Below, piece by piece: positions 1 to 64,000 of a stretch of 64,000 nt of DNA. Both the position numbers and the translations under genes were made by a program. Numbering within the stretch: the first letter of the stretch is position 1; every line of letters starts with the position of its first letter. The stretch spans positions 2,459,849-2,523,848 of the forward strand of contig OY781067.2 of assembly GCA_963676265.2 (NCBI GenBank), in the 5' to 3' direction. The notes beneath the pieces were generated by a model. The model ran no database searches, was not told the DNA's origin, and saw nothing but the letters and a program-made list of their open reading frames with translations. The DNA is from an uncultured Draconibacterium sp. GTDB taxonomy: Bacteria > Bacteroidota > Bacteroidia > Bacteroidales > Prolixibacteraceae.

Positions 1-444
1 CTCATTGCTTAAACATTTGTAGTAAGAAAGGTCAAGTTTTTCACCGGTAACACCAGTTTGTTCAGTAACCATTTCTTCGATAGAAGTTCCATCTATCATA
101 ATAGCTTTTAAAGCCTCAAGACTTTCAACTTTGTTTTCCAGTGCTGCATTCATAATTTTTTCAGCAAAAGCGACAAAGCTTTCATTTTTAGCAACAAAGT
201 CTGTTTCACAATTCAGTACTACAATTGCACCAAATTTTCCATCCTCAGTAACTTTTGCCAAAGATACACCTTCAGCGGCATCTCTGTCTGCACGTTTGTT
301 AGCAATAAGTTTACCTTTTTCGCGGATAATTTCCAGTGCTTTGTCAAAGTCACCATCGGCTTCTTTCAGGGCATTTTTACAATCCATCATCCCTGCGCCG
401 GATACTTTACGTAATTTTACTACGTCAGCTGTTGTAAAAGACAT
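1..444 (-). CDS. tsf: Translation elongation factor Ts, N-terminal part; the C-terminus lies beyond the window start
   Basis: Absent from the ORF track because it runs off the edge. Reverse-strand translation from the ATG at 442-444 reads MSFTTADVVKLRKVSGAGMMDCKNALKEADGDFDKALEIIREKG..., the EF-Ts UBA-like N-terminus. It lies directly downstream of rpsB, as in the conserved rpsB-tsf pair. Confidence 0.9.
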   Translation of the reverse strand, partial: MSFTTADVVKLRKVSGAGMMDCKNALKEADGDFDKALEIIREKGKLIANKRADRDAAEGVSLAKVTEDGKFGAIVVLNCETDFVAKNESFVAFAEKIMNAALENKVESLEALKAIMIDGTSIEEMVTEQTGVTGEKLDLSYYKCLSNE

Positions 445-484
445 GTTAAATCTCTTTTATTGTTTATATAAATTCTAACCTTAA

Positions 485-1246
485 TTATTCTTCCGAATCG
501 TCATCTGCGTCAGCTTCTTCTTTAGGAGCATCAACAGTGTCATCTTTTTCCTTTTCAATTTTGCGCTCATTCAATCCTTCGCCAATAGCATCGCACATAG
601 CACCTACAATTAAACGGATTGACTGTGAAGCATCGTCATTGGCAGGAATTACAAAATCAACATCATCCGGATTTGAATTGGTATCAACAATTGCAAAAAC
701 AGGAATTCCCAGTTTTTGAGCTTCGCGAACAGCGATTTTTTCCTTCAATACGTCAACTACAAATAATGCAGCAGGTAAACGGGTAAGATCGGCAATTGAA
801 CCTAATACCTTTTCCAATTTGGCACGTTGCCTTGTAATTTGTAATTTCTCTCTTTTCGAAAGGTTATCCCAACTAGTATCTTTCATCATTTTATCGATGG
901 AGATCATTTTTTTAACCGCTTTACGGATTGTTGGGAAATTGGTAAGCATACCTCCAGGCCAACGTTCAGTTACATAAGGCATTCCTACACCTTTAACTAA
1001 ATCGGCAACCAGTTCTTTTGCTTGTTTCTTTGTTGCTACAAATAAAATTTTACGACCTGATTTTGCAATTTGCTTGATAGCTGCAGCCGCTTCGTCGATT
1101 TTAACTACGGTTTTTTGCAGGTCGATGATGTGGATACCATTTTTTTCCATGAAGATGTAAGGCTCCATGTTTGGATTCCACTTTCTTTTCAGGTGACCAA
1201 AATGTACACCTGCATCCAATAATTCTTGAAAATTTGTTCTTGGCAT
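485..1246 (-). CDS. rpsB: 30S ribosomal protein S2
   Basis: ORF 485..1276. The likely start is the internal ATG at 1246 (MPRTNFQELLDAGVHFGHLKRKWNP...). uS2 signature with an acidic C-terminal tail. Confidence 0.95.
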   Translation of the reverse strand: MPRTNFQELLDAGVHFGHLKRKWNPNMEPYIFMEKNGIHIIDLQKTVVKIDEAAAAIKQIAKSGRKILFVATKKQAKELVADLVKGVGMPYVTERWPGGMLTNFPTIRKAVKKMISIDKMMKDTSWDNLSKREKLQITRQRAKLEKVLGSIADLTRLPAALFVVDVLKEKIAVREAQKLGIPVFAIVDTNSNPDDVDFVIPANDDASQSIRLIVGAMCDAIGEGLNERKIEKEKDDTVDAPKEEADADDDSEE

Positions 1247-1343
1247 CTGTTTACTTTTTTTATGTCCTAAAAGCAACCACTGAGTAGTCCCGTGCGAACG
1301 GAAATCTCAGCCGTTTTAGATCCATATAATTTGATAAATAATA

Positions 1344-1730
1344 TTAACGTTTTGAGAATTGGAAACGTTTCCTTGCTTTTGGTTGACCCGGCTTTTTACG
1401 TTCCACTTCGCGTGGATCCCTTGTTACGAATCCGGCTGCTTTTAACGAAGGTCTTGATTCTGCATCAATTTCCATTAAAGCGCGAGTAATTGCCAAACGC
1501 AATGCTTCAGCCTGACCTTTAGGACCACCACCATTAAGATTTGCTTTAATATCATATTTTTCAGCCACTTCCAAAAGATTTAATGGCTGTAATACAATGT
1601 ATTGTAATGTTTCTGCAGGAAAATATTCTTTTAAATCCCTTTTATTAATGGTAACATTACCTTTACCTTCGCTTACGTAAATACGAGCTACCGCTGATTT
1701 TCTACGTCCTATTGTGTTTACTACTTCCAT
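1344..1730 (-). CDS. rpsI: 30S ribosomal protein S9
   Basis: 128 aa with the C-terminal ...RDPREVERKKPGQPKARKRFQFSKR typical of uS9. Immediately downstream of rplM. Confidence 0.95.
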   Translation of the reverse strand: MEVVNTIGRRKSAVARIYVSEGKGNVTINKRDLKEYFPAETLQYIVLQPLNLLEVAEKYDIKANLNGGGPKGQAEALRLAITRALMEIDAESRPSLKAAGFVTRDPREVERKKPGQPKARKRFQFSKR

Positions 1731-2185
1731 TATTTAATCGTATTTAAATCAACAACTTTTGGTTTTTGAGCCTCATATTTGTGCTCAGCACCAACTACAA
1801 CATGTAAATTTTTGAATAATGCACGTCCCAGTTTATTTTTAGGGAGCATACCTTTTACTGCTTTCTCAACAATACGCTCAGGATATTTAGCTAAAATATC
1901 TTGAGGAGATTGAGAACGTTGTCCACCCGGGTAACCTGTGTGACGCAAATAAACTTTATCAGTCATTTTCTTACCAGTCATCACAACTTTCTCGGCATTA
2001 ATTACAATTACATTATCGCCACAATCAACATGTGGAGTAAAACTAGGCTTGTATTTACCTCTTAACATTTTGGCTACTTTTGAAGCCAAACGCCCCAAAA
2101 CCATGTTTTCAGCATCAATAACCACCCATTCTTTGTTAACGGTAGTTTTGTTCGCCGAAACTGTTTTATAACTAAGTGTGTCCAC
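1730..2185 (-). CDS. rplM: 50S ribosomal protein L13
   Basis: 151 aa, GTG start, [41 protein letters not shown] motif. Overlaps the rpsI start by 1 nt. Confidence 0.95.
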
Positions 2186-2330
2186 TTTTTTAATTTTTTA
2201 TTGTTTAAACACTTCTGATTTTACTCTTCGTCGCATTTTTTGTCTCAACGGAATTTTTTCGACAAACTGCTTTACTCTAAGAAAATCAACTATTTACACT
2301 CCTTATTACTAAGGATAATAATCGGGACTG

Positions 2331-2361
2331 CAAAAGTATTTTCTTTTTTCGTAATTCCAAA
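2331..2361 (-). promoter_or_regulatory. Bacteroidota-type promoter for rplM-rpsI (-7 TACTTTTG, -33 TTTG)
   Basis: On the minus strand, 2338-2331 reads TACTTTTG (TAnnTTTG consensus) and 2361-2358 reads TTTG, with a 19-nt spacer. It lies about 145 nt upstream of the rplM GTG. Confidence 0.5.
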
Positions 2362-2576
2362 GAAATAACCATCAAAAATTCAATTAGTTAAAGGCTTTTT
2401 AACCGAGACATTACATATATTTTATTTTCACAACACAAATAACTGATTACAAGAAAATTAGCAAAAACATCATTACTATTGCATTGTTAACAAAGTAATG
2501 TATATAAGTACAATAATATTGGCTTACAAAGGTTTAAAAAATATTTACATTTGCTTTTGATTGATATTTGGCTCGC

Positions 2577-3455
2577 ATGAAAAAATCGCATCCTAAGAAA
2601 ATTAAAAAACGTTTTCTCAACTCCTGGATAACATCGTTAATAAATATTTCACTTGTACTTATTTTATTAGGGATGTTGAGCCTGGTTCTTTTAAATGCCC
2701 GCCAACTATCGGAATACGTGCGAGAAAAAATTGGCTTCACTCTGGTGTTAAACGACAATTTAAAAGACGTTGAAATAATACGAATGCAAAAAGTTTTAAG
2801 TGCCAGTGAGCATGTAAAATCAGTTCGTTTTATCGACAAAGAAACAGCAGCCAGAGAATTAACCGAACAACTGGGTGAAGATTTTGAAGGCTTTCTTGGA
2901 TTTAATCCACTCTTTGCTTCGTTGGATGTCAAACTGTTCGCCCCATACACTGAACCGGACAGCCTTGTTATGCTTGAACAAAAATTCCTCGCTTACCCAC
3001 AGATAGCGGAAGTATATTATCAAAAAAACCTGGTAACATTAATTAACCAGAATGTAAAAAAAATAAGCGCAGCTATTCTTATCATCAGTGCACTTCTTAC
3101 CTTTATCTTTTTCGGATTAATAAACAACACCATACGCGTTCTGATTTATTCTCAGCGTTTTACAATAAATACAATGCAAATGGTAGGTGCCAGCCGAACC
3201 TATATCCGCAAACCATTTTTACTCAGAAGTATATTTCTGGGCACCTACGGTGCATTAATTGCCAACATGGTTTTAATAGCCGGAATTTATTCTTACAAAA
3301 AAGAACTTCAGGGATTAATCAACAACAGCGACCTTAGTACAACCATAATAACAATAGTAATTGTATTCGTATTGGGGCTGATTATTTCATTTATATCAAC
3401 GTGGTTTGCCATTAACAAATTCCTCCGTTTGAAATTTGATGAATTGTTTTATTAA
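2577..3455 (+). CDS. ftsX: Cell division protein FtsX-like permease
   Basis: ORF 2568..3455 has a TTG first codon; the ATG at 2577 is more likely. N-terminal TM, periplasmic loop and three C-terminal TM helices. Part of the conserved ftsX-DUF3098-uppP arrangement of Bacteroidota. Confidence 0.75.
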   Translation: MKKSHPKKIKKRFLNSWITSLINISLVLILLGMLSLVLLNARQLSEYVREKIGFTLVLNDNLKDVEIIRMQKVLSASEHVKSVRFIDKETAARELTEQLGEDFEGFLGFNPLFASLDVKLFAPYTEPDSLVMLEQKFLAYPQIAEVYYQKNLVTLINQNVKKISAAILIISALLTFIFFGLINNTIRVLIYSQRFTINTMQMVGASRTYIRKPFLLRSIFLGTYGALIANMVLIAGIYSYKKELQGLINNSDLSTTIITIVIVFVLGLIISFISTWFAINKFLRLKFDELFY

Positions 3456-3484
3456 TTATCTTTACCCCTCCAATTTAAACAACA

Positions 3485-3751
3485 ATGGCGAAAAAAGTTA
3501 AAGAAACAAAGGAAGTTAAGACAAATACCGGATTTGCTCTTGATAAAGAAAATTATAAACTCATGGCAATTGGTTTTGCTGTTATTATACTTGGTTTCAT
3601 TTTGTTAGCAGGTGGTGGAAGCGACGATCCCAATGTTTTCAGCGAAGATATTTTCAATTTTCGCAGGCTAACTATCGCACCACTAATTTTATTAATAGGT
3701 TTTGCATTTGAGATATACGCCATAATGAAAAAACCAAAAGAAAATAAATAA
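3485..3751 (+). CDS. Small two-TM membrane protein (DUF3098-like)
   Basis: 88 aa with two hydrophobic helices. The position between ftsX and uppP matches the DUF3098 family context. No motif was verified. Confidence 0.5.
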   Translation: MAKKVKETKEVKTNTGFALDKENYKLMAIGFAVIILGFILLAGGGSDDPNVFSEDIFNFRRLTIAPLILLIGFAFEIYAIMKKPKENK

Positions 3752-3762
3752 TCCGGAATAAT

Positions 3763-4545
3763 ATGGATTCACTCCAAGCACTTCTTCTCGGAATTATTCA
3801 AGGTCTTACAGAATTTTTACCGGTTAGCTCAAGCGGCCACCTCGAAATTGGTCATGCCTTATTAGGAATTGAAGGCCAAAACAATATTATTTTCGATTTG
3901 GTGGTACATGGTGCTACCGTACTAAGTACACTGGTTGTATTCAGAGCCGAAATAGCCAGTCTCATTTTGGATGTATTTAAATTCCAGTGGAACGAATCAA
4001 CCCAATATGTCAGCAAGCTTTTAATTTCGGCAATACCGGTTGGTTTGGCCGGCGTGTTGTTTCAGGATGAAATTGAAGCATTTTTCTCGGGCAACCTTAT
4101 TTTAGTAGGGAGCATGCTATTAATAACAGCCACCCTCCTCACCTTTGCATATTACATGCGTCACGGAAAACGAAAAATTGGCTACCTCGATGCTTTTGTA
4201 ATAGGGATTGCACAAATGTTAGCTGTTATGCCGGGTATTTCACGTAGTGGATCAACCATAGCTACAGGCATGCTACTGGGAAACGACAAAAACAATTTGG
4301 CCAAGTTTTCATTTTTAATGGTGATTATTCCGATTCTTGGAGCCAACTTATTAAAAATTGTTTCGGGCGACATATCGGCTACCGGCAGTGTGGAAGCCAT
4401 TCCATTATTAGTGGGTTTTGTTGCTGCATTTGTGTCAGGGCTACTGGCCTGTTCCTGGATGATTAAAATTGTAAAACGCGGAAAACTAATTTATTTTGCC
4501 ATTTATTGCGCTCTTATTGGGCTAATTGCTATCTTTGCAGCCTGA
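3763..4545 (+). CDS. uppP: Undecaprenyl-diphosphate phosphatase
   Basis: GIIQGLTEFLPVSSSGHL and PGISRSGSTI motifs of the BacA/UppP family; polytopic membrane protein of 260 aa. Confidence 0.95.
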   Translation: MDSLQALLLGIIQGLTEFLPVSSSGHLEIGHALLGIEGQNNIIFDLVVHGATVLSTLVVFRAEIASLILDVFKFQWNESTQYVSKLLISAIPVGLAGVLFQDEIEAFFSGNLILVGSMLLITATLLTFAYYMRHGKRKIGYLDAFVIGIAQMLAVMPGISRSGSTIATGMLLGNDKNNLAKFSFLMVIIPILGANLLKIVSGDISATGSVEAIPLLVGFVAAFVSGLLACSWMIKIVKRGKLIYFAIYCALIGLIAIFAA

Positions 4546-4589
4546 TTTTTCAGAAAAATTCTTAATCTTCTGAATGATAGAAGTTTACA

Positions 4590-5303
4590 ATGCCCGAGTT
4601 CAAAAAGAAATACGATTTTATCGGAGGAGAAGTACTCCTCTTCGATAAGGATTTGGAGTGGACGTCGTTTGATGTGGTCAATCGCGTTCGTTACATTCTC
4701 TGCAGAAAGCTGGGTATTAAAAAGTTAAAAGTTGGTCATGCCGGCACTCTCGATCCTCTGGCAACAGGGCTGGTTCTTTTGTGCACAGGCAAGGCAACAA
4801 AGAAAATAGAGGAACTGCAACTGGGTGAGAAAGAATACATTGCAACTCTAAAACTTGGAGCGACAACTCCATCATTCGATCTGGAAACAGAAGAAGACAA
4901 TACGTACGATTTCTCGCATGTAACACGTGAAATGGTGGAAGATGCAGTTAAAAGATTTATTGGAGAAATCGATCAGGTACCTCCTGTTTTTTCTGCGGTA
5001 AAAATTAAAGGCAAACGTGCTTTCGATTATGCTAGAAATGGAGAAGAAGTTAAACTAAAAGCGAAACGAATTGTTATCCGAATGATTACAATTGAAGAGT
5101 TTAACTTACCGGAATTAAAATTAAAAGTAGTTTGTGGGAAAGGTACATACATACGTTCACTGGCCCGCGATATTGGAAAAGAACTTAATTGCGGAGCTTA
5201 TTTAACCGCTTTAAAGCGAACAAGAATTGGCTCATATAGTTTGGACGATGCTTTTAAAGTGAACTTTTTTTTAGAAAATTTAAATTTTGATGAAACTAAT
5301 TGA
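4590..5303 (+). CDS. truB: tRNA pseudouridine(55) synthase
   Basis: KVGHAGTLDPLATGLVLLCTG catalytic Asp motif; 237 aa. Confidence 0.95.
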   Translation: MPEFKKKYDFIGGEVLLFDKDLEWTSFDVVNRVRYILCRKLGIKKLKVGHAGTLDPLATGLVLLCTGKATKKIEELQLGEKEYIATLKLGATTPSFDLETEEDNTYDFSHVTREMVEDAVKRFIGEIDQVPPVFSAVKIKGKRAFDYARNGEEVKLKAKRIVIRMITIEEFNLPELKLKVVCGKGTYIRSLARDIGKELNCGAYLTALKRTRIGSYSLDDAFKVNFFLENLNFDETN

Positions 5304-5483
5304 AAATTTCGCCGTATATCGGGATTCCTGATAAAAAAACCGGGAATCTATATTACTTTTGTCAATTACTTAAAAAATAAAGACTTATAAAAAATCATAG
5401 CGCGCCTGGAATATTTAAGGCAGTTTTTTTGTCAGTCGCAGACAAAAACTCAGATACAAATAAAAAATTAAAAATATAAACGA

Positions 5484-6533
5484 ATGAAATTATCAAGATT
5501 CAAGTACGATTTAGATCCTGAAAGAATTGCTTTGCATCCTACCGACAACAGAGATGAATCGAAGTTAATGGTGTTGAATAAAGCAAATCGAACAATAGAG
5601 CACAAATTATTTAAAGACCTGCTTGATTATTTTGATGATAAAGACGTAATGGTTTTTAACGACACTAAGGTTTTTCCTGCACGCCTATATGGAAACAAGG
5701 AAAAAACAGGTGCAGAAATTGAGGTATTCCTTTTACGCGAATTGAACCGCGAACAAAGATTGTGGGATGTTTTGGTTGATCCGGCAAGAAAAATACGTAT
5801 TGGAAACAAATTATATTTTGGAGACGACGATCTTTTAGTTGCAGAGGTAATTGACAATACAACTTCGCGCGGTCGTACTTTGCGTTTTCTTTTCGACGGA
5901 CCATACGACGAATTCAAAAAGACGCTTTATGGTTTGGGAGAAACACCACTTCCAAAATTCATAAACCGCCCGGTACAACCTGAGGACAAAGACCGTTACC
6001 AAACCATTTTCGCAAAACACGAGGGCGCTGTAGCAGCACCAACCGCAGGATTACATTTCAGTCGTGAACTTTTAAAAAGACTTGAAATCAGAGGCGTTGA
6101 TTTTTCTTACGTTACATTGCATGTAGGTTTAGGAAACTTCCGAAGTGTTGATGTTGAAGACTTAACCAAACACAAAATGGATTCAGAGCAAATCTGGATT
6201 AAAGAGGAAGCCTGCGAAATGGTGAACAATGCCAAACAAAACAAAAAGAATGTTTGCGCTGTTGGAACAACAGTTATGAGAACCCTTGAGAGCTCAGTTT
6301 CCACACAAGGTTTCTTAAAACCATTCGAAGGCTGGACAAATAAATTTATTTTCCCTCCATACGAATTTAGTGTGGCCAATTCTATGATCACTAATTTTCA
6401 TTTACCATACTCAACATTGTTAATGATGGTTGCTGCATTTGGTGGTTACGATTTTGTTATGGAAGCATACCAGGAAGCAATAAAAAACAATTACCGTTTT
6501 GGAACTTATGGAGATGCGATGCTGATTATTTAA
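5484..6533 (+). CDS. queA: S-adenosylmethionine:tRNA ribosyltransferase-isomerase
   Basis: 349 aa. [20 protein letters not shown]-terminus and [17 protein letters not shown] motif typical of QueA. Confidence 0.95.
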
Positions 6534-6555
6534 AAGCTATTTTGATTCAATAATA

Positions 6556-6590
6556 AAAAGCCTCATTAGAATATGTCTAATGAGGCTTTT
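6556..6590. terminator. Bidirectional intrinsic terminator between convergent queA and the 928-aa gene
   Basis: AAAAGCCTCATTAG (6556-6569) / CTAATGAGGCTTTT (6577-6590), a 14-bp stem with a 7-nt loop and A/T runs on both sides. Confidence 0.85.
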
Positions 6591-6598
6591 CTTTTACC

Positions 6599-9385
6599 TT
6601 ATTCCAGGGTGTAACTAAGTAATTCTCCATTCTTACTACCCACTAACAGACTTAGATTCTGGTTATTTATGCTACCAATACTAAATTCGCTATTGCCCTT
6701 TAAAGGGAAACCGGCATGCAGTTTACCATTTGGTGCATACAAATAGATTTCATTTTCTTTTACATCAGTTACACCAATTTCTTTCTGCTTAGCTGAAAAC
6801 GAATACAGATTTGCCCCAAAATCCAAAGAATGGTCAAACTTATTTGAAAATAGCTTTTTACCGTTTTCATTCATTACTGTCATCTCATTTCCATCGGTAA
6901 ATACAAAATCAGTAATACCATTCCCGTCTAAATCAGAAGCAGTAAAGAAATGATCTTTACTAAAATGTCCTGTATTTTTTTCGGCATATTTCCCGTCGAA
7001 ATACAAATAATACACTTTCCCGTTTTTATCGCTCACTACCATTTTAGGTGTATTATTCATGTCCAAGATTACGGCATTTTTAGAGGGTTCAAAACTGACT
7101 GAAGGATTAACCCTGGTTTCACCTCTTCGATTTTGGATATAAACTTTTTTATCGTCTTTAAAAACAATGTAGTCTTTGTTATCTACCCTGAAATGCTGTA
7201 CAGGAGTCGTAACTACACCATTTGTTTGCCCAAACTTCCATCCCGTAATTATTTTCCCTTCGTGATCATAAGCATACACTTTGCGATTTTCGCAAGCCAC
7301 AAAATAACGGTATTTACGGTTATTGTCGTAATCAAAAACATTAATCCCATTGGTGGCGGGCGATTTGAATACAATGGGAAAATTAGCCACAAATTTTCCG
7401 TCCCTGTCTAATAAATACAATTTCTCTTTTGTGTTAAAAAGGTATTGAAGTTTACCATTGCGGTAATAATCTATCTGGTGAATCTCCCCCAGAATCTTCC
7501 CATTAATAGGGGCACTCCAAATAATTTTTCCATCGGCTCCAACAAGGTGAAGTTTGTTGTTATTATCCTGGACAACAACTTCATTCTCAGTCTTATTCCC
7601 GTGGTTTATTACAATTTGTGGTTTAGAACTGATTTCAGCCCCCAGATTAACACTCCAGCTAGAACGAGCATCTGATTTCGGACGAGAACTAAAACTTAGA
7701 TTAATCGAGTTAAAAAAGATATCCTTCTCGCAAAGCACCTGCCAGCTTAAAGCACCAAATTTCCGAAATATCTCCTGATTCTCCTCAAACCCTTTTGCAA
7801 TCTCAGAATTAAACAAAACTTCGTTAAACGAATACCCCTGGTTAATATTTAAATAAACACTAAGGTTTGCTGCATTTTCAATGGATTGTTTAAAACGCGA
7901 ATAATTCAGATCGTTTTTTAATGTATTTCCACTCTCCAGATCATTTACGTATTGTTCGAGTGCGCTCTCTGAACTGGCAAAAACCAAATGATTATCATGG
8001 AACGCAGCATAATTGGCCTCAACAAAACTATACATTTTGCCTAACCAGATTCCGGGCAATGAAGGATAAGGAAACCTGTACACGCGGACAGTTTTACCCT
8101 CCCGGGTTTTAAAATCCGAGGTTAGTGTTTCCACCTCAATTTTTTTACTCCCTGCATAGTTTTGCAATAAACTTTCAAACTGTTGCCTGTTTTCATTTCG
8201 CGAATCATTATTTACAATAAACAAGCTTGTAGCTTTGCTGTTATCGCCGGGAGGTGTGGTTATTGCAGCAATTACATGATTCTTTACCAAATTCTTTAGG
8301 ATATTCCGGCTTCCCTTTCCGAACCTTTTTTCTATCTCCTTCATATGCGCCTCTCTTGAAAAGTAAGAGTTTGAAAGCACAAAATATTGTTCCAGGTTCT
8401 GGTAAAACAAATCCTTGTCAGAAAATGTAAATCCGGCGAAAAAGCTGGTATTCCGAGGAAGCATTCTATCGGCCTGACAATTAACCGGATCCTGTCCGTT
8501 AAAAACAGAGAGGAAATGATTTAATGAATCATCGGCTACGGTTATACCGTTCAAAGAAATAAGGTCTTCTTTCAAGGTCAAATCGAGCTCTGTCCAGCTG
8601 GCGTAATTTCGGATTCCCCGTACATCTCGTTTCAAATTTGTTTTTACGGTTTCGCCAAACTCGTTTTCAGCAGATTCTGTTTTTGGATTCAGATAATTAG
8701 CCCAAAGTTCAGGGAAACGGTTGTGATTAATATACCAGGCAAAATCAGATTGAGAGGTTACAGTTTTATTTACCTGACTAAATGAGTGAACATCTGTTAA
8801 ATTCTGTGCACTCAGCTGGCGTATACTTTTTTCAACCAGAATGGGTTCAGGACTAAGTATTAACAGGCCGGAAACCGCACAATAATGAATCTCCTTTTTA
8901 TTTTCGGTTAAAACCACATCAACAATCCTGTGCCCATCGTATTTTCTATTCTGAAATGAAGTGACCGGAACTCCCAGCACCTTGGAAAGCAGTTTCTCGA
9001 AACCTTTCAACTCATCAGCAGTTCTGAGCTCAGTTATAAGTAAAGGACTCAATACATTTTCACCAATGAAATCAAAGGCAAGTAAAAATGGCTTCTTTGC
9101 CAGTTGGTTTTGAATTTCCTTGTCTCCTTTAATGGAAGAATCAATTTCTTTGATTTCTTCTAATATCCACCCAAAATCTTTAATCCCAGCCAGTTCTTTA
9201 AGTACCGGATTTTCGACAGGGATTGATCGAATCGAACTTATCTCAACAAAAGCAGGCGCCGACAATGGCACTGCCTTGTATAATGAAGTTTCTTTCGAAA
9301 ACACCACCTGGTCTTTGGTAAAATATATATATCCTGCAATTGCAGTTAACAAAACAACAAGAATAATTATGAGGTTCCGCTTCAT
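6599..9385 (-). CDS. Large N-terminally anchored protein of unknown function with a C-terminal beta-propeller/FG-GAP-like repeat region
   Basis: 928 aa. Single N-terminal TM (LIIILVVLLTAIAGYIYF). The C-terminal third has repeated G-K/hydrophobic strands and a DLDGNGITDFVF calcium-binding-like FG-GAP motif. No catalytic motif recognised. Confidence 0.6.
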   Translation of the reverse strand: MKRNLIIILVVLLTAIAGYIYFTKDQVVFSKETSLYKAVPLSAPAFVEISSIRSIPVENPVLKELAGIKDFGWILEEIKEIDSSIKGDKEIQNQLAKKPFLLAFDFIGENVLSPLLITELRTADELKGFEKLLSKVLGVPVTSFQNRKYDGHRIVDVVLTENKKEIHYCAVSGLLILSPEPILVEKSIRQLSAQNLTDVHSFSQVNKTVTSQSDFAWYINHNRFPELWANYLNPKTESAENEFGETVKTNLKRDVRGIRNYASWTELDLTLKEDLISLNGITVADDSLNHFLSVFNGQDPVNCQADRMLPRNTSFFAGFTFSDKDLFYQNLEQYFVLSNSYFSREAHMKEIEKRFGKGSRNILKNLVKNHVIAAITTPPGDNSKATSLFIVNNDSRNENRQQFESLLQNYAGSKKIEVETLTSDFKTREGKTVRVYRFPYPSLPGIWLGKMYSFVEANYAAFHDNHLVFASSESALEQYVNDLESGNTLKNDLNYSRFKQSIENAANLSVYLNINQGYSFNEVLFNSEIAKGFEENQEIFRKFGALSWQVLCEKDIFFNSINLSFSSRPKSDARSSWSVNLGAEISSKPQIVINHGNKTENEVVVQDNNNKLHLVGADGKIIWSAPINGKILGEIHQIDYYRNGKLQYLFNTKEKLYLLDRDGKFVANFPIVFKSPATNGINVFDYDNNRKYRYFVACENRKVYAYDHEGKIITGWKFGQTNGVVTTPVQHFRVDNKDYIVFKDDKKVYIQNRRGETRVNPSVSFEPSKNAVILDMNNTPKMVVSDKNGKVYYLYFDGKYAEKNTGHFSKDHFFTASDLDGNGITDFVFTDGNEMTVMNENGKKLFSNKFDHSLDFGANLYSFSAKQKEIGVTDVKENEIYLYAPNGKLHAGFPLKGNSEFSIGSINNQNLSLLVGSKNGELLSYTLE

Positions 9386-9485
9386 TTTTATCTCTTTTTA
9401 TCAAAAGTAGTAATTAGCTAACGCTAAAAGAGGTCTTTTTCTTTTATATAATGAAAAGTTGATTGTTAATAAGTTAGGAGTCAAC

Positions 9486-9511
9486 AAAAAAGGCCGGAAA
9501 AACCCGGCCTT
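9486..9511 (-). terminator. Intrinsic terminator after infB
   Basis: The minus-strand RNA has AAGGCCGG / CCGGCCTT (8-bp stem, 6-nt loop) followed by UUUUUU. It starts about 22 nt after the infB stop. Confidence 0.85.
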
Positions 9512-9532
9512 CATATCTTCATTTTAAATATT

Positions 9533-12463
9533 TTACAGCGATTTGGCAACCTCAATTTCGTGGTATGCTTCCACATGGTCACCAACTTTTATGTCGTTGA
9601 AGTTTTCAATATTTAAACCACATTCATAGCCATTTTTCACTTCTTTAACATCGTCTTTAAAACGCTTCAGTGATCCAAGTGTACCTGAATAAATTACAAT
9701 TCCGTCGCGAATAATCCGGATTTTTGAGTTCCTCATTATTTTACCGTCGCGAACAATACAACCGGCAACGGTACCAACTTTGGTAATCTTAAAGGTTTCC
9801 AGCACTTCTACAGTACCCAGAATTTCTTCCTTAATATCTGGTGATAACATACCTTCCATTGCCGCTTTAATCTCGTTAATCGCATCATAAATTATCGAGT
9901 ATAATCGAATGTCGATTTCTTCTCTTTCAGCCAGTTTACGTGCATTTAACGAAGGTCTTACCTGGAAACCAATAACAATAGCTTCTGAAGCGGCAGCCAA
10001 TAGAATATCAGATTCTGAAATCTGTCCAACCGCTTTGTGCTTAATGTTTACCTGAATTTCTTCAGTAGACAACTTGATTAACGAGTCAGATAAAGCTTCA
10101 ATTGATCCATCCACATCACCTTTAATAATCAGGTTCAATTCCTGGAAGTTACCAATAGCAATACGTCTTCCGATTTCATCAAGTGTAATGTGCTTCTGTG
10201 TACGAAGACCCTGCTCGCGAGCCAGCTGCTCACGCTTGTTGGTAATGTTCCTTGCTTCGCGCTCGTTATCCATAACATTAAACTTGTCTCCTGCCTGAGG
10301 AGCACCGTTTAATCCAAGAATTATTGCTGGTTCAGCAGGACCAACAGTGTCTACACGCTGATTTCGTTCGTTGAACATTGCTTTTACGTGACCAAAATAT
10401 TGTCCGGCGATAATAATATCGCCCACTTTTAAGGTTCCGCTTTCAACTAATAATGTTGAAACATATCCACGACCGCGGTCAAGTTCTGATTCAATAATAG
10501 TACCTTGAGCTTTTTTATTAGCATTCGACTTTAACTCAAGCATTTCAGCTTCCAGAAGTACTTTCTCAAGCAAATCTTCAATGCCGATTCCATTTTTGGC
10601 AGATATGTCGTGCGACTGATATTTACCACCCCATTCTTCAACCAGGTAGTTCATATTAGCCAGTTCTTCTTTTATTCTTTCAGGATTTGCTCCCGGCTTA
10701 TCAATTTTGTTGATTGCAAAAACAATTGGGACACCGGCGGCCGCAGCGTGGTTAATCGCCTCAACAGTTTGAGGCATCACATTATCGTCGGCAGCAACAA
10801 TAATAATAGCAATATCGGTTACCTGTGCACCTCGGGCACGCATTGCAGTAAATGCCTCGTGCCCCGGAGTATCAAGAAAAGTTATCTTTCTTCCGTCTTC
10901 GAGACTCACGTGGTAAGCACCAATATGCTGGGTAATACCCCCTGCCTCACCAGCAATAACGTTGGTATTACGAATGTAGTCGAGTAACGAAGTTTTACCG
11001 TGGTCAACGTGTCCCATAACGGTTACGATTGGCGGACGAGGTTTCATATCTTCCGGATTATCTTCCTCTTCCTCAATTGCTTCCTGTATTTCAACACTCA
11101 CAAATTCAACTTTGAACCCGAATTCCTCGGCAACTACAGCCAAGGTTTCGGCATCCAGTCGCTGGTTGATTGAAACAAACAATCCGAGCGACATACACGA
11201 CGAAATAATTTCGTTAACACCAACATCCATCATGGTTGCCAGCTCGGCAACTGTAACGAACTCGGTAACTTTCAGTATACTTTGTTCCTTTATTTGCTGT
11301 TCCATATCGGCCTGCATTCTCTCGCTGGCCGCAGCACGTTTATCTCTACGGTGTTTCGAACCTTTCGATTTTCCTTTGGTGGTTAAACGTGCAAGAGTAT
11401 CTTTAATTTGTTTTTGTACGTCCTCCTCGTTAACCTCTTTTTTAAGAGGTCGTTTTTTCTTTCCGCCTTGTTTATTGGCCTGAAATTTACCTTTAGGTCG
11501 GTCGCCTTGTTGCTGCTGTTGTTGCTGTTTATCTACAGAAATCCTACCAGACTCTTTGGGAATTCTTTTGCGGCGTTTTTTCCTGGAAGAAGACTGATCG
11601 GAAGAAGCTTCTTTTTTGTCGGGTAAATCGATCTTACCAAGAACGGTAGGCCCACTTAACTTATTAACTTTTGCTTTGATAACACCATCATCCCCTTGAG
11701 GTGATTCTGTATGTGTCCTTTTTTCTTGTGCCTTTTTTTCAGCTTCGCGCTGACGCATTCTCTCTTTACGCTCCTTTTCCTTTTCCTCTTTGGTCTTTTT
11801 GGCAGGACGCGTTTTCTGGTTGATATGCGTAAGATCTATTTTACCAACTACTTTTACTTCTTCCACTTTGGGTACTTCTGTTTCAATAACCTTTTCCTCT
11901 TTCTTTTCTTCAGCAACTACCGAAGGAGGAGTTTCTTCTTTTTTAATGATTTTTTCTTCAACAACCGGTTTTTCTTCCACCTCTTTTTCCACAGGTTTCG
12001 GTTCTTTCTCTTCTTTTACCTTTTCAACAACCGGTTCTTCTTTCTTCTTGGGCTTATTAAACTGATCCAAATCAATTTTCCCCAGAACCTTTACCTTTTC
12101 TTTTTTCTGTTCGGGTAATTTTACTTCAGCAGGCTCAACTTTCTTTTCTTCCTTAGCTTCGGCGGCAGGTTTTTCCACAGTAACTTCTCTTTCTTCCGGC
12201 TTCTCAGTCTCATCGGAATCCATCGAAATCACTTCTTTCCTTGGACGCTGACTCTTCAAACTTATTTTTTCCGATTCCTTCTTAATTGTAATATCAATCT
12301 TATATTCCTGTTCAAGAAGTTGCACGGCGTCTGCTGTCACCTTAGTATTTGGATTTGAATCAATTTCGAATCCTTTTTTATGCAAGAACTCAACAATGGT
12401 GTGAATACCAACGTTAAATTCTCGCGCCAGTTTACTAAGTCGTATTGTATTGCCTGCTACCAT
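9533..12463 (-). CDS. infB: Translation initiation factor IF-2
   Basis: 976 aa. G domain motifs [20 protein letters not shown] and NKID. Long K/E-rich low-complexity N-terminal region. Confidence 0.97.
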
Positions 12464-12522
12464 ATATTAATCAATTTATATTCTAATTTCCCGGACAATT
12501 CTTAAGATTATCTTTTCTGTTC

Positions 12523-13758
12523 TTATTCAAATTCTGATTTTAGAACTTTAAGAACATCATCAATAGTTTCCTCTTCCAGGTCTGTTCTTTTTATTAATTC
12601 AGCACGGGGAATATTAAGTACGTTTTTGGCGGTGTCGCAACCTATACCTTTTAACGCATCAATTACCCAGTCTTCAATTTCATCGGCAAATTCATCAAGG
12701 TTAACGTCTTCTTCATCTTCTTCCATTTCACGGTATACATCTATCTCGTATCCGGTTAACTGGCTTGCCAGACGAATATTTAAACCTCCTTTACCAATAG
12801 CGAGCGAAACTTCTTCAGGTTTCAAATAAACCTCAGCTTTTTTATTCTCTTCAATAATTTTGATAGAGTTAATCTTTGCCGGATTCAAAGCTCGTTTAAT
12901 AAATAACTGAAGATTTGCCGAATAGTTAATCACGTCAATATTTTCGTTTCTCAACTCACGCACAATTCCGTGGATACGCGAACCTTTCATTCCCACACAT
13001 GCACCTACCGGATCGATACGTTCGTCGTACGATTCAACGGCAACTTTTGCACGTTCACCAGGAACCCTTACAATCTTTTTAATGGTAATTAAACCATCAA
13101 AGATTTCAGGAATTTCAAGCTCGAACAATCTTTCGAGGAAAGCAGGAGCCGTACGCGAAAGAATAATCAAAGGATTATTATTGCGTAATTCCACTTTATA
13201 TACAATGGCACGAACGTTGTCGCCCTTTCTAAAATAATCGGATGGAATTTGTTCCGATTTTGGAAGAATAAGTTCATTTCCTTCATCATCCAAAATAAGA
13301 ATCTCTTTTTTCCAAACCTGATAAACTTCACCGGTTACAATGTCACCAATTTTGTTTTTGTATTTTCCGTAAATGTGGTCTTTTTCCAATTCCAGAATTT
13401 TACTGGCCAGATTCTGACGTAAATTCAGAATAGCTCTTCGCCCAAAATCAGCAAGTTTAACCTCATCGGTCACTTCTTCGCCAACTTCATAGTCATCGTC
13501 TATTTTCAGAGCATTGGTCAGAGTAATTTGAAGGTTCGGATCTTCCAGTTCGTCGTCTGCGACAACTTCACGGTTTCTCCAAATTTCAAAGTCACCTTTA
13601 TCAATATTAATAATCACATCAAAGTTCTCATCAGTACCATACTGACGGATAAGCACACTGCGAAAAACTTCTTCCAGTACACTCATCATGGTAACCCTGT
13701 CAATGTTCTTTAGCTCCTTGAATTCGGCAAAAGTATCTATCAGGTTAATATTTTCCAT
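12523..13758 (-). CDS. nusA: Transcription termination/antitermination factor NusA
   Basis: 411 aa with S1 and tandem KH regions (GACVGMKGSRIH, AIGKGGLNIRLA). Lies between rimP and infB. Confidence 0.95.
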   Translation of the reverse strand: MENINLIDTFAEFKELKNIDRVTMMSVLEEVFRSVLIRQYGTDENFDVIINIDKGDFEIWRNREVVADDELEDPNLQITLTNALKIDDDYEVGEEVTDEVKLADFGRRAILNLRQNLASKILELEKDHIYGKYKNKIGDIVTGEVYQVWKKEILILDDEGNELILPKSEQIPSDYFRKGDNVRAIVYKVELRNNNPLIILSRTAPAFLERLFELEIPEIFDGLITIKKIVRVPGERAKVAVESYDERIDPVGACVGMKGSRIHGIVRELRNENIDVINYSANLQLFIKRALNPAKINSIKIIEENKKAEVYLKPEEVSLAIGKGGLNIRLASQLTGYEIDVYREMEEDEEDVNLDEFADEIEDWVIDALKGIGCDTAKNVLNIPRAELIKRTDLEEETIDDVLKVLKSEFE

Positions 13759-13769
13759 CTTTAAAAACT

Positions 13770-14234
13770 TTATTTAAATGAAATAACCGCTTTCGCACTT
13801 TTTATTTCGTCGTATTTTAAATTATATTCTCTTACCACCAATTGTTTTTTCTTGTGCCCCTCAACTTTTTCACGTTCCGAAGTCTCAAGAATTATGCCTT
13901 CGTCGTCACTTTCTTTTAATAATCCTTCCAATTTATCATTTTCGAAAGTAAGAACTTCTATTTCTTTACCGGTATATTTAAAATATTGTTCTTTTACTTT
14001 AAAACTTTCTGTTAAACCCGGCGAAGAAACCTGCAATTCAAAATCTTCTTCCTCGCGATCTAAATTGTGCTCCACATTTCGGCTGATTGCAACACACTGA
14101 TCAATTGGCATACCCTCGAAACCATCAACATAAACGTGAATGACATTACCCGTAGTCACCTTTATATCAACGATAAACATATCGTCGTCGAGCTTCTCCT
14201 TTACCAGTTTTACAACCTTCTCTTTATCTATCAT
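13770..14234 (-). CDS. rimP: Ribosome maturation factor RimP
   Basis: ORF 13770..14252 begins with TTG; the ATG at 14234 (MIDKEKVVKLV...) is more likely. Has the ELQVSSPGL motif and the conserved rimP-nusA-infB order. Confidence 0.85.
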   Translation of the reverse strand: MIDKEKVVKLVKEKLDDDMFIVDIKVTTGNVIHVYVDGFEGMPIDQCVAISRNVEHNLDREEEDFELQVSSPGLTESFKVKEQYFKYTGKEIEVLTFENDKLEGLLKESDDEGIILETSEREKVEGHKKKQLVVREYNLKYDEIKSAKAVISFK

Positions 14235-14303
14235 AGCCGTTACATGTAACAAAATAGGGAACCAAAGGCCCCCTAAAAAACCGCTTTTTTAGAAAATTCT
14301 CCG

Positions 14304-14334
14304 CAAAAGTAGTAATAATTCCAATAAAAACAAA
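14304..14334 (-). promoter_or_regulatory. Bacteroidota-type promoter for rimP-nusA-infB (-7 TACTTTTG, -33 TTTG)
   Basis: On the minus strand, 14311-14304 reads TACTTTTG and 14334-14331 reads TTTG, with a 19-nt spacer. About 70 nt upstream of the rimP ATG. Confidence 0.5.
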
Positions 14335-14482
14335 TAAGTAAGCCGGCTTAAAACCCTGATTTTAAAGTTCAAAATACACTAACAATTCATGTCTAAACCA
14401 AACCTTACTTATCCTTTTTATTATCATTAGATTCCGTTTTTAAAAGCTTGCTTTTGTTTTTATTAAAGTTTTGTAATTTAGC

Positions 14483-15760
14483 ATGCTTCAAAAAAATCAT
14501 TTTGTGCCACAACTTCAGTTAAATAAGAAGAAAATAATCAACGACCCCGTATTTGGATTTATCAACCTACAGTCGGAACTTATTTTTGATTTACTGGAAC
14601 ATCCTTTTTTTCAACGTTTAAGAAAAATCAAGCAGCTCGGTCTGTCATATTTGGTTTTTCCGGGGGCCAACCACACCCGATTTGAACATGCCATTGGGGC
14701 GACATATTTAATGCGACAAGCCATCTCGGTTTTAAGATTGAAGGGACATGACATTACAGAAGAGGAAGCCGAAGCTGTTACTGCTGCTATATTGCTACAC
14801 GATATTGGACATGCCCCGTTTTCACATGTTCTTGAAAATACCCTGGTAAAAATTCCGCACGAAGAAATATCGTTACTTCTTATGCAGGAACTGAATAGAG
14901 AGTTCAACGGGCAACTCGATCTTGCCATCCAAATTTTTACCAATCAATATAAAAAACAGTTTTTACATCAGTTGGTTACCAGTCAACTCGACATGGACCG
15001 TCTTGATTACCTTAGCCGCGACAGTTTTTTTACAGGAGTTGCAGAAGGCACTGTTGGAATTGAAAGGATAATAAAAATGCTGAATGTGCACGACGACAAA
15101 CTTGTTGTAGACATTAAAGGCATTTATTCTATCGAGAAATTTCTTATTTCAAGAAGATTAATGTACTGGCAAGTTTACTTACACAAAACTGTTGTTGCCG
15201 CCGAATTTTTATTAATTAATGTTTTAAAAAGGGCAAAAGAACTGATATCGAAAGGAGAAAATCTTTATTCAACTCCTACCCTCAAAATCTTTCTTGAGAA
15301 TAATTTCGGACCTGATGATTTTAAAAACAATGTTCAGGTTTCGGGTAAAATGGCTTTAAACTGGTACACTTTGCTCGACGATAACGATATTCTTATTTCG
15401 GTTAAAGAATGGCAAAACTATTCTGACCCTGTGCTCTCAATATTGGCCAAAAACCTAAACAACAGGAAATTACCCCGAACAATACTTCGCGACAAACCAT
15501 TGTCGGAACAGGCAGAAAAGCGTTACATGAAAAAGATTACGACACATATTATTAATGACCACGAAATGGCCGATTATTTTTTAATGACGGGAACAATTAG
15601 TAATATGGCTTACAACAAACACGATGAAAATATTTATGTATTAACTAAAGAGGGAACCTTAAAGGGGATAAACGAAGCTTCAGACATAAATCTTACAGCT
15701 TTAACCAAAACAGTAACCAAGTATTTTGTGTGTTATCCCAAAGAATTGGACATTTATTAG
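14483..15760 (+). CDS. HD-domain phosphohydrolase (dGTPase-like family)
   Basis: NHTRFEHAIGA...LLHDIGHAPFSH...DMDRLDYLSRD metal-binding HD signature; 425 aa. Confidence 0.8.
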   Translation: MLQKNHFVPQLQLNKKKIINDPVFGFINLQSELIFDLLEHPFFQRLRKIKQLGLSYLVFPGANHTRFEHAIGATYLMRQAISVLRLKGHDITEEEAEAVTAAILLHDIGHAPFSHVLENTLVKIPHEEISLLLMQELNREFNGQLDLAIQIFTNQYKKQFLHQLVTSQLDMDRLDYLSRDSFFTGVAEGTVGIERIIKMLNVHDDKLVVDIKGIYSIEKFLISRRLMYWQVYLHKTVVAAEFLLINVLKRAKELISKGENLYSTPTLKIFLENNFGPDDFKNNVQVSGKMALNWYTLLDDNDILISVKEWQNYSDPVLSILAKNLNNRKLPRTILRDKPLSEQAEKRYMKKITTHIINDHEMADYFLMTGTISNMAYNKHDENIYVLTKEGTLKGINEASDINLTALTKTVTKYFVCYPKELDIY

Positions 15761-15768
15761 TTAAAAGC

Positions 15769-15776
15769 TATATTTG
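15769..15776 (+). promoter_or_regulatory. Candidate -7 box TATATTTG upstream of lpxD
   Basis: Exact TAnnTTTG match 18 nt upstream of ATG 15794. No clean -33 TTTG found. Confidence 0.3.
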
Positions 15777-15793
15777 CATCGCCAAAAAAACAA

Positions 15794-16834
15794 ATGATGG
15801 ATTTTAAAGCTACAGACATTGCCGCTTTTTTAAACGGAGAATTAGTTGGAGAGGGTAATGTAAAAGTATCTAATGTTTCGAAAATCGAAGAGGGAAAACC
15901 GGGAACTCTTGCATTCCTGGCTAATCAGAAATATGAGAATTACATTTATACCACCAAGGCTTCTATTGTCTTAGTGAATAAAAGTTTTGTCCCTAAAAAA
16001 GAGATTTCCGCTACACTTATAAAAGTAGATGATGCCTACGAATCGTTTGCTTCGCTTCTTGAATTGTACATGCAAACAAGAATGTCGGTAAAAATTGGAA
16101 TTGAACAACCAAGTTACATTTCTGAAGAAGCCACTACCGGAGAAGACATCTATGTTGGAGCCTTTGCTTACATTGGTAAAAAAGCACAAATTGGCAACAA
16201 TGTAAAAATATATCCACAGGTACATATAGGTGAAAATGTAAAAATCGGTAACGATTGTATTATCTATGCCGGTGTAAAAATTTACGACGATTGTATTATT
16301 GGTGATCGTTGTATTATTCACGCCGGTGCGGTAATTGGGTCGGATGGTTTTGGATTTGCACCTCAAAAAGACGGCGCTTACAAAAAAATTCCGCAGATTG
16401 GCAACGTTGTACTTGAAGAAGATGTTGAAATAGGAGCCAATACAACTGTTGATTGTGGAACTATGGGATCAACTACCATCAGAAAAGGAGTAAAACTCGA
16501 TAACCTGATACAAATTGCCCACAACGTGGAAATTGGACAAAATACTGTAATGGCGGCACAAACCGGTATCTCAGGCTCAACTAAAGTTGGACAAAACTGC
16601 ATGTTCGGAGGCCAGGTTGGTCTTGCCGGACATATTACAGTTGGAGACAAAGTTATATTGGGTGCACAGTCGGGAGTAGGTCAGAGTTTAAAAAGCGACC
16701 AAACATTGCTTGGATCTCCGGCTTTCGATATAAAAAAGGCAGTTAGAGCTTATATGCTTCTAAAAGAGCTTCCTCAAATGAGAATGGACATACAACAACT
16801 CAAAAAACAGATAAACACAAACAACGAAAAATAG
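15794..16834 (+). CDS. lpxD: UDP-3-O-(3-hydroxyacyl)glucosamine N-acyltransferase
   Basis: 346 aa. Left-handed beta-helix hexapeptide repeats and an N-terminal LpxD-type domain. First gene of the lpxD-lpxC/fabZ-lpxA cluster. Confidence 0.9.
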
Positions 16835-16844
16835 TATAATTCTT

Positions 16845-18236
16845 ATGGTTGTTAAACAAAAAACACTTAAGAATCCGTTTAAAATTGAAGGCAAAGGTTT
16901 GCATACCGGGGTGAATGTAACTATGAATTTCCTTCCGGCACCTGTTAATCATGGATTCAAATTTAAACGCGTAGATTTAGAAGAACAGACAATAATCCCG
17001 GCAGATGTCGATCTGGTTATTGACACATCTCGTGGAACCTTGCTGGAAAAAGACGGAGCCAGAATCGGAACAATAGAACATGCCCTTGCTGCTTTAACTG
17101 GCATGGACCTGGACAACGTATTAATTGAAGTGAACAACGAAGAGGCCCCGATAATTGACGGAAGCTCGAAATATTTTGTTGAAGCAATCGAAAAAGCGGG
17201 AATAGTTGAACAGGACGCAGAGCGTGACTACTTCGAAATAAAAGAAAAGATTGAATACTTCGACGAAAAATCCGGTTCGCATATTATTGCTCTACCTGAT
17301 GAAAGTTATAGTCTGAATGTAATGATTTCATTTCCTTCTGCTGTATTGAATAATCAATATGCATCGTTGGAACACATCAGTGATTTTAAAACAGAAATTG
17401 CAGAATGCAGAACATTTGTATTTCTGAGGGAAATCGAATTCCTTTTAAATCACAACCTTATAAAAGGCGGAGATCTTAACAATGCCATTGTCATTATCGA
17501 TAAGGAAATAAGCCAGGAAGAACTCGACAGGCTTGCCGACTTAACCAATCATCCAAGGGTAGAAGTTAAACCTCAGGGTATTCTTAACAACCTTGAACTT
17601 CATTTCGACAATGAATGTGCCCGCCACAAATTGCTGGATGTAATTGGAGATTTGGCTTTGCTTGGGAAACACATAAAAGGACGAATTATTGCTACTAAAC
17701 CTGGACACGGGCCCAACACTGCTTTTGCCAAAGTTTTAAAGAAACATTGGAAAAAAACAATCGATGCAGCCCCTGTTTACAATCCGGGTGCTGAGCCAGT
17801 GATGGATGTTAATAAAATCAGAGGACTGCTTCCTCATCGATATCCTTTTTTACTGGTTGATAAAATTATTTCTGTTACAGAAAATGAAATTATTGGAATT
17901 AAAAATGTAACAGTTAACGAACCTTTTTTCCAGGGTCACTTCCCCGAGGAACCTGTAATGCCTGCTGTACTTCAGATAGAAGCCATGGCTCAAACCGGAG
18001 GATTGTTGGTTTTAAACCAGAAAAAAGGCAAATTTTCAACCTATTTTATTCGCATAGATAATGTTAAGTTCAGAAAGAAAGTAGTCCCCGGAGACACGCT
18101 CATTTTTAAATTAACATTAACTTCGCCAATTCGTAGAGGTATTGCCAATATGAAAGGTGTTACTTATGTTGGAGATAAAATAGTATCTGAAGGCGAATTT
18201 ATGGCCCAGATTGTTAAACAAGAAGAAAATAATTAA
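16845..18236 (+). CDS. lpxC/fabZ: Bifunctional UDP-3-O-acyl-GlcNAc deacetylase / 3-hydroxyacyl-ACP dehydratase
   Basis: 463 aa. N-terminal LpxC ([17 protein letters not shown]) is fused to a C-terminal FabZ hot-dog domain ([20 protein letters not shown]). This fusion is typical of Bacteroidota. Confidence 0.92.
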
Positions 18237-18248
18237 GAATAAATCAGA

Positions 18249-19031
18249 ATGAAACAACCACTAGCGTATGTTCACCCCGATGCAAAAGTAGCCGATAACG
18301 TTGTTATCGAACCTTTTGTATCTATCGATCACGATGTTGTGATTGGTGAAGGGACTAGAATTGGTTCCGGAGTGACTATCTTGCCAGGGACCAGAATTGG
18401 TAAAAATTGCAACATTTTCCCGGGAGCCGTAATTGGTGCAGTTCCTCAGGATTTAAAATTCAGAGGTGAATACTCCACCGTTGAAATCGGAGACTACAAT
18501 ACCATTCGCGAGTTTGTAACCATTAACCGTGGCACAAGCGCCAAAGGCAAAACTGTAATTGGAAACAACTGCCTGCTTATGGCATATGTACATGTGGCAC
18601 ACGATTGTTTTGTAGGAAATAACGTAATCCTGGTTAACAACACTCAACTTGCAGGAGAGGTAGTTGTTGACGATTGGGCGATCCTTGCCGGAATGGTTGC
18701 AGTACATCAGTTTGTTCGCATTGGTTCTCACGTGATGGTAGCTGGTGGCTCTTTGGTTCGAAAAGATATACCTCCTTTTATTAAAGCAGGCCGCGAACCT
18801 CTTTCTTATGTTGGTATTAACTCTATTGGTTTGCGTCGCAGACAATTCTCGAACGAAAAAATTCGCGAGATACAGGATATTTACCGCTACATTTATCAGA
18901 AAGGGTTAAATACCGCACAGGCAGCAGAAATAATTGAAGCAGAAATGCCAGCCTCGCCAGAGCGCGACGAAGTTCTGCTTTTTGTAAAAGACTCGAAACG
19001 AGGAATTATTCGTGGTTATTTCCCCGATTAA
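18249..19031 (+). CDS. lpxA: Acyl-ACP--UDP-GlcNAc O-acyltransferase
   Basis: 260 aa; hexapeptide repeats plus a helical C-terminal domain. Confidence 0.9.
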   Translation: MKQPLAYVHPDAKVADNVVIEPFVSIDHDVVIGEGTRIGSGVTILPGTRIGKNCNIFPGAVIGAVPQDLKFRGEYSTVEIGDYNTIREFVTINRGTSAKGKTVIGNNCLLMAYVHVAHDCFVGNNVILVNNTQLAGEVVVDDWAILAGMVAVHQFVRIGSHVMVAGGSLVRKDIPPFIKAGREPLSYVGINSIGLRRRQFSNEKIREIQDIYRYIYQKGLNTAQAAEIIEAEMPASPERDEVLLFVKDSKRGIIRGYFPD

Positions 19032-19054
19032 TTTTCTATAAGATACTAAATGGA

Positions 19055-19090
19055 AAATGTCACCTGTAAAAGCGGGTGGCATTTTTTATT
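19055..19090 (+). terminator. Probable intrinsic terminator after lpxA
   Basis: AAAATGTCACC (19055-19065) / GGTGGCATTTT (19075-19085) with one mismatch, followed by a T-run. It overlaps the convergent thiL stop. Confidence 0.55.
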
Positions 19091-20123
19091 TGGCATGATT
19101 CCATCCCTGGGCCTCCAACGGCATGGTAGAACCACCGGTTGTTATCAGATTTGTTCCTTCTGCAGCTTCTGTCATATGCCCGATGATAGTAAAATCAGGA
19201 TCATTTTTAATTTTTTCATAATCTTCGAGCGGAAGAGTAAAAAGAAGTTCATAATCTTCACCTCCGTTTAAAGCAGCAACCAGAGGATTAATACTCAGCT
19301 CCTCGGCCATCTTTTTAGTTTGATAATCAAGCGGAACCTTCTCCTCAAATAAACTACAACCAAGGCCTGAATTCTTGCATAAATGCATAATTTCGGAAGA
19401 GAGCCCGTCAGAAATATCAATCATTGATGTAGGTTTGATCCCCAGTTTATTTAAGGCAGCAATTATATCTACTCGTGCCTCTGGTTTTAGCTGGCGTTCC
19501 AATATATAATCATATCCTTCCAGTTGAGGTTGCATATTCTGATTTACTTTAAAAACTTCATTCTCTCGTTCCAGTAACTGAAGCCCCATGTATGCACCTC
19601 CCAAATCACCTGAAACGCACAACAAATCGTTCGCATTAGCGCCCGAACGTTGTACAATTTTGTCCTTATCTGCTTCACCAATGGCGGTAATACAAATCGT
19701 TAATCCGGTTAATGAACTTGTGGTATCACCTCCCACCAAGTCAACATTATATTTTTCGCATGCCATGTGTATTCCTTCGTACAATTCTTCCAAAGCCTCA
19801 ACCGAAAACTTACTTGAAATGGCAATACTCACGGTAATTTGTTTAGGTGTGGCATTCATGGCGTAAATATCTGAAAGATTCACCACAACCGACTTATAAC
19901 CAAGATGTTTCAATGGCACATACATCAGATTAAAATGTACTCCTTCGGTTAAAAGGTCGGTAGAAACCACAACTTGTTTGTTCTTGAAATCAAGAATAGC
20001 AGCATCGTCACCTACTCCTTTAATCGTACTTTCATTTTTTAACTGAATATCTTTTGTTAAGCGGTCGATCAGGCCAAATTCACCCAATTCCGAGATGCTG
20101 GTTTGTTTTCTTTCTTTACTCAT
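19086..20123 (-). CDS. thiL: Thiamine-monophosphate kinase
   Basis: 345 aa; AIR-synthase-like fold signature (GVGDDAAIL, DISDGL). Confidence 0.85.
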   Translation of the reverse strand: MSKERKQTSISELGEFGLIDRLTKDIQLKNESTIKGVGDDAAILDFKNKQVVVSTDLLTEGVHFNLMYVPLKHLGYKSVVVNLSDIYAMNATPKQITVSIAISSKFSVEALEELYEGIHMACEKYNVDLVGGDTTSSLTGLTICITAIGEADKDKIVQRSGANANDLLCVSGDLGGAYMGLQLLERENEVFKVNQNMQPQLEGYDYILERQLKPEARVDIIAALNKLGIKPTSMIDISDGLSSEIMHLCKNSGLGCSLFEEKVPLDYQTKKMAEELSINPLVAALNGGEDYELLFTLPLEDYEKIKNDPDFTIIGHMTEAAEGTNLITTGGSTMPLEAQGWNHAK

Positions 20124-20409
20124 TATTAATTAAGGACAAAATAGTATGTATTAAAATATCCAAACCGCAAAAATACCCATAGTTTTATATCTTTGCAATT
20201 AATATTGAACAGGAAAGACAAACTGTTGTTATAAAAGCAAATTTGTTGTTTTCGCCGTTACCTGAAATGTGAAGAACTCCAGTAATCAAACATCGGTTGA
20301 CAAACTAAAATGGTGACAAATTCATAGGTAGTTTTATAAACCTGGTTACTATTAAATCTTCAAAACGGAAAAACAATAGCATACGAACAATAAGACGAAT
20401 ATTCAGAAG

Positions 20410-21858
20410 ATGGAAGAACAAGATAAAATATTGAATGACGTTACGCAGGGAGAATATAAATATGGTTTTGTAACAAATATTGATACAGAAATCATAGAGA
20501 AAGGATTGAACGAAGACGTTATTCGCTTGATATCTGCCAAAAAGGAAGAGCCGGAATTTATGCTAAACTTCAGATTGGAAGCTTACCGTAAATGGCTAAA
20601 AATGAAGATGCCTAACTGGGCATATCTAAAAATTCCACCGATTGATTTTCAGGAAATAAGCTATTATGCAGCTCCAAAACAAAAGCCCAAATACGAAAGC
20701 ATGGACGAGGTTGATCCTGAATTGATTGAAACATTCGACAAACTTGGAATTCCTTTAGAAGAGCAAAAAGTTTTAGCCGGAGTAGTTGCAGTTGATGCTG
20801 TTATTGATAGTGTTTCGGTTAAAACAACTTTTAAAGAAACACTGGCAGAAAAAGGTATTATTTTCTGTTCATTCTCTGAAGCTGTAAAAGACCATCCTGA
20901 TCTGGTAAAAAAATACCTTGGACAGGCGGTTCCGGCTGCTGATAATTACTTTTCGGCATTGAACTCTGCCGTATTCAGCGACGGATCGTTCTGTTATATT
21001 CCAAAAGGCGTTCGCTGCCCCATGGAATTGTCGACTTATTTTAGAATTAATGCTGCCAACACCGGTCAGTTTGAACGGACATTGATTGTTGCCGACGACG
21101 ACAGTTACGTAAGTTACCTTGAAGGTTGTACCGCACCCATGCGCGACGAAAACCAATTACACGCTGCAGTAGTTGAAATTATTGCCCTCGATAGAGCCGA
21201 AGTAAAATATTCAACGGTTCAAAACTGGTATCCGGGCGATAAAAACGGGAAAGGCGGAATCTATAATTTTGTAACTAAAAGAGGCGTTTGCCGGGGTGTA
21301 TCATCAAAAATTAGCTGGACTCAGGTTGAAACGGGGTCGGCTATCACCTGGAAATATCCCAGCTGCATACTGATGGGAGACAATTCGGTTGGAGAATTTA
21401 ACTCGGTAGCTGTTACCAATAACCACCAACAGGCCGACACCGGATCGAAAATGATTCACATTGGTCGAAATACAAAATCAACAATTGTTTCAAAAGGTAT
21501 TTCTGCCGGAAAAAGTGAAAACTCTTACCGTGGATTGGTAAAAGTCCTGCCCAAAGCAACAAATTCAAGAAACTTCTCGCAATGCGATTCGCTTCTGCTG
21601 AATGATACTTGCGGAGCTCACACGTTCCCATACATTGAGGTCGGAAACAAATCGTCGGTGGTTGAGCATGAGGCAACAACTTCGAAGATTGGAGAAGACC
21701 AGATTTTTTATTGCAACCAGCGAGGAATTGATACCGAAAAAGCAATTGGAATGATTGTTAATGGTTATGCAAAAGAAGTATTAAATAAACTTCCGATGGA
21801 ATTTGCAGTAGAAGCACAAAAACTTCTGCAAATCAGTCTGGAAGGAAGTGTTGGATAA
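20410..21858 (+). CDS. sufB: Fe-S cluster assembly protein SufB
   Basis: 482 aa with strong SufB signature ([32 protein letters not shown]). Confidence 0.95.
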
Positions 21859-21924
21859 ACGAATTTAATAAGTAGAGTTGATAAACTTCAGGTATGTCGC
21901 TCAAAACAATATAGAATAAGCAAG

Positions 21925-22677
21925 ATGTTAAAGATAAAAGACTTATATGCATCCGTTGATGGGATGGAAATTCTAAAGGGAATAAACCTGGAAATTAAAC
22001 CCGGAGAGGTTCACGCCATTATGGGCCCAAACGGATCTGGAAAAAGCACACTTGCCAATGTACTGGCAGGCAAAGAAGATTATGAAATAACAAAAGGAGA
22101 GATTACTTTTTTAGGAGAAAACTTGCTTGATAAATCTCCTGAAGAACGCGCAAAAGATGGATTATTCTTAAGCTTTCAATACCCTGTTGAAATTCCGGGA
22201 GTACCAATGGTAAACTTTCTGAAGACTTCGGTAAACGAACATCGGAAACACAAAGGATTAAAAGAGTTGACAGCCGGTGAGTTCCTGAAGCTCATGCGCG
22301 AAAAGATGGACCTGGTTGACATGCATACCAAATTAACCAACCGTATGGTGAACGAAGGTTTCTCGGGTGGTGAAAAAAAGAAAAACGAAATTTTCCAAAT
22401 GGCACTTCTCGAACCCAAACTTTCTATTCTCGACGAAACCGATTCGGGTCTTGATATTGATGCGCTTAAAACAGTTGCCAATGGTGTTAATGCTCTAAAA
22501 TCGGCAGATACTGCCTCAATCGTGGTTACTCATTACCAACGGTTACTCGATTACATTGTTCCCGACTATGTTCATATCCTTTACCAGGGTAGAATTGTAA
22601 AAACAGCAGGAAAAGAATTAGCTCTTGAACTGGAAGAGAAAGGATACGATTGGATTAAATCAGAAAACGGAAATTAA
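21925..22677 (+). CDS. sufC: Fe-S cluster assembly ATPase SufC
   Basis: Walker A GPNGSGKST, signature FSGGEKKK, Walker B LSILDETDSGLD. Confidence 0.95.
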   Translation: MLKIKDLYASVDGMEILKGINLEIKPGEVHAIMGPNGSGKSTLANVLAGKEDYEITKGEITFLGENLLDKSPEERAKDGLFLSFQYPVEIPGVPMVNFLKTSVNEHRKHKGLKELTAGEFLKLMREKMDLVDMHTKLTNRMVNEGFSGGEKKKNEIFQMALLEPKLSILDETDSGLDIDALKTVANGVNALKSADTASIVVTHYQRLLDYIVPDYVHILYQGRIVKTAGKELALELEEKGYDWIKSENGN

Positions 22678-22678
22678 C

Positions 22679-24046
22679 ATGAGTGTATTAGTTGATAAAA
22701 CTGATTCTTCGTTAAAATATACCGCACATTACAACAAGGTAAAAGAAGAACTTTTCGAAGGCTCTTCCGAAATCCTGAACGAACAAAGAAATAAGGCGTT
22801 TCAGCAGTTCGTACTGCAGGGTATTCCAACGCGAAAAAACGAAGATTATAAATATACCAACCTGAATCCTTCCTTTTTCCCTGATTATGAATTCAAACAC
22901 AAAAAGGAAGAAATACATGCCAATCTGGGAGAAGTATTTCGCTGCGATGTGCCGCAATTGAATACAAATCTGGCGTTGGTTTTTAATGGCTGGTTTTACA
23001 AAAACAAAGATGAAAAAGGGAATCTTCCTGATGGTGTAATTCTTGACAGCCTGGAAAGTATTTCGAAAGAAAAACCAGAATTGCTCGAAAAATACGCCAG
23101 CATTGCAAATGTAGAAAACGACCCGCTGGTTGCATTAAATACAGCCTATGCAAAAGATGGATTCTTTTTATATGTTCCTAAAAATGTTGTTGTTGAAAAT
23201 CCAATTCAGGTTATTAACCTGTTGCAGAATGATAAAAATACATTCTCAACGCAACGCAATTTTATTTTAATTGAAGACGGGGCAAAGGCTCAGGTCTTAT
23301 TATGCGACCACACACTGAATCTTAACCAGTATCTGAACAACTCGGTTACCGAGATTTTTGTTGGCAACAACGCCGAATTCGAATTCTACACACTGCAAAA
23401 CCAACACAACAAAGCCACTAACCTTTGTTCGGTTTTTGTAGAACAGCAGAGAGATTCTCGTGTAACGACACACACTGCAACGCTTCACGGAGGACTAATC
23501 CGCAACAACCTGAAGGTGCTTCTTAACGGTGAAAATGCAGAAGCCAACATGTTTGGCATGGCCTTTATGGACAAAAAACAACATGTCGACAATTTTACCC
23601 AGGTTATTCATGCCAAGCCCAATTGCGAAAGCAACCAGGTATATAAAAATGTTCTCGACGAAAGTTCATCCGGAGCATTTGCCGGCAGAATTCACGTGGT
23701 ACGCGATGCACAAAAAACAAATGCTTTTCAGCGTAACAACAACCTCTTGCTTACCGACGAGGCAAATATGCAAACCAAACCTCAGCTCATTATCGATGCC
23801 GACGATGTAAAATGTAGTCATGGTGCTACAGTTGGACAAATCGATGAAGAAGCACTTTTTTACATGAGGGCACGGGGAATTGATGAAGATAAAGCACGCC
23901 TGATGATGATGAATGCATTTGCCCACGAGGTGGTTAAAGAAATAAAACTGGAGCCACTGCGCGACAGAATTGACGAATTGGTTGACAAACGTCTGCGGGG
24001 AGAAGTTGCCCGTTGCCACGACTGTGAATACCAATGTGACTGTTAA
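22679..24046 (+). CDS. sufD: Fe-S cluster assembly protein SufD
   Basis: ORF 22625..24046. The start is taken at ATG 22679 (MSVLVDK...), 1 nt after the sufC stop. The C-terminal beta-helix region is homologous to SufB (PQLIIDADDVKCSHGATVGQID). Confidence 0.9.
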   Translation: MSVLVDKTDSSLKYTAHYNKVKEELFEGSSEILNEQRNKAFQQFVLQGIPTRKNEDYKYTNLNPSFFPDYEFKHKKEEIHANLGEVFRCDVPQLNTNLALVFNGWFYKNKDEKGNLPDGVILDSLESISKEKPELLEKYASIANVENDPLVALNTAYAKDGFFLYVPKNVVVENPIQVINLLQNDKNTFSTQRNFILIEDGAKAQVLLCDHTLNLNQYLNNSVTEIFVGNNAEFEFYTLQNQHNKATNLCSVFVEQQRDSRVTTHTATLHGGLIRNNLKVLLNGENAEANMFGMAFMDKKQHVDNFTQVIHAKPNCESNQVYKNVLDESSSGAFAGRIHVVRDAQKTNAFQRNNNLLLTDEANMQTKPQLIIDADDVKCSHGATVGQIDEEALFYMRARGIDEDKARLMMMNAFAHEVVKEIKLEPLRDRIDELVDKRLRGEVARCHDCEYQCDC

Positions 24047-24138
24047 AACAAACTACGTAATATGAAATATTTGAAGCCAGATAGTTTTACTATTTGGTTT
24101 CTTTTTTTCTGAAAAACAATTTTAAGTACCTTCGTTTT

Positions 24139-25356
24139 ATGACTTACGATATCGAAAAAATAAGAAGCTACTTCCCCATTCTGAAAAAAGAGGTGTACAA
24201 CAAACCATTGGTTTATCTCGACACCGCAGCTTCGTCTCAGAAACCCATACAGGTGCTAATGAAAATGGAGCAGCTGCACAACGACTATTACAGCAACATC
24301 CACCGTGGAGCACATTACATGGCCGATAAAGCAACGGTTGAATACGAAGGTGTTCGCGACAAGGTTCAGGAATTTATCAACGCCGCGTCGCGAAAAGAAA
24401 TCATATTTACTAAAGGAGCAACCGAAAGTATTAACCTGGTTGCCAGCAGCTTTTGCGAAAAATTTGTATCAGAAGGCGATGAGATTATCGTGTCGGAAAT
24501 GGAACACCACTCGAATATTGTTCCATGGCAAATGGCAGCCGGTAAAAAAGGAGCCAGAATCGTAATGTTGCCATTCAACGATTCAGGAATCCTTGAAATA
24601 GAAAAACTTCCCGGCCTGATTAACGAAAAAACCAAACTCATAGCTGTTAATCATGTTTCCAATGTACTTGGCACAATCAATCCTATTGCCGACATCATAA
24701 AAATTGCACATAAAAACAATGTTGCAGTAATGGTGGACGGAGCACAGGCTGCACCTCATATCAAACTCGACGTACAAAAACTCGACGTTGATTTTTATGC
24801 CTTTTCTGCGCACAAAATGTATGGTCCTAACGGAGTTGGCGTATTGTACGGAAAAGAAAAGTGGCTGGATGAAATACCTCCATATCAGGGAGGTGGCCAA
24901 ATGATTTCGGAGGTTACATTCGAAGGTACAACCTTTAATGAGCTTCCTTATAAATTTGAAGCCGGCACACCCAACATTACAAGTCTGGCAGCATTTGGAG
25001 CTGCAATTGATTTTGTAAATGAAATCGGGTTGGAGAATATTGCAAAAAATGAACAAGAACTATTAGCCTATGCCACTTCGAAACTGAAAGAAACAGAAGG
25101 AGTCACCATTTATGGAGAAGCGCCAGATAAATCGGGAGTGGTATCATTTAATATTGAAGGAATCCACTTTTACGACCTGGGAATGATGATAGACAAAATG
25201 GGTATTGCCATCCGTACCGGACACCATTGTGCCGACCCAATTATGAAACATTTTGGAATACAGGGATGTGCAAGAATCTCGTTCGGGATGTATAATACCA
25301 AAGAAGAAATCGACAAATTTATGGAGGCTCTAGCCAAAGTGAGGATGCTGTTTTAA
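24139..25356 (+). CDS. sufS: Cysteine desulfurase, SufS subfamily
   Basis: The start is taken at ATG 24139 (MTYDIEKIRSYFP). PLP lysine context FSAHKMYGPNGVG; active-site loop RTGHHCA. Confidence 0.93.
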   Translation: MTYDIEKIRSYFPILKKEVYNKPLVYLDTAASSQKPIQVLMKMEQLHNDYYSNIHRGAHYMADKATVEYEGVRDKVQEFINAASRKEIIFTKGATESINLVASSFCEKFVSEGDEIIVSEMEHHSNIVPWQMAAGKKGARIVMLPFNDSGILEIEKLPGLINEKTKLIAVNHVSNVLGTINPIADIIKIAHKNNVAVMVDGAQAAPHIKLDVQKLDVDFYAFSAHKMYGPNGVGVLYGKEKWLDEIPPYQGGGQMISEVTFEGTTFNELPYKFEAGTPNITSLAAFGAAIDFVNEIGLENIAKNEQELLAYATSKLKETEGVTIYGEAPDKSGVVSFNIEGIHFYDLGMMIDKMGIAIRTGHHCADPIMKHFGIQGCARISFGMYNTKEEIDKFMEALAKVRMLF

Positions 25357-25366
25357 GCCCAAAACA

Positions 25367-25606
25367 TTACTCCTGTTTTTCTTCTTTCAAAGTTTGATCC
25401 TTCTCGTTTTCTGACTTAGCTTTTTTTGGATTATTCACAAAAACATAACCGATTAATCCGCCATACAGCGTGCTCGTATGCCAATGAGATTGTATCGGAC
25501 AAGTGCCCGAGTTACATCCCACATAATAATAGTACGCGTAACCGGCTATCATTCCTACGATTGTGCCAACAATTTTCCACTTATATAATTTTACGAAGTC
25601 AGTCAT
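25367..25606 (-). CDS. Small membrane protein with CNSGTCPI motif (possibly DUF6132-like)
   Basis: 79 aa from ATG 25606. Two hydrophobic segments flank YYYYVGCNSGTCPIQSHW. The family name is from memory only. Confidence 0.45.
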   Translation of the reverse strand: MTDFVKLYKWKIVGTIVGMIAGYAYYYYVGCNSGTCPIQSHWHTSTLYGGLIGYVFVNNPKKAKSENEKDQTLKEEKQE

Positions 25607-25668
25607 TTCAGAATTTTTACACAAATAAAACCTTAGTTTTAGAACTGAAGTGTGACCTGGATTACAAA

Positions 25669-25699
25669 CAAAAAAATCCGGCCCATTTCTGAGCCGGAT
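25669..25699 (-). terminator. Intrinsic terminator after rubrerythrin
   Basis: The minus-strand RNA has ATCCGGC / GCCGGAT (7-bp stem, 10-nt loop) followed by U7. Confidence 0.75.
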
Positions 25700-25721
25700 C
25701 TTAATTCAATGTTATTAGCTA

Positions 25722-26297
25722 CTAATAATTTGTTTCCTTGATTTCAAAATAAGACTGAGGATGTTGGCAGGCCGGACACATTTTCGGAGCCACGGTTCCT
25801 TCGTGAATAAAACCACAGTTGCGGCATTTCCAAACTACTTTATCACCACGTTTAAATACCTTACCTTCTTCAATATTAGTATACAAAGTACGATAACGTT
25901 CTTCGTGAGCTTTTTCTACTTTGGCAATTAATTTAAAGGCCATAGCCACTTCTTTAAATCCTTCCTCTTCGGCAACTTTTGCAAATTCAGGATAAAGCTC
26001 AGTCCACTCTTCATTTTCTCCTTCGGCTGCTGCTTTCAGGTTCTCGAGGGTCGTTCCGATCTTTCCTGCAGGGTATGTTGCAGTAATTTCAACCATATTG
26101 CCTTCTAAAAATTTAAAGAACCTTTTGGCATGTTCTTTTTCATTTAACGCAGTTTCATCAAAAATGGCTGCTATTTGTTCTAATCCTTCTTTTTTTGCCT
26201 GCTTGGCAAAATAATCGTAACGCATTCTTGCCTGCGATTCTCCGGCAAAAGCCTTCAATAAATTCTGTTCGGTTTTTGTACCTGCTAGTGATGCCAT
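25722..26297 (-). CDS. rbr: Rubrerythrin
   Basis: ORF 25722..26327. The second ATG (26297, [13 protein letters not shown]) gives the usual ~191 aa. Ferritin-like diiron EXXH motifs plus a C-terminal rubredoxin CRNCG...CPAC. Confidence 0.93.
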
Positions 26298-26457
26298 ATA
26301 ATTGATTTTTTGAGTTATTTTGTTCATTAAAATTAATTAAAATTGACAGATCAGCCTCGTGCTGTTATCAATTTTGAAAGTTTCTTAATAAGCAGGGTAA
26401 TATCATTGTCAGAAATTAAAAAATTACGAACTTTACTGGCATTAAAACAGTTATTGT

Positions 26458-26880
26458 ATGACAATTGAAGAAGTTCAACAAGAGATAATAGAAGAGTTTT
26501 CGATGTATGAAGACTGGATGGACAAGTACGCTTATCTCATTGAATTAGGAAACGATTTGCAGGAACTTGATGCCAGCGATAAAAACGACCAGAATATTAT
26601 TAAAGGTTGTCAGTCGCGCGTTTGGCTGGTTGCAGACATGGAAGACGGTAAAATAAATTTCAAAGGAGAAAGCGATGCCGTAATAGTGAAAGGCCTTGTG
26701 GCACTGTTATTACGCGTTGTTTCCGGAAGAACACCAAAAGAGCTACTCGAAAACGAACTTCATTTTATAGATGATTTGGGCTTAAAGCAACACCTGTCGC
26801 CTACCCGGTCGAATGGATTGCTGGCCATGGTAAAACAAATTCATTTGTATGCTGTTGCATATAGCAAAATTACAGGATAA
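26458..26880 (+). CDS. sufE: Cysteine desulfuration (sulfur acceptor) protein SufE
   Basis: 140 aa; IKGCQSRVWL active-site Cys context typical of SufE/CsdE. Confidence 0.85.
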   Translation: MTIEEVQQEIIEEFSMYEDWMDKYAYLIELGNDLQELDASDKNDQNIIKGCQSRVWLVADMEDGKINFKGESDAVIVKGLVALLLRVVSGRTPKELLENELHFIDDLGLKQHLSPTRSNGLLAMVKQIHLYAVAYSKITG

Positions 26881-26891
26881 ACAGAAAAGCG

Positions 26892-27194
26892 ATGGATAAA
26901 AGAATCGATTTAATTATAAATAACCTGAAAGAAGTTTACGACCCGGAAATCCCGGTAAACATTTACGATTTGGGTCTCATATATAATGTTGATGTGGAAG
27001 AAAACAATGCCAACATATTAATGACCCTTACAGCACCGGGTTGTCCCGTGGTTGACATTCTGGTTGACGATGTTACGCAGGCCGCCAAATCGGTTGAAGG
27101 AATAGAAAATGTGAATGTGGAACTGACTTTTGAGCCCCCCTGGGATAAATCGATGATGAGTGAAGAAGCTCGCCTTGAACTGGGATTCTTTTAA
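26892..27194 (+). CDS. sufT: SUF-associated Fe-S assembly protein (DUF59/SufT-like)
   Basis: 100 aa; VYDPEIPVNIYDLGLIY and LTAPGCP motifs of the DUF59 family. Confidence 0.85.
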   Translation: MDKRIDLIINNLKEVYDPEIPVNIYDLGLIYNVDVEENNANILMTLTAPGCPVVDILVDDVTQAAKSVEGIENVNVELTFEPPWDKSMMSEEARLELGFF

Positions 27195-27224
27195 TTCTAT
27201 ATTTCTTCCCCACGTGGGGAGAAA

Positions 27225-27268
27225 AAAAGAGGCCGTCTAAAAACAAGTATTTTAGACGGCCTCTTTTT
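27225..27268. terminator. Bidirectional intrinsic terminator between convergent sufT and lon
   Basis: AAAAGAGGCCGTCTAAAA (27225-27242) / TTTTAGACGGCCTCTTTT (27250-27267), a perfect 18-bp stem with a 7-nt loop. Confidence 0.9.
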
Positions 27269-27284
27269 ATATATAAATTAATTT

Positions 27285-29738
27285 CTATTCAATCTTCATC
27301 GGCTTTTCCACCTTTGCTTTCAACATAGCTATATCCAACACATCCATAATAGTGCCAACAAAATGAAACTTCAATCCTTTCAGGTATGCGTCTTTGATAT
27401 CTTCAAGGTGTTTTTTGTTTTGTTCAGAAAGAATGATCTCGGTGATACCTGCACGTTTGGCCGCCAGGATTTTTTCCTTAATCCCACCTACAGGTAATAC
27501 TTTACCACGTAAAGTAATTTCACCTGTCATGGCCAGGTTCTTTTTCACCTTACGTTGTGTAAATGCCGAGGCGAGCGAAGTAACCATTGTTACACCTGCC
27601 GAAGGACCATCCTTTGGAATCGCACCTTCCGGAACGTGAACGTGAACGTTCCATTTTTCAAAAACCTCAGGTTTCAAATCAAGTTCTTCAGCGTGCGACT
27701 TCAGGTATTCGTGCGCCAGCATAGCCGATTCTTTCATCACATCGCCAAGGTTCCCGGTTAAAGTAAGTGCACCTTTCCCTTTGCTCAAACTGGTCTCCAC
27801 ATAAAGTATTTCTCCGCCAACAGCGGTCCAGGCCAATCCGGTAACCACTCCTGCAAAATCGTTGCCCTGATATTTTTCTTTAGAAAACTCGGTAACACCA
27901 AGGTATTCGCGAATATCTTCTTTGTTAAGTTTTTTATTGTATGCTTCTTCAAAGGCAATCTTGCGAGCAACACGACGAACAACTTTAGCAATTTTTTTGT
28001 CGAGTTCGCGTACACCACTCTCTCGTGTATAGCCATCAATTATTAATTCAATAACATCCTTTGAAAAACTAACATCTGATTTTTTCAGTCCGTGGTTCTC
28101 GAGTTGTTTTGGAATTAAGTGACGTTTGGCTATTTCAATCTTTTCTTCAACCAGGTAGCCGCTTACTTCAATCAGCTCCAAACGGTCGCGCAACGGAGGA
28201 GCGATAGTACTAAGCGAGTTTGCAGTAGCAATAAACATCACCTTCGACAAGTCGTAATCCTGCTCAATATAATTGTCGTGAAATTCTCCGTTTTGCTCAG
28301 GATCGAGCACCTCTAATAATGCCGAAGCCGGATCGCCGTGAAAATGTTTCGAAACCTTATCGATCTCGTCCAATATAAAAACAGGATTCGATGATTTGGC
28401 CTTCTTAATATTTTGTATGATACGTCCGGGCATTGCCCCGATATAGGTTTTTCGGTGACCACGTATTTCCGATTCATCGTGTAATCCTCCCAAACTCATT
28501 CGGGCATATTTTCGCCCAAGAGCTCTTGCCACCGATTTCCCTAACGAAGTTTTACCAACTCCAGGAGGGCCGTATAAACAAAGGATTGGCGATTTCATAT
28601 CGTTTTTCAACTTCAACACAGCCAGGTGTTCAAGCATTCTTTCCTTAACCTGTTCAAGTCCATAATGATCCTCATCGAGAACCTTACGGGCATGTTTCAG
28701 ATCAAAATTATCGCTGGTATATTCATTCCAGGGTAATTCAAGAAGGGTTTGGCAAAAAGTGTATTGAACCGAATACTCGCCGGCGGCAGGATTTAAACGC
28801 CCCAGTTTTTCTACTTCTTTCCCGAAAAATTTTGCAACGGCTTCTGTCCATTTCTTTGCCTTTGCCTTTTCTTTTAAAGCGTTAATTTCCTGTTCAACAG
28901 GATTACCACCCAGTTCATCCTGGATGGTTTTCATTTGCTGATTTAACATGAACTCGCGTTGCTGCCTGTCCATGTCGGTTTTCACCTTCTTCTGGATATC
29001 CTGCTTCAGTTCCAGCATCTGAACTTCCTTCACAAGAAAACTAATAGCCTGAACTCCCCTATCCTTCAGACTTTCAATCTCCAATAATCTCTGTTTATCG
29101 TCAACACTGATATCGGTATTGGAACAGATAAAATTAATAAGGAAGGTTGAGTTCTCGATATTTTTCACAGCGAATGTAGCCTCAGGCGGCACATTGGCTG
29201 AAAATTGAGCAATTTTAATCGATAAATCTTTCAAGGAACCTACTATGGCATTGAATTCATTATCATCTTCTGAGCTGGTATCATTTAAAGGATCGACCGC
29301 AGCTTTAAAATATGGATCTTCGCTTACAAACTCCCGAATCTGATAACGGCGTTTCCCCTGGATAATAACAGAAGTCGATCCATCGGGCATTTCCAGTACC
29401 TTTAATATTTCGGCAACTGTTCCAACCTGGTAGAGATCCTCTCCCCTTGGATCATCAACCGTATAATCTTTCTGAGCAACAGTTCCCAATAACTTGCTTC
29501 CGCGATTCACATCACGAATAAGTTTTAAGGAACGTTCGCGGCCCACAGTAATAGGTAACACAACACCCGGAAACAAAACGGTATTTCGTAATGGAAGTAT
29601 TGGAAGGACAGATGGAACATCCGTATTTTTTAAATCTTTATCGTCGCCGTCGGCAATAATCGGAAGAAAATCCGATTCATTATCCATCATACCGCTGGCA
29701 AATATATTTTGAAAAGCTGAGTTTTTAATTTTTCCCAT
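27285..29738 (-). CDS. lon: ATP-dependent protease Lon
   Basis: ORF 27285..29744 has a TTG first codon; ATG is at 29738. Walker [10 protein letters not shown] and catalytic serine context [11 protein letters not shown]. About 817 aa. Confidence 0.97.
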
Positions 29739-29892
29739 AAACAATAATTAATGACATTCTGTCGTATTCAGACTGTTTAATCAACAGACACAACTATTTG
29801 CAATAGCCGTGCCATTTAAACAGACTGAAAAGAAAGCCACTTTGTTCATCACATTTGACGAAAAAAACGACAAAATTGCATTTTTAGAAAAT

Positions 29893-29925
29893 AAAAAAGC
29901 ACCCGCCTGCTGACGGATGCTTTTT
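29893..29925 (-). terminator. Intrinsic terminator after rpmE
   Basis: The minus-strand RNA has GCAUCCG / CGGGUGC (7 bp including one G-U) followed by U6. Confidence 0.7.
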
Positions 29926-29943
29926 CTGTATCTTAAAGAAAAA

Positions 29944-30207
29944 TTACTTTTTCCTGTTTTCCATGTGCTTCCCGTAACGGCTCATAAACTTGTCAACACG
30001 ACCTGCAGTATCCACAAGTTTGGTTTTACCTGTGTAAAACGGGTGTGAAGTGTTTGAAATTTCCAGTTTGTAAATTGGATATTCAACACCGTCGATTGTT
30101 TCTGTTTCTTTGGTATCAACAGTAGAGCGGGTAATAAAAGTATGTCCGTTCGACATATCTCTAAAAGCTACCAGTCTGTATTCCTTTGGATGAATGTCTT
30201 TTTTCAT
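29944..30207 (-). CDS. rpmE: 50S ribosomal protein L31, type B (no CxxC zinc motif)
   Basis: 87 aa, MKKDIHPKEY...HPFYTGK signature. It lacks the CxxC pairs of the zinc-binding type A form. Confidence 0.9.
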   Translation of the reverse strand: MKKDIHPKEYRLVAFRDMSNGHTFITRSTVDTKETETIDGVEYPIYKLEISNTSHPFYTGKTKLVDTAGRVDKFMSRYGKHMENRKK

Positions 30208-30224
30208 TTTATCTGCTTTTTAAT

Positions 30225-30257
30225 GAATGGTTACATTCGTTTTTATGTAATCCATTC
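30225..30257 (-). promoter_or_regulatory. Hairpin in the rpmE 5' leader
   Basis: GAATGGTTACAT (30225-30236) pairs with ATGTAATCCATTC (30245-30257), giving a 12-bp stem with one bulge. It sits 18 nt upstream of the start codon and downstream of the predicted promoter. Confidence 0.35.
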
Positions 30258-30294
30258 TTATCGTTTTTACTTCTTTATTTCAATTTTCGGCCTG

Positions 30295-30325
30295 CAAAGA
30301 TAAATATTGTTTAGAACTTTCCAAA
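30295..30325 (-). promoter_or_regulatory. Bacteroidota-type promoter for rpmE (-7 TATCTTTG, -33 TTTG)
   Basis: On the minus strand, 30302-30295 reads TATCTTTG and 30325-30322 reads TTTG, with a 19-nt spacer. About 88 nt upstream of the start codon. Confidence 0.5.
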
Positions 30326-30360
30326 AACTTATCACATTTATTTCCTTATTAATTAAGTCG

Positions 30361-31533
30361 TTAATTAACCCCGATAAGTGCCGCTTTTACAACCTTTTTA
30401 GAGCGATCGAACATATAGCGCATGGTATAGTGTGTTTTGGCCTTTTTTGCACCGGTTGCTTCGTAAATGGCAATAATCTTCGGGTTAAAATCCCCGGCCC
30501 ACGATAATTCCACTTCGGTATAATGAAGGTGCGATTTTTTCTTCATAATTTGTTCCTGGTGCCAAAAAATGCCCGACTCAATTCCTGAACGTTGATATTT
30601 GGCATCAACACCCATTAAAATAATTCGTGTTCGGGTCATTGTTTTTGTTTTCTTGTAATACAGAAATTTCAGAATTCCCAACAAATTCAGTTTCCCGTTT
30701 AGTTTACGAAGAATTTGGTTGATATCAGGAATCATCACAAACATGGCGATGGGCCGCTCTCCATCATAGGCAAACCAAATCATTTTAGGATCGAGAATTG
30801 CTTTCGATTCTTTAATAAAATCATAAATATCTTCCGGATCGAGAGGTTTATAATGTTCGTGAGATGACCATGCACCATCGTAAACGGCACAAAAATCATT
30901 TACAAGCTTTTCAGTTTCGTTAAAATCGAAATGTTTGAACGTATATTGAGGTTTTTTAGCCACCCAACCGGCAATCTTCCAAAAACGCTCGGGGAAAGGC
31001 ACCGTGTAATCAAGATGAAAACTATATTGTTCGAAATACACTTCGAATCCAAAACTCCGAAATAATTTTTCGTAATAGGGCGGATTATAAGGCATTCCGT
31101 AACCCTGTGGCATAAAACCGTCAACCAGCAAACCATGATTAACGTAATTCTCACCAAAATTTACAGGCCCGTCAATGGCTTCCATGCCATGCTGTTTGTT
31201 CCATTTAACAGCCGCTTCGAAAAGCAGATTTGCTGCATCCTGATTATCGATACATTCAAAAAAACCACAACCTCCGGTAGGTTGTTCATAGGTTTTAGCA
31301 AGGTTAAAATTGATGAAGGCAGCAATTCTTCCTATTACGTTTTGTTCCTCATCAAGCAAAATCCAGCGAATAGCATTTCCGTTTTTAAAACTTTTGTTTT
31401 TCTGAGGATCGAAGATTGCTTCAATCATTCCTTCAAGGGGCGCTGCCCAATTCTTATCTCCAGCATAAATTTTATGTGGAATCTGATGAAAAAAACTTCT
31501 GGTCCTTTTATCTGTAACCTCTACTAGTTGCAT
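30361..31533 (-). CDS. Acyltransferase-like protein of unknown function (possibly GNAT-related), paralog 1
   Basis: The start is taken at ATG 31533 (MQLVEVTDKRT) by alignment with the neighbouring paralog. Shared blocks: RIAAF, EQPTGxCGFFECI, MEAxDGPVNF, GMPYNPxYY, RFWKIAGWVA, MSWxGDFNPK. Function is not established from sequence. Confidence 0.6.
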   Translation of the reverse strand: MQLVEVTDKRTRSFFHQIPHKIYAGDKNWAAPLEGMIEAIFDPQKNKSFKNGNAIRWILLDEEQNVIGRIAAFINFNLAKTYEQPTGGCGFFECIDNQDAANLLFEAAVKWNKQHGMEAIDGPVNFGENYVNHGLLVDGFMPQGYGMPYNPPYYEKLFRSFGFEVYFEQYSFHLDYTVPFPERFWKIAGWVAKKPQYTFKHFDFNETEKLVNDFCAVYDGAWSSHEHYKPLDPEDIYDFIKESKAILDPKMIWFAYDGERPIAMFVMIPDINQILRKLNGKLNLLGILKFLYYKKTKTMTRTRIILMGVDAKYQRSGIESGIFWHQEQIMKKKSHLHYTEVELSWAGDFNPKIIAIYEATGAKKAKTHYTMRYMFDRSKKVVKAALIGVN

Positions 31534-31576
31534 ATATTTTTTCGCTGTTTTCAGTATGAAACAAAAAAACAACTTT

Positions 31577-32740
31577 TTAATGAATAATTGGTGCTTTCGT
31601 AAATTCTTTTTCTCTGTCGAACAAATAGCGCATTGTGCGGTGCGTTAAAGTTTTGCTTGCCCCAATAGATTTAAACAAAGCATTCATCTTTGGATTAAAA
31701 TCTCCCACCCAACTCATTTCCATTGTATTGTACCACGATTTTCGCAGCATTACATTTTTCAGGTGGTAAAAAATACCTGATTCTATTCCTTTTCCCTGAT
31801 AACCGGGAATAACGCCAAGAACTACTACACGACATCGGGTAATTGCCTTACGTTGTTTATAATAAAAAAGCTTGAATCCTTTCCAGATATTTACATTACC
31901 AGACTTTAGCTTTTTTAGAATCTGGTTCAGGTCAAGAATCTGCATAAAAAAAGCTATGGGCCTTCCATTGTGATAAACATACCAGATGAATTCTTCATCG
32001 ATTATGATTTTAGCATTCCTAAGCAACTCTTTTAGCAGCTGAGAATCGATGGGTTTATAATTTCCATGCCCTCCCCAGGCTTTTCTGTGAATTTCGATAA
32101 AATCACTAATAAATTTATCCTGATTTTTAAAAGTAAAATGTTCGAAGGTGTAACCGGGCTTTTGGGCTACCCAGCCGGCAATTTTCCAGAAACGTTCCGG
32201 TAAATCAGGATTTGTAATATCAAGTGAGTAACTGTATTGTTTATAGTAGGTTTTAAAACCATAGGCCTCAAATAAATCACGATAATAAGCCGGGTTATAT
32301 GGCATTCCGAAAGTCTGAGGTTTAAAACCATCGGTAAGAAGTCCCCAGTAAAAAAAATTTTCATCAAAATTAACAGGTCCATCCATGGCTTCCATACCAC
32401 TTTCAAGCAGCCAGTTTTTTGCAGTATCAAATAACAAAACAGCAGCCTCCTTATTATTAATACATTCAAAAAAACCACAACAACCGGTAGGCTGTTCATA
32501 TCCCGATGCATAGTTGGCATCGTAAAAAGCGGCAATTCTTCCAATATATTTACCGTCCTTTTTTAGAATCCAACGCCGGGCATTGCCAATTTCAAAACGT
32601 GGATTTTTCCCGGGGTCAAAAGTATTTTCAATCATTATTCGTAATGTGGGAATATAGTTGGAATCGCCGGAATAAATTTTTTCCGGCACTTTGTGAAATT
32701 CATCTACTGTCTTTTTATCGACAACCTGAATAACCTGCAT
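31577..32740 (-). CDS. Acyltransferase-like protein of unknown function (possibly GNAT-related), paralog 2
   Basis: The start is taken at ATG 32740 (MQVIQVVDKKT). Collinear with the 30361..31533 product along its full length. Confidence 0.6.
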   Translation of the reverse strand: MQVIQVVDKKTVDEFHKVPEKIYSGDSNYIPTLRIMIENTFDPGKNPRFEIGNARRWILKKDGKYIGRIAAFYDANYASGYEQPTGCCGFFECINNKEAAVLLFDTAKNWLLESGMEAMDGPVNFDENFFYWGLLTDGFKPQTFGMPYNPAYYRDLFEAYGFKTYYKQYSYSLDITNPDLPERFWKIAGWVAQKPGYTFEHFTFKNQDKFISDFIEIHRKAWGGHGNYKPIDSQLLKELLRNAKIIIDEEFIWYVYHNGRPIAFFMQILDLNQILKKLKSGNVNIWKGFKLFYYKQRKAITRCRVVVLGVIPGYQGKGIESGIFYHLKNVMLRKSWYNTMEMSWVGDFNPKMNALFKSIGASKTLTHRTMRYLFDREKEFTKAPIIH

Positions 32741-32791
32741 AAACAAAAGGTTTAAAAATTAATTGAAGCCCGAAAATAAAATTTTGACGGG

Positions 32792-32836
32792 AAAAATAAA
32801 AAAGGGATTTGCCCTAAAACCCGACAAATCCCTTTT
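32792..32836 (-). terminator. Intrinsic terminator after the BaxI-like gene
   Basis: AAAAGGGATTTG (32800-32811) / CAAATCCCTTTT (32825-32836), a 12-bp stem. On the minus strand it is followed by TTTTTTATTTTT. Confidence 0.85.
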
Positions 32837-32858
32837 CCAATTCTATTTATTCGATACG

Positions 32859-33629
32859 TTAATCCCTGCTTGCAACTTTAGAGAGTAAACGCAAAATCTC
32901 GATGTACAGCCAGATTAATGTTACCATTAAACCAAAAGCACCATACCATTCCATATATTTTGGGGCACCCGACTCTGAAGCTTTTTCAATAAATGCAAAA
33001 TCGAGTACAAGGTTCAATGCTGCAATGGCAACTATTACAAGGCTGAGACCAATACTCAGATTTGAATTCCCGTAAAGAAAAGTCATATGCATACCAAAAA
33101 GACTACCTATAAATCCAATCAGGTACACAAGTGCCACACCTCCTGTTGCAGCAAAAAGTCCCATGGCAAACTTACGGGTAACTTTAATTACTCCGGAACG
33201 ATAAAGAAACAACATGACCATAAAAACGGCCAGCGTTAACATAACTGCACGCATTACAATTCCTTCGTACTGCGCATTAAACATGGCAGAAATACCACCC
33301 AGAAACAAGCCTTCCAGAATGGCATAAATCGGAGCTGAAATACCGGCACTTTTTGGCCGGAAGGTAGTTATCAGTGCAGTAACTAAACCACCAATTGCCC
33401 CAACCGCCAACCAGGGAGCAACTGTCGACATGGCAAGCTCAGGGTTTGATGACAAGGCATCAAAAAACTTATTCCAGGTGAACACTGCACCTGCAATTAC
33501 CAGTAAAAGCATTAATGCTGTTTTATTTATTGTCCCATTCACAGTCATCACATCCGACTGCGAAGTATAATCGCGGCTAAAGACTCTGTCGTTTAAAACC
33601 GGATTTGAAGATTTTGTAATATTCATCAT
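32859..33629 (-). CDS. Bax inhibitor-1/YccA-like membrane protein
   Basis: ORF 32859..33686 has a TTG first codon; ATG is at 33629. The N-terminal SSNPVL motif followed by about seven TM helices matches the BaxI_1-type family as I recall it. Confidence 0.7.
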   Translation of the reverse strand: MMNITKSSNPVLNDRVFSRDYTSQSDVMTVNGTINKTALMLLLVIAGAVFTWNKFFDALSSNPELAMSTVAPWLAVGAIGGLVTALITTFRPKSAGISAPIYAILEGLFLGGISAMFNAQYEGIVMRAVMLTLAVFMVMLFLYRSGVIKVTRKFAMGLFAATGGVALVYLIGFIGSLFGMHMTFLYGNSNLSIGLSLVIVAIAALNLVLDFAFIEKASESGAPKYMEWYGAFGLMVTLIWLYIEILRLLSKVASRD

Positions 33630-33745
33630 TTCTTTTTTGTTTAACGTTTCGTGCTCAAAGTTGAAATGGCTTTGAACCACGGGCAATAGTTTAACAAATT
33701 ATCTGCCACGAAGTTTTTTCATGACAGCTTTGCAGTTAAATAAAG

Positions 33746-34465
33746 TTAAATGGAATTATCTTCGAAGCGTTCCCTGAAATAAGGGCTTGTTAATTCCCCG
33801 AAAAGTTGTTCTCCCAATTTTATGGCGTTCTCAGAATCGCTCAACTGACATGTTTTCGCCAATTCAACACACTGGTTGTTCAAATATTTCGAACGGGCGC
33901 CCATTGCAATTACTGCACGATAGAGAGGGGTAAAAAGCTTAGTATCTTTTGCCAGTGTTGGTAATTCGTCGAAAAACGGATCAAACATTTCATCAATGGC
34001 TTGCTTGTCAACAATAGCCAGACGCCCCATTAAATGTACTCCGGTGAACCGGACAATGTGTTTTTTTCCACGGCACCACTCAAGGGCTTTTATGAATGCA
34101 AATTTGCTTTTCACCCATAAATTTGTTGAAGCCTGCTCTGCTATTTCGGTATTAACAAAACTCTTTGTCCAAAAATCCATCTGCTCTTCCGAAACCTCAG
34201 AAGGTTCATCCAAAAGGGTTGCCAATATCATGGTTTCACGCCACTGCTTGTTCCAAAGCTTCAGTGCTAAAAGATGGTCTGACTCGTAGTTTTGTGCAAT
34301 TTCACGAAGATCGAGCAGGGAAACTCCCCAGTTTAATTTATACTCAATACCCTGTTGCCCCATGGCCTCCGAAACCTCTCCGCTTTGCCGAAGTTTGATT
34401 ACTTTAAGAATTTTCTGAAATTTATCTTCTGTCTCTTTATTATCAAGTAAAAAGTCCATTATCAA
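33746..34465 (-). CDS. DNA alkylation repair (AlkD-like HEAT-repeat) protein
   Basis: 239 aa, all-helical. LALKLWNKQWRETMILATLL-type repeat resembles the DNA alkylation repair enzyme family. Assignment is by recollection, not by a catalytic motif. Confidence 0.55.
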   Translation of the reverse strand: MIMDFLLDNKETEDKFQKILKVIKLRQSGEVSEAMGQQGIEYKLNWGVSLLDLREIAQNYESDHLLALKLWNKQWRETMILATLLDEPSEVSEEQMDFWTKSFVNTEIAEQASTNLWVKSKFAFIKALEWCRGKKHIVRFTGVHLMGRLAIVDKQAIDEMFDPFFDELPTLAKDTKLFTPLYRAVIAMGARSKYLNNQCVELAKTCQLSDSENAIKLGEQLFGELTSPYFRERFEDNSI

Positions 34466-34561
34466 TAATTATTTCGGTAAAATTAGCATAAATGCATACA
34501 ATATGTTATCAGAAAGAAAAGTTTAAATTTACAGCGAATAATATTTATTTCATTACCAACA

Positions 34562-35881
34562 TTGCTCTTTAAAAATTATATAAACAATATTTCAGGCCTT
34601 CAGTTTTTCCAGCTAATGCGCTTTGGCACATTACTACTAATTAACATTGCTTTTGCCAAAAGCCATTTAACAACTGCAGAAATCGGATCGTACGAAATTT
34701 TTCTCTTTGTTACAGCACTTGTATGTTCGTTTTGGCTCAATAGTTTAATTCAATCATTTTTACCATTATACAAGTCAAACGAAACGTTCAAAGAAAAAAA
34801 CAAAAAGTCGCCGGAAATCTTTAATGCATTTCTACTGATAAGCGTTTTGAGCTTAATTGTGGTTATCATACTTTTTGTATTTAAAGGAACTTTTTCAAAA
34901 ATATTTACACCCAACACGGGCATCCCCTTCTTTGGCCTGATCCTAATTTATATCGTTTTCAACAGCCCGGCTTTTCTAATCGAATATATTTATTTGCTCA
35001 GAGACAGACCAACCCACATTATTTACTATGCTATAATAATATTTTCGCTACAACTGATCGCTGTTGCTTTGCCTCCCATTGCAGGATACCAAATGATTTA
35101 CAGTATTTATGGTTTAGTCGCTGTTTCTGTATTAAAATATGCTTGGCTAATTATTCTACTAAAAAAATACGCTTTGTTTACACCCTCCGCTTCGTTTATG
35201 AAGGAACACATCCGCTACGCCTCGCCTTTAATTGTTAGCACATTAATGGCAAGCTCGGCACATTATGTTGATGACTTTTTGGTATTAAACAAATTTGACT
35301 CAACAACCTTCGCTATTTTTAAGTACGGAGCAAAAGAATTTCCGCTGGTATTGTTAATGGCAAATGCCCTAAGCGCAGCCATGATATCTGAATTTGCCGA
35401 TAAAGAAAAACTAGCTGCTTCTTTAGCCCTGTTAAAAAAGAAATCATTGCGATTGATGCACCTGCTATTTCCAATTTCGATAGCATTTCTGCTTTCGAGC
35501 AAATGGCTGTATCCAAGGGTGTTTAACGAGAACTTCATAGAAAGTGCTTCGGTATTTAATATTTACCTGTTACTGGTAATAAGCCGTTTGGTTTTGCCAC
35601 ACCCAATAATTATCGGGTTAAAAAAGACCAGAATTATTATGTACGCGTCGTTTGCCGAGCTCATTGTAAATGTTTCTCTCAGCCTGATACTTCTTCAATA
35701 CTGGGGCATCGAAGGAATTGCTTTTGCCACAGTTATTGCCTTTGCTTTGCAGAAAATAATCTGGATTGTTTACAACAAGTCGCAACTAAATATTAAGGCA
35801 AAAAGTTATATCCCCATCTTTGAATTAGCAGCTTATTCTGTTATACTGTTATCAACTTTTTATTTTGTAACTACCATTTAA
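34562..35881 (+). CDS. Polysaccharide/oligosaccharide flippase family (MOP/Wzx-like) membrane protein
   Basis: 439 aa, TTG start (the next in-frame ATG is at 34616). About 12 to 14 TM helices and no ATPase motifs. Confidence 0.55.
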   Translation: MLFKNYINNISGLQFFQLMRFGTLLLINIAFAKSHLTTAEIGSYEIFLFVTALVCSFWLNSLIQSFLPLYKSNETFKEKNKKSPEIFNAFLLISVLSLIVVIILFVFKGTFSKIFTPNTGIPFFGLILIYIVFNSPAFLIEYIYLLRDRPTHIIYYAIIIFSLQLIAVALPPIAGYQMIYSIYGLVAVSVLKYAWLIILLKKYALFTPSASFMKEHIRYASPLIVSTLMASSAHYVDDFLVLNKFDSTTFAIFKYGAKEFPLVLLMANALSAAMISEFADKEKLAASLALLKKKSLRLMHLLFPISIAFLLSSKWLYPRVFNENFIESASVFNIYLLLVISRLVLPHPIIIGLKKTRIIMYASFAELIVNVSLSLILLQYWGIEGIAFATVIAFALQKIIWIVYNKSQLNIKAKSYIPIFELAAYSVILLSTFYFVTTI

Positions 35882-35898
35882 ATTGTAATAAAAGACCG

Positions 35899-36855
35899 AT
35901 GATTGATATCAAGACTCTAAAATGTATTAAATGTAATTCGGAAAGTTTACTGGTCGATGAAAAAAACTCAAAAGGAAGCTGCTCGAATTGTAAGCAAACC
36001 TTTTTAATAGAAGAAAACATTCCTCTTATGCTTGTTCCTGATGAAGAATCGGAATTAAAGGAATCGGATATCCATCGTGCACAGGGCTCTAAATTTGATT
36101 ACAAAGAGCACTATAAACAAGATGCTATCGACTTCGATTACTTTCAGGATCGCGATAAGGGAACCATGCACAGTGAGAAAAGGGTTCACGAATTCATTCT
36201 TTCGCATGTACCAAAAAATGCAGGCAGAATACTCGACGTGGGCTGTGGAAAAGCCTGGGTTGCAGAAAACTGTTGTTCAATTGCCAAAGAGGTGGTCTCT
36301 TTAGATATTGCATTTACCAATGTCGATAAAGCCCTAAAAAAATACTCTTTTCCGAATCATTCCGGAATAGTGGCCGATTCACTTAATTTACCTTTTAAAG
36401 AAAATTCGTTTGACATTATTATCGCATCCGAGATTATTGAACATATTGTAATGCCTGCGAAATTCGTTGAAAATATGATAAACATATTAAAACCTGGAGG
36501 CATACTACTGATTACCAGCCCTTATAAAGAAAAACTACAATTTAATCTTTGCATTCATTGCAACAAGCTTACTCCAAAGCATGCACATATACATTCCTTC
36601 GACGAAAATTCTTTTGCCGCAATGCAAAAAGATTCAGGCAATATTCAGTTTTCGTATAAAACATTTGGCAGTAAAGTGTTAATGCATTTAAGAACCCATA
36701 TTTTTCTGAAAATACTGCCATTTAAAATATGGCTTACCATTGATAAGATCGCCAATTTTATATACAAAGCACCGGCAACTATATTTGTCAAATGGGAGAA
36801 AACCAGCTATTCGCAAAAACTAAGTCCGATACACAAAAAAGTTGAACACAGATAA
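35899..36855 (+). CDS. Class I SAM-dependent methyltransferase with N-terminal zinc-ribbon
   Basis: N-terminal CIKCNS...CSNCKQ ribbon (Trm112-like), motif I ILDVGCGKAW, and the post-I acidic residue in VVSLDI. Confidence 0.8.
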   Translation: MIDIKTLKCIKCNSESLLVDEKNSKGSCSNCKQTFLIEENIPLMLVPDEESELKESDIHRAQGSKFDYKEHYKQDAIDFDYFQDRDKGTMHSEKRVHEFILSHVPKNAGRILDVGCGKAWVAENCCSIAKEVVSLDIAFTNVDKALKKYSFPNHSGIVADSLNLPFKENSFDIIIASEIIEHIVMPAKFVENMINILKPGGILLITSPYKEKLQFNLCIHCNKLTPKHAHIHSFDENSFAAMQKDSGNIQFSYKTFGSKVLMHLRTHIFLKILPFKIWLTIDKIANFIYKAPATIFVKWEKTSYSQKLSPIHKKVEHR

Positions 36856-36891
36856 TCTGGTTAAATGATTCGATTCGGAAACATTTTCAGT

Positions 36892-36899
36892 TATATTTG
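36892..36899 (+). promoter_or_regulatory. Candidate -7 box TATATTTG upstream of the AI-2E transporter gene
   Basis: Exact TAnnTTTG match 17 nt upstream of ATG 36916. No clean -33 TTTG found. Confidence 0.3.
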
Positions 36900-36915
36900 T
36901 TAAAAACAACCCAAA

Positions 36916-38040
36916 ATGATACAAATAAAAGGCTGGACACGTAACACTCTTCTTGTAGTTGGATTTATTTTTGTTGCGTTTTTGGTTTGGTATTTCAGTG
37001 CCATTATAACATACATACTCATTTCAGTAGTACTTTCATTCATCGGCAGACCATTGGTACGATGGCTGACAAAAATCAAATACAAAAGATTTAAGATACC
37101 CAAAGGACTTGCTGCGTTTATTACACTCGTTATAATATGGATTGTATTTGTTTCATTCTTTCGTTATATGATCCCACTGCTTTATAGCGAAGTGGAAACT
37201 TTGTCGCAAATTGACTTTACACTGGTGCTCGACTCCATTGAAGAACCGCTTCTGAATCTGATGCAATTTTTCAGCAAGGATCCGGTCGCCATCGAATCAA
37301 AAACCTTTCTTGATATCGTAACTGAAAACCTGGGAGCTCAGATTGATTTCTCACAAGTTTCAAACTGGTTTGGACTGATTGCCGGCACCATTGGAGAATT
37401 GCTAATTGGCTTTTTTTCTGTTTCGTTTATCACCTTTTTCTTCTTGAAAGAAGAAACCATGTTCCGTCAATTCATCATTTTGCTGGTACCAACAAACCTT
37501 GAACAAAAAGTAGCACATATACTCGACTCCATTTCATTCTTATTACGCCGTTATTTTATCGGCTTATTATTTGAGGTTTTTATGGTTATGCTACTCGACA
37601 CTGTTGGGTTGACAATTGTTGGGATTCAATTTGAACACGCCGTGGTTATCGGATTATTCGCCGGTATGTTTAATGTCATCCCCTATTTAGGGCCTTGGAT
37701 GGGTGCGGCGCTTGGACTGTTAATTGGTGCAGCTTTACACATTAATGCCGATTTTATGGCTGTAACGCTTCCAATTCTCGGCTGGATGACGCTGGTATTT
37801 ATTTCTGTACAGGTTATCGACAATGTTTTGTTTCAGCCTCTTATTTATTCAAGCAGTGTGAAAGCTCATCCGCTGGAAATCTTCCTGGTAATTATGGCAG
37901 CCGGAAGTATGGCCGGAATAATTGGAATGATACTGGCAATTCCGGTATACACAATTTTAAGGGTTATTGCCACAGAATTTTTTGAAAACATGAAGCTGGT
38001 GAAAAAGATCACAGAAAATATGGAAAAAAAGGAAACTTAA
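36916..38040 (+). CDS. AI-2E family transporter (PerM-like permease)
   Basis: 374 aa, about 8 TM. IPYLGPW motif region typical of the AI-2E/UPF0118 family. Confidence 0.8.
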   Translation: MIQIKGWTRNTLLVVGFIFVAFLVWYFSAIITYILISVVLSFIGRPLVRWLTKIKYKRFKIPKGLAAFITLVIIWIVFVSFFRYMIPLLYSEVETLSQIDFTLVLDSIEEPLLNLMQFFSKDPVAIESKTFLDIVTENLGAQIDFSQVSNWFGLIAGTIGELLIGFFSVSFITFFFLKEETMFRQFIILLVPTNLEQKVAHILDSISFLLRRYFIGLLFEVFMVMLLDTVGLTIVGIQFEHAVVIGLFAGMFNVIPYLGPWMGAALGLLIGAALHINADFMAVTLPILGWMTLVFISVQVIDNVLFQPLIYSSSVKAHPLEIFLVIMAAGSMAGIIGMILAIPVYTILRVIATEFFENMKLVKKITENMEKKET

Positions 38041-38196
38041 TTACCTTTCCACTTCATGATCTTAATTCAAAGTGTACCAACAGTTCTAAAAGACATTGCT
38101 GTTCTAAAGCACTTTTTATAATAAATGTACAATTATGTATTGGTGATCATTTTTTAATCAATTAAATTGCCCGTGTTAAAATTTAAAACTTCAAAC

Positions 38197-38799
38197 ATGT
38201 TTTTAAATTCAATTCTTCCTGACTGGTCACAGATAGGACTTTTCGAACAAGCTTACTGGATTGTTGCCATTCCCGGAACAATAATTTTCCTGATATTATT
38301 GGTCCTGACTATTTTTGGAGGAGATATGGACAACGACGTCGATGTTGATACCGACATTGACGCAGAAATTGACAGTGGAGATACAATTCCGTTTCAGTTT
38401 ATATCATTAAAAAACATTGTTGCTTTTTTTACTGTCTTTGGATGGTCAGGCATTGGATTTATTAATGTCGGACTTGCCCCGTGGCTTGTAATTTTGTTAT
38501 CCATTCTGTGTGGACTTTTGATGATGTTTTTAATGGCTGCGCTATTTTACTTTATGTCTCAACTGGCTGAGAGCGGTACGTTGAAAATGAAAAATGCCAT
38601 TGGAAAACTGGGCGAAGTTTATCTGATCATTCCTGCTAATAGAGGCGGGATGGGAAAAGTTCAGTTGAATGTGCAGGGTTCAATGCGAACTCTCGACGCA
38701 ATTACTGATGATCTATCCGACATTCCAACATCATCCATTATAAAAGTAACCGATGTAATAGATGAACACATTCTTCTTGTAAAAAGACAAGGAAACTAA
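38197..38799 (+). CDS. NfeD/YqiJ-like membrane protein partner of flotillin
   Basis: ORF 38167..38799 has a TTG first codon; ATG is at 38197. TM helices, an acidic DVDVDTDIDAEID loop and a C-terminal soluble beta-rich segment. Sits immediately upstream of an SPFH/flotillin gene, as in the yqiJ-yqiK and yuaF-floT pairs. Confidence 0.5.
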   Translation: MFLNSILPDWSQIGLFEQAYWIVAIPGTIIFLILLVLTIFGGDMDNDVDVDTDIDAEIDSGDTIPFQFISLKNIVAFFTVFGWSGIGFINVGLAPWLVILLSILCGLLMMFLMAALFYFMSQLAESGTLKMKNAIGKLGEVYLIIPANRGGMGKVQLNVQGSMRTLDAITDDLSDIPTSSIIKVTDVIDEHILLVKRQGN

Positions 38800-38833
38800 T
38801 TTTTAAACAATTACCCTTAAAATCTGTAATCAC

Positions 38834-40282
38834 ATGAACGATTATTTTGTTATTCTAATCAGTGTAGGCGCACTGTTTCTATTTATTATTATTGTAGCAA
38901 TGATGCGACGTTACAAACGTTGTCCATCTGACAGAATTCTGGTAGTCTATGGGAAAGTTGGCCGCGGAGCAGACAAGGAAACCCGCTCGGCAAAGTGTAT
39001 TCACGGAGGGGCAGCATTTATATGGCCCATTATACAATCGTATTCTTTCCTCGACCTGACTCCAATCTCCATTGAAATTAATCTTACCAATGCACTTAGT
39101 AAGCAGAATATTCGTGTTGATGTCCCTTCGCGGTTTACAGTCGGGATTTCAACCGAACCCAATATTATGAATAACGCAGCTGAACGTTTGCTTGGTTTGT
39201 CGCAGGAATCAGTTAGCAACCTGGCAAAAGACATCATCTTTGGTCAGTTGCGCCTGGTTGTTGCAACCATGGAAATTGAAGAAATCAACAGCAACCGCGA
39301 TCTGTTTCTGGCAGCAGTTTCATCAAACGTAGAGGCAGAACTCAAAAAAATCGGGTTAAAGCTAATAAACGTGAATGTAACCGACATTAACGACGAATCA
39401 GGTTATATTGAAGCATTAGGAAAAGAAGCCGCTGCAAAAGCCATCAACGATGCCAAAAAGAGTGTTGCAGAAAAGAACCGCGACGGAGAAATCGGTCAAG
39501 CCAAAGCCCACCAGGAGCAAAGGGTACAGGTAGCCGGTGCCGACGCCAAAGCTGTTGAAGGGGAAAACGTTGCAAAGGTTACAATTGCAAACTCAGATGC
39601 TGACCGTAGAGAAAAAGAAGCAGAAGCCACACGAAGAGCTGTAGCCGCAGAAAAGGTTACAGAAGCCCGGGCATTGGAAGAAGCATATGCCGCAGAAAAG
39701 CTGGCTGAACAAGTTCGTGCCGAAAGAGATAAGGCTACTCAAGTTGCCAACATTGTGGTACCTGCTGAAATTGACAAACAAAAAGTTGAGATTGATGCAG
39801 AAGCAATCGCTGAACAAAAACGCCGTATTGCCAAAGGTGAAGCAGATGCTATCTTCTTGAAGATGGAAGCAGAAGGAAAAGGTATTTACGAAATTCTGAG
39901 CAAACAGGCTGATGGTTTCGATCAACTGGTAAAAGCTGCGGGCAACGATGCCCAAAAAGCTGTGCTTATGATGATTGCCGACAAACTACCGGAGTTGGTT
40001 GCAACGCAGGTTGAAGCGATTAAAAATATCAAAATCGATAAAGTCACTGTATGGGAAACCGGCAATGGCAAAGATGGCAAAACATCTACAGCTAATTTTA
40101 TGCAAGGCATGCTTGGATCAATTCCTCCGCTTGATGACATTTTTAAATCGGCTGGGATGGAACTTCCGAACTATTTAAAAGGCAAGAAAAAAGAGGAAGA
40201 ATCTGATACTGAAAATGCTGAAAAAAAGTTAGACGATAACGACTTTTTTGACGGATCAGAAGTAATCGACCCCGAAAAATAA
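38834..40282 (+). CDS. Flotillin-like SPFH domain protein
   Basis: 482 aa. N-terminal TM, SPFH domain, then a long A/E/K-rich coiled-coil (flotillin repeats). Confidence 0.85.
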   Translation: MNDYFVILISVGALFLFIIIVAMMRRYKRCPSDRILVVYGKVGRGADKETRSAKCIHGGAAFIWPIIQSYSFLDLTPISIEINLTNALSKQNIRVDVPSRFTVGISTEPNIMNNAAERLLGLSQESVSNLAKDIIFGQLRLVVATMEIEEINSNRDLFLAAVSSNVEAELKKIGLKLINVNVTDINDESGYIEALGKEAAAKAINDAKKSVAEKNRDGEIGQAKAHQEQRVQVAGADAKAVEGENVAKVTIANSDADRREKEAEATRRAVAAEKVTEARALEEAYAAEKLAEQVRAERDKATQVANIVVPAEIDKQKVEIDAEAIAEQKRRIAKGEADAIFLKMEAEGKGIYEILSKQADGFDQLVKAAGNDAQKAVLMMIADKLPELVATQVEAIKNIKIDKVTVWETGNGKDGKTSTANFMQGMLGSIPPLDDIFKSAGMELPNYLKGKKKEEESDTENAEKKLDDNDFFDGSEVIDPEK

Positions 40283-40310
40283 AGTTTCGTATAAGAAATA
40301 CAACAGTTCA

Positions 40311-40339
40311 CCGGTTTTCTTTGGAGAACCGGTTTTTTT
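40311..40339 (+). terminator. Intrinsic terminator after the flotillin gene
   Basis: CCGGTTTTC / GAGAACCGG (9 bp with one G-U, 4-nt loop) followed by T7. Confidence 0.8.
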
Positions 40340-40416
40340 ATTTTTTTCTTTAAATAAAAATCAAAACCAAACCTGTAATTTGCACAAGTTAATTCATACT
40401 ATTCAATAAAATCGAC

Positions 40417-41340
40417 ATGGAATTATTCGAAGCACGTAATGTAAACAAAGTTTTTGCCACAACGCAGGCATTAAGTAATGTGAGCATTTCGGTTAAAGAA
40501 CAAACTATTTTTGGACTTTTAGGTCCGAACGGAGCTGGTAAAACCACGTTAATCAGGATTATTAACCAGATAACGGCGCCCGACAGCGGAGAAATTTTTC
40601 TCGCTGGCAAAAAAATGACCAGAGCAGATATTTCACAAATCGGATACTTACCTGAAGAACGTGGTCTCTACAAAAAAATGAAAATTGGCGAGCAAGCTAT
40701 CTACCTGGCGCAATTAAAAGGGATGCCATACAACGAGGCTAAACGTAACCTTAAGCACTGGTTCAATAAATTCGACATTATGCCCTGGTGGAACAAAAAA
40801 GTGGAAGAACTTTCGAAAGGCATGCAGCAAAAAGTTCAGTTTATAACCACCGTTGTGCACAAACCTAAACTCCTCATCTTCGATGAACCTTTCAGTGGCT
40901 TCGATCCAATTAATGCCAACCTTCTGAAAAAAGAAATTTTGCAACTCAGAGATGAAGGTGCAACCATTATCTTCTCTACTCACAACATGGGGTCGGTTGA
41001 AGAATTGTGCGACAATATTGCTCTCATTAATAAATCGGTAAAAATTGAAGACGGCCCAACCGATGCCATCCGCGAGAAATACAAATCAAATACCTTCGAT
41101 GTGCGTTACCGGGGAGAGTTTAAAAAAATAGATCTGGCGCTTGGTACCGACTATCACATTATCGAACACTCTGAATCGGAGAAAGAGAACACGTTGAAAG
41201 TTCAGTACCTAAACGGAAACTCAAATAATGATCTCATCAGAAAACTAATTCCTGCTGCAGAAATTATTGCGTTTGAGGAGATTATTCCAAGCATGAACGA
41301 TGTATTCATTAAAGCTGTAGAAGAGTCGAACAAAAACTAA
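40417..41340 (+). CDS. ABC transporter ATP-binding protein (ABC-2/NatA-like)
   Basis: Walker A GPNGAGKTT, signature LSKGMQQK, Walker B LLIFDEPFSGFD, H-loop STHNM. Confidence 0.93.
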   Translation: MELFEARNVNKVFATTQALSNVSISVKEQTIFGLLGPNGAGKTTLIRIINQITAPDSGEIFLAGKKMTRADISQIGYLPEERGLYKKMKIGEQAIYLAQLKGMPYNEAKRNLKHWFNKFDIMPWWNKKVEELSKGMQQKVQFITTVVHKPKLLIFDEPFSGFDPINANLLKKEILQLRDEGATIIFSTHNMGSVEELCDNIALINKSVKIEDGPTDAIREKYKSNTFDVRYRGEFKKIDLALGTDYHIIEHSESEKENTLKVQYLNGNSNNDLIRKLIPAAEIIAFEEIIPSMNDVFIKAVEESNKN

Positions 41341-41352
41341 ACACAACGAAAA

Positions 41353-42693
41353 ATGAACAATACATTTTTAATATTAAAACAAGAGTATTTAAAAAGGGTG
41401 AAGAAAAAATCCTTCATCATTTTAACCATATTAACACCTTTTTTGATTGCAGGAGTTTACGGCATCGTTATTTATTTCTCAATTAAAGACGATACAGAGG
41501 AAAGAACTATTGCCGTGTACGACGAAACGAGCCTCTTCCTCGGAGAATTTAGTGAAGCAGGCACTACCAAATACCATTTTGTACCTAAGGAAGAATATAG
41601 TGAGTTAAAGTCGGAGCTTAAAAACACCGACTATTATGGATTACTCTACATTCCCCGCGATATTTATTCGAATAATAAGGCACAATTAATTTCTGAGAAA
41701 CAGTTGCCATTGGAACTTACCAATCAGATTGAGAGAAAACTAAGTAGGTTTATAGAAAACGACAAGCGTCAGAAGGTAATTGATGAAGCGGGAATTCCTG
41801 ATCTGGAAGAACGATTGGCACGAACTAAAACACAGGTAAATTTAAGTACCCTTAAAATATCAGAATCCGGAGAAACCAAAAAAAGTTCGTCGGTGGTTGC
41901 ATTCATTGCCAGTTACGCCATGGGGCTTATTATTTACTTTTTTGTGTTTATGTATGGTTCGATGGTAATGCGCAGCGTAATGGAAGAGAAAAAAAGTCGC
42001 ATTATCGAGGTTATTATTTCATCGGTTAAGCCGAGCCAGCTTATGGCCGGAAAAATTATCGGTACTGCTTTGGTTGGATTAACCCAGGTTGCCATCTGGA
42101 TTATTCTTGGTGGAATTGCCTTAGTGGCAGTTCAGGGATTCTTTACACCGGAATCGGCTCAGCAAATGGGCCAGAGCCTGATGGAAAGTCAGGGACAAAT
42201 GAGCCCTGCCATGACACAGGCTGCAGAACCCAACAAAATGATGGAGACCATGGAAATGATCAGCAATCTGAATCTGCCTCTCATTTTATTCTCGTTTGTG
42301 TTTTACTTCCTGGCAGGATACCTGCTATACAGTGCATTTTTAGGTGCGGTTGGTGCAGCTGTTGATAACGACGAAGATTCGCAACAACTGGTACTTCCGG
42401 TTACATTCCCGCTGATTCTTTCTATTATGTTACTGTTCCCTATCGCGAAAAACCCGGAAGGAACTCTGGCTTTCTGGTGTTCTGTTGTACCATTCACATC
42501 GCCGGTAGCCATGATGGCACGAATCCCATACGGATTGCCTGCATGGGAAATAATCCTGTCGATGGGTTTATTGGTTCTTACCACAGTTGGGGCAATAATG
42601 GCTGCGGCAAAAATATATCGTGTGGGATTACTTATGTACGGCAAAAAGGTAAACATCAAAGAACTGGTTAAATGGCTTCGGTATAAAAGTTGA
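41353..42693 (+). CDS. ABC-2 family transporter permease (NatB-like)
   Basis: 446 aa. N-terminal TM, large extracytoplasmic loop and five C-terminal TM helices. Adjacent to the ATPase gene (12-nt gap). Confidence 0.75.
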   Translation: MNNTFLILKQEYLKRVKKKSFIILTILTPFLIAGVYGIVIYFSIKDDTEERTIAVYDETSLFLGEFSEAGTTKYHFVPKEEYSELKSELKNTDYYGLLYIPRDIYSNNKAQLISEKQLPLELTNQIERKLSRFIENDKRQKVIDEAGIPDLEERLARTKTQVNLSTLKISESGETKKSSSVVAFIASYAMGLIIYFFVFMYGSMVMRSVMEEKKSRIIEVIISSVKPSQLMAGKIIGTALVGLTQVAIWIILGGIALVAVQGFFTPESAQQMGQSLMESQGQMSPAMTQAAEPNKMMETMEMISNLNLPLILFSFVFYFLAGYLLYSAFLGAVGAAVDNDEDSQQLVLPVTFPLILSIMLLFPIAKNPEGTLAFWCSVVPFTSPVAMMARIPYGLPAWEIILSMGLLVLTTVGAIMAAAKIYRVGLLMYGKKVNIKELVKWLRYKS

Positions 42694-42830
42694 TACCATT
42701 TTTAACCGAATCATGGTTAACACGAATATTAACAAACCGGCAAAAACATGAAAAAAATCACAATTCTTATTTGGAATCAATAAAAATTACATATATTGCC
42801 TTTCATATGATCAATACTACAAAAAATACA

Positions 42831-42947
42831 ATGATGTGTTACTGTTGTTTCCTAAAATCAGGAAGGAGTGTTGATCGTTTTTAAAATTGAAAATTTAAAA
42901 AAATGATAAGCAAAAGCCTTCCTGGAAATCCGGGAAGGCTTTTTTTT
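42831..42947 (+). promoter_or_regulatory. Candidate cysteine-responsive leader-peptide attenuator upstream of cysK
   Basis: The mini-ORF ends at TAA 42882-42884 and encodes ...MMCYCCFLKSGRSVDRF (TGT at 42837, 42843 and 42846). CAGGAAGG (42859-42866) can pair with CCTTCCTG (42917-42924). That pairing is mutually exclusive with the terminator stem GCCTTCC (42916-42922) / GGAAGGC (42933-42939), which is followed by T8. Confidence 0.4.
42916..42947 (+). terminator. Intrinsic terminator in the ABC-permease/cysK spacer
   Basis: GCCTTCC / GGAAGGC stem, extendable through the flanking A/T pairs, with a 10-nt loop and T8. It lies 220 nt after the permease stop and 100 nt before cysK. Confidence 0.8.
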
Positions 42948-43015
42948 AATAAGAGAATTACAAACAGATTTTATAACAAAAAAGATTTGAAGGATTTAGG
43001 TGGTAATAGTTCCGT

Positions 43016-43036
43016 CTTCTAACTTCAGTCTTCCAA
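43016..43036 (+). repeat. (CTTCNNN)x3 array upstream of cysK
   Basis: CTTCTAA CTTCAGT CTTCCAA, with CTTC at 43016, 43023 and 43030. ATG is at 43048. Confidence 0.7.
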
Positions 43037-43047
43037 TTTTATTAATT

Positions 43048-43959
43048 ATGAAAGCAAATAATATTCTGGAAACCATTGGAAACACGCCCCATGTTAAAAT
43101 CAACCGTTTATATCCACAGGATTATGAGGTATGGGTTAAAGTAGAAAAAACTAATCCCGGCGGAAGTATAAAAGACAGGATTGCACTGTCGATGATTGAA
43201 GATGCTGAACAAAAAGGGATCTTAAATAAAGGCTCTGTTATTATTGAGCCCACATCGGGAAATACGGGAATTGGTTTGGCACTTGTGGCAGCGGTTAAAG
43301 GTTACCGCCTCATTTTAACAATGCCCGAATCGATGACGATTGAACGAAGAAAAGCGCTGCAGGCTCTGGGAGCTGAACTCGTTTTAACTCCGAAAGAAAA
43401 AGGGATGAAGGGTTCAATTTCCAAAGCTGAAGAACTGGCAGCCGAGATAGAAAACTCATGGATTCCCTTTCAATTTTCCAATCCGGCAAATGTGGAAGCT
43501 CACAGAAAAAATACAGCACAGGAAATTATTAACGACTTTCCCGACGGATTTGATTATTTAATAACCGGGGTTGGAACCGGCGGACATATAACAGGAGTTG
43601 CTGAAGTGCTAAAAGAAAAATTTCCCAATCTTAAAGTTTTTGCTGTTCAACCTGATACCAGTCCGGTAATTGGAGGAGGCCAACCAGGACCACATGGAAT
43701 CCAGGGGATTGGTGCAGGATTTATTCCTGAGAATCTAAATACTGACCTGCTGGAAGGCACCATTGAGATATCGAAAGATGAAGCGTTTGAATATGCCAAA
43801 AAGGCAGCCAAAAAGGAAGGATTGTTTGTGGGAATTTCGTCAGGTGCATCGCTGGCAGCAATTGCAAAAAAAATTGAGGAGATTCCGGCCGGATCAAAAA
43901 TTCTGACATTTTCATACGACCATGGCGAAAGATATTTGAGTGTGGAAGGATTATTTTAA
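43048..43959 (+). CDS. cysK: Cysteine synthase A (O-acetylserine sulfhydrylase)
   Basis: ORF 43000..43959. The start is taken at ATG 43048 ([14 protein letters not shown]). PLP lysine context [14 protein letters not shown] and [10 protein letters not shown] loop. Confidence 0.93.
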
Positions 43960-44101
43960 TATCAAATGACTGTTTAAATAGAGACATCGTATCATTTTTC
44001 CTTTCATATAAGAAATATCGAAGCTGACATTTAAATTATCAATCAAACAATAGCGACAACTTATTGTTTTTGTTTGTATTATTTAATTAATTGTTTCAAA
44101 A

Positions 44102-44572
44102 ATGAAAGGAATAAAAATATTTTTAGCAGGATTATTAACAGGTTTGGTAATTACATTATTTGCGATTATCGTGATGGTTCCAAAACAAATGTTTATAGTA
44201 AACGAAAGCAAACTCGATTTCAATGCAACGGTTAAAACCATTGAACAATCAGCGAAAGAAAATAAATGGAGCATACCACACCATTACGATTTACAGGCTA
44301 CGCTAGATAAACACGGATTCGAGGTTAATCCGGTTCATGTTTATTCTATATGCAAGCCTGATCTTGCCAACAAAATATTGGGCAGCGACGAAGAGCGTCT
44401 GGTATCAGCAATGATGCCCTGCCGCGTTGCAGTTTACGAAAAAGGTGGAAAAACGTATGTATCAGTTCTTAACTCGGGATTCTTTTCGAAATTCATGGGT
44501 AAAAAAATAAAAGCAGTTATGGGTGATGCCAGTAACGAGACAATGCAAATACTTGCCCCGGTTGTGAAATGA
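44102..44572 (+). CDS. DUF302-like protein with N-terminal membrane anchor
   Basis: 156 aa. TM/signal anchor followed by an alpha/beta domain resembling DUF302 (LPCRVAVYEKGGKTYV). Confidence 0.55.
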   Translation: MKGIKIFLAGLLTGLVITLFAIIVMVPKQMFIVNESKLDFNATVKTIEQSAKENKWSIPHHYDLQATLDKHGFEVNPVHVYSICKPDLANKILGSDEERLVSAMMPCRVAVYEKGGKTYVSVLNSGFFSKFMGKKIKAVMGDASNETMQILAPVVK

Positions 44573-44762
44573 ACAGTCAGTACAGGAAAGAATATTATTT
44601 AGTCAGATAAAGCAATAAAACAGGCAGTTATAAAGTTAACAATGTTAATTACTTGAAAGATTTACTATATGATTGTATAATTTTATTGCGTATAATTAGG
44701 CATGGTTTTTGATTAATGCCAAATTCATATAAAAGCCACAGAAAATATTAACAGGTACAACG

Positions 44763-44915
44763 ATGAAACAGAATTTAAACAACGGAAAACTGGATTTAAA
44801 AGATATAGGGCCGGTATGGATGGTCAAAATCAATATTCACACCGGAGTTTCTGAAAAATCAATCCAGGTATTTGAGAAAACGAAGAAATTAAAATTAAAA
44901 GTAATTTTAAATTAA
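44763..44915 (+). CDS. Possible small ORF (50 aa), unverified
   Basis: ATG 44763 to TAA 44915 gives MKQNLNNGKLDLKDIGPVWMVKINIHTGVSEKSIQVFEKTKKLKLKVILN. It is below the ORF-track cutoff and ends 5 nt before a strong terminator. No family recognised. Confidence 0.2.
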   Translation: MKQNLNNGKLDLKDIGPVWMVKINIHTGVSEKSIQVFEKTKKLKLKVILN

Positions 44916-44950
44916 AAAAAGCACCGAAATTAATTTCGGTGCTTTTTTTT
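44914..44950. terminator. Bidirectional intrinsic terminator downstream of carB
   Basis: A7-GCACCGAAAT-TA-ATTTCGGTGC-T8; a perfect palindromic stem flanked by A and T runs. Confidence 0.9.
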
Positions 44951-44969
44951 ATATGATTTGCTACTGTTC

Positions 44970-47900
44970 TTAAGCCTTGTATTCATCCCAGCTTTTAATC
45001 TTGATATCCTCAAGACTGTACTTACAAACGCCATACAGGAAAGCACTTGCAACACGAGCATTGGTTATAAGAGGAATATTATAGTCAATTGAACTCCTTC
45101 GGATTGCATACCCGTTTTTCAGCTCTCTCTTCGTATGATTTTTAGGAATATTAATGACCAGGTCAATTTTCTTTTCCTTAATATATTCAATGGTATTCGG
45201 TGACTGACCTTCTTCATCCGGCCAGTGAATCAGCGTATTTTCGATACCGTTATCACGGAAGAATTTATGAGTCCCTTCCGTTGCATAAATATTAAATCCT
45301 TTCTCAACAAGCATTCTGGCACTGTTCAAAAGTTCCAGTTTTCCACGTGAAGGACCTGATGAAATCAATATATTCTTTTTCGGGAAGTTATATCCTACCG
45401 AAAGCATCGCCTTCAGAATTGCTTCGTAATACGATTCTCCAATACAACCAACTTCACCGGTCGACGACATATCGACACCTAAAACCGGGTCGGCTTTTAA
45501 CAAGCGTGCAAACGAAAACTGCGGTGCTTTAACACCCACATAATCAAGCTCGAACAACGATTTATCCGGTTTTGGAACATCGATTCCTAACATTACTTTT
45601 GTGGCAATCTCAATCAGGTTAATTTTCATCACCTTCGAAACAAACGGGAAACTTCGCGACGCCCTCAGGTTACACTCAATTACTTTAATATCGTTATCTT
45701 TTGCCAGGAACTGCATGTTAAACGGACCTGTAATCTCAAGTCCTTTTGCAATCTCGCGAGCGATCTTTTTCACCCGGCGAATGGTTTCAACATATAATTT
45801 TTGCGGAGGGAATACAATGGTAGCATCGCCCGAGTGAACCCCAGCGAACTCAACGTGCTCCGAAATGGCATAAGCAACCATCTCTCCGTTATTGGCAACC
45901 GCATCAATTTCTATTTCCTTTGCCTGTTCAATAAATTCAGTAACCACAACCGGGTGTTCTTTTGATACATTGGCGGCCATCTCAAGGAAATGTTCCAGCT
46001 GATCAGGGTTGGAAACCACGTTCATGGCTGCACCCGAAAGCACATACGAAGGACGAATCAATACCGGATAACCTACCTCATCAACAAATTTGTGAATCTC
46101 TTCGATAGTTGAAAGGCGTGCCCAGCGTGGCTGATCAACTCCCAGGTTATCGAGCAATGATGAAAACTTCTCACGGTCTTCTGCATTATCAATTTTCACT
46201 GGGGAAGTACCAAGTACATGTACGTTTTGCCCGTGTAATTTCATTGCCAGGTTGTTCGGAATCTGACCTCCCATTGAAACCACAACTCCGTGCGGATTTT
46301 CCAGGTCGTATATGTCCATTACCCGCTCGAAACTCAACTCATCAAAATAAAGGCGATCGCAGGTATCGTAATCCGTACTCACAGTTTCAGGATTGTAGTT
46401 GATCATTACCGAACGGTAACCTTCTTCTTTAATGGTGTTAATAGTGTTTACACTACACCAGTCGAATTCAACAGAACTACCAATTCGATACGCCCCCGAA
46501 CCTAGCACAATCACTGATTTTTGATCACCAAAATAGTGAACGTCATTCTCGCTGCCATTGTAAGTCAGGTACAGGTAGTTTGTTTGTGCAGGATATTCAC
46601 CTGCCAGCGTATCAATTTGCTTCACCACCGGAATAACGTCATTTGCTTTACGGTACTCACGAACTTTTAGCAAATCATTATTTATTTCAGTATTCGAACT
46701 TTTCATCACCAACCTGGCAACCTGAAAATCGGAATACCCGGTTTGTTTGGCTGCTTTCAAAAGTGGTATTGGAAGTTCATCCAGCTTATTTATAGCCTGA
46801 AGCTCTTGTTTTATCTTGTAAATATTATTTAGCTTTTGCAGGAACCATTTATCAATTTTGGTTTTGTCATAAATTTCATCGATGCCATAACCTTTGTTAA
46901 ATGCTTCGGCAATGGCAAAAATCCTTCTATCCGTTGGATTCACCAATTCTTCCTCGATTCCTTCAATGGTAATCTCCTCGCGGTTTCCAACAAATCCATG
47001 CATTCCTAGACCAACCATTCGAATTCCTTTTTGAATAGCCTCTTCGAAATTGCGCCCAATGGCCATAATCTCACCAACCGACTTCATCGAACTTCCGATG
47101 TTTTTAGAAACACCTACGAACTTGGACAAATCCCAACGAGGAATTTTAACCACACAGTAGTCGAGTGCAGGTTCAAAACAGGCAGTAGTTACCTTGGTTA
47201 CCGAGTTTTTCAACTGATGCAATCCGTAACCCAATCCCAATTTCGCAGCCACAAAAGCCAGCGGATAACCGGTTGCTTTCGAAGCCAGTGCAGAAGAACG
47301 CGACAAACGAGCATTCACCTCAATTACCCTGTAATCTTCCGAATTAGGATCGAGTGCAAACTGAACATTACATTCTCCAATTACTCCTACACGGCGAATA
47401 ATTTTTATCGATATGGCACGCAGTTTATGATATTCGGAGTTGGACAGAGTTTGCGACGGAGCCACAACGATACTTTCTCCGGTATGTATTCCCAGCGGAT
47501 CGAAATTTTCCATATTACAGACAGTAATACAGTTGTCAAATTTATCGCGGACAACCTCGTATTCAACCTCTTTCCAACCTTTAATTGATTCTTCAACCAA
47601 AATCTGCGGAGAATATGAAAATGCACTTCCTGCCAGTTTCTCCAGTTCTTCTTCATTTTCGCAGAAGCCCGAACCAAGACCACCCAATGTATAAGCGGCA
47701 CGAATAATTATAGGAAAACCTACTTCTTTGGCTGCAGCTTTGGCTTCAGCCATATTTGATGCGGCAATACTTTTTGGAGTTTTCACCCCAATTTCGCCAA
47801 GCATGTTGGCAAAAATATCGCGGTCTTCCGTGTCAATAATCGATTGAACAGGTGTACCAACTACTTCCACATTATATTTTTCAAGAACTCCTGATTCGAA

Positions 47901-48203
47901 TAATGCTACCCCACAGTTTAATGCAGTTTGCCCGCCAAATGCAAGAAGAATCCCCTGTGGTTTTTCCTTTTTAATTACCTCTTCAACAAAGTGAGGAGTA
48001 ACAGGGAGGAAATAAATTTTATCTGCAATATTTTCCGAAGTCTGGATGGTTGCAATATTCGGATTGATTAAAACCGTTTCAACACCTTCTTCTTTCAAGG
48101 CTTTCAGTGCCTGTGAACCCGAATAATCAAACTCACCGGCTTCCCCGATTTTTAGGGCTCCCGAACCAAGAACAATTGCTTTTTTAATATGTGTATCTAT
48201 CAT
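44970..48203 (-). CDS. carB: Carbamoyl-phosphate synthase large subunit
   Basis: 1077 aa with duplicated ATP-grasp halves and a C-terminal MGS-like domain. Confidence 0.97.
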   Translation of the reverse strand: MIDTHIKKAIVLGSGALKIGEAGEFDYSGSQALKALKEEGVETVLINPNIATIQTSENIADKIYFLPVTPHFVEEVIKKEKPQGILLAFGGQTALNCGVALFESGVLEKYNVEVVGTPVQSIIDTEDRDIFANMLGEIGVKTPKSIAASNMAEAKAAAKEVGFPIIIRAAYTLGGLGSGFCENEEELEKLAGSAFSYSPQILVEESIKGWKEVEYEVVRDKFDNCITVCNMENFDPLGIHTGESIVVAPSQTLSNSEYHKLRAISIKIIRRVGVIGECNVQFALDPNSEDYRVIEVNARLSRSSALASKATGYPLAFVAAKLGLGYGLHQLKNSVTKVTTACFEPALDYCVVKIPRWDLSKFVGVSKNIGSSMKSVGEIMAIGRNFEEAIQKGIRMVGLGMHGFVGNREEITIEGIEEELVNPTDRRIFAIAEAFNKGYGIDEIYDKTKIDKWFLQKLNNIYKIKQELQAINKLDELPIPLLKAAKQTGYSDFQVARLVMKSSNTEINNDLLKVREYRKANDVIPVVKQIDTLAGEYPAQTNYLYLTYNGSENDVHYFGDQKSVIVLGSGAYRIGSSVEFDWCSVNTINTIKEEGYRSVMINYNPETVSTDYDTCDRLYFDELSFERVMDIYDLENPHGVVVSMGGQIPNNLAMKLHGQNVHVLGTSPVKIDNAEDREKFSSLLDNLGVDQPRWARLSTIEEIHKFVDEVGYPVLIRPSYVLSGAAMNVVSNPDQLEHFLEMAANVSKEHPVVVTEFIEQAKEIEIDAVANNGEMVAYAISEHVEFAGVHSGDATIVFPPQKLYVETIRRVKKIAREIAKGLEITGPFNMQFLAKDNDIKVIECNLRASRSFPFVSKVMKINLIEIATKVMLGIDVPKPDKSLFELDYVGVKAPQFSFARLLKADPVLGVDMSSTGEVGCIGESYYEAILKAMLSVGYNFPKKNILISSGPSRGKLELLNSARMLVEKGFNIYATEGTHKFFRDNGIENTLIHWPDEEGQSPNTIEYIKEKKIDLVINIPKNHTKRELKNGYAIRRSSIDYNIPLITNARVASAFLYGVCKYSLEDIKIKSWDEYKA

Positions 48204-48215
48204 GATATTTTTTTT

Positions 48216-48257
48216 GAATTTCGAATTATGATTAACGAATTAAGATTTCAGATTTAT
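48216..48257. repeat. Heptad-periodic arm (GAWTNNN)x6 between carB and the four-helix-bundle gene
   Basis: The + strand reads GAATTTC GAATTAT GATTAAC GAATTAA GATTTCA GATTTAT, with G at 48216 plus 7n. Confidence 0.85.
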
Positions 48258-48267
48258 CATTCAATTG

Positions 48268-48642
48268 TTACTTGTTTTTATTACTTTTGGCCGTTTCAAT
48301 ACTTTTCACGAAGATCGATATCAACTCATTATTCTCATTGTAACAATCATCAAGCAAATCCATATTTTTGACCAACCCCGAATGTTTAACTATTTTTATT
48401 GCAACAAAAGTTTCTCTTAATTCTTTTAAACAAACACTCATTTTATGAATAAAGTCGTTTTTACTTTCAGCACCTTGTGCTTCGCCATAGTTAAGTGCAG
48501 GTGAAGTACCTGATCTAACGATTTGACCTTTCATATGATTGCCGATTGGAGAATTTGGAAGCAAATCTGCAAACCTGATAATCAGGGCTGCGAATCTTAT
48601 TAATCTTTCCTCCAAATCAAACTTATTCATATCTGCAATCAT
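48268..48642 (-). CDS. Four-helix-bundle protein, 23S rRNA intervening-sequence protein family (Avd-like)
   Basis: ORF 48268..48645 has a TTG first codon; ATG is at 48642. QIVRSGTSPALNYGEAQGAESKNDFIHKMSVCLKELRET matches the family core (RS..S...N..E......DF......KE..ET). Confidence 0.8.
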   Translation of the reverse strand: MIADMNKFDLEERLIRFAALIIRFADLLPNSPIGNHMKGQIVRSGTSPALNYGEAQGAESKNDFIHKMSVCLKELRETFVAIKIVKHSGLVKNMDLLDDCYNENNELISIFVKSIETAKSNKNK

Positions 48643-48665
48643 CAATCGTTAATCGTCATTCTGCG
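48631..48665. repeat. Heptad-periodic arm (WTCNNNN)x5 between the four-helix-bundle gene and carA
   Basis: The + strand reads ATCTGCA ATCATCA ATCGTTA ATCGTCA TTCTGCG. 48646-48661 is the inverted complement (14/16) of 48223-48238. Confidence 0.8.
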
Positions 48666-48673
48666 GTTCAAGC

Positions 48674-49753
48674 TTATTTTTTGCTCTCTTCAATATTTTT
48701 AATAAACTCGTCGAACAGGAATTCTGTATCAACAGGTCCACTCGACGCTTCGGGGTGGAACTGCGTAGAAAAGAAAGGTTTGCTTTTATGCCTGATCCCT
48801 TCGTTAGTATCGTCGTTTACGTTGGTAAAAAGCGGCTCCCAATCCGAAGGAAGAGTTTCTGTTCTAACAGCAAAACCATGATTTTGTGAAGTAATGTAAC
48901 ATTTGTTGGTTCCTTGCAGCAATACCGGCTGATTGTGGCTTCGGTGTCCGTATTTCAGTTTGTAAGTTTCAGCGCCGGCAGCAAGGGCCAGCAACTGGTT
49001 CCCCAGACAAATTCCCATAATTGGTTTCTGATCGCCAATCACCGATTTTATATATTTTACAGTTACATCGCACATAGCAGGGTCGCCCGGGCCGTTTGAA
49101 ACAAAAACTCCATCGTAATCTTCTTCGGTGAAGTCGTAATCCCATGGCACACGAATTACAGTAGCTCCCCTGTCGAGCAAACAACGGATAATATTGTTTT
49201 TAACACCGCAGTCGATTAAAACAACCTTGTGTTCTCCATCGCCATAAACTTCACGCTCTTTGCAGCTGGCAACGGCAACCAGGTTTTCTTTGTTGGGGTC
49301 GTAAAAATCAATTTCGTCATCAAATTCAATTTTTCCGAGCATCGATCCTTTCTCACGTAAAATTTTTGTTAAGGCTCGCGTATCGATATCAAATAAACCC
49401 GGAACATCGTATTCTTTTAACCAGTCGCTCAAACTTTTTTCAGCATTCCAGTGACTGAATTCAAATGAATAATCGGATATAATTAAACCGGTAATATGCA
49501 GTTTGTGAGACTCGTAATATTTGTGAATACCGTTCTCTCTTTTGTTGAAAGGAACACCATAGTTTCCGATCATCGGGTAGGTCGATACCAGAATCTGACC
49601 GGTATAAGACGGATCTGTCAAACTCTCCGGATAGCCCGTCATTGCTGTATAAAAAACAACCTCTCCGGCTACCGCTTTCTCGCTTCCAAACGATTTCCCC
49701 GTAAAAACGGTTCCGTCTTCAAGTGTTAATTTTGCCTGTTTTACTTTGTACAT
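48674..49753 (-). CDS. carA: Carbamoyl-phosphate synthase small (glutaminase) subunit
   Basis: 359 aa. Class I amidotransferase catalytic Cys in GICLGNQLL and FHPE near the C-terminus. Confidence 0.95.
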   Translation of the reverse strand: MYKVKQAKLTLEDGTVFTGKSFGSEKAVAGEVVFYTAMTGYPESLTDPSYTGQILVSTYPMIGNYGVPFNKRENGIHKYYESHKLHITGLIISDYSFEFSHWNAEKSLSDWLKEYDVPGLFDIDTRALTKILREKGSMLGKIEFDDEIDFYDPNKENLVAVASCKEREVYGDGEHKVVLIDCGVKNNIIRCLLDRGATVIRVPWDYDFTEEDYDGVFVSNGPGDPAMCDVTVKYIKSVIGDQKPIMGICLGNQLLALAAGAETYKLKYGHRSHNQPVLLQGTNKCYITSQNHGFAVRTETLPSDWEPLFTNVNDDTNEGIRHKSKPFFSTQFHPEASSGPVDTEFLFDEFIKNIEESKK

Positions 49754-49938
49754 ATTCCGATTTAATAATTAAAAAAAATGCGCTTGCCCTAAAATAGTTC
49801 AAACGCATTTCAGTTACCTTCCTTACATATTTTTAAATACACTTTCTTTCTCATAGAATGATAAGAACATGAAGTTAAAATCATTTTCCGCTGCAAAAAT
49901 AGAAAATATTCTCAAATTTTTCTGTTTTATTTCATCGA

Positions 49939-49977
49939 AATGCATATTTTTGCATCAATAATGAATATTTATTCAAT
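49939..49977 (+). promoter_or_regulatory. Tandem ARG boxes (ArgR operator) overlapping the argR promoter -7 box and start codon
   Basis: Box 1 (49939-49956) is AATGCATATTTTTGCATC. Box 2 (49960-49977) is AATGAATATTTATTCAAT, a perfect TGAAT-N4-ATTCA core. The two 18-bp boxes are separated by 3 bp, the classical spacing. Box 1 contains TATTTTTG (49945-49952, TAnnTTTG) and box 2 ends in the argR ATG. Confidence 0.75.
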
Positions 49978-50461
49978 GAAGAATAAAGCACAACGTCAAC
50001 TGGAAATAAGAAGAATCATTCAAAAAGGCAATGTTCACAGTCAGGAAGAGTTGCTACATGAACTAAAAGAAAATGGATTCGACTTAACACAGGCGACTTT
50101 ATCGCGCGATTTAAAAGTTTTACAGGTTGCCAAAGTTCCTCATCCGGCAAAAGGATATGTATATACCGTACCTGATGGCGGACAGTATGAAAAAGCAAAC
50201 AAAGCAGAACAAAATCGCGTAAATTACCTGGCTGACGGTTTTAAAGACCTTCAGTTTTCAGGTACCCTGGCAGTAGTAAAAACACTTCCGGGTTATGCAA
50301 GCAGTATTGCAGCAGTTATCGATCAGGCAAATCCCTGGGAAATAATAGGGACAATTGCCGGCGACGATACAATACTAATAATACAAAGAGAGGGAATATC
50401 GAAAAATGATTTAATGAGGGCATTAATACAAATAATGCCCAAGCTTAAAGAGAAATTGTAA
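49976..50461 (+). CDS. argR: Arginine repressor
   Basis: ORF 49940..50461. The start is taken at ATG 49976 (MKNKAQRQLEIRRII). Winged-helix N-terminus (TQATLSRDLK) and C-terminal GTIAGDDTILII arginine-binding motif. Confidence 0.9.
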   Translation: MKNKAQRQLEIRRIIQKGNVHSQEELLHELKENGFDLTQATLSRDLKVLQVAKVPHPAKGYVYTVPDGGQYEKANKAEQNRVNYLADGFKDLQFSGTLAVVKTLPGYASSIAAVIDQANPWEIIGTIAGDDTILIIQREGISKNDLMRALIQIMPKLKEKL

Positions 50462-50469
50462 TTCGGACG

Positions 50470-51126
50470 ATGAAGAGTTTGAAAAATATCAAAGTTGAAA
50501 TTGCCGACGAACGTCATTTAAAGTTCATCGACGACATAAACGATGCCATCGACAGTGCATCGAAACAACGCGGAACGGGTATTGCCCGTCGTACGTTTGA
50601 ATACCTGGCAGAAAAAATGAAGCAGGGCAAGGCTATCATCGCTCTTGAGAACGAGACATTTGCCGGTTTCTGTTATATAGAAACATGGCAGGAAAAAGGT
50701 TTTGTGGCGAATTCAGGATTAATTGTGGCTGAAGAATTCCGTGGAATTGGTCTGGCAAAGGAAATTAAGAAAAAGGCTTTTGAATTATCGAGAAAAAAAT
50801 ACCCTAATTCAAAAATTTTCGGATTAACAACCGGGCTGGCTGTAATGAAAATTAACCACGAACTGGGTTATCGTCCGGTAACTTTTTCAGAGTTAACCAT
50901 GGACGATCAATTTTGGAAAGGCTGTCAGGGATGTGTTAATCACGACATCCTGGAACGAACCGGAAGAACAAAATGTCTGTGCACCGGCATGCTTTATAAT
51001 CCGGAATGGGAAAAACCAACTTTCACCAATGGTAACGGAATAAGAAAACGCAGTTTGCTTGATCTAATTCCGAAACGCGTATCTGGAATAACAAGAAAAA
51101 AAAAACTATTAAATAAAAATAAATAG
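50470..51126 (+). CDS. GNAT-family N-acyltransferase of the arginine operon (candidate N-acylglutamate synthase)
   Basis: 218 aa. GNAT motif A region VAEEFRGIGLAKEIKKKAF. Positioned between argR and argG as in other Bacteroidota arg operons. Substrate not determinable from sequence. Confidence 0.7.
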   Translation: MKSLKNIKVEIADERHLKFIDDINDAIDSASKQRGTGIARRTFEYLAEKMKQGKAIIALENETFAGFCYIETWQEKGFVANSGLIVAEEFRGIGLAKEIKKKAFELSRKKYPNSKIFGLTTGLAVMKINHELGYRPVTFSELTMDDQFWKGCQGCVNHDILERTGRTKCLCTGMLYNPEWEKPTFTNGNGIRKRSLLDLIPKRVSGITRKKKLLNKNK

Positions 51127-51208
51127 AATGGCGGCTTTCATATAGAAACAGACAGCTACAGATTTTGGAATTAGAAATAGCCGTCATTCTTTTTAAAAAT
51201 ATTACAAC

Positions 51209-52402
51209 ATGAGTAAAAAATTGGTTTTGGCATTTAGCGGAGGTTTAGATACTTCATTCTGCGCTAAATACCTGAAAGAAGAGAAAGGTTTTGATGTTTA
51301 CACCGCCATTGCAAATACAGGCGGTTTTTCCGATGAAGAACTTAAAGCCATCGAGGAACGAGCGCTGGCCCTGGGAGCTATTGAGCATGTTACACTTGAT
51401 GTAACCAACGAATACTACGAAAAATGTATTCGTTATATGGTTTTCGGGAATGTGTTGCGTAATAATACCTACCCTATTTCAGTTAGTTCGGAACGTGCAT
51501 TTCAAGCTATTGCAACTATCGAATATGCCAAAAAAATCGGTGCCAAATATATTGCTCATGGCAGTACCGGTGCAGGAAACGACCAGATTCGTTTCGATCT
51601 CACTTTCCAGGTTTTAGCTCCTGAAATTGAAATTATTACACCAACCCGAGATATGCTTTTAACCCGCCAATACGAAATTGACTACTTAAAAAAATATGGT
51701 TATGAAGCTGATTTCACCAAAATGGAATATTCCATTAACCAGGGACTTTGGGGAACCAGTGTTGGTGGAAAAGAAACATTAACCACCAATAAAAATCTGC
51801 CGGAAGCAGCCTACCCAAGTCAATTGGAAGAAACCGGCGAAAAAACGATTGAGTTGGGATTCGAAAAAGGCGAGTTGATTTCGCTTGATGGAGAATTCTA
51901 CGAAAGCGGCCCCGAAATTATTCGCGCACTCGAAGCAGTGGCATCAAAATTTGCCATTGGCCGCGATACACACGTTGGCGATACCATTATTGGTATTAAA
52001 GGCCGCGTTGGTTTCGAAGCTGCAGCTCCGCTGATTACGATTAAAGCGCACCACCTGCTCGAGAAACATACCTTAACCAAATGGCAATCGTACTGGAAAG
52101 AACAACTGGGCAACTGGTACGGAATGTTCCTGCACGAGGCTATGTACCAGGAGCCGGTTATGCGTAACATCGAAGATTTCCTCGAATCAACCCAGGAAAA
52201 TGTAACAGGAAAGGTAATTGTAAAACTAAAACCTTACCATTTCGAATTAGTTGGAATTGAGTCGGAACATGATTTAATGAACTCTGGTTTTGGCCAATAT
52301 GGCGAAACGGTTGAAGCATGGACTGCAGACGACATAAAAGGATTCACAAAGATTTTATCGAATTCACTGAAAATCTACAATAAGGTAAACAATAAGTTGT
52401 AA
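51209..52402 (+). CDS. argG: Argininosuccinate synthase
   Basis: 397 aa; AFSGGLDTS ATP-binding motif. Confidence 0.95.
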   Translation: MSKKLVLAFSGGLDTSFCAKYLKEEKGFDVYTAIANTGGFSDEELKAIEERALALGAIEHVTLDVTNEYYEKCIRYMVFGNVLRNNTYPISVSSERAFQAIATIEYAKKIGAKYIAHGSTGAGNDQIRFDLTFQVLAPEIEIITPTRDMLLTRQYEIDYLKKYGYEADFTKMEYSINQGLWGTSVGGKETLTTNKNLPEAAYPSQLEETGEKTIELGFEKGELISLDGEFYESGPEIIRALEAVASKFAIGRDTHVGDTIIGIKGRVGFEAAAPLITIKAHHLLEKHTLTKWQSYWKEQLGNWYGMFLHEAMYQEPVMRNIEDFLESTQENVTGKVIVKLKPYHFELVGIESEHDLMNSGFGQYGETVEAWTADDIKGFTKILSNSLKIYNKVNNKL

Positions 52403-52486
52403 GAATGTTGAATGATGATTAACGAATACTGATTTAAGAAGGAAAAATCTGAAATCAAAAATCGTTAATCTACAATCGTTAATCAA
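52403..52486. repeat. Gene-less 84-nt heptad-periodic inverted-repeat element filling the argG-argC spacer
   Basis: Twelve in-phase heptads: GAATGTT GAATGAT GATTAAC GAATACT GATTTAA GAAGGAA AAATCTG AAATCAA AAATCGT TAATCTA CAATCGT TAATCAA. It shares its 16-mer and 12-mer blocks with the carA-carB element. Confidence 0.85.
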
Positions 52487-53455
52487 ATGATTAAAGTTGG
52501 AATAATAGGAGGAGCCGGATATACAGCCGGAGAGTTGTTGAGAATTTTACTGAATCATCCGTTGGCAGAAATTGGTTTTGTCCAAAGTACCAGTAATGCC
52601 GGAAATCTGATCTCTGATGTTCATATTGATTTATTGGGCGAAACTGAAATCCGTTTTACCGATCAAATGCCGTTCGACGAAGTTGATGTAATTTTCCTTT
52701 GCATGGGGCATGGCAAGTCGATTGAATTTATGGAGAAAAATTCTTTCCCAAAATTTTTAAAAATTATTGATTTAAGCCACGACTTCAGGTTGAAAAGAGA
52801 AGGCAACAATTTTGTTTATGGCTTACCTGAATTAAATCGTGAAGATATAGAATCGTCGGAAAGAATTGCCAATCCCGGTTGTTTTGCCACCGGTATCCAG
52901 TTGGCTCTTTTACCACTTGCAGCAGCCGGATTATTACAAGATGAAGTTCATGTGCAGGCCATAACCGGGTCAACAGGTGCAGGCCAGAAACCAACAGCTA
53001 CTTCGCATTTCAGTTGGAGAAGCAGTAATGTTTCGGCTTACAAGATTTTTCAGCACCAGCACGAAGGAGAAATTCTGCAAAGCCTGACTCAATTGCAACC
53101 CGATTTTGAAAAAGATTTCAATTTTGTGCCCATCCGAGGAAATCACACACGCGGTATTTTTGTATCGTGCTATACCAAATTCGATGGAACGCTGAAAGAG
53201 GCTAACGAATTATATGAAGATTATTACGCCGGTCATCCGTTTGTATTTGTAACCGATAAAAACCCGGGAGTAAAACAAGTAGTAAATACCAACAAAGGCG
53301 TTATTTATTTGGAAAAACACGAAAATAAACTGGTTGTTATCAGTTTAACCGACAACTTAATAAAGGGCGCATCCGGACAAGCGGTTCAAAATATGAACCT
53401 GATGTTTGGGCTGGATGAAAAAACCGGCCTGAGTTTAAAACCGGTTGCTTTTTAA
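52487..53455 (+). CDS. argC: N-acyl-gamma-glutamyl-phosphate reductase
   Basis: 322 aa. GAGYTAGELLRIL NAD(P) motif and catalytic Cys in NPGCFATG. Confidence 0.93.
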   Translation: MIKVGIIGGAGYTAGELLRILLNHPLAEIGFVQSTSNAGNLISDVHIDLLGETEIRFTDQMPFDEVDVIFLCMGHGKSIEFMEKNSFPKFLKIIDLSHDFRLKREGNNFVYGLPELNREDIESSERIANPGCFATGIQLALLPLAAAGLLQDEVHVQAITGSTGAGQKPTATSHFSWRSSNVSAYKIFQHQHEGEILQSLTQLQPDFEKDFNFVPIRGNHTRGIFVSCYTKFDGTLKEANELYEDYYAGHPFVFVTDKNPGVKQVVNTNKGVIYLEKHENKLVVISLTDNLIKGASGQAVQNMNLMFGLDEKTGLSLKPVAF

Positions 53456-53614
53456 ATATTGCACCGTCCTTTAGGGCGGTGATCTGAAACAAGAAAGCAA
53501 GATGGCTTCAGCCTTTAACCATCAAAATTAAAGGCTAAAGCCAAAATGCAATGAATAAATCAGACACCAAGCTAAAGCATGGTGCAAAAAATAAGAACTA
53601 AAAAACAGGAACGA

Positions 53615-53635
53615 CTTCTGTCTTCCGACTTCAAG
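53615..53635 (+). repeat. (CTTCNNN)x3 array immediately upstream of argD
   Basis: CTTCTGT CTTCCGA CTTCAAG, with CTTC at 53615, 53622 and 53629. ATG is at 53638. Confidence 0.7.
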
Positions 53636-53637
53636 AT

Positions 53638-54777
53638 ATGAAACTATTTGACGTTTATCCACTATTTGATATAACCCCGGTAAAAGCTGAAGGATGTTAT
53701 GTTTGGGATGCCGACGGTAAAAAATACCTCGACCTTTACGGAGGCCATGCGGTAATTTCAATCGGACACAGCCACCCTGCTTACGTTAAAAAAATCTCAG
53801 AGCAGCTTTCTCAAATCGGATTTTATTCCAATTCGGTACAGAATCCTCTTCAAAAAGAGTTGGCTGAAAAACTAGGAAAATTATCCGGTTGCGAAAATTA
53901 CCAGCTTTTCCTTTGCAACTCGGGAGCAGAAGCCAACGAAAATGCATTGAAACTGGCATCTTTCATTACCGGTAAAAAGAAAATAATCAGTTATAAAAAA
54001 GGATTCCACGGTCGTACTTCGGCGGCAGTAGCCATCACCGATAATCCTAAAATTATAGCTCCGGTTAATGAAACTGAAAATGCTATAATATTGCCTTTTA
54101 ATGATATCAAGGCCACTGAGGAAGTATTGAAACAAGGCGATGTTGCCGCGGTTATTGTTGAGGGAATTCAGGGGATTGGCGGAATCCATGTTCCGGATAC
54201 CGAATTCCTGAAAAAACTGAAACAGTTAACCGAAAAATACGTGGCCGTTCTTATTCTGGATGAAATCCAGTCGGGTTACGGACGAAGTGGAAGATTTTTT
54301 GCTTACCAGTACACCGATATTCATCCCGACATTGTTACCATGGCCAAAGGGATGGGTAACGGATTTCCTATCGGCGGAGTACTTATTCAGCCAGAGATTG
54401 AGCCGTGGTATGGTATGCTAGGAACAACCTTTGGAGGTAATCACCTGGCATGTGCTGCTGCCATATCGGTTCTGGATGTAATCAAGGATGAAAAGCTGGT
54501 AGAAAATGCCGAAGAAGTTGGTTCTTACCTCATGGAAAAACTCTCGGCTATGAATGCAGAATTTGAGGTCCGTGGTGAAGGTTTAATGATTGGTCTCGAA
54601 TTTAAACAACCAATAAAAGAAATACGACAGAAACTACTTTTTGAATACGGAATATTTACTGGCGTTTCAGGACAAAATATAATCAGACTGTTGCCTCCGT
54701 TAAGTTTAACGAAAGAACAGGCTGATCAATTTTTGACTGCATTTGAGAAGGTTTATGCAGATTTCGATATTGTTTAA
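53638..54777 (+). CDS. argD: Acetyl/succinyl-ornithine aminotransferase (class III PLP aminotransferase)
   Basis: 379 aa; LILDEIQSGYGRSG and TMAKGMGNGFP (PLP Lys) motifs. Confidence 0.88.
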   Translation: MKLFDVYPLFDITPVKAEGCYVWDADGKKYLDLYGGHAVISIGHSHPAYVKKISEQLSQIGFYSNSVQNPLQKELAEKLGKLSGCENYQLFLCNSGAEANENALKLASFITGKKKIISYKKGFHGRTSAAVAITDNPKIIAPVNETENAIILPFNDIKATEEVLKQGDVAAVIVEGIQGIGGIHVPDTEFLKKLKQLTEKYVAVLILDEIQSGYGRSGRFFAYQYTDIHPDIVTMAKGMGNGFPIGGVLIQPEIEPWYGMLGTTFGGNHLACAAAISVLDVIKDEKLVENAEEVGSYLMEKLSAMNAEFEVRGEGLMIGLEFKQPIKEIRQKLLFEYGIFTGVSGQNIIRLLPPLSLTKEQADQFLTAFEKVYADFDIV

Positions 54778-54915
54778 AGGAAAATAACTGACAAAAGTCA
54801 TATTTTTCTATTTTTGCAAAATGAAACGAGCATAAATGAAGATTTAAAGATTTATCAAAAATATGCTCGCGACATCCGTCAGCTGACGGACCATTAATAA
54901 AACAATACAAAACGA

Positions 54916-55710
54916 ATGGAAAATAAAAAAATAGCAATTATCGGAGTAGGAAACATGGGTGGCGCTATAGCTATTGGATTGGTAAAATCGGGATCGGTTT
55001 CACCAACTGATATTTTTGTTTCCGACAGAAAAGAATCGACACTCAAAAAAATGAAAGATATGGGTATTCATGCTTCTGAAGACAATCTGGAAGCAGCAAA
55101 AGATGCTGATGTAATCATTGTAGCTGTAAAACCATATCATATCGAAGGTGTAATTAATGATTTAAAACCGATTCTGTCGCCCGATAAAATCTTAATTTCT
55201 ATTGTTGCCGGAGTTGGCATTGAAGACCTGGGCAATATGGCAGGAGAAATTCCAATTTTCCGGGTAATGCCAAACACTGCCATTGCTCTGCAGGAATCGC
55301 TTACCTGTATTTCTGCCAATGGGCACACCGAGCCACATCGCGAATTTGTGGTTGAATTATTCAACAAACTGGGTATAACAATTGAAATCCCTGAAGAACT
55401 AATGGCAGCAGCTACAGTTCTGTCATCATGTGGTATTGCTTACGCATTGCGTTATATCCGTGCAGCAATGCAGGGTGGAATTGAAATTGGATTCAGTGCT
55501 GAAATGGCACAGTTAATTACCGCTCAAACGGTGAAAGGCGCCACAGAATTACTGTTGCAATCCGGACATCATCCTGAATGGGAAATCGACAAAGTAACCA
55601 CTCCAATGGGTGTAACTATTACAGGCCTGAACGAAATGGAACACAAAGGATTTAGTTCTTCTTTGATCCAGGGAGTTATGGCTTCATATAAAAAGATTAA
55701 GGACAAATAA
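54916..55710 (+). CDS. proC: Pyrroline-5-carboxylate reductase
   Basis: 264 aa. IGVGNMGGAI Rossmann motif and C-terminal TTPMGVTITG dimerisation-domain motif. Confidence 0.9.
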   Translation: MENKKIAIIGVGNMGGAIAIGLVKSGSVSPTDIFVSDRKESTLKKMKDMGIHASEDNLEAAKDADVIIVAVKPYHIEGVINDLKPILSPDKILISIVAGVGIEDLGNMAGEIPIFRVMPNTAIALQESLTCISANGHTEPHREFVVELFNKLGITIEIPEELMAAATVLSSCGIAYALRYIRAAMQGGIEIGFSAEMAQLITAQTVKGATELLLQSGHHPEWEIDKVTTPMGVTITGLNEMEHKGFSSSLIQGVMASYKKIKDK

Positions 55711-55716
55711 GACATT

Positions 55717-56823
55717 GTGCAAAGTCGCTATCAGAAAATAACAGTTAAAGTTGGCAGTAATGTTCTTGCAAAAAAGGACGGTACCTTAAATGTATCGCGC
55801 ATTGCACATATTGTCGACCAAATTGCTTTTCTCCATAAAAACGGAGTAGAAGTGGTGCTGGTATCTTCCGGTGCAGTGGCTGCGGGCCGGGCTGTAATGC
55901 GCGAAACAAAAAAGTCGGATGCCGTATCACAGCGACAACTATGGGCAGCACTTGGCCAGGTGAAATTAATTTCCCGTTATTCTGATTTTTTCCAGGAAGA
56001 CGGGCTCACATGTGCACAGGTGCTTACAACCAAAGAAAATTTTTCGAGCCGGGGGCATTACCTCAACATGAAAAACTGCATTACTACCCTGCTTGAAAAT
56101 AAAGTTATACCTATTGTAAACGAAAACGACACCATTTCTGTAACAGAATTAATGTTTACTGATAACGATGAATTATCAGGGCTGATTGCTTCTATGGTAG
56201 ATTCTGAAGCATTGATTATTCTGAGCAACATTGACGGTGTATTTACCGCCCACCCCGACAGTGAAGGGGCAGAGTTGATTGAAACAATCGACACCTCAGA
56301 CAGAGAACCTGAAAATGCCATTTCATCGCGACAGTCGAATTTTGGAAGAGGTGGAATGCTGACCAAATTCCGGATTGCAAAAAAAGTTGCCGGCGACGGG
56401 ATTGGAGTTCATGTGGCAAACGGCACACGCGAAAATGTACTTATCGATTTGGTTGATAAATCGAAAAACTTAAAACATACCTACTTTGTGCCTAACCAAA
56501 AGCCTTCGAGTGGCGTAAAAAAATGGATTGGATACTCCGATGGTTTTACAAAAGGTCAGGTAATTATTAACGAAGGAGCAGCGAAAGCACTGATTTCAGA
56601 AAAAGCAGTAAGCTTATTGCCTGTGGGAATAACAAAAGTAGAAAGAGAATTTAAAAAAGGAGATCTGATAAAAATACTGGACAATTCGGGAGGAACAATT
56701 GGAATTGGGAAAGCCTCCTACGGATCAGATAAAATTGAAAAAGAAAAACAATCGGATAAACAGAAGCCGGTTGTTCATTACGATTATTTGTATTTAGAAA
56801 ATAAAACAAACGGAAGTTCTTAG
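55717..56823 (+). CDS. proB: Glutamate 5-kinase (with C-terminal PUA domain)
   Basis: 368 aa, GTG start. KVGSNVL, VLVSSGAVAAG and NENDT motifs, plus a PUA-like C-terminus. Confidence 0.92.
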   Translation: MQSRYQKITVKVGSNVLAKKDGTLNVSRIAHIVDQIAFLHKNGVEVVLVSSGAVAAGRAVMRETKKSDAVSQRQLWAALGQVKLISRYSDFFQEDGLTCAQVLTTKENFSSRGHYLNMKNCITTLLENKVIPIVNENDTISVTELMFTDNDELSGLIASMVDSEALIILSNIDGVFTAHPDSEGAELIETIDTSDREPENAISSRQSNFGRGGMLTKFRIAKKVAGDGIGVHVANGTRENVLIDLVDKSKNLKHTYFVPNQKPSSGVKKWIGYSDGFTKGQVIINEGAAKALISEKAVSLLPVGITKVEREFKKGDLIKILDNSGGTIGIGKASYGSDKIEKEKQSDKQKPVVHYDYLYLENKTNGSS

Positions 56824-57046
56824 CCTGAATGACATAAGATTCGGGTGAATCCCGGCTGCGGCAAATTTATTTGATGAAACATTCAAAAAAGCCGTAGCCG
56901 CTGTAACAAACAGGAATAAAGAAATTATTAGGATTTGACATATTGAAAATATAAAAACAGCTCAGGGTACCTTTACCGGCTTGCTTTCAGTGCAAGCTAT
57001 TCATTCACCCTTTTTTTGATGCCTTAATTTGAACATATTCTGAGCT

Positions 57047-57080
57047 CCCTCTCCCTCCCCCGGGAGAGGGTTATTTTTTT
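57047..57080 (+). terminator. Strong intrinsic terminator inside the proB-proA spacer
   Basis: CCCTCTCCC (57047-57055) / GGGAGAGGG (57062-57070), a 9-bp G/C-rich stem with a 6-nt loop, followed by TTATTTTTTT. Confidence 0.8.
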
Positions 57081-57183
57081 ATAGAAAATTGTAATAAGGA
57101 AAAACGAGTAAGAAAGTAAATATCGCTCAGAAGATCTTTCAACTGTCATATTCGGTTTCTTATGAAGTGAAAAGTAACATAAC

Positions 57184-58434
57184 ATGAAGATAGAACAGCA
57201 GCTAAAAAAAACTCTGGATGCCTCGCGCAAACTTAATCTAATTGAGGAGGATCTGGTAACGCAGGTTCTGCTTGATTTGGCAAAACAGGCGCGTAATAAC
57301 ACTGATTTCATTCTGGCAGAGAATCAAAAAGATTTAGACAGAATGGATCCTGCTGATCCCAAATTCGACCGTTTAAAATTAACAGAAGAGAGAATTGAAG
57401 GTATCGCTTCCGATATGGAAAATGTGGCACGCCTTGAAAGTCCTGTTGGAAGAATTCTGAAAGAAACTACCAGAGATAATGGTTTAAAAATTACAAAAGT
57501 GTCGGTTCCGTTTGGAGTAATTGGAATTATATACGAAGCTCGTCCGAACGTTACTTTCGATGTTTTTGCGCTGTGTTTGAAGTCGGGAAATGCCTGCGTT
57601 TTAAAGGGGGGCAGCGACGCAATTTACTCTAACGAAGCTATCGTTTCTGTTATTCGCAAAGTATTAACGAAATTTAATCTCGATGAAAATACCGTAACCT
57701 TGCTCCCTGCAGGACGCGAGGAAACCAACGAAATGTTGCGTGCTCACGGATACATCGATTTGATTATTCCGCGAGGAAGTCAAGGCCTGATAAATTTTGT
57801 ACGCGAAAATGCGACTATTCCGGTAATTGAAACCGGAGCCGGAATCTGCCACACTTATTTCGATGAGTTTGGCGATGCCGAAAAAGGCCGCGAAATTATT
57901 TTCAATGCAAAAACCCGCCGCGTTTCGGTCTGTAATGCGCTGGATTGTTTGGTAATTCACGAAAGTCGTTTGGATGAATTAAATGAATTTGCCAAAAAAC
58001 TTTCCGAAGAACAGGTGGTGATTTATGCCGACGAAAAAGCATACAAACAAATTCAGTGGATCTATCCGGCAGAGCTATTATTTGAAGCCACTGAAGAATC
58101 ATTCGGAACAGAATTCTTATCGATGAAAATGTCGATAAAAACAGTTAGTTCTTTCAACGAAGCTTTGGATCATATTAATACACACTCATCAAAACACAGC
58201 GAGGCCATCATTTCGGAGGATGCTGATCGAATTCAAATTTTCCGCAAAATGGTGGATGCTTCTTCTGTGTATTCAAATACATCAACCGCTTATACCGACG
58301 GTGCACAATTCGGATTGGGAGCTGAAATTGGCATCAGCACGCAAAAATTGCACGCCCGAGGCCCGATGGCACTGGAAGAATTGACCAGCTACAAATGGAT
58401 AATTGAAGGAAACGGACAAGTACGTCCAAGATAA
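57184..58434 (+). CDS. proA: Glutamate-5-semialdehyde dehydrogenase
   Basis: 416 aa. Catalytic Cys context [14 protein letters not shown] and [10 protein letters not shown] motif. Confidence 0.95.
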
Positions 58435-58511
58435 AAGGCAAAAGTAAAAAGGCAAAATATAAACATTGGAAGCTAAAACTTCGGTCTTCGTGCTTCCATC
58501 TTCAAACTTAT
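58435..58511. repeat. Heptad-periodic spacer (AAGNNNN then NNCTTNN) between proA and argF'
   Basis: AAGGCAA AAGTAAA AAGGCAA AATATAA ACATTGG AAGCTAA | AACTTCG GTCTTCG TGCTTCC ATCTTCA AACTTAT. Confidence 0.75.
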
Positions 58512-58514
58512 AAT

Positions 58515-59462
58515 ATGAAAAACTTTACATCAGTAAAAGATATTCCCAGCATTGAAAAAGCGCTGGCAACCGCATTCGAAGTAAAAAAGAACAAGTTTGG
58601 ATTTCAGCACCTGGGTAAAAACAAAACTATGGTTTTGGTATTTTTTAACTCAAGTTTGCGTACGCGTTTGAGTACACAAAAAGCAGCCATGAACATGGGC
58701 ATGAACACGATGGTGATGAACGTTAACGAAGACAGCTGGCAGCTGGAATCGGAAATGGGCGTAATTATGGACGGAAAAAATGCCGAACACCTGCGTGAAG
58801 CTATCCCGGTAATGGGAAAATACTGCGATGTTATTGGCGTGCGTGCTTTTGCCAAATTCGAAAAGCGTGAAGACGACTACGCTGAAAAAATATTGAGCCA
58901 GTTTGTTGAATATGCCGGCGTTCCAGTGGTAAGCATGGAAGCCGCCACCCGCCACCCGTTGCAAAGTTTTGCCGACCTGGTAACCATTGAAGAACACAAA
59001 AAGGTTGAAAAACCAAAAGTGGTTCTTACCTGGGCACCTCACCCGCGCGCTTTGCCGCAGGCTGTTCCAAACTCGTTTATTGAGTGGATGCGCGAAACCG
59101 ACTACGAACTGGTGGTTACTCACCCAAAAGGTTACGAACTGGCACCTGAATTTATAGGCGATGTAAAAGTGGAGTACGATCAGAAAAAAGCTTTTGAAGG
59201 AGCTGATTTTATTTATGCAAAAAACTGGGCGTCGTACACCGATTATGGCCAGGTTCTATCGAAAGATATGAGCTGGACAGTTGATGAAGCAAAAATGGCG
59301 TTAACAAATGATGCCAAATTTATGCACTGTCTGCCGGTACGTAGAAATATGATCGTTACTGATGGCGTTATCGACAGCCCGAATTCAATTGTTGTCGATG
59401 AAGCCTACAACCGCGAAATTACTGCCCAGGCAGTGTTGAAGATGATTCTTGAAAATGCTTAA
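58515..59462 (+). CDS. argF': N-acyl-L-ornithine carbamoyltransferase (ArgF' type; probably N-succinylornithine-specific)
   Basis: 315 aa. [16 protein letters not shown] carbamoyl-phosphate motif, [16 protein letters not shown] and HCLPVRRN motifs. Close to my recollection of the Bacteroides fragilis ArgF' sequence. Confidence 0.9.
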
Positions 59463-59506
59463 TTCTGCTACCTTTGAGGCCTTGCGGATGGAGAGAAATA
59501 AAAAAC

Positions 59507-60238
59507 ATGACCAAAAAAATAGAAATAATTCCTGCTATCGACCTGATTGACGCCAAATGCGTGCGACTTTCGCAGGGCGATTACAACCAGAAAACGGTGT
59601 ATAACGAGAATCCGCTGGAGGTTGCCAAAATGTTCGAAGATGCAGGAATCACACGTTTGCACCTTGTTGATTTGGACGGGGCAAAAGCTAAGCACATTGT
59701 AAACTATAAAGTACTGGAAACAATTGCCGGAAAAACCAATTTGGTGATCGACTTTGGCGGCGGATTAAAATCGGACAATGACCTGCAAATTGCTTTTAAC
59801 TCAGGGGCAGCAATGGTTACAGGCGGAAGTATTGCTGTAAAAGAGAAGGATACTTTTCTAAGCTGGCTGGAGAAATTCGGCAGCGAAAAGATTATTCTGG
59901 GTGCTGATGCCAAAGACGGTAATATTGCAGTTAGTGGCTGGCTGGAAACGACCGAATTGGCGGTTATCGATTTTATTTCAGAATTCCACAAACAGGGAAT
60001 CAGCAAAGTTATTTCAACAGATATTAGTCGCGACGGTATGCTGAGCGGTCCTTCTTTTGAACTGTATACTGACATTATGAAAACGCTTCCCGAAGTGGAA
60101 ATTATTGCCAGTGGCGGAATTGCCACCATGGACGACATATTAAAATTAGATGAAATGGGCGTTCCGGGTGTAATTACAGGAAAAGCCATTTATGAAAATC
60201 GCATAACTTTGAAAGAAATTGAAAAGTTCATTGCGTAA
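59507..60238 (+). CDS. hisA: ProFAR isomerase
   Basis: ORF 59474..60238. The start is taken at ATG 59507 ([13 protein letters not shown]). Motifs include HLVDLDGA and GGGL. Confidence 0.93.
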
Positions 60239-60249
60239 TGTAAATTTCA

Positions 60250-61155
60250 ATGAAAAAAGTATTCATTTCATCAACATATAAAGATCTAAAACATCATAGG
60301 ACGGAAATCTGGAAAAGGATCCAGAATTTAGATATTGAGGTTTTAGGGATGGAGAATTTTGGAGCTCGCAAAAGCTCTCCTCTTGAAACATGTCTTGAGG
60401 AAGTTGACAGAAGTGATATTTACATCGGAATTATTTCAATGTGCGCAGGTACAATTCATTCGGAACTTAAAAAATCTTACACCGAACTAGAATACCAAAG
60501 AGCACTTGAAAAAGGAAAAGACATCTGGATATATCTAATAGATGAGAATGATGGCGTTATAAAAGCTGGGGATATTGAATTTGGAGAACGGCAAGAATAT
60601 CTAAAAAAGTTTAAAGAGCGACTTAAGAGCCACACTGTTGATTTTTTTATTGATGAAAAAAACTTAGCAGAAAAGATATTTAAGAAACTCAAATCTGTCG
60701 CTCCTAAAATAAAAAAACTTGCAAAAAGACCCCAACAATTAGAATGCACCATTTTTAAATTTAAGTCCAAGAGATACAAATGGTACATATTTATGTCATT
60801 CTATAATCAATTACCTTACGAGATTTTTTCAGGTATTAATGATGACGATTATAATGGTATCCTGCTTCCTCAAAGTGTTTCAAATGGGATTGTTATAGAA
60901 AGTCAAGAGACTAAAAACATTAAACGCTATGACTTCCAGTATATTAATAAAAGAGGATACAAAACTACTTTAGAAGGAATCAACTATCCATTTATTCCAA
61001 CTATTTCTTCGTACGATAAACAAATCACAAAGCTGCTTCAAAACAATGTTTCGTTGTTGGTCATTTTGGAAGTTCTGAGAGAAATGCTCGTCGAAGATGA
61101 AGAACAAAAGATTTGGAAGAAGAATTTAACACAAATCATAAGAAGATTTAAATAA
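60250..61155 (+). CDS. Two-domain protein: N-terminal DUF4062 (TIR-like/flavodoxin-like) module plus a C-terminal module resembling the class II RNR C-terminal/TSCPD-type region
   Basis: 301 aa. N-terminus [19 protein letters not shown]...[13 protein letters not shown]...[24 protein letters not shown]-terminus [37 protein letters not shown]...[19 protein letters not shown]. Domain names are from memory and no search was possible. Sits 11 nt after hisA and 1 nt before hisF. Confidence 0.6.
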
Positions 61156-61156
61156 G

Positions 61157-61912
61157 ATGCTTGCAAAACGAATAATACCATGCCTCGATATCCGCAACGG
61201 ACAAACCGTCAAAGGAATCAATTTCGTAGATATTAAAGAAGTGGGCGATCCGGTGGAATTAGGCGCAAAATATGCTGCTGATGGTGCCGATGAACTTTGT
61301 TTCCTAGATATCACAGCGACACACGAAGGCCGCAAAACTTTTGTTGAACTGGTAAAACGTATTGCAGCACATATCAACATCCCGTTTACAGTTGGTGGTG
61401 GAATCAGCGAATTGAGCGATGCCGAAAAGCTATTAGCTGCAGGAGCTGATAAAATATCGATTAACTCATCAGCCGTTCGAAATCCAAAACTGATCGACGA
61501 CCTGGCACTGAATTTTGGAAGCCAGTTTGTGGTAGTTGCCATCGATGCGCGCGGCGATGAGAACGAACACTGGACAGTTACAGTAAACGGTGGCCGTATT
61601 CCAACCGACAAAGAATTATTTTCGTGGGCAAAAGAAGCAGAAGACCGTGGTGCGGGAGAAATCCTGTTTACCTCGATGAACCACGACGGAACTAAAAATG
61701 GTTTTGCCAATAAAGAGCTTTCGAAAATGGCCGATATGTTGAAGATTCCGATCATTGCATCGGGCGGAGCAGGTACCGAAGAACATTTTGTTGATGTTTT
61801 TACCAAGGGAAAAGCAGACGCCGGACTGGCTGCCAGTATCTTCCATTACAACGAAATACCAATTCCGGTTCTTAAGAAATACTTAAAAGAAAAAGGCATT
61901 GTAGTTCGATAG
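61157..61912 (+). CDS. hisF: Imidazole glycerol phosphate synthase, cyclase subunit
   Basis: 251 aa; [19 protein letters not shown] and SGGAG motifs. Confidence 0.96.
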
Positions 61913-61966
61913 CCAATCAAAATAGTAACTTCGCAGCACAATTACAGAATTAATAATTGCTCCGGG

Positions 61967-61987
61967 CTTCAGGCTTCGGACTTCCGA
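61967..61987 (+). repeat. (CTTCNNN)x3 array upstream of hisIE
   Basis: CTTCAGG CTTCGGA CTTCCGA, with CTTC at 61967, 61974 and 61981. ATG is at 61997. Confidence 0.7.
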
Positions 61988-61996
61988 CTAAAGATT

Positions 61997-62614
61997 ATGA
62001 GACAGCTAACAGATATTTCAACGATCGATTTCAACAAAATGGACGGATTAATTCCTGCCATCATTCAGGATGCCGAAACGCAAAATGTACTGATGTTGGG
62101 TTTTATGAACGAAGATGCCCTTGCAAAAACACAGGAAATTGGCAAAGTGACTTTTTTTAGTCGCACCAAAAACCGCCTGTGGACCAAAGGCGAGGAATCG
62201 GGAAATTTTCTGGATGTTGTTTCAATGGCAATTGATTGCGATAATGACACACTTTTGATAAAAGTAAATCCTGTAGGCCCGGTTTGCCACAAAGGCGACG
62301 ATACCTGTTTTGAAGAAACCAACTCGGGCAGCGATATTCAGTTCTTAACTTACTTGCAGGATTTTATAGACAAGCGCAAAGCAGAAATGCCTGAAGGTTC
62401 TTACACCACTTCCCTATTTCAAAAAGGAACACGAAAAATCACTCAAAAAGTTGGCGAAGAAGCAGTTGAAACAATTATTGGTGCAATGGCCAACGACGAT
62501 GAAAACTTCATATACGAAGCCGGAGATTTGCTTTATCACTTAATTGTGCTGCTTACACATAAAGGCTATCGCATTGAAGATATTGTTCGCGAGCTAAAAA
62601 AGAGACACAAGTAA
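61997..62614 (+). CDS. hisIE: Bifunctional phosphoribosyl-AMP cyclohydrolase / phosphoribosyl-ATP pyrophosphatase
   Basis: 205 aa. HisI region (SRTKNRLWTKGEESGN, CDNDTLL) followed by a HisE MazG-like helical region (EEAVETIIGA...DLLYHLIVLL). Confidence 0.93.
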   Translation: MRQLTDISTIDFNKMDGLIPAIIQDAETQNVLMLGFMNEDALAKTQEIGKVTFFSRTKNRLWTKGEESGNFLDVVSMAIDCDNDTLLIKVNPVGPVCHKGDDTCFEETNSGSDIQFLTYLQDFIDKRKAEMPEGSYTTSLFQKGTRKITQKVGEEAVETIIGAMANDDENFIYEAGDLLYHLIVLLTHKGYRIEDIVRELKKRHK

Positions 62615-62841
62615 GGAACTAAAAAACAACACCTTACAACAAAATAGCGTTATAAAATCGCAACTCCTAAAACTCGAATCAGAATATAATTCGCTGATTT
62701 TCAATATACCCTACAACATGGTTAAGAAACATAGTTCCATAACATAACTATAAAACATTGAAGATTACACTGTTATAATTAGGCTCGTTTAAAGTATAGT
62801 CCTTAGCTTTGTTATATCTTCTAACTTCAAAAAACCGTTTT

Positions 62842-63522
62842 ATGGAAACTCTAACCATTTGTCCAACCAGTACAGCAACCATCCTTGCTTGTCAGAAAAT
62901 TGCCAGAATTTTCAAAGAAAACATTTACGAATTGTCCAATGTACGTAGCGAATGGGATCCGGAGTATGCTACCTCGTTAAATGTGTGGATTGATGATACT
63001 ATTGAAAAACACTATTCCGACAATGTGGATGCAATTGCGAATGAAAGATACAGGCAATGGCACGAAATTATGGTAGCTGGATTACAACACCTGAAAGTTC
63101 TTCGTGCTTCAATGAAAGTAGATTTTAAAGACGACAAACAGTATCTAAAAGATTTCTTTCAGAAAACAGGCTACACCGACTATTTCAGCGATGCCAAGAA
63201 CGGCGATCATTTAAGTCTTTTCAAATTTCTGAAGACTTTTGCCGCTAACCTGGACGAACCAACCCGGCAGAAAATTGTTGAAAAAGGTTCGCTCGACTCT
63301 TTGTTTGATAAGATTCTTGCATGCGCAAACCGGGTTACTGAATTTGAAGATTGTTTTGTAGCGCTTGAAGAAGATAATGATCTTGACAACTATGGAAAAA
63401 AAGAAGTGGCTCGTATTTACGAAAGCATACAGGATATTTGCCGTATTGCCATTGCATATTTCCAGTTCGATCCGATTATGCGCGACAAGTTCAATTATTA
63501 CAAGGTTTTGGTAAACCTTTAA
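62842..63522 (+). CDS. Hypothetical all-helical protein
   Basis: ORF 62809..63522. The start is taken at ATG 62842 (METLTICPT...). No recognisable motif. Followed by an intrinsic terminator. Confidence 0.5.
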   Translation: METLTICPTSTATILACQKIARIFKENIYELSNVRSEWDPEYATSLNVWIDDTIEKHYSDNVDAIANERYRQWHEIMVAGLQHLKVLRASMKVDFKDDKQYLKDFFQKTGYTDYFSDAKNGDHLSLFKFLKTFAANLDEPTRQKIVEKGSLDSLFDKILACANRVTEFEDCFVALEEDNDLDNYGKKEVARIYESIQDICRIAIAYFQFDPIMRDKFNYYKVLVNL

Positions 63523-63579
63523 AAAGCGTATTATAATAAAATAATTTTTCTACCTAATAATTAACTTAATAAAAACAGT

Positions 63580-63611
63580 CAGCCCGTCTTTTGACAGGCG
63601 GGCTGTTTTTT
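63580..63611. terminator. Intrinsic terminator between the convergent hypothetical genes at the window end
   Basis: CAGCCCGTC (63580-63588) / GGCGGGCTG (63597-63605), 9 bp with one G-U, followed by T6. An A-run precedes it. Confidence 0.8.
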
Positions 63612-63648
63612 ATTATGCTTTTTTATCAGATAGTATTATTTAGCTTTT

Positions 63649-63933
63649 CTATTCTGCCGACTTTTCTTCGTCTTCTGGTTCAGCAATATTCTCTGGTTCA
63701 GAACTTTCGGATGCATCGTCTTCAAATGGATTTATCCCGTCGGTAAAAATTGGATTTTTCTTTTCTGTTTTTTCCACTGGAACGTACCCTTCCGGAACCA
63801 TCGATTCAGAAGGTTCATAAGGAAAAACATCAACAATCTGACTTACTGCGAGTGAAGAAACTACATATGGAATAACCAGGTAATTTAAACTTTCGTCAAG
63901 GCGGGTCAATGCTTCCTTTATATCATCGGCCAT
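63649..63933 (-). CDS. Hypothetical protein with acidic C-terminal tail; possibly 5'-truncated by the window edge
   Basis: 94 aa from ATG 63933. The reading frame stays open upstream to position 64000 (...INLVTVDEEAGKEKKLRTYYLI-MADD...), so the true start may lie outside the window. Confidence 0.4.
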   Translation of the reverse strand: MADDIKEALTRLDESLNYLVIPYVVSSLAVSQIVDVFPYEPSESMVPEGYVPVEKTEKKNPIFTDGINPFEDDASESSEPENIAEPEDEEKSAE

Positions 63934-64000
63934 TATTAAATAATAAGTCCTGAGCTTTTTTTCCTTACCCGCTTCTTCATCAACAGTAACGAGATTTATG

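Follow-up and report, generated by a model that had tools for sequence, protein, structure and literature searches.

The closest characterised analogue of the element described here is the intervening sequence (IVS) of 23S rRNA that carries an S23p/PF05635 open reading frame (ORF), as in Coxiella burnetii and Leptospira. In the Coxiella IVS, a 28-bp terminal-inverted-repeat stem carries the S23p ORF in its loop, and RNase III cuts the stem (PMC4990558). Short IVS stem-loops without an ORF also exist, in the Salmonella and Yersinia types. The PF05635/TIGR02436 family has thousands of members, with solved structures dating from 2006-2007, and to our knowledge has no function assigned outside Avd, the accessory protein of diversity-generating retroelements (DGRs). 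Avd assembles as a positively charged barrel of five subunits, to which a structured RNA element binds (bioRxiv 10.1101/2023.10.23.563531).

Over-representation of heptamers beside bacterial genes was reported in 2015 for GGGAATC/GGGGAYT (PMC4692102) and for TAACTGA (PMC4679880), and is unexplained. The cyanobacterial STRR repeats were described earlier. The GGGAATC / GGGGA(C/T)T intergenic repeats of Xanthomonas and Nostoc reported by Rehm et al. are near-perfect tandem simple sequence repeats (SSRs) with G-tracts, for which G-quadruplexes were proposed and four units are preferred; the G-rich strand is the coding strand within 50 bp after stop codons and its complement just 5′ of start codons, and no link to a PF05635 gene was reported (PMC4692102). 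The TAACTGA repeats described by MacGregor lie 5′ of start codons in Beggiatoaceae, Cyanobacteria and Bacteroidetes, and a post-transcriptional role was proposed for them, with S1, Csp and CsrA as candidate binders (PMC4679880). No description of a link between PF05635 genes and heptad arms was found in the full-text literature searched.

The stretch of Draconibacterium DNA analysed here, 64 kb long and hereafter called the window, carries 84 nt between argG and argC (52403-52486) that read (GAWTNNN)6 followed by (NNNAWTC)6, the two arms abutting without a loop. The 5′ arm begins at the base following the argG stop codon (TAA, 52400-52402), and the 3′ arm ends 2 nt before the argC ATG, so that GAW units run from stop+1 and ATC units finish just upstream of the start codon (Table 1). 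The spacer contains no ORF. A repeat search returned 30-nt arms with 8 nt between them. The first-pass annotation, made from the sequence alone, had divided the 84 nt into twelve heptads in a single phase, and this parse and its coordinates held exactly. Continuous phase is true of the window copy but is not a conserved property: the spacer of the related locus L001 is 83 nt, having lost one central A relative to the window, and the offset between the arms also differs in the copies at locus L129. Six heptads per arm, rather than the phase of the whole spacer, are therefore canonical. The claim that about 17 nt at the centre separate the two halves failed, since the six-heptad arms overlap there by 2 nt.

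Table 1. Coordinates of the two elements and neighbouring genes in the 64-kb window
Feature	Coordinates	Strand	Description
argG (argininosuccinate synthase)	51209..52402	+	PF00764, PF20979; upstream cistron
argC (N-acetyl-gamma-glutamyl-phosphate reductase)	52487..53455	+	PF01118, PF22698; downstream cistron
5′ arm, ORF-less cassette	52403..52444	+	GAATGTT GAATGAT GATTAAC GAATACT GATTTAA GAAGGAA
3′ arm, ORF-less cassette	52443..52484	+	AAAAATC TGAAATC AAAAATC GTTAATC TACAATC GTTAATC
Core GATTAACGA	52417..52425	+	pairs with TCGTTAATC at 52462-52470; alternative register 52476-52484
Full cassette, occupying the whole carA-carB gap (IVP gene between its 5′ and 3′ arms)	48204..48673	-	31-nt inverted repeat
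IVP gene	48268..48630	-	PF05635 23S rRNA-intervening sequence protein; TIGR02436 four helix bundle protein
5′ arm, carAB cassette	48627..48661	-	car-operon sense GAATGAC GATTAAC GATTGAT GATTGCA GATATGA; overlaps IVP start codon
3′ arm, carAB cassette	48216..48257	-	car-operon sense AAATCTG AAATCTT AATTCGT TAATCAT AATTCGA AATTC...; A-run and carB ATG next

The period-7 signal of the spacer exceeds that of shuffled controls. Self-identity was 0.58 at lag 7 and 0.63 at lag 14, compared with 0.31 +/- 0.05 in dinucleotide-preserving shuffles (n = 20,000); none of the 20,000 shuffles attained the lag-7 value, and with any lag between 2 and 21 allowed, the fraction that did so was 5e-5. When the whole 64 kb was scanned for period 7 in a sliding window, the spacer and both arms of the carA-carB element were within the six strongest stretches, the 3′ arm of the carA-carB element being the strongest of all. 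The core GATTAACGA has nine exact copies in the window, and all five noncoding ones lie within the two elements. The remaining copies were considered as additional elements and rejected, as they occupy coding-sequence positions and are attributable to chance.

The carA-carB element lies 4 kb from the argG-argC spacer, in a car/arg cluster that begins with argR. It encloses a gene whose product, here called IVP (also S23p or Avd-like), matches Pfam PF05635 (E = 2.5e-10) and NCBIfam TIGR02436 (E = 1.7e-20). The protein has 120 aa when read from the ATG at 48630 and 124 aa from the ATG at 48642 in public databases. Its AlphaFold model comprises four helices (pLDDT 92.9), with 2RLD, 2GSC and Avd (4DWL/8UB7) as the top fold matches; PADLOC gave no defence-system match for it. 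The inverted repeat around this ORF (48223-48253 / 48631-48661) is 31 nt long and 81% complementary. Read in operon sense, both copies in the window have the form stop-(GAWTNNN)n ... (NNNAWTC)n-ATG. The first-pass annotation had called the spacer the carA-carB element without its gene, possibly an excision scar, an empty site or a standalone element, on the grounds that 52410-52425 is 15/16 identical both to 48223-48238 and to the reverse complement of 48646-48661, that 52445-52456 is the exact reverse complement of 48244-48255, and that 52473-52484 is identical to 48643-48654. Each of these matches held, and the identity claim was supported in all its parts: the spacer is a 6+6 arm pair with nothing in between, and equivalent arms enclose the carA-carB IVP gene.

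Comparison of argG-argC spacers across relatives showed that the element is conserved in some, occupied by a gene in others and reduced to 1 nt in yet others. In three relatives (L206, L207/L208 and L209), an IVP gene is present at argG|argC within orthologous arms. The right arm at this junction in L207 is identical to the spacer 3′ arm at 44 of 47 positions and likewise ends ...GTTAATCAA-ATG, and the left arms at the occupied site in L207 and L209 are orthologues of the spacer 5′ arm. These three relatives have no IVP gene at carA-carB; L209 has a third IVP with a weak match to PF22296 (bAvd). In D. sediminis and strain Z1-6, by comparison, only 1 nt separates argG and argC. Empty junctions read TAG-G-ATG (L210, L211) and occupied ones TAG/TAA-GAAT...AATCAA-ATG. 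No target-site duplication was detected between occupied and empty sites, a single G being the most that could be claimed. The same junction thus occurs in three sizes: D. sediminis has 1 nt, D. orientale 84 nt and the metagenome-assembly relatives approximately 490 nt. D. sediminis lacks the element even though its ArgG+ArgC are 97% identical to those of D. orientale. The hairpin was found only where the cluster keeps an IVP gene (the window, L001, L003 and L004) and was absent from the IVP-less L210 and L211.

The IVP proteins fall into a carAB-type and an argGC-type clade, with 63-70% identity between the clades and 77-97% within them. On a nine-taxon tree, simple parsimony required four events whether ORF loss or ORF gain was assumed. 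No coding remnant of an IVP was found in the ORF-less spacers, including a 323-nt spacer in Maribellus (tblastn returned noise only).

Relatives of the carA-carB IVP are enclosed by inverted period-7 arrays in dozens of unrelated neighbourhoods. Among 71 unrelated metagenome IVP loci, none of which adjoins carA or carB, a significant lag-7 array was present in at least one flank at 61 and in both flanks at 45, and the upstream and downstream flanks were mutually complementary at 53. The mean best-window identity of the flanks was 0.66 at lag 7 and 0.42-0.47 at other lags. Arm length was most often six heptads (24/67 left arms, 25/67 right arms). Each heptad has a conserved core of 3-4 nt and is variable at the remaining positions, and the heptads are ordered, the left-arm consensus from 24 independent loci being GAtTtan GAaTaan GATTAAC GAaTTTT GATTTta GAAGTat. 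The spacer 5′ arm fits this series, with GATTAAC as heptad 3 and GAAG opening heptad 6. The right arm of the spacer, taken as the reverse complement, matches that of L166, a metagenome cassette unrelated to it, at 38 of 42 positions. Of 80 metagenome IVP cassettes, 17 have the core GATTAACGA at one constant position, and cassettes were found in more than 80 different contexts in all. At L129, a 1.4-kb spacer in which four ORF-less units had been located by pattern was read as about eleven tandem units of ~100 nt, one of them with an IVP ORF. Gene calls within 9-10 kb included no transposase, recombinase or reverse transcriptase at any locus.

A scan for (GAWTNNN)4GAWT returned at least 120 loci in many phyla. 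The arrays followed the polarity rule of the Rehm repeats relative to stop and start codons (22 vs 4 and 24 vs 8; Fisher p = 6e-6). An IVP gene adjoined the array at only 3 of 120 loci (HMM of close-relative IVPs, together with a Pfam scan of 117 small ORFs), and we abandoned the notion of GAWT arrays as universal markers of IVP genes.

The argG-argC spacer is 95-98% identical across three Draconibacterium lineages (80/84 to D. orientale, 82/83 to L001), whereas the neighbouring 4-fold sites, taken from argG and argC codons, are 49-59% identical; with a per-site match probability of 0.55, 80/84 would arise with a probability of about 1e-16. Conservation does not extend to the argC-argD spacer. 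The first ~30 nt of argC are invariant among relatives, including those lacking the element. On the argG side of the junction, divergence is ordinary right up to the stop codon, and it follows that ordinary homologous recombination did not bring the hairpin in. Similarity limited to the cassette was also observed at carAB. When the window is compared with L001, 6 of 470 positions (1.3%) differ in the carAB cassette and 67 of 500 (13%; Fisher p = 2e-14) in the flank, with sharp edges: the difference of ~13% in the carA and carB flanks extends to -4 and resumes from +12. The full cassette is 98% identical at third codon positions in this comparison, so protein-level selection cannot explain the cassette-limited similarity, and the signal points to active exchange. 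Between the window and D. orientale, the carAB arms have diverged quickly (32/47 and 46/78 identical). The near-invariance of the spacer among the three lineages may reflect either constraint, possibly recognition by the carAB IVP, or recent exchange of the kind seen for the cassette; no binding data are available.

The spacer RNA is predicted to fold in the sense orientation at -20.2 kcal/mol (z = -3.0), with the core GATTAACGA in a perfect 9-bp stem. The antisense strand is predicted to fold better (-23.7 kcal/mol, z = -5.7), which makes pairing at the DNA level, or inverted repeats kept merely by descent, conceivable. In 11 ORF-less copies, drawn from four contig groups, neither arm shows any variation in the core. 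No covariation was seen in the alignment of these 11 copies, and the alignment is uninformative in this respect because the core pairs do not vary. Across 57 IVP stems, the excess of G.U over A.C mismatches on the sense strand was not significant (89 vs 75, p = 0.31). Rfam gave no match in the 64-kb window at gathering thresholds, rRNA included, and a permissive Rfam scan of 48150-53700 gave only chance-level matches, none of them on either element. No intrinsic terminator or attenuator (GC-rich stem plus T-run) was found in 52200-52700, and promoter-like matches occurred only at the level seen in shuffles. A standalone structured or protein-binding RNA, as suggested in the first-pass annotation, is possible: the strong conservation favours some constraint, although neither covariation nor a G.U excess on the sense strand was found.

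Compared with the 23S rRNA IVS, the carA-carB copy meets the defining arrangement of terminal inverted repeats enclosing a PF05635 ORF, while the argG-argC copy has the arms only. Shared features are the patchy distribution among close relatives and the location inside a host transcript whose function is not destroyed. The differences are that the window copies fill stop-to-start gaps between protein-coding cistrons instead of rRNA helices 9, 25 or 45, that their arms have a 7-nt periodicity with about six ordered units, and that cleavage has not been shown for them. The Rehm repeats are likewise intergenic and transcribed, occur sometimes as inverted pairs (PMC4692102) and share a 7-nt unit with a GAWT(C) core, arrays of Xanthomonas and Lysobacter being caught by the GAWT pattern. 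The spacer also meets their polarity, with GAW units after the stop and ATC units before the start. The Draconibacterium arms differ in having no G-tracts, in their ordered, non-identical heptads and in a preference for six units. The spacer contains no GGG run, and its assignment as a G-quadruplex heptamer repeat was rejected because the requirement for four or more G-tracts is unmet. The TAACTGA repeats resemble the present arms in forming heptamer arrays a few nt 5′ of start codons in the same phyla; they differ in the heptamer, in being almost exclusively direct, with one inverted case, and in having no reported associated gene (PMC4679880). Avd has the same fold and belongs to the same superfamily as the IVP, the model of which superposes on 4DWL and 8UB7 with TM scores of 0.73-0.82, but sequence identity is about 10%, and at no locus was a reverse transcriptase or a template/variable repeat pair called in the surrounding 9-10 kb. 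Similarity to MITE and REP elements consists in a short inverted-repeat hairpin related to, or derived from, a longer gene-bearing element, in presence/absence polymorphism and in tandem amplification (L129); terminal inverted repeats, as in MITEs, are present. The differences are the lack of a target-site duplication, the placement exactly between a stop and a start codon, and a full-length form that encodes only a 120-aa four-helix bundle and no transposase or RAYT.

Taken together, these observations suggest that the argG-argC spacer is likely (probability approximately 0.7) the ORF-less form of an intercistronic cassette, which in its full form consists of a PF05635/TIGR02436 four-helix-bundle gene between mutually complementary arms of about six 7-nt units each. 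The comparison of relatives establishes that the argG|argC junction holds an IVP cassette with orthologous arms in some sister genomes and 1 nt in others. The history that we favour, without proof, is that an ancestor carried the IVP cassette at argG|argC and that the Draconibacterium lineage of the window lost the ORF and kept the arms. The opposite direction, with the hairpin present first and the ORF gained later, remains possible; loss is preferred over gain only because the argGC-type IVPs look vertically inherited. Under the preferred reading of an ORF-less cassette, the element would be co-transcribed with the arg operon, and its arms would pair as an imperfect stem of ~30 bp with the perfect 9-bp core, bringing the argG stop beside the argC start. 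By analogy with the 23S rRNA IVS, the stem would be a likely RNase III processing site or insulating site, and the G-poor, A/U/C-rich 3′ arm would serve as a leader directly 5′ of argC. Any role of the element in the arg operon is inferred only, and an essential role is disfavoured because D. sediminis and Z1-6 lack the element.

Four other explanations were considered. The strongest shares its origin with the reading above and differs in why the element is kept: the spacer would be a selected cis-regulatory site, at which an oligomeric or multi-domain protein with a 7-nt register binds the six GAWU or the six AWUC units in single-stranded form and thereby sets whether the 3′ arm is free for initiation of argC translation. 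Candidate binders are the pentamer of the carAB-cassette IVP, ribosomal protein S1 and cold-shock proteins. In favour are the motif-type conservation of a short core in each heptad, the agreement of six units with the modal arm length, the high identity of the spacer relative to the neighbouring 4-fold sites, the co-occurrence of the hairpin with an IVP gene in the cluster, the binding of a structured RNA element by Avd, the only characterised family member (bioRxiv 10.1101/2023.10.23.563531), and the proposal of S1, Csp or CsrA binding for start-proximal heptamer repeats (PMC4679880). Against it, a pentamer does not fit a set of six units (the depositions 2RLD and 2GSC have five chains each), two close relatives do without the element, only six genomes underlie the co-occurrence, which linked loss could explain, and the carAB arms diverge quickly between the window and D. 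orientale. Without binding data, we lean against this explanation. A recently spread, MITE-like mobile hairpin is possible as well, though less likely; here the similarity would result from recent horizontal or homing-like transfer of the 84-nt unit into the same junction rather than from purifying selection, and the element would have no function in the operon. Such spread would fit the differences among very close relatives at one junction (1 nt, 84 nt or about 490 nt), the cassette-limited near-identity of the full cassette in the window and L001, the >80 contexts and the tandem amplification of ORF-less units in L129. It is countered by the absence of a target-site duplication between occupied and empty sites and of any transposase, recombinase or reverse transcriptase called within 9-10 kb of any locus, by the difficulty of picturing three independent insertions at the same nucleotide without a homing mechanism, and by the normal divergence of argG up to its stop, which excludes ordinary homologous recombination as the carrier.

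The spacer might also be an ordinary SSR produced by polymerase slippage, unrelated to the IVP and resembling the carA-carB flanks by chance. Heptamer SSRs are indeed common between genes in many phyla, as the at least 120 GAWT loci illustrate, and few of those arrays have an IVP gene beside them (3/120). This is nevertheless highly improbable: the heptads are non-identical, and conservation of the spacer far exceeds that of neutral sites, whereas SSRs are hypervariable. The ordered series of heptads common to independent IVP cassettes, together with arms orthologous to those of the occupied site in relatives, already contradicts it. An arginine-specific operator, consisting of ArgR boxes or another DNA site of the arginine regulon, is virtually ruled out. 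Both window copies lie in arginine-pathway operons of a cluster starting with argR, and a stretch within the left arm, TGAATGATGATTAA, loosely resembles TGAATWWWWATTCA; yet neither element contains a match to TGAATWWWWATTCA with up to 2 mismatches, whereas a perfect ARG box (the TGAATWWWWATTCA palindrome) is present at 49962-49975 in the carA-argR divergent region. Moreover, equivalent arms adjoin many unrelated genes, none of the 80 metagenome loci being beside carA or carB, and relatives keep the arg operon but lose the element.

The finding joins two unexplained things, the IVP protein family and the 7-base repeats beside bacterial genes, and bears on how selfish inserts sit in essential operons without breaking them. 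The design is nearly constant: six ordered heptads, a gene and six complementary heptads, which together span the gap from a stop codon to the following start. The alleles at argG|argC form a natural series, partly in cultured species (D. sediminis, D. orientale), and they open binding, RNase III processing and effects on translation to direct testing in an arginine operon that is tractable. Should the link prove general, the arms could be recognised by annotation pipelines, and many "intergenic SSRs" would be cassette remnants. A bolder reading is that PF05635 genes with six-heptad inverted arms are widespread, undescribed selfish intercistronic cassettes, "IVSs of mRNAs", that insert, are replaced and vanish exactly in the gap from one stop codon to the following start codon; that some of the heptamer repeats near start and stop codons in Bacteroidota, and perhaps other phyla, are solo arms or ORF-less derivatives of such cassettes; and that an Avd-like IVP oligomer reads the 7-nt register for processing, maintenance or mobility. 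Were all of this true, the argG-argC spacer would be a trans-dependent satellite of the carAB-encoded IVP. Taken jointly, these propositions seem to us clearly more apt to fail than to hold. The heptad-armed IVP architecture was also found in Mucilaginibacter, Saprospiraceae and Fimbriimonadaceae.

The 84-nt argG-argC spacer had been read in the first-pass annotation as twelve in-phase heptads forming a gene-less copy of the element between carA and carB. The window comes from a Draconibacterium (Prolixibacteraceae, Bacteroidota), the name borne by the closest database relatives of its proteins. The heptad reading held, with the sequence exactly as written, and all identities to the carA-carB region were correct; the observation is thus confirmed, and its interpretation as a gene-less copy is supported. 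Self-identity of the spacer was 0.58 at lag 7 and 0.63 at lag 14, against 0.31 +/- 0.05 in dinucleotide-preserving shuffles. Of 20,000 shuffles none came up to the spacer at lag 7, and the fraction doing so anywhere between lags 2 and 21 was 5e-5, so the signal goes beyond the shuffled control that the annotation had proposed. A sliding scan over the full window placed the top period-7 stretches almost entirely in intergenic DNA, among them the spacer and both flanks of the small carA-carB gene. Every window match to (GAWTNNN)3GAWT fell in the two elements, within their four arms.

The spacer is akin to the carAB cassette and shares its architecture. In operon sense, both elements run from the upstream stop codon through GAWTNNN units, the ORF of the intervening-sequence protein (IVP) or none, and NNNAWTC units to the downstream ATG. 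The spacer consists of two six-heptad arms with a 2-nt overlap and zero residue between them, the left one reading GAATGTT GAATGAT GATTAAC GAATACT GATTTAA GAAGGAA. Complementarity was 77% over 30-nt arms, with a perfect 9-bp core (GATTAACGA/TCGTTAATC). The sense RNA folded at -20.2 kcal/mol (z = -3.0) and the antisense strand at -23.7 kcal/mol (z = -5.7). Because a GAWT array followed by an AWTC array reverse-complements to the identical arrangement, arm polarity is a property of the DNA element and not of transcription direction.

Coordinates of features in the carAB, arg and his regions (window positions)
Feature	Position	Strand	Details
IVP gene between carA and carB	48268-48630	minus	PF05635 '23S rRNA-intervening sequence protein'; TIGR02436 'four helix bundle protein'
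GAWT-type run within IVP ORF	48537-48561	plus	three to four in-phase heptads, GATTGCC GATTGGA GAATT..
ARG box copy, 2 mismatches	49870-49883		92 nt upstream of perfect box
argR ORF, mechanical call	49940-50461		173 aa
Perfect ARG box core	49962-49975		TGAATATTTATTCA; carA-argR divergent region
GNAT-argG spacer	51127-51208		long-range inverted repeat, AATGGCGGC ... GCCGTCATT
argG	51209-52402		stop TAA
Spacer, left arm	52403-52444		
Spacer, right arm	52443-52484		
argC	52487-53455		start ATG
argC-argD spacer	53456-53637		182 nt
Period-7 hairpin in argC-argD spacer	53504-53552		GGCTTCAGCCTTTAA...TTAAAGGCTAAAGCC
(NNNCTTC)n before argD	53610-53634		ATG 53638; CGACTTC TGTCTTC CGACTTC
(NNNCTTC)n before OTCase-like gene	58479-58510		ATG 58515; AAACTTC GGTCTTC GTGCTTC CATCTTC
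DUF4062 protein gene, 301 aa	60250-61155	+	between hisA (59474-60238) and hisF (61157-61912)
(NNNCTTC)n before hisIE	61961-61985		ATG 61997; GGGCTTC AGGCTTC GGACTTC

The IVP was modelled as a confident four-helix bundle (pLDDT 92.9), with 2RLD (BT_0352) and 2GSC (XCC0516) as the nearest structures, and the model superposed on the DGR protein Avd at a TM of 0.73-0.82. Membership of the IVP in a defence system was considered and rejected. The GAWT-type run within the ORF is kept in loci L001 and L002; it could be a chance occurrence or a consequence of the peptide encoded there, PNSPIGNH.

The same architecture surrounds other IVP genes. A back-translated search with the IVP alignment yielded at least 80 metagenome loci, 44-69% identical to the window protein and none adjoining carA or carB; the sample is limited to a single IVP subfamily, with crude ORF calls, and flank statistics were taken from the 71 loci with readable flanks. 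A significant lag-7 array was present on at least one flank in 61 of these and on both in 45, mean best-window identity being 0.66 at lag 7 versus 0.42-0.47 at other lags, and the upstream and downstream flanks were complementary in 53. The longest in-phase GA-heptad run had a mode of six (24/67 left arms, 25/67 right arms), while runs of opposite polarity were mostly 0-2. The left arm lay a median of 6.5 nt from the upstream stop codon, half of the loci at 4 nt or less. IVP arms are ordered series, not plain tandem repeats, with the consensus GAtTtan GAaTaan GATTAAC GAaTTTT GATTTta GAAGTat, which the left arm of the spacer fits; its right arm is identical at 38 of 42 positions to that of the unrelated metagenome cassette L166. 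ORF-less units also occur elsewhere: four were found by pattern in metagenome locus L129, where reading of a 1.4-kb intergenic region (960-2370) gave about eleven tandem units of ~100 nt, one with an IVP ORF. The outer part of each right arm there is also complementary to that of the next left arm, so alternative pairings between adjacent units are possible.

The argG|argC junction is polymorphic in occupancy among relatives, which were located via homologues of IVP and ArgC. In the window, locus L001 and D. orientale, argG|argC holds an ORF-less hairpin of 83-84 nt and carA|carB the IVP cassette. Relatives L206, L207/L208 and L209 (an uncultured Draconibacterium with ArgG+ArgC 91% identical to the window) have an IVP gene inside orthologous arms at argG|argC and no IVP at carA|carB. 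At the latter junction a lone right arm persists in L207 and a faint trace in L209, and nothing is left in L206. The L207 right arm at argG|argC, AAAAATCTGCAATCGAAAATCGTTAATCTGCAATCGTTAATCAA-ATG, is 44/47 identical to the window. In D. sediminis, which clusters as the sister of D. orientale (ArgG+ArgC 97% identical), and in strain Z1-6, argG|argC reads TAG-G-ATG (1 nt) and carA|carB has 26-27 nt resembling a right-arm end. Maribellus luteus carries the IVP cassette at carA|carB and two hairpin copies in a 323-nt argG|argC spacer (L004/L005 5893-6215), one right after argG and one right before argC; the ~180 nt between them contain a GC-rich palindrome, CTCTCCCTCATTCCCTCTCTTCCCGAAGAGAGGGA, without an IVP remnant.

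No IVP coding remnant was detectable in the ORF-less spacers, and no target-site duplication was visible between occupied and empty argG|argC sites. In a phylogeny of two proteins from nine genomes, parsimony at argG|argC required four events for ORF loss and four for ORF gain, so simple parsimony does not separate them. The split of IVP proteins into carAB-type and argGC-type clades (63-70% identity between, 77-97% within), however, suggests that the common ancestor had both paralogues, followed by differential loss.

The spacer is unusually conserved. D. orientale matches the window at 49-59% of the 4-fold sites in argG and argC and at 73% of nucleotides in the IVP gene (third positions 0.45), whose arms have diverged. 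The spacer is nevertheless identical at 80 of 84 positions, which has a probability of about 1e-16 if identity per site is taken as 0.55; with L001 the match is 82/83. The neighbouring argC-argD spacer showed no conservation at all. The window and L001 differ at 6 of the 470 nt of the whole carAB cassette, with an IVP third-position identity of 0.98, while ~13% of sites differed in carA and carB, up to 4 nt before the cassette and from 12 nt after it (Fisher p = 2e-14). Protein-level selection does not account for this pattern, which indicates a recent replacement limited to the cassette.

We regard the spacer as probably (~0.7) belonging, in ORF-less form, to a family of IVS-like cassettes associated with PF05635. 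Its function in the arg operon is inferred only: the element would be co-transcribed with the operon, its arms would pair into a stem bringing the argG stop beside the argC start, the stem may be an RNase III processing or insulation site by analogy with rRNA IVSs, and the G-poor 3' arm may act as a leader for argC. The terminal inverted repeats of the Coxiella IVS form a 28-bp stem that is cleaved by RNase III and has an S23p ORF in its loop (PMC4990558). The spacer stem showed no covariation because its core is invariant, G.U mismatches were not in excess over A.C mismatches in 57 IVP stems (89 vs 75), and two close relatives, D. sediminis and Z1-6, manage without the element.

Alternatively, the arms may be recognised by a protein, a possibility without binding data. 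It is kept in play by the motif-type conservation of the arms (a 3-4-nt core every 7 nt), the preference for six units per arm, the retention of the hairpin only where an IVP gene stays in the cluster, and the nature of Avd, the sole characterised family member, as an RNA-binding pentamer; however, five subunits do not match six arm units. Two findings contradict a plain slippage SSR: the heptads are ordered, and the arms are orthologous to those at an occupied site. The spacer was also rejected as a terminator, a promoter or any Rfam family, and the elements contain no ARG boxes, the perfect box lying instead between carA and argR. Searches of the full-text literature yielded rRNA IVS papers and two heptamer-repeat papers; in none of these were PF05635 genes connected with heptad-periodic arms, with a place between cistrons or with ORF-less derivatives.

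Heptamer arrays as such are widespread. Scanning one genome per species for (GAWTNNN)4GAWT gave at least 120 loci in Cyanobacteria, Bacteroidota, Acidobacteriota, Verrucomicrobiota, Planctomycetota, Patescibacteria, Chloroflexota, Xanthomonas, Lysobacter and others, the majority being near-perfect heptamer SSRs. A GAWT array was followed by an AWTC array in 31 of the 120, usually across a loop of 8-60 nt. In co-directional spacers, arrays with GAWT in sense sat mostly beside the upstream stop (22 vs 4), at a median of 20 nt, and those with AWTC in sense mostly beside the downstream start (24 vs 8), at a median of 14.5 nt (Fisher p = 6e-6). This polarity is shared by the GGGAATC/GGGGAYT repeats of Xanthomonas and Nostoc, whose function is unknown (Rehm et al., PMC4692102); TAACTGA heptamers are described near start codons in Beggiatoaceae, Cyanobacteria and Bacteroidetes (MacGregor, PMC4679880). 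An IVP gene was present in only 3 of the 120 loci (Mucilaginibacter, Saprospiraceae, Fimbriimonadaceae), so ORF-less arrays far outnumber gene-bearing ones; all three genes sit directly at the array in the layout stop-arm-IVP-arm-start. A common origin of generic heptamer SSRs and IVP arms is conceivable and undecided.

Three start codons are immediately preceded by a second heptad flavour, (NNNCTTC)n, and the only other window spacers with lag-7 p<0.01 were 58435-58514 and 61913-61996. Upstream of argD, CTTC arrays are present in M. luteus, L206, L207, L209 and Z1-6 and absent from L001, D. orientale and D. sediminis. Possibly they are lone right arms from a further cassette subfamily, as an IVP at the L209 hisA|hisF junction has GAAG/CTTC-type arms. 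This distant PF05635/bAvd-like gene (L209 16786-17109) takes the place of the DUF4062 gene of the window, so the junction also receives different inserted genes in different relatives.

The perfect ARG box falls within the mechanically called argR ORF; as ArgR has 159-166 aa in relatives, the true start is probably downstream of that call. The argC-argD spacer is unrelated in sequence to its 86-95-nt counterparts in L001, D. orientale and M. luteus. Two of its features recur in the 215-nt spacer of L209: a terminator-like stem (CACCGTCCTTTAGGGCGGTG) that lacks a T-run, and a second period-7 hairpin. The GNAT-argG inverted repeat is retained in L001, D. orientale and M. luteus with partly compensating changes; it has no relation to the heptad arms and could form a conserved stem ahead of argG.

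Follow-up and report, generated by a model that had tools for sequence, protein, structure and literature searches.

We analyzed a 64,000-nucleotide stretch of DNA (the window), in which a gene, termed X here, is inserted between the histidine biosynthesis genes hisA and hisF. X is a 301-residue open reading frame in the ORF list (60250..61155, + strand) that starts with ATG and ends with a TAA at 61153-61155; a protein identical to it is on record as P0001. Its upstream flank is hisA (59504..60238, +; Pfam His_biosynth, E=3.4e-72; alternative TTG start at 59474), whose TAA stop codon (60236-60238) is separated from the X start by an 11-nt spacer, read directly from the sequence (60239..60249, +). 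A single base (61156..61156, +) separates the X stop from the ATG of the downstream flank, hisF, at 61157 (61157..61912, +; His_biosynth, E=1e-76), and hisIE (61997..62614, +; Pfam PRA-CH and PRA-PH) is the final his gene of the cluster. Both the coordinates and the Pfam assignments of the flanks agree with an earlier note on this DNA, which had placed a 301-residue ORF between hisA and hisF with gaps of 11 nt and 1 nt. The surroundings form an arg/pro/his biosynthetic cluster and not a defense island.

The GC content of X is 0.318 (GC3 0.29), compared to 0.42 for hisA and 0.44 for hisF, and is the lowest among the 46 long ORFs of the window (z=-3.15; GC3 z=-1.87). The A/T-rich composition remarked upon in the earlier note is thus real, but the foreign codon usage that it had read from it is not, as the synonymous codon choice of X is ordinary relative to the window ORFs (z=+0.14). 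The A/T-richness therefore stems mostly from an amino acid composition rich in K, I, N, Y and F, rather than from foreign codons.

The earlier note saw no promoter box or terminator around X. In our scans, which were uninformative in this respect, sigma-70-like and terminator-like sites occurred at chance level and none fell inside either tiny spacer. A pattern search for the Bacteroidetes-type -7 motif yielded 78 sites in the window versus 81.6 expected, i.e. the motif occurs at chance frequency, and two of these sites are at best weak candidates. TAACTTTG (60204..60211, +) lies within the 3' part of hisA, 39 nt upstream from the X ATG, and might represent an internal promoter for X; no TTTG -33 element is present at the distance expected for one. 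TACCTTTG (59469..59476, +), 28 nt upstream of the hisA ATG, might be the site where a hisA-X-hisF-hisIE transcript begins. In the absence of an internal promoter, transcription of hisF must run through X, and we infer that X is presumably co-transcribed with hisA, hisF and hisIE. Repeats flanking X, direct or inverted, were searched for and none was meaningful, transposon ends and target duplications were likewise absent, scans of the window revealed neither a tRNA gene nor an Rfam family, and no integrase was detected near X.

X is laid out as a core of ~150 residues, a linker and a C-terminal AUX domain of ~140 residues in one ~300-residue polypeptide (AlphaFold2 model of full-length X with a mean pLDDT of 87.6 and a pTM of 0.55). 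As the earlier note had proposed, the N-terminal part (residues 1-150; 60250..60699, +) is a DUF4062/TIR-like α-β domain with a trailing helix (residues 136-150). Pfam DUF4062 (PF13271) matched residues 3-85 over the full profile (positions 1-82; E=1.2e-23, 83.5 bits versus a cut-off of 24.7), and a PDB sequence search matched residues 3-126 to the TIR/DUF4062 domain of the Swarozyc protein KpSwz (10wc_A; E=3.3e-8). The model shows the five β-α units of a TIR/flavodoxin-like fold across residues 2-150, with pLDDT mostly above 80. For this domain, Foldseek retrieved the TIR domain of RPS4 (4c6t_D; probability 1.0, TMt 0.59), along with 7xoz_A, 5teb_A, RPP1, SPARTA, TIR-STING, DNPH1 and a nucleoside 2-deoxyribosyltransferase.

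Alignments and mutational data from preprints on relatives delineate a presumptive active-site motif, S76-Y77-T78-E79-L80-E81-Y82 (60475..60495, +). S76-Y77-T78 corresponds to the S-[Y/F]-T part of the conserved signature. Of 159 diverse DUF4062 domains, 158 have a glutamate at the position of E81, which is invariant in the X family, and E81-Y82 constitutes the near-universal E-[Y/F] pair equivalent to E87-Y88 of the Evangelion protein Eva01. The aromatic residue conserved in strand 1, F5 (60262..60264, +), equivalent to Eva01 F11, is likewise a phenylalanine in 158 of the 159 domains. Altogether, F5, S7, S8, E35, G67 and E81-[Y/F]82 match near-invariant positions in the 159 DUF4062 domains and in the family alignment A1. 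The earlier note had pointed to the glutamate in TELEY as lying in a catalytic-like position; in the alignments both glutamates of this motif appear to matter, as E79 aligns with KpSwz E97, which is experimentally catalytic. Most family members carry a glutamine at the position of the KpSwz glutamate, so that the predicted catalysis rests on the assignment of E81. In residues 100-160, alignment A1 contains no invariant tryptophan, the conserved residues being H128, T129, D131 and F133. By analogy to the chemistry of its relatives, the N-terminal domain is a putative NAD+ glycohydrolase.

The interdomain linker (residues 151-159; 60700..60726, +) is of low confidence in the model, with pLDDT falling to 63 in residues 151-160. 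It leads into AUX (residues 160-301; 60727..61152, +), which is homologous to the folded module that follows the catalytic barrel in Bacteroidota class II (B12) ribonucleotide reductases. In phmmer searches, the C-terminal half of X matched the reductase C-termini P0067-P0085 with E values of about 1e-28 (2.8e-29 to 1e-24), and it is 36-39% identical over ~145 residues to the C-termini of adenosylcobalamin-dependent reductases from Bacteroidales/Prolixibacteraceae. Residues 160-301 align end to end and co-linearly with the NrdJ module located between the GVTVYRDGSR strand of the barrel and the zinc finger; the motifs RP...PYEIF and YDF...GYKTT.EG are common to both, and R160, P161 and E191 are invariant. 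The most conserved stretch, residues 226-243 (60925..60978, +), is common to the X family, the reductase modules and stand-alone 235-residue module proteins, whose neighbors folB and dnaA mark a housekeeping context. It comprises the nearly invariant columns R71, D73, F74, G81, Y82, K83, T84, T85, E87 and G88 of alignment A2; alignment A6 (40 sequences) shows at least 90% conservation of Y227, D228, G236 and G243. Residues 226-243 are presumed to form a putative ligand- or partner-binding site.

Modeled alone, AUX is predicted with high confidence (pLDDT 94.1, pTM 0.89) as two three-stranded β-meanders and three helices, and its best structural matches are the C-terminal domains of phage class II reductases (probabilities 1.0 and 0.97). 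A Foldseek search of the PDB with the AUX model gave no significant match (best E=0.11), and a PDB sequence-profile search with the module alignment returned only coiled-coil noise. The label "IscU-like" for this module thus rests on the literature, as IscU was absent from the Foldseek matches. While the relationship to the post-barrel module of class II reductases, which the earlier note had suggested, is confirmed, the accompanying TSCPD label holds only weakly and transitively. A direct assignment to Pfam TSCPD (PF12637) was rejected, as neither X nor its C-terminal half matched at E values up to 1 and no TSCPD motif or cysteine quartet is present; among 40 scanned proteins, 35 of which carry the reductase-type module, 19 showed TSCPD matches below the 22.8-bit cut-off (best E=0.0015). 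A literature search on TSCPD returned nothing relevant.

In dimeric class II reductases, the C-terminus combines an IscU-like fold with a cysteine-rich zinc finger (Loderer et al. 2017, PMC5704485; Burnim et al. 2022, PMC9669993), and oligomerization has been proposed as the role of the module within the reductase. AUX differs in lacking the barrel (no Pfam match of X to PF02867), the six-cysteine zinc finger or redox tail and Fe-S-type cysteines. X ends in ...IIRRFK, with one non-conserved cysteine in its entire C-terminal half, whereas its reductase relatives continue past the module as C..C...C..C..C....C. Among the top 150 hits of a profile search over 1.84 billion representatives, no other fusion of the module to an immune effector was evident, which argues that the module is not a recurrent defense sensor.

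The X family is small, with roughly 60 sequence clusters, and very patchy: a scan of 185,579 species genomes gave six full-length members among the best 80 loci. The four closest members, in related organisms, all reside in the hisA|hisF junction, form one clade and retain an intact ORF and the catalytic motif, indicating that the insertion is old and inherited there. The horizontal acquisition suggested in the earlier note is therefore not a recent one; recent horizontal transfer into the present genome was rejected, as an old insertion inherited within the clade fits better. All other family members with a readable context are located outside his operons. A Polaribacter member neighbors an IS3 transposase, an MmeI-type restriction enzyme and a methylase, a Carboxylicivirga member neighbors integrases, a primase and Fic, and the gene start of an Ignavibacteriales member on an integrase island overlaps the stop of a type IIG restriction-modification enzyme. 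Further members are found immediately downstream of an Mrr restriction enzyme and Fic, next to Nmad2, Nmad3 and Vsr, or on a PemK island, while five family contexts are uninformative. Overall, the members of the family are mostly located beside integrases, restriction enzymes and toxins. Among IMG/VR viral contigs, we found many DUF4062 N-terminal domains and no full-length family member, and the module motif was not confirmed there. Scans of X with PADLOC (2023) and NCBIfam gave no match.

Compared to the orthologue in L003, X shows a dN/dS of 0.125, five to six times the values of hisA (0.021) and hisF (0.024), with identities of 66% for X, 90% for hisA and 95% for hisF. Synonymous divergence is saturated, and both domains are equally constrained (dN/dS of 0.119 for the N-terminal domain and 0.124 for AUX). 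The dN/dS of X indicates purifying selection and thus a functional gene, and the constraint on AUX suggests that this domain is needed for X function. Fast divergence like that of X is encountered among genes exposed to rapid diversifying pressure, immune genes being one example.

In most relatives, the hisA|hisF junction is empty (<130 nt); in some, it holds other accessory cargo. The cargo differs even among very close relatives, which carry X, SatD-DUF3307, both or nothing. L090, whose hisF is 95% and whose hisA is 85% identical to those of the window, lacks X (for comparison, hisA is 81% identical to that of L004). The same and neighboring junctions in relatives harbor a ParE-type toxin pair, 23S-rRNA-IVP four-helix-bundle genes, GIY-YIG and DUF559 genes and a 407-residue accessory ORF, and PADLOC returned nothing useful on the SatD-like, DUF3307, toxin-pair and IVP-protein cargo. 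In several Bacteroidota, his operons have been described to carry "alien" or ORFan genes, unrelated to histidine synthesis, at hisA-hisF and hisH-hisA, including four-helix-bundle proteins and a ParE toxin, with short intergenic spaces that suggest co-transcription (Del Duca et al. 2021, PMC8305728). No DUF4062 gene appears in that paper's list. While its authors read the alien genes as relics of operon assembly, the cargo turnover between close relatives indicates that genes are inserted into, and lost from, a permissive junction.

Two characterized DUF4062 proteins offer a framework for interpreting X. Swarozyc KpSwz from Klebsiella pneumoniae is a DUF4062 NADase defense protein (Osinski et al., bioRxiv 10.64898/2026.05.01.722283; PDB 10wc, 11cq, 11cv) that requires both E97 and its AUX for defense. 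X resembles KpSwz in being a single ~300-residue polypeptide (KpSwz, 326 residues) with an N-terminal DUF4062 domain, a helix/linker and a C-terminal AUX, in the glutamate at the E97 position (E79) and in having relatives near restriction enzymes and on mobile islands. However, KpSwz has A-F where X keeps the near-universal E-[Y/F] pair, and the similarity stops at X residue 126. In KpSwz, the AUX adopts a helix-turn-helix/winged fold and wraps around the phage portal, whereas that of X is a β-rich reductase-type module; X lies in a his cluster outside any defense island, unlike Swarozyc.

Evangelion Eva01 is a plasmid-borne single-gene DUF4062 defense protein (Ibarra-Chavez et al., bioRxiv 10.64898/2026.06.25.731849), in which F11A, E87A or AUX truncation abolishes defense and NAD+ falls upon infection. 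X shares with Eva01 the conserved DUF4062 core, with F5 and E81-Y82 as the equivalents of F11 and E87-Y88, and a diversified AUX, and its architecture fits the Eva01 model of an AUX sensor coupled to a DUF4062 NAD+-depleting effector. In contrast to the staphylococcal plasmid gene, which has a short AUX and for which replication/recombination proteins have been implicated as the trigger, X is chromosomal in Bacteroidota, and the copy in the window shows no signature of the plasmids or other mobile elements that carry Evangelion-type systems. No equivalent of the Eva01 Q/W/E motif (W162) could be identified in X from alignment A1. Thoeris ThsB, SPARTA TIR-APAZ and TIR-STING share with X the fold class and a logic of oligomerization-activated NAD+ consumption, but they belong to other sequence families and are multi-component or signal-producing, whereas X has no partner gene.

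We suggest that X probably belongs to the same DUF4062 class as Swarozyc and Evangelion and acts as an anti-phage abortive-infection protein made of a single polypeptide. A single-gene effector or sensor riding on his transcription, one of the options raised in the earlier note, thus becomes the best-supported reading, given that the 2026 preprints show single-gene NADase defense by DUF4062 proteins. Domain identities, catalytic signature, purifying selection, family contexts and junction residence come from the present analysis; that such proteins act as NADases, are autoinhibited, sense through AUX and cause abortive infection is taken from the literature on relatives, NAD+ glycohydrolase activity having been shown for KpSwz and TEP1 and, indirectly, for Eva01. 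In analogy to these systems, the TIR-like domain would be an NAD+ glycohydrolase held at rest in an autoinhibited oligomer, and AUX would serve as a trigger-recognition and assembly module. Binding of an infection-associated partner or ligand to AUX would make the TIR-like domains rearrange to give an active assembly, the ensuing NAD+ depletion causing the infected cell to die or arrest before phage release. Co-transcription with his genes would keep X, as an autoinhibited sentinel, at a steady housekeeping level; constitutive read-through of an NADase could be costly, and autoinhibition of X is assumed here. Speaking against the defense reading are also the lack of a PADLOC match, the location outside a defense island, the uninformative contexts of five family members and the absence of full-length members from the IMG/VR viral contigs.

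AUX would have been recruited from the IscU-like/TSCPD-like module that follows the class II catalytic barrel. As it keeps the most conserved motif of that module, it probably binds what the reductase module binds, and we infer the nature of the trigger along these lines. Since AUX is unrelated to the two characterized AUX types, its sensor role is assigned by analogy; it would represent a third sensor type for DUF4062 proteins, of which two have been studied before, and the reductase-derived type is described in neither the Swarozyc nor the Evangelion preprint. A more specific version, which we regard as unlikely, holds that AUX is an "integrated decoy" or guard copied from the host class II reductase, and that X would fire its NADase upon meeting a phage factor, or a change in nucleotide state, that normally acts on the C-terminal module of the reductase. 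X would then be a bacterial analogue of the integrated decoys of plant NLRs, built on a TIR-like effector, and its trigger would also reveal what the IscU-like/TSCPD-like domain of class II reductases does.

The same motif conservation could also be read outside immunity. AUX, which remains near-identical in its motif to the reductase modules and the stand-alone proteins in the folB/dnaA context, might dock on the host class II reductase or share the ligand of its module, with the TIR-like domain acting on NAD(P)+ or a nucleotide in response, making X a non-immune regulator of deoxynucleotide synthesis. Such an accessory factor would couple the reductase to the redox or nucleotide state of the cell, in line with the C-terminal domain of Stackebrandtia NrdJd, which according to the literature mediates nucleotide-dependent oligomerization and electron delivery, and with the stable inheritance of X in a biosynthetic cluster in four taxa. 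We consider this unlikely, given the patchy distribution of the family, the location of other copies on islands with integrases or restriction enzymes and the fast evolution of X; moreover, X lacks the cysteine/zinc-finger tail, the part that does the redox work, and the characterized bacterial DUF4062 proteins are all defense NADases. Quite unlikely, in our view, is that X is a selfish or residual, toxin-like passenger that brings the host little or no gain and is kept since its excision would disturb hisF expression. The dN/dS of 0.12 at saturated synonymous divergence and the intact ORF and motif in four diverged taxa speak for selection on the protein, as does the equal constraint on its two domains (0.119 and 0.124). 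These observations outweigh the selfish or accessory cargo at the same or neighboring junctions of relatives, the absence of X from L090 despite 95% hisF identity, which marks X as dispensable, and the lack of transposon ends and target duplications, which indicates an old, fixed insertion.

The position of X, packed tightly between hisA and hisF in four taxa, raises the question of a role in histidine chemistry. X might cleave or transfer ribosyl groups in the pathway (PRPP, ATP, PR-ATP, AICAR), as the TIR/2-deoxyribosyltransferase superfamily acts on N-glycosidic bonds, or might produce a histidine-ADP-ribose type signal from NAD+ and the end product of the pathway; the Osinski preprint (bioRxiv 10.64898/2026.05.01.722283) cites a reference in which His-ADPR is the reported product of some TIR domains. 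However, family members beyond the one clade lie away from his genes, hisA directly abuts hisF in most relatives, and elsewhere the junction holds unrelated cargo; there is no adjacent partner effector able to read His-ADPR, and TEP1 and KpSwz yield only ADP-ribose and nicotinamide. A histidine-chemistry role is thus unlikely, and we assign this reading a very low probability. The earlier idea that X acts on nucleotide-linked intermediates of histidine synthesis was not upheld, since all members outside the clade with a readable context lie outside his operons.

If X is an abortive-infection NADase as we propose, an immune-type gene would be stably inherited within an amino acid biosynthesis transcription unit, where discovery pipelines based on islands overlook such genes, and the expression of his-embedded immune genes would be tied to metabolic regulation. 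DUF4062 NADases have been known as immune effectors only since 2026, and DUF4062 is no longer a domain of unknown function; with an AUX recruited from a housekeeping enzyme domain, knowing the trigger of X could help to understand phage sensing as well as class II reductases. The Bacteroidota his-operon "alien genes", in turn, include accessory and conflict-type cargo whose make-up changes between close relatives.

The 301-codon ORF X (60250..61155, + strand, ATG start) lies between hisA, whose stop codon ends at 60238, and hisF, which starts at 61157, one base after the X TAA; both flanking genes, likewise on the + strand, encode bona fide His_biosynth proteins (Pfam, E=3e-72 and E=1e-76, respectively). 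The placement described in the earlier note, 11 nt after hisA and 1 nt before hisF, is exact by coordinates. X is indeed A/T-rich, as had also been noticed, with a GC content (0.318 vs 0.42 in hisA and 0.44 in hisF) that is the lowest among 46 long ORFs of the window (z=-3.15). The synonymous codons of X, however, are chosen as elsewhere in the window (z=+0.14), so its A/T bias mainly reflects amino-acid composition and not, as had been thought, codon usage as well. In a scan of the window, promoter- and terminator-like sites occurred at chance frequency, and the spacers on either side of X contain none. Pattern searches returned two Bacteroidetes-type -7 motifs on the + strand, at 60204-60211 (TAACTTTG, 39 nt 5' of X) and 59469-59476 (TACCTTTG, 5' of hisA); such motifs are found at chance level in the window, so both sites are candidates. 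Co-transcription of X with the his genes is therefore likely. Flanking repeats, a tRNA or an Rfam element marking a mobile element around X were sought in the window and not found.

Residues 3-85 of X match Pfam PF13271 (DUF4062; E=1.2e-23), and the sole solved-structure relative by sequence is the "TIR/DUF4062" protein Swarozyc of Klebsiella pneumoniae (KpSwz; E=3.3e-8, residues 3-126). In an AlphaFold2 model of X (mean pLDDT 87.6), residues 2-150 form five β-α units, for which Foldseek retrieved plant and bacterial TIR domains (4c6t_D, TMt 0.59, prob 1.0; SPARTA; TIR-STING; SpbK) and also nucleoside 2-deoxyribosyltransferase/DNPH1. An alignment of 159 diverse DUF4062 domains, drawn from loci of genomes and viruses, has Glu at the E81 position of X in 158 sequences, with Y/F as the next residue in 156, and the columns of F5, S7, S8, E35 and G67 are essentially invariant. 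The motif T78-E79-L80-E81-Y82 contains both candidate Glu residues, E79 and E81; most members of the X family have Q79 and E81. The N-terminal half is thus assigned as a DUF4062 TIR-like domain with a predicted intact active site, in agreement with the earlier note, which had also singled out the Glu of this motif.

KpSwz is an autoinhibited oligomer whose AUX, the variable C-terminal domain of DUF4062 defence proteins, binds the phage portal, leading to E97-dependent NAD+ hydrolysis and abortive infection (bioRxiv 10.64898/2026.05.01.722283). In Evangelion (Eva01), F11, E87 and AUX are all required, and NAD+ falls upon infection (bioRxiv 10.64898/2026.06.25.731849). F5 and E81-Y82 of X are the equivalents of the essential Eva01 residues F11 and E87-Y88, whereas the experimentally identified catalytic E97 of KpSwz aligns with X E79, two residues before the E81 column. 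Among the 159 aligned sequences, KpSwz (PDB 10wc_A) alone is without a Glu in the E-Y/F pair, having A-F instead, and its E97 column contains E in 97 and Q in 46 sequences. As KpSwz lacks this Glu and has E97 two residues earlier, the catalytic Glu may differ between lineages of the DUF4062 superfamily. A sister group of ~325-aa proteins (P0061-P0066, P0070; one annotated as a TPR repeat protein by JGI) combines a ~50% identical DUF4062 N-terminal half with a different C-terminal region, which shows AUX swapping on a closely related DUF4062 core.

Matches to X among ~5.8 billion protein clusters fell into three classes: ~60 full-length, a few to the N-terminal half only, and a large set to residues ~158-301 only (E ~1e-28, 36-39% identity). 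The latter are the C-terminal parts of adenosylcobalamin-dependent (class II) ribonucleotide reductases from Bacteroidales and Prolixibacteraceae, together with ~235-aa proteins consisting of an 85-aa leader and the same module. The alignment of X with the reductases is co-linear from the RP motif, directly after the GVTVYRDGSR strand of the catalytic barrel, to the start of a six-Cys zinc finger, which continues in the reductases and is missing in X. R160, P161 and E191 of X are invariant or nearly so in module alignments, and a 16-residue stretch is near-invariant across the X-type, reductase and leader-module architectures, which argues for a putative retained binding function. The C-domain model (pLDDT 94.1, pTM 0.89), with two three-stranded meanders and three helices, has no significant Foldseek neighbour among solved structures; among predicted viral structures it most closely resembles a fragment of a phage reductase (prob 1.0, TM ~0.5, rmsd 3.0 Å) and the C-terminal end of a B12 reductase from a Roseobacter phage (prob 0.97). 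We infer that the C-terminal half, the AUX of X, derives from the reductase module that follows the barrel, as the earlier note had suggested. Its label "TSCPD-type" fits the reductase modules only loosely, with sub-threshold Pfam TSCPD scores in 19 of 40 proteins scanned (best E=0.0015), and does not extend to X, which gave no TSCPD score whatever. Long class II reductase C-termini carry an IscU-like domain, in some cases bearing insertions or duplications and with a proposed role in oligomerisation, and then a zinc finger; the whole C-terminal domain is required for dATP/dGTP-induced tetramers/hexamers and for electron delivery (PMC5704485; PMC9669993).

Searched with a module profile, 1.84 billion representatives yielded 1281 proteins that bear the module. 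The top 150 comprise reductases, leader-module proteins and DUF4062-module proteins (4 representatives, including P0002 and P0013), with no other effector fusion evident among them. Nor did we find the combination of DUF4062 with a reductase-derived AUX in the Swarozyc and Evangelion preprints or in the text of one supplement. Stand-alone leader-module proteins without the Cys tail are abundant (P0086-P0120, mostly from ENA metagenome assemblies). At L170:6001-6708, as in L171 and L172, the end of such a gene overlaps the folB start by 4 nt, with amidase, MlaD and dnaA nearby and no adjacent reductase barrel gene; the module therefore also exists independently, probably in a housekeeping role.

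The four proteins closest to X (100, 66, 61 and 58% identical) are all at the hisA-hisF junction, arranged hisA-X-hisF-hisE in L003, hisH-IVP-hisA-SatD-DUF3307-X in L004 and hisA-X-hisF in L253. A neighbour-joining tree groups them as a clade, within which identity is 57-66%; with family members outside it, identity does not exceed 52%. When the window is compared with L003, identity is 90% for hisA, 95% for hisF and 66% for X; dN/dS, with synonymous sites saturated in all three genes, is 0.125 for X (N-terminal half 0.119, C-terminal half 0.124), 0.021 for hisA and 0.024 for hisF. In L090, with a 95% identical hisF, the junction contains SatD-DUF3307 without X. Most simply, X was inserted once, long ago, and has since been inherited vertically, its protein evolving fast and the gene being lost occasionally. 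Low GC is kept in every copy of X. The horizontal acquisition proposed earlier is not a recent event; the insertion is an old one, shared by the four-member clade.

Outside this clade, family contexts are mobile or conflict-type. A Polaribacter staleyi member lies near an IS3 transposase, a DNA methylase, an MmeI-type enzyme and a helicase, and the Carboxylicivirga context has integrases, a primase, a Phage_CRI protein and Fic. In an Ignavibacteriales MAG (L011:4810-8909), a type IIG restriction-modification gene (MmeI/Eco57I-type, 1064 aa) and a family member share 4 nt, the stop of the former overlapping the start of the latter; the pair lies downstream of an integrase on an integrase island, which suggests a two-gene defence operon. 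Others have Mrr and Fic immediately upstream, Nmad2/Nmad3/Vsr as neighbours or a PemK island; five further contexts were uninformative. The 80 best loci of a one-genome-per-species collection held at least six full-length members, and IMG/VR contigs none that we could find.

X is best described as a predicted DUF4062 NADase that is embedded in an operon and has an AUX of a novel type, derived from a reductase. Given the shared architecture and conserved residues, it should act like KpSwz and Eva01, the DUF4062 half serving as NADase and AUX as sensor and assembly module; the single-gene effector or sensor envisaged in the earlier note is, with the above corrections, supported. As AUX keeps the signature motif of the reductase module, candidate triggers would include the reductase itself, one of the module's ligands and a phage factor that engages the C-termini of class II reductases. 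Residence in the his transcription unit might keep an autoinhibited sentinel expressed at a steady level that is linked to metabolism. A reductase- or dNTP-linked housekeeping role, a part in histidine-pathway chemistry and a selfish passenger are each less well supported: jointly, the patchy, fast-evolving family, its occurrence outside his operons save for one clade, and purifying selection on both X domains speak against them.

In a set of 80 hisF relatives from metagenomes, hisA mostly abuts hisF (gap <130 nt), and the junction in some carries other cargo (SatD-like plus DUF3307, a four-helix-bundle 23S-rRNA-IVP fragment, GIY-YIG, a DinB-like protein, DUF559); it is a permissive site. "Alien" and ORFan genes are documented in Bacteroidota his operons, with a four-helix bundle at hisA-hisF and a ParE toxin at hisH-hisA (PMC8305728), so the location of X, although unusual for an immune gene, represents no novel type of genome feature. 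The SatD-like/DUF3307 pair is preceded by the palindrome AACCTTTTTAGGTT, present in two to three copies (L090:4600-4690, L004:2680-2730), which may be an operator for the pair; PADLOC gave no match for either protein. Another junction of the cluster also bears accessory cargo, since a 407-aa ORF, P-loop ATPase-like by eye, fills hisF-hisIE in L090 (6805-8028), the nearest relative without X. In L003, the gene after hisF (3236-3550) is the PRA-PH (hisE) half only, the hisI half being missing there, and a two-gene toxin-antitoxin-like pair (320-807; 71 and 90 aa, weak ParE_toxin match) lies between a carbamoyltransferase gene and hisA.

In the window, a long arg/pro cluster whose genes share one strand (49940-62614) ends in hisA-hisF-hisIE, with the order argR, GNAT, argG, argC, argD, proC, proB, proA, ornithine-carbamoyltransferase-like, hisA, X, hisF, hisIE; no hisH precedes hisA, in contrast to the hisH-IVP-hisA of L004. 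Downstream of hisIE, a 237-aa ORF without Pfam match (62809-63522) has a counterpart at the corresponding position in L003 (83% identity) and a less conserved one in L091 (41%).
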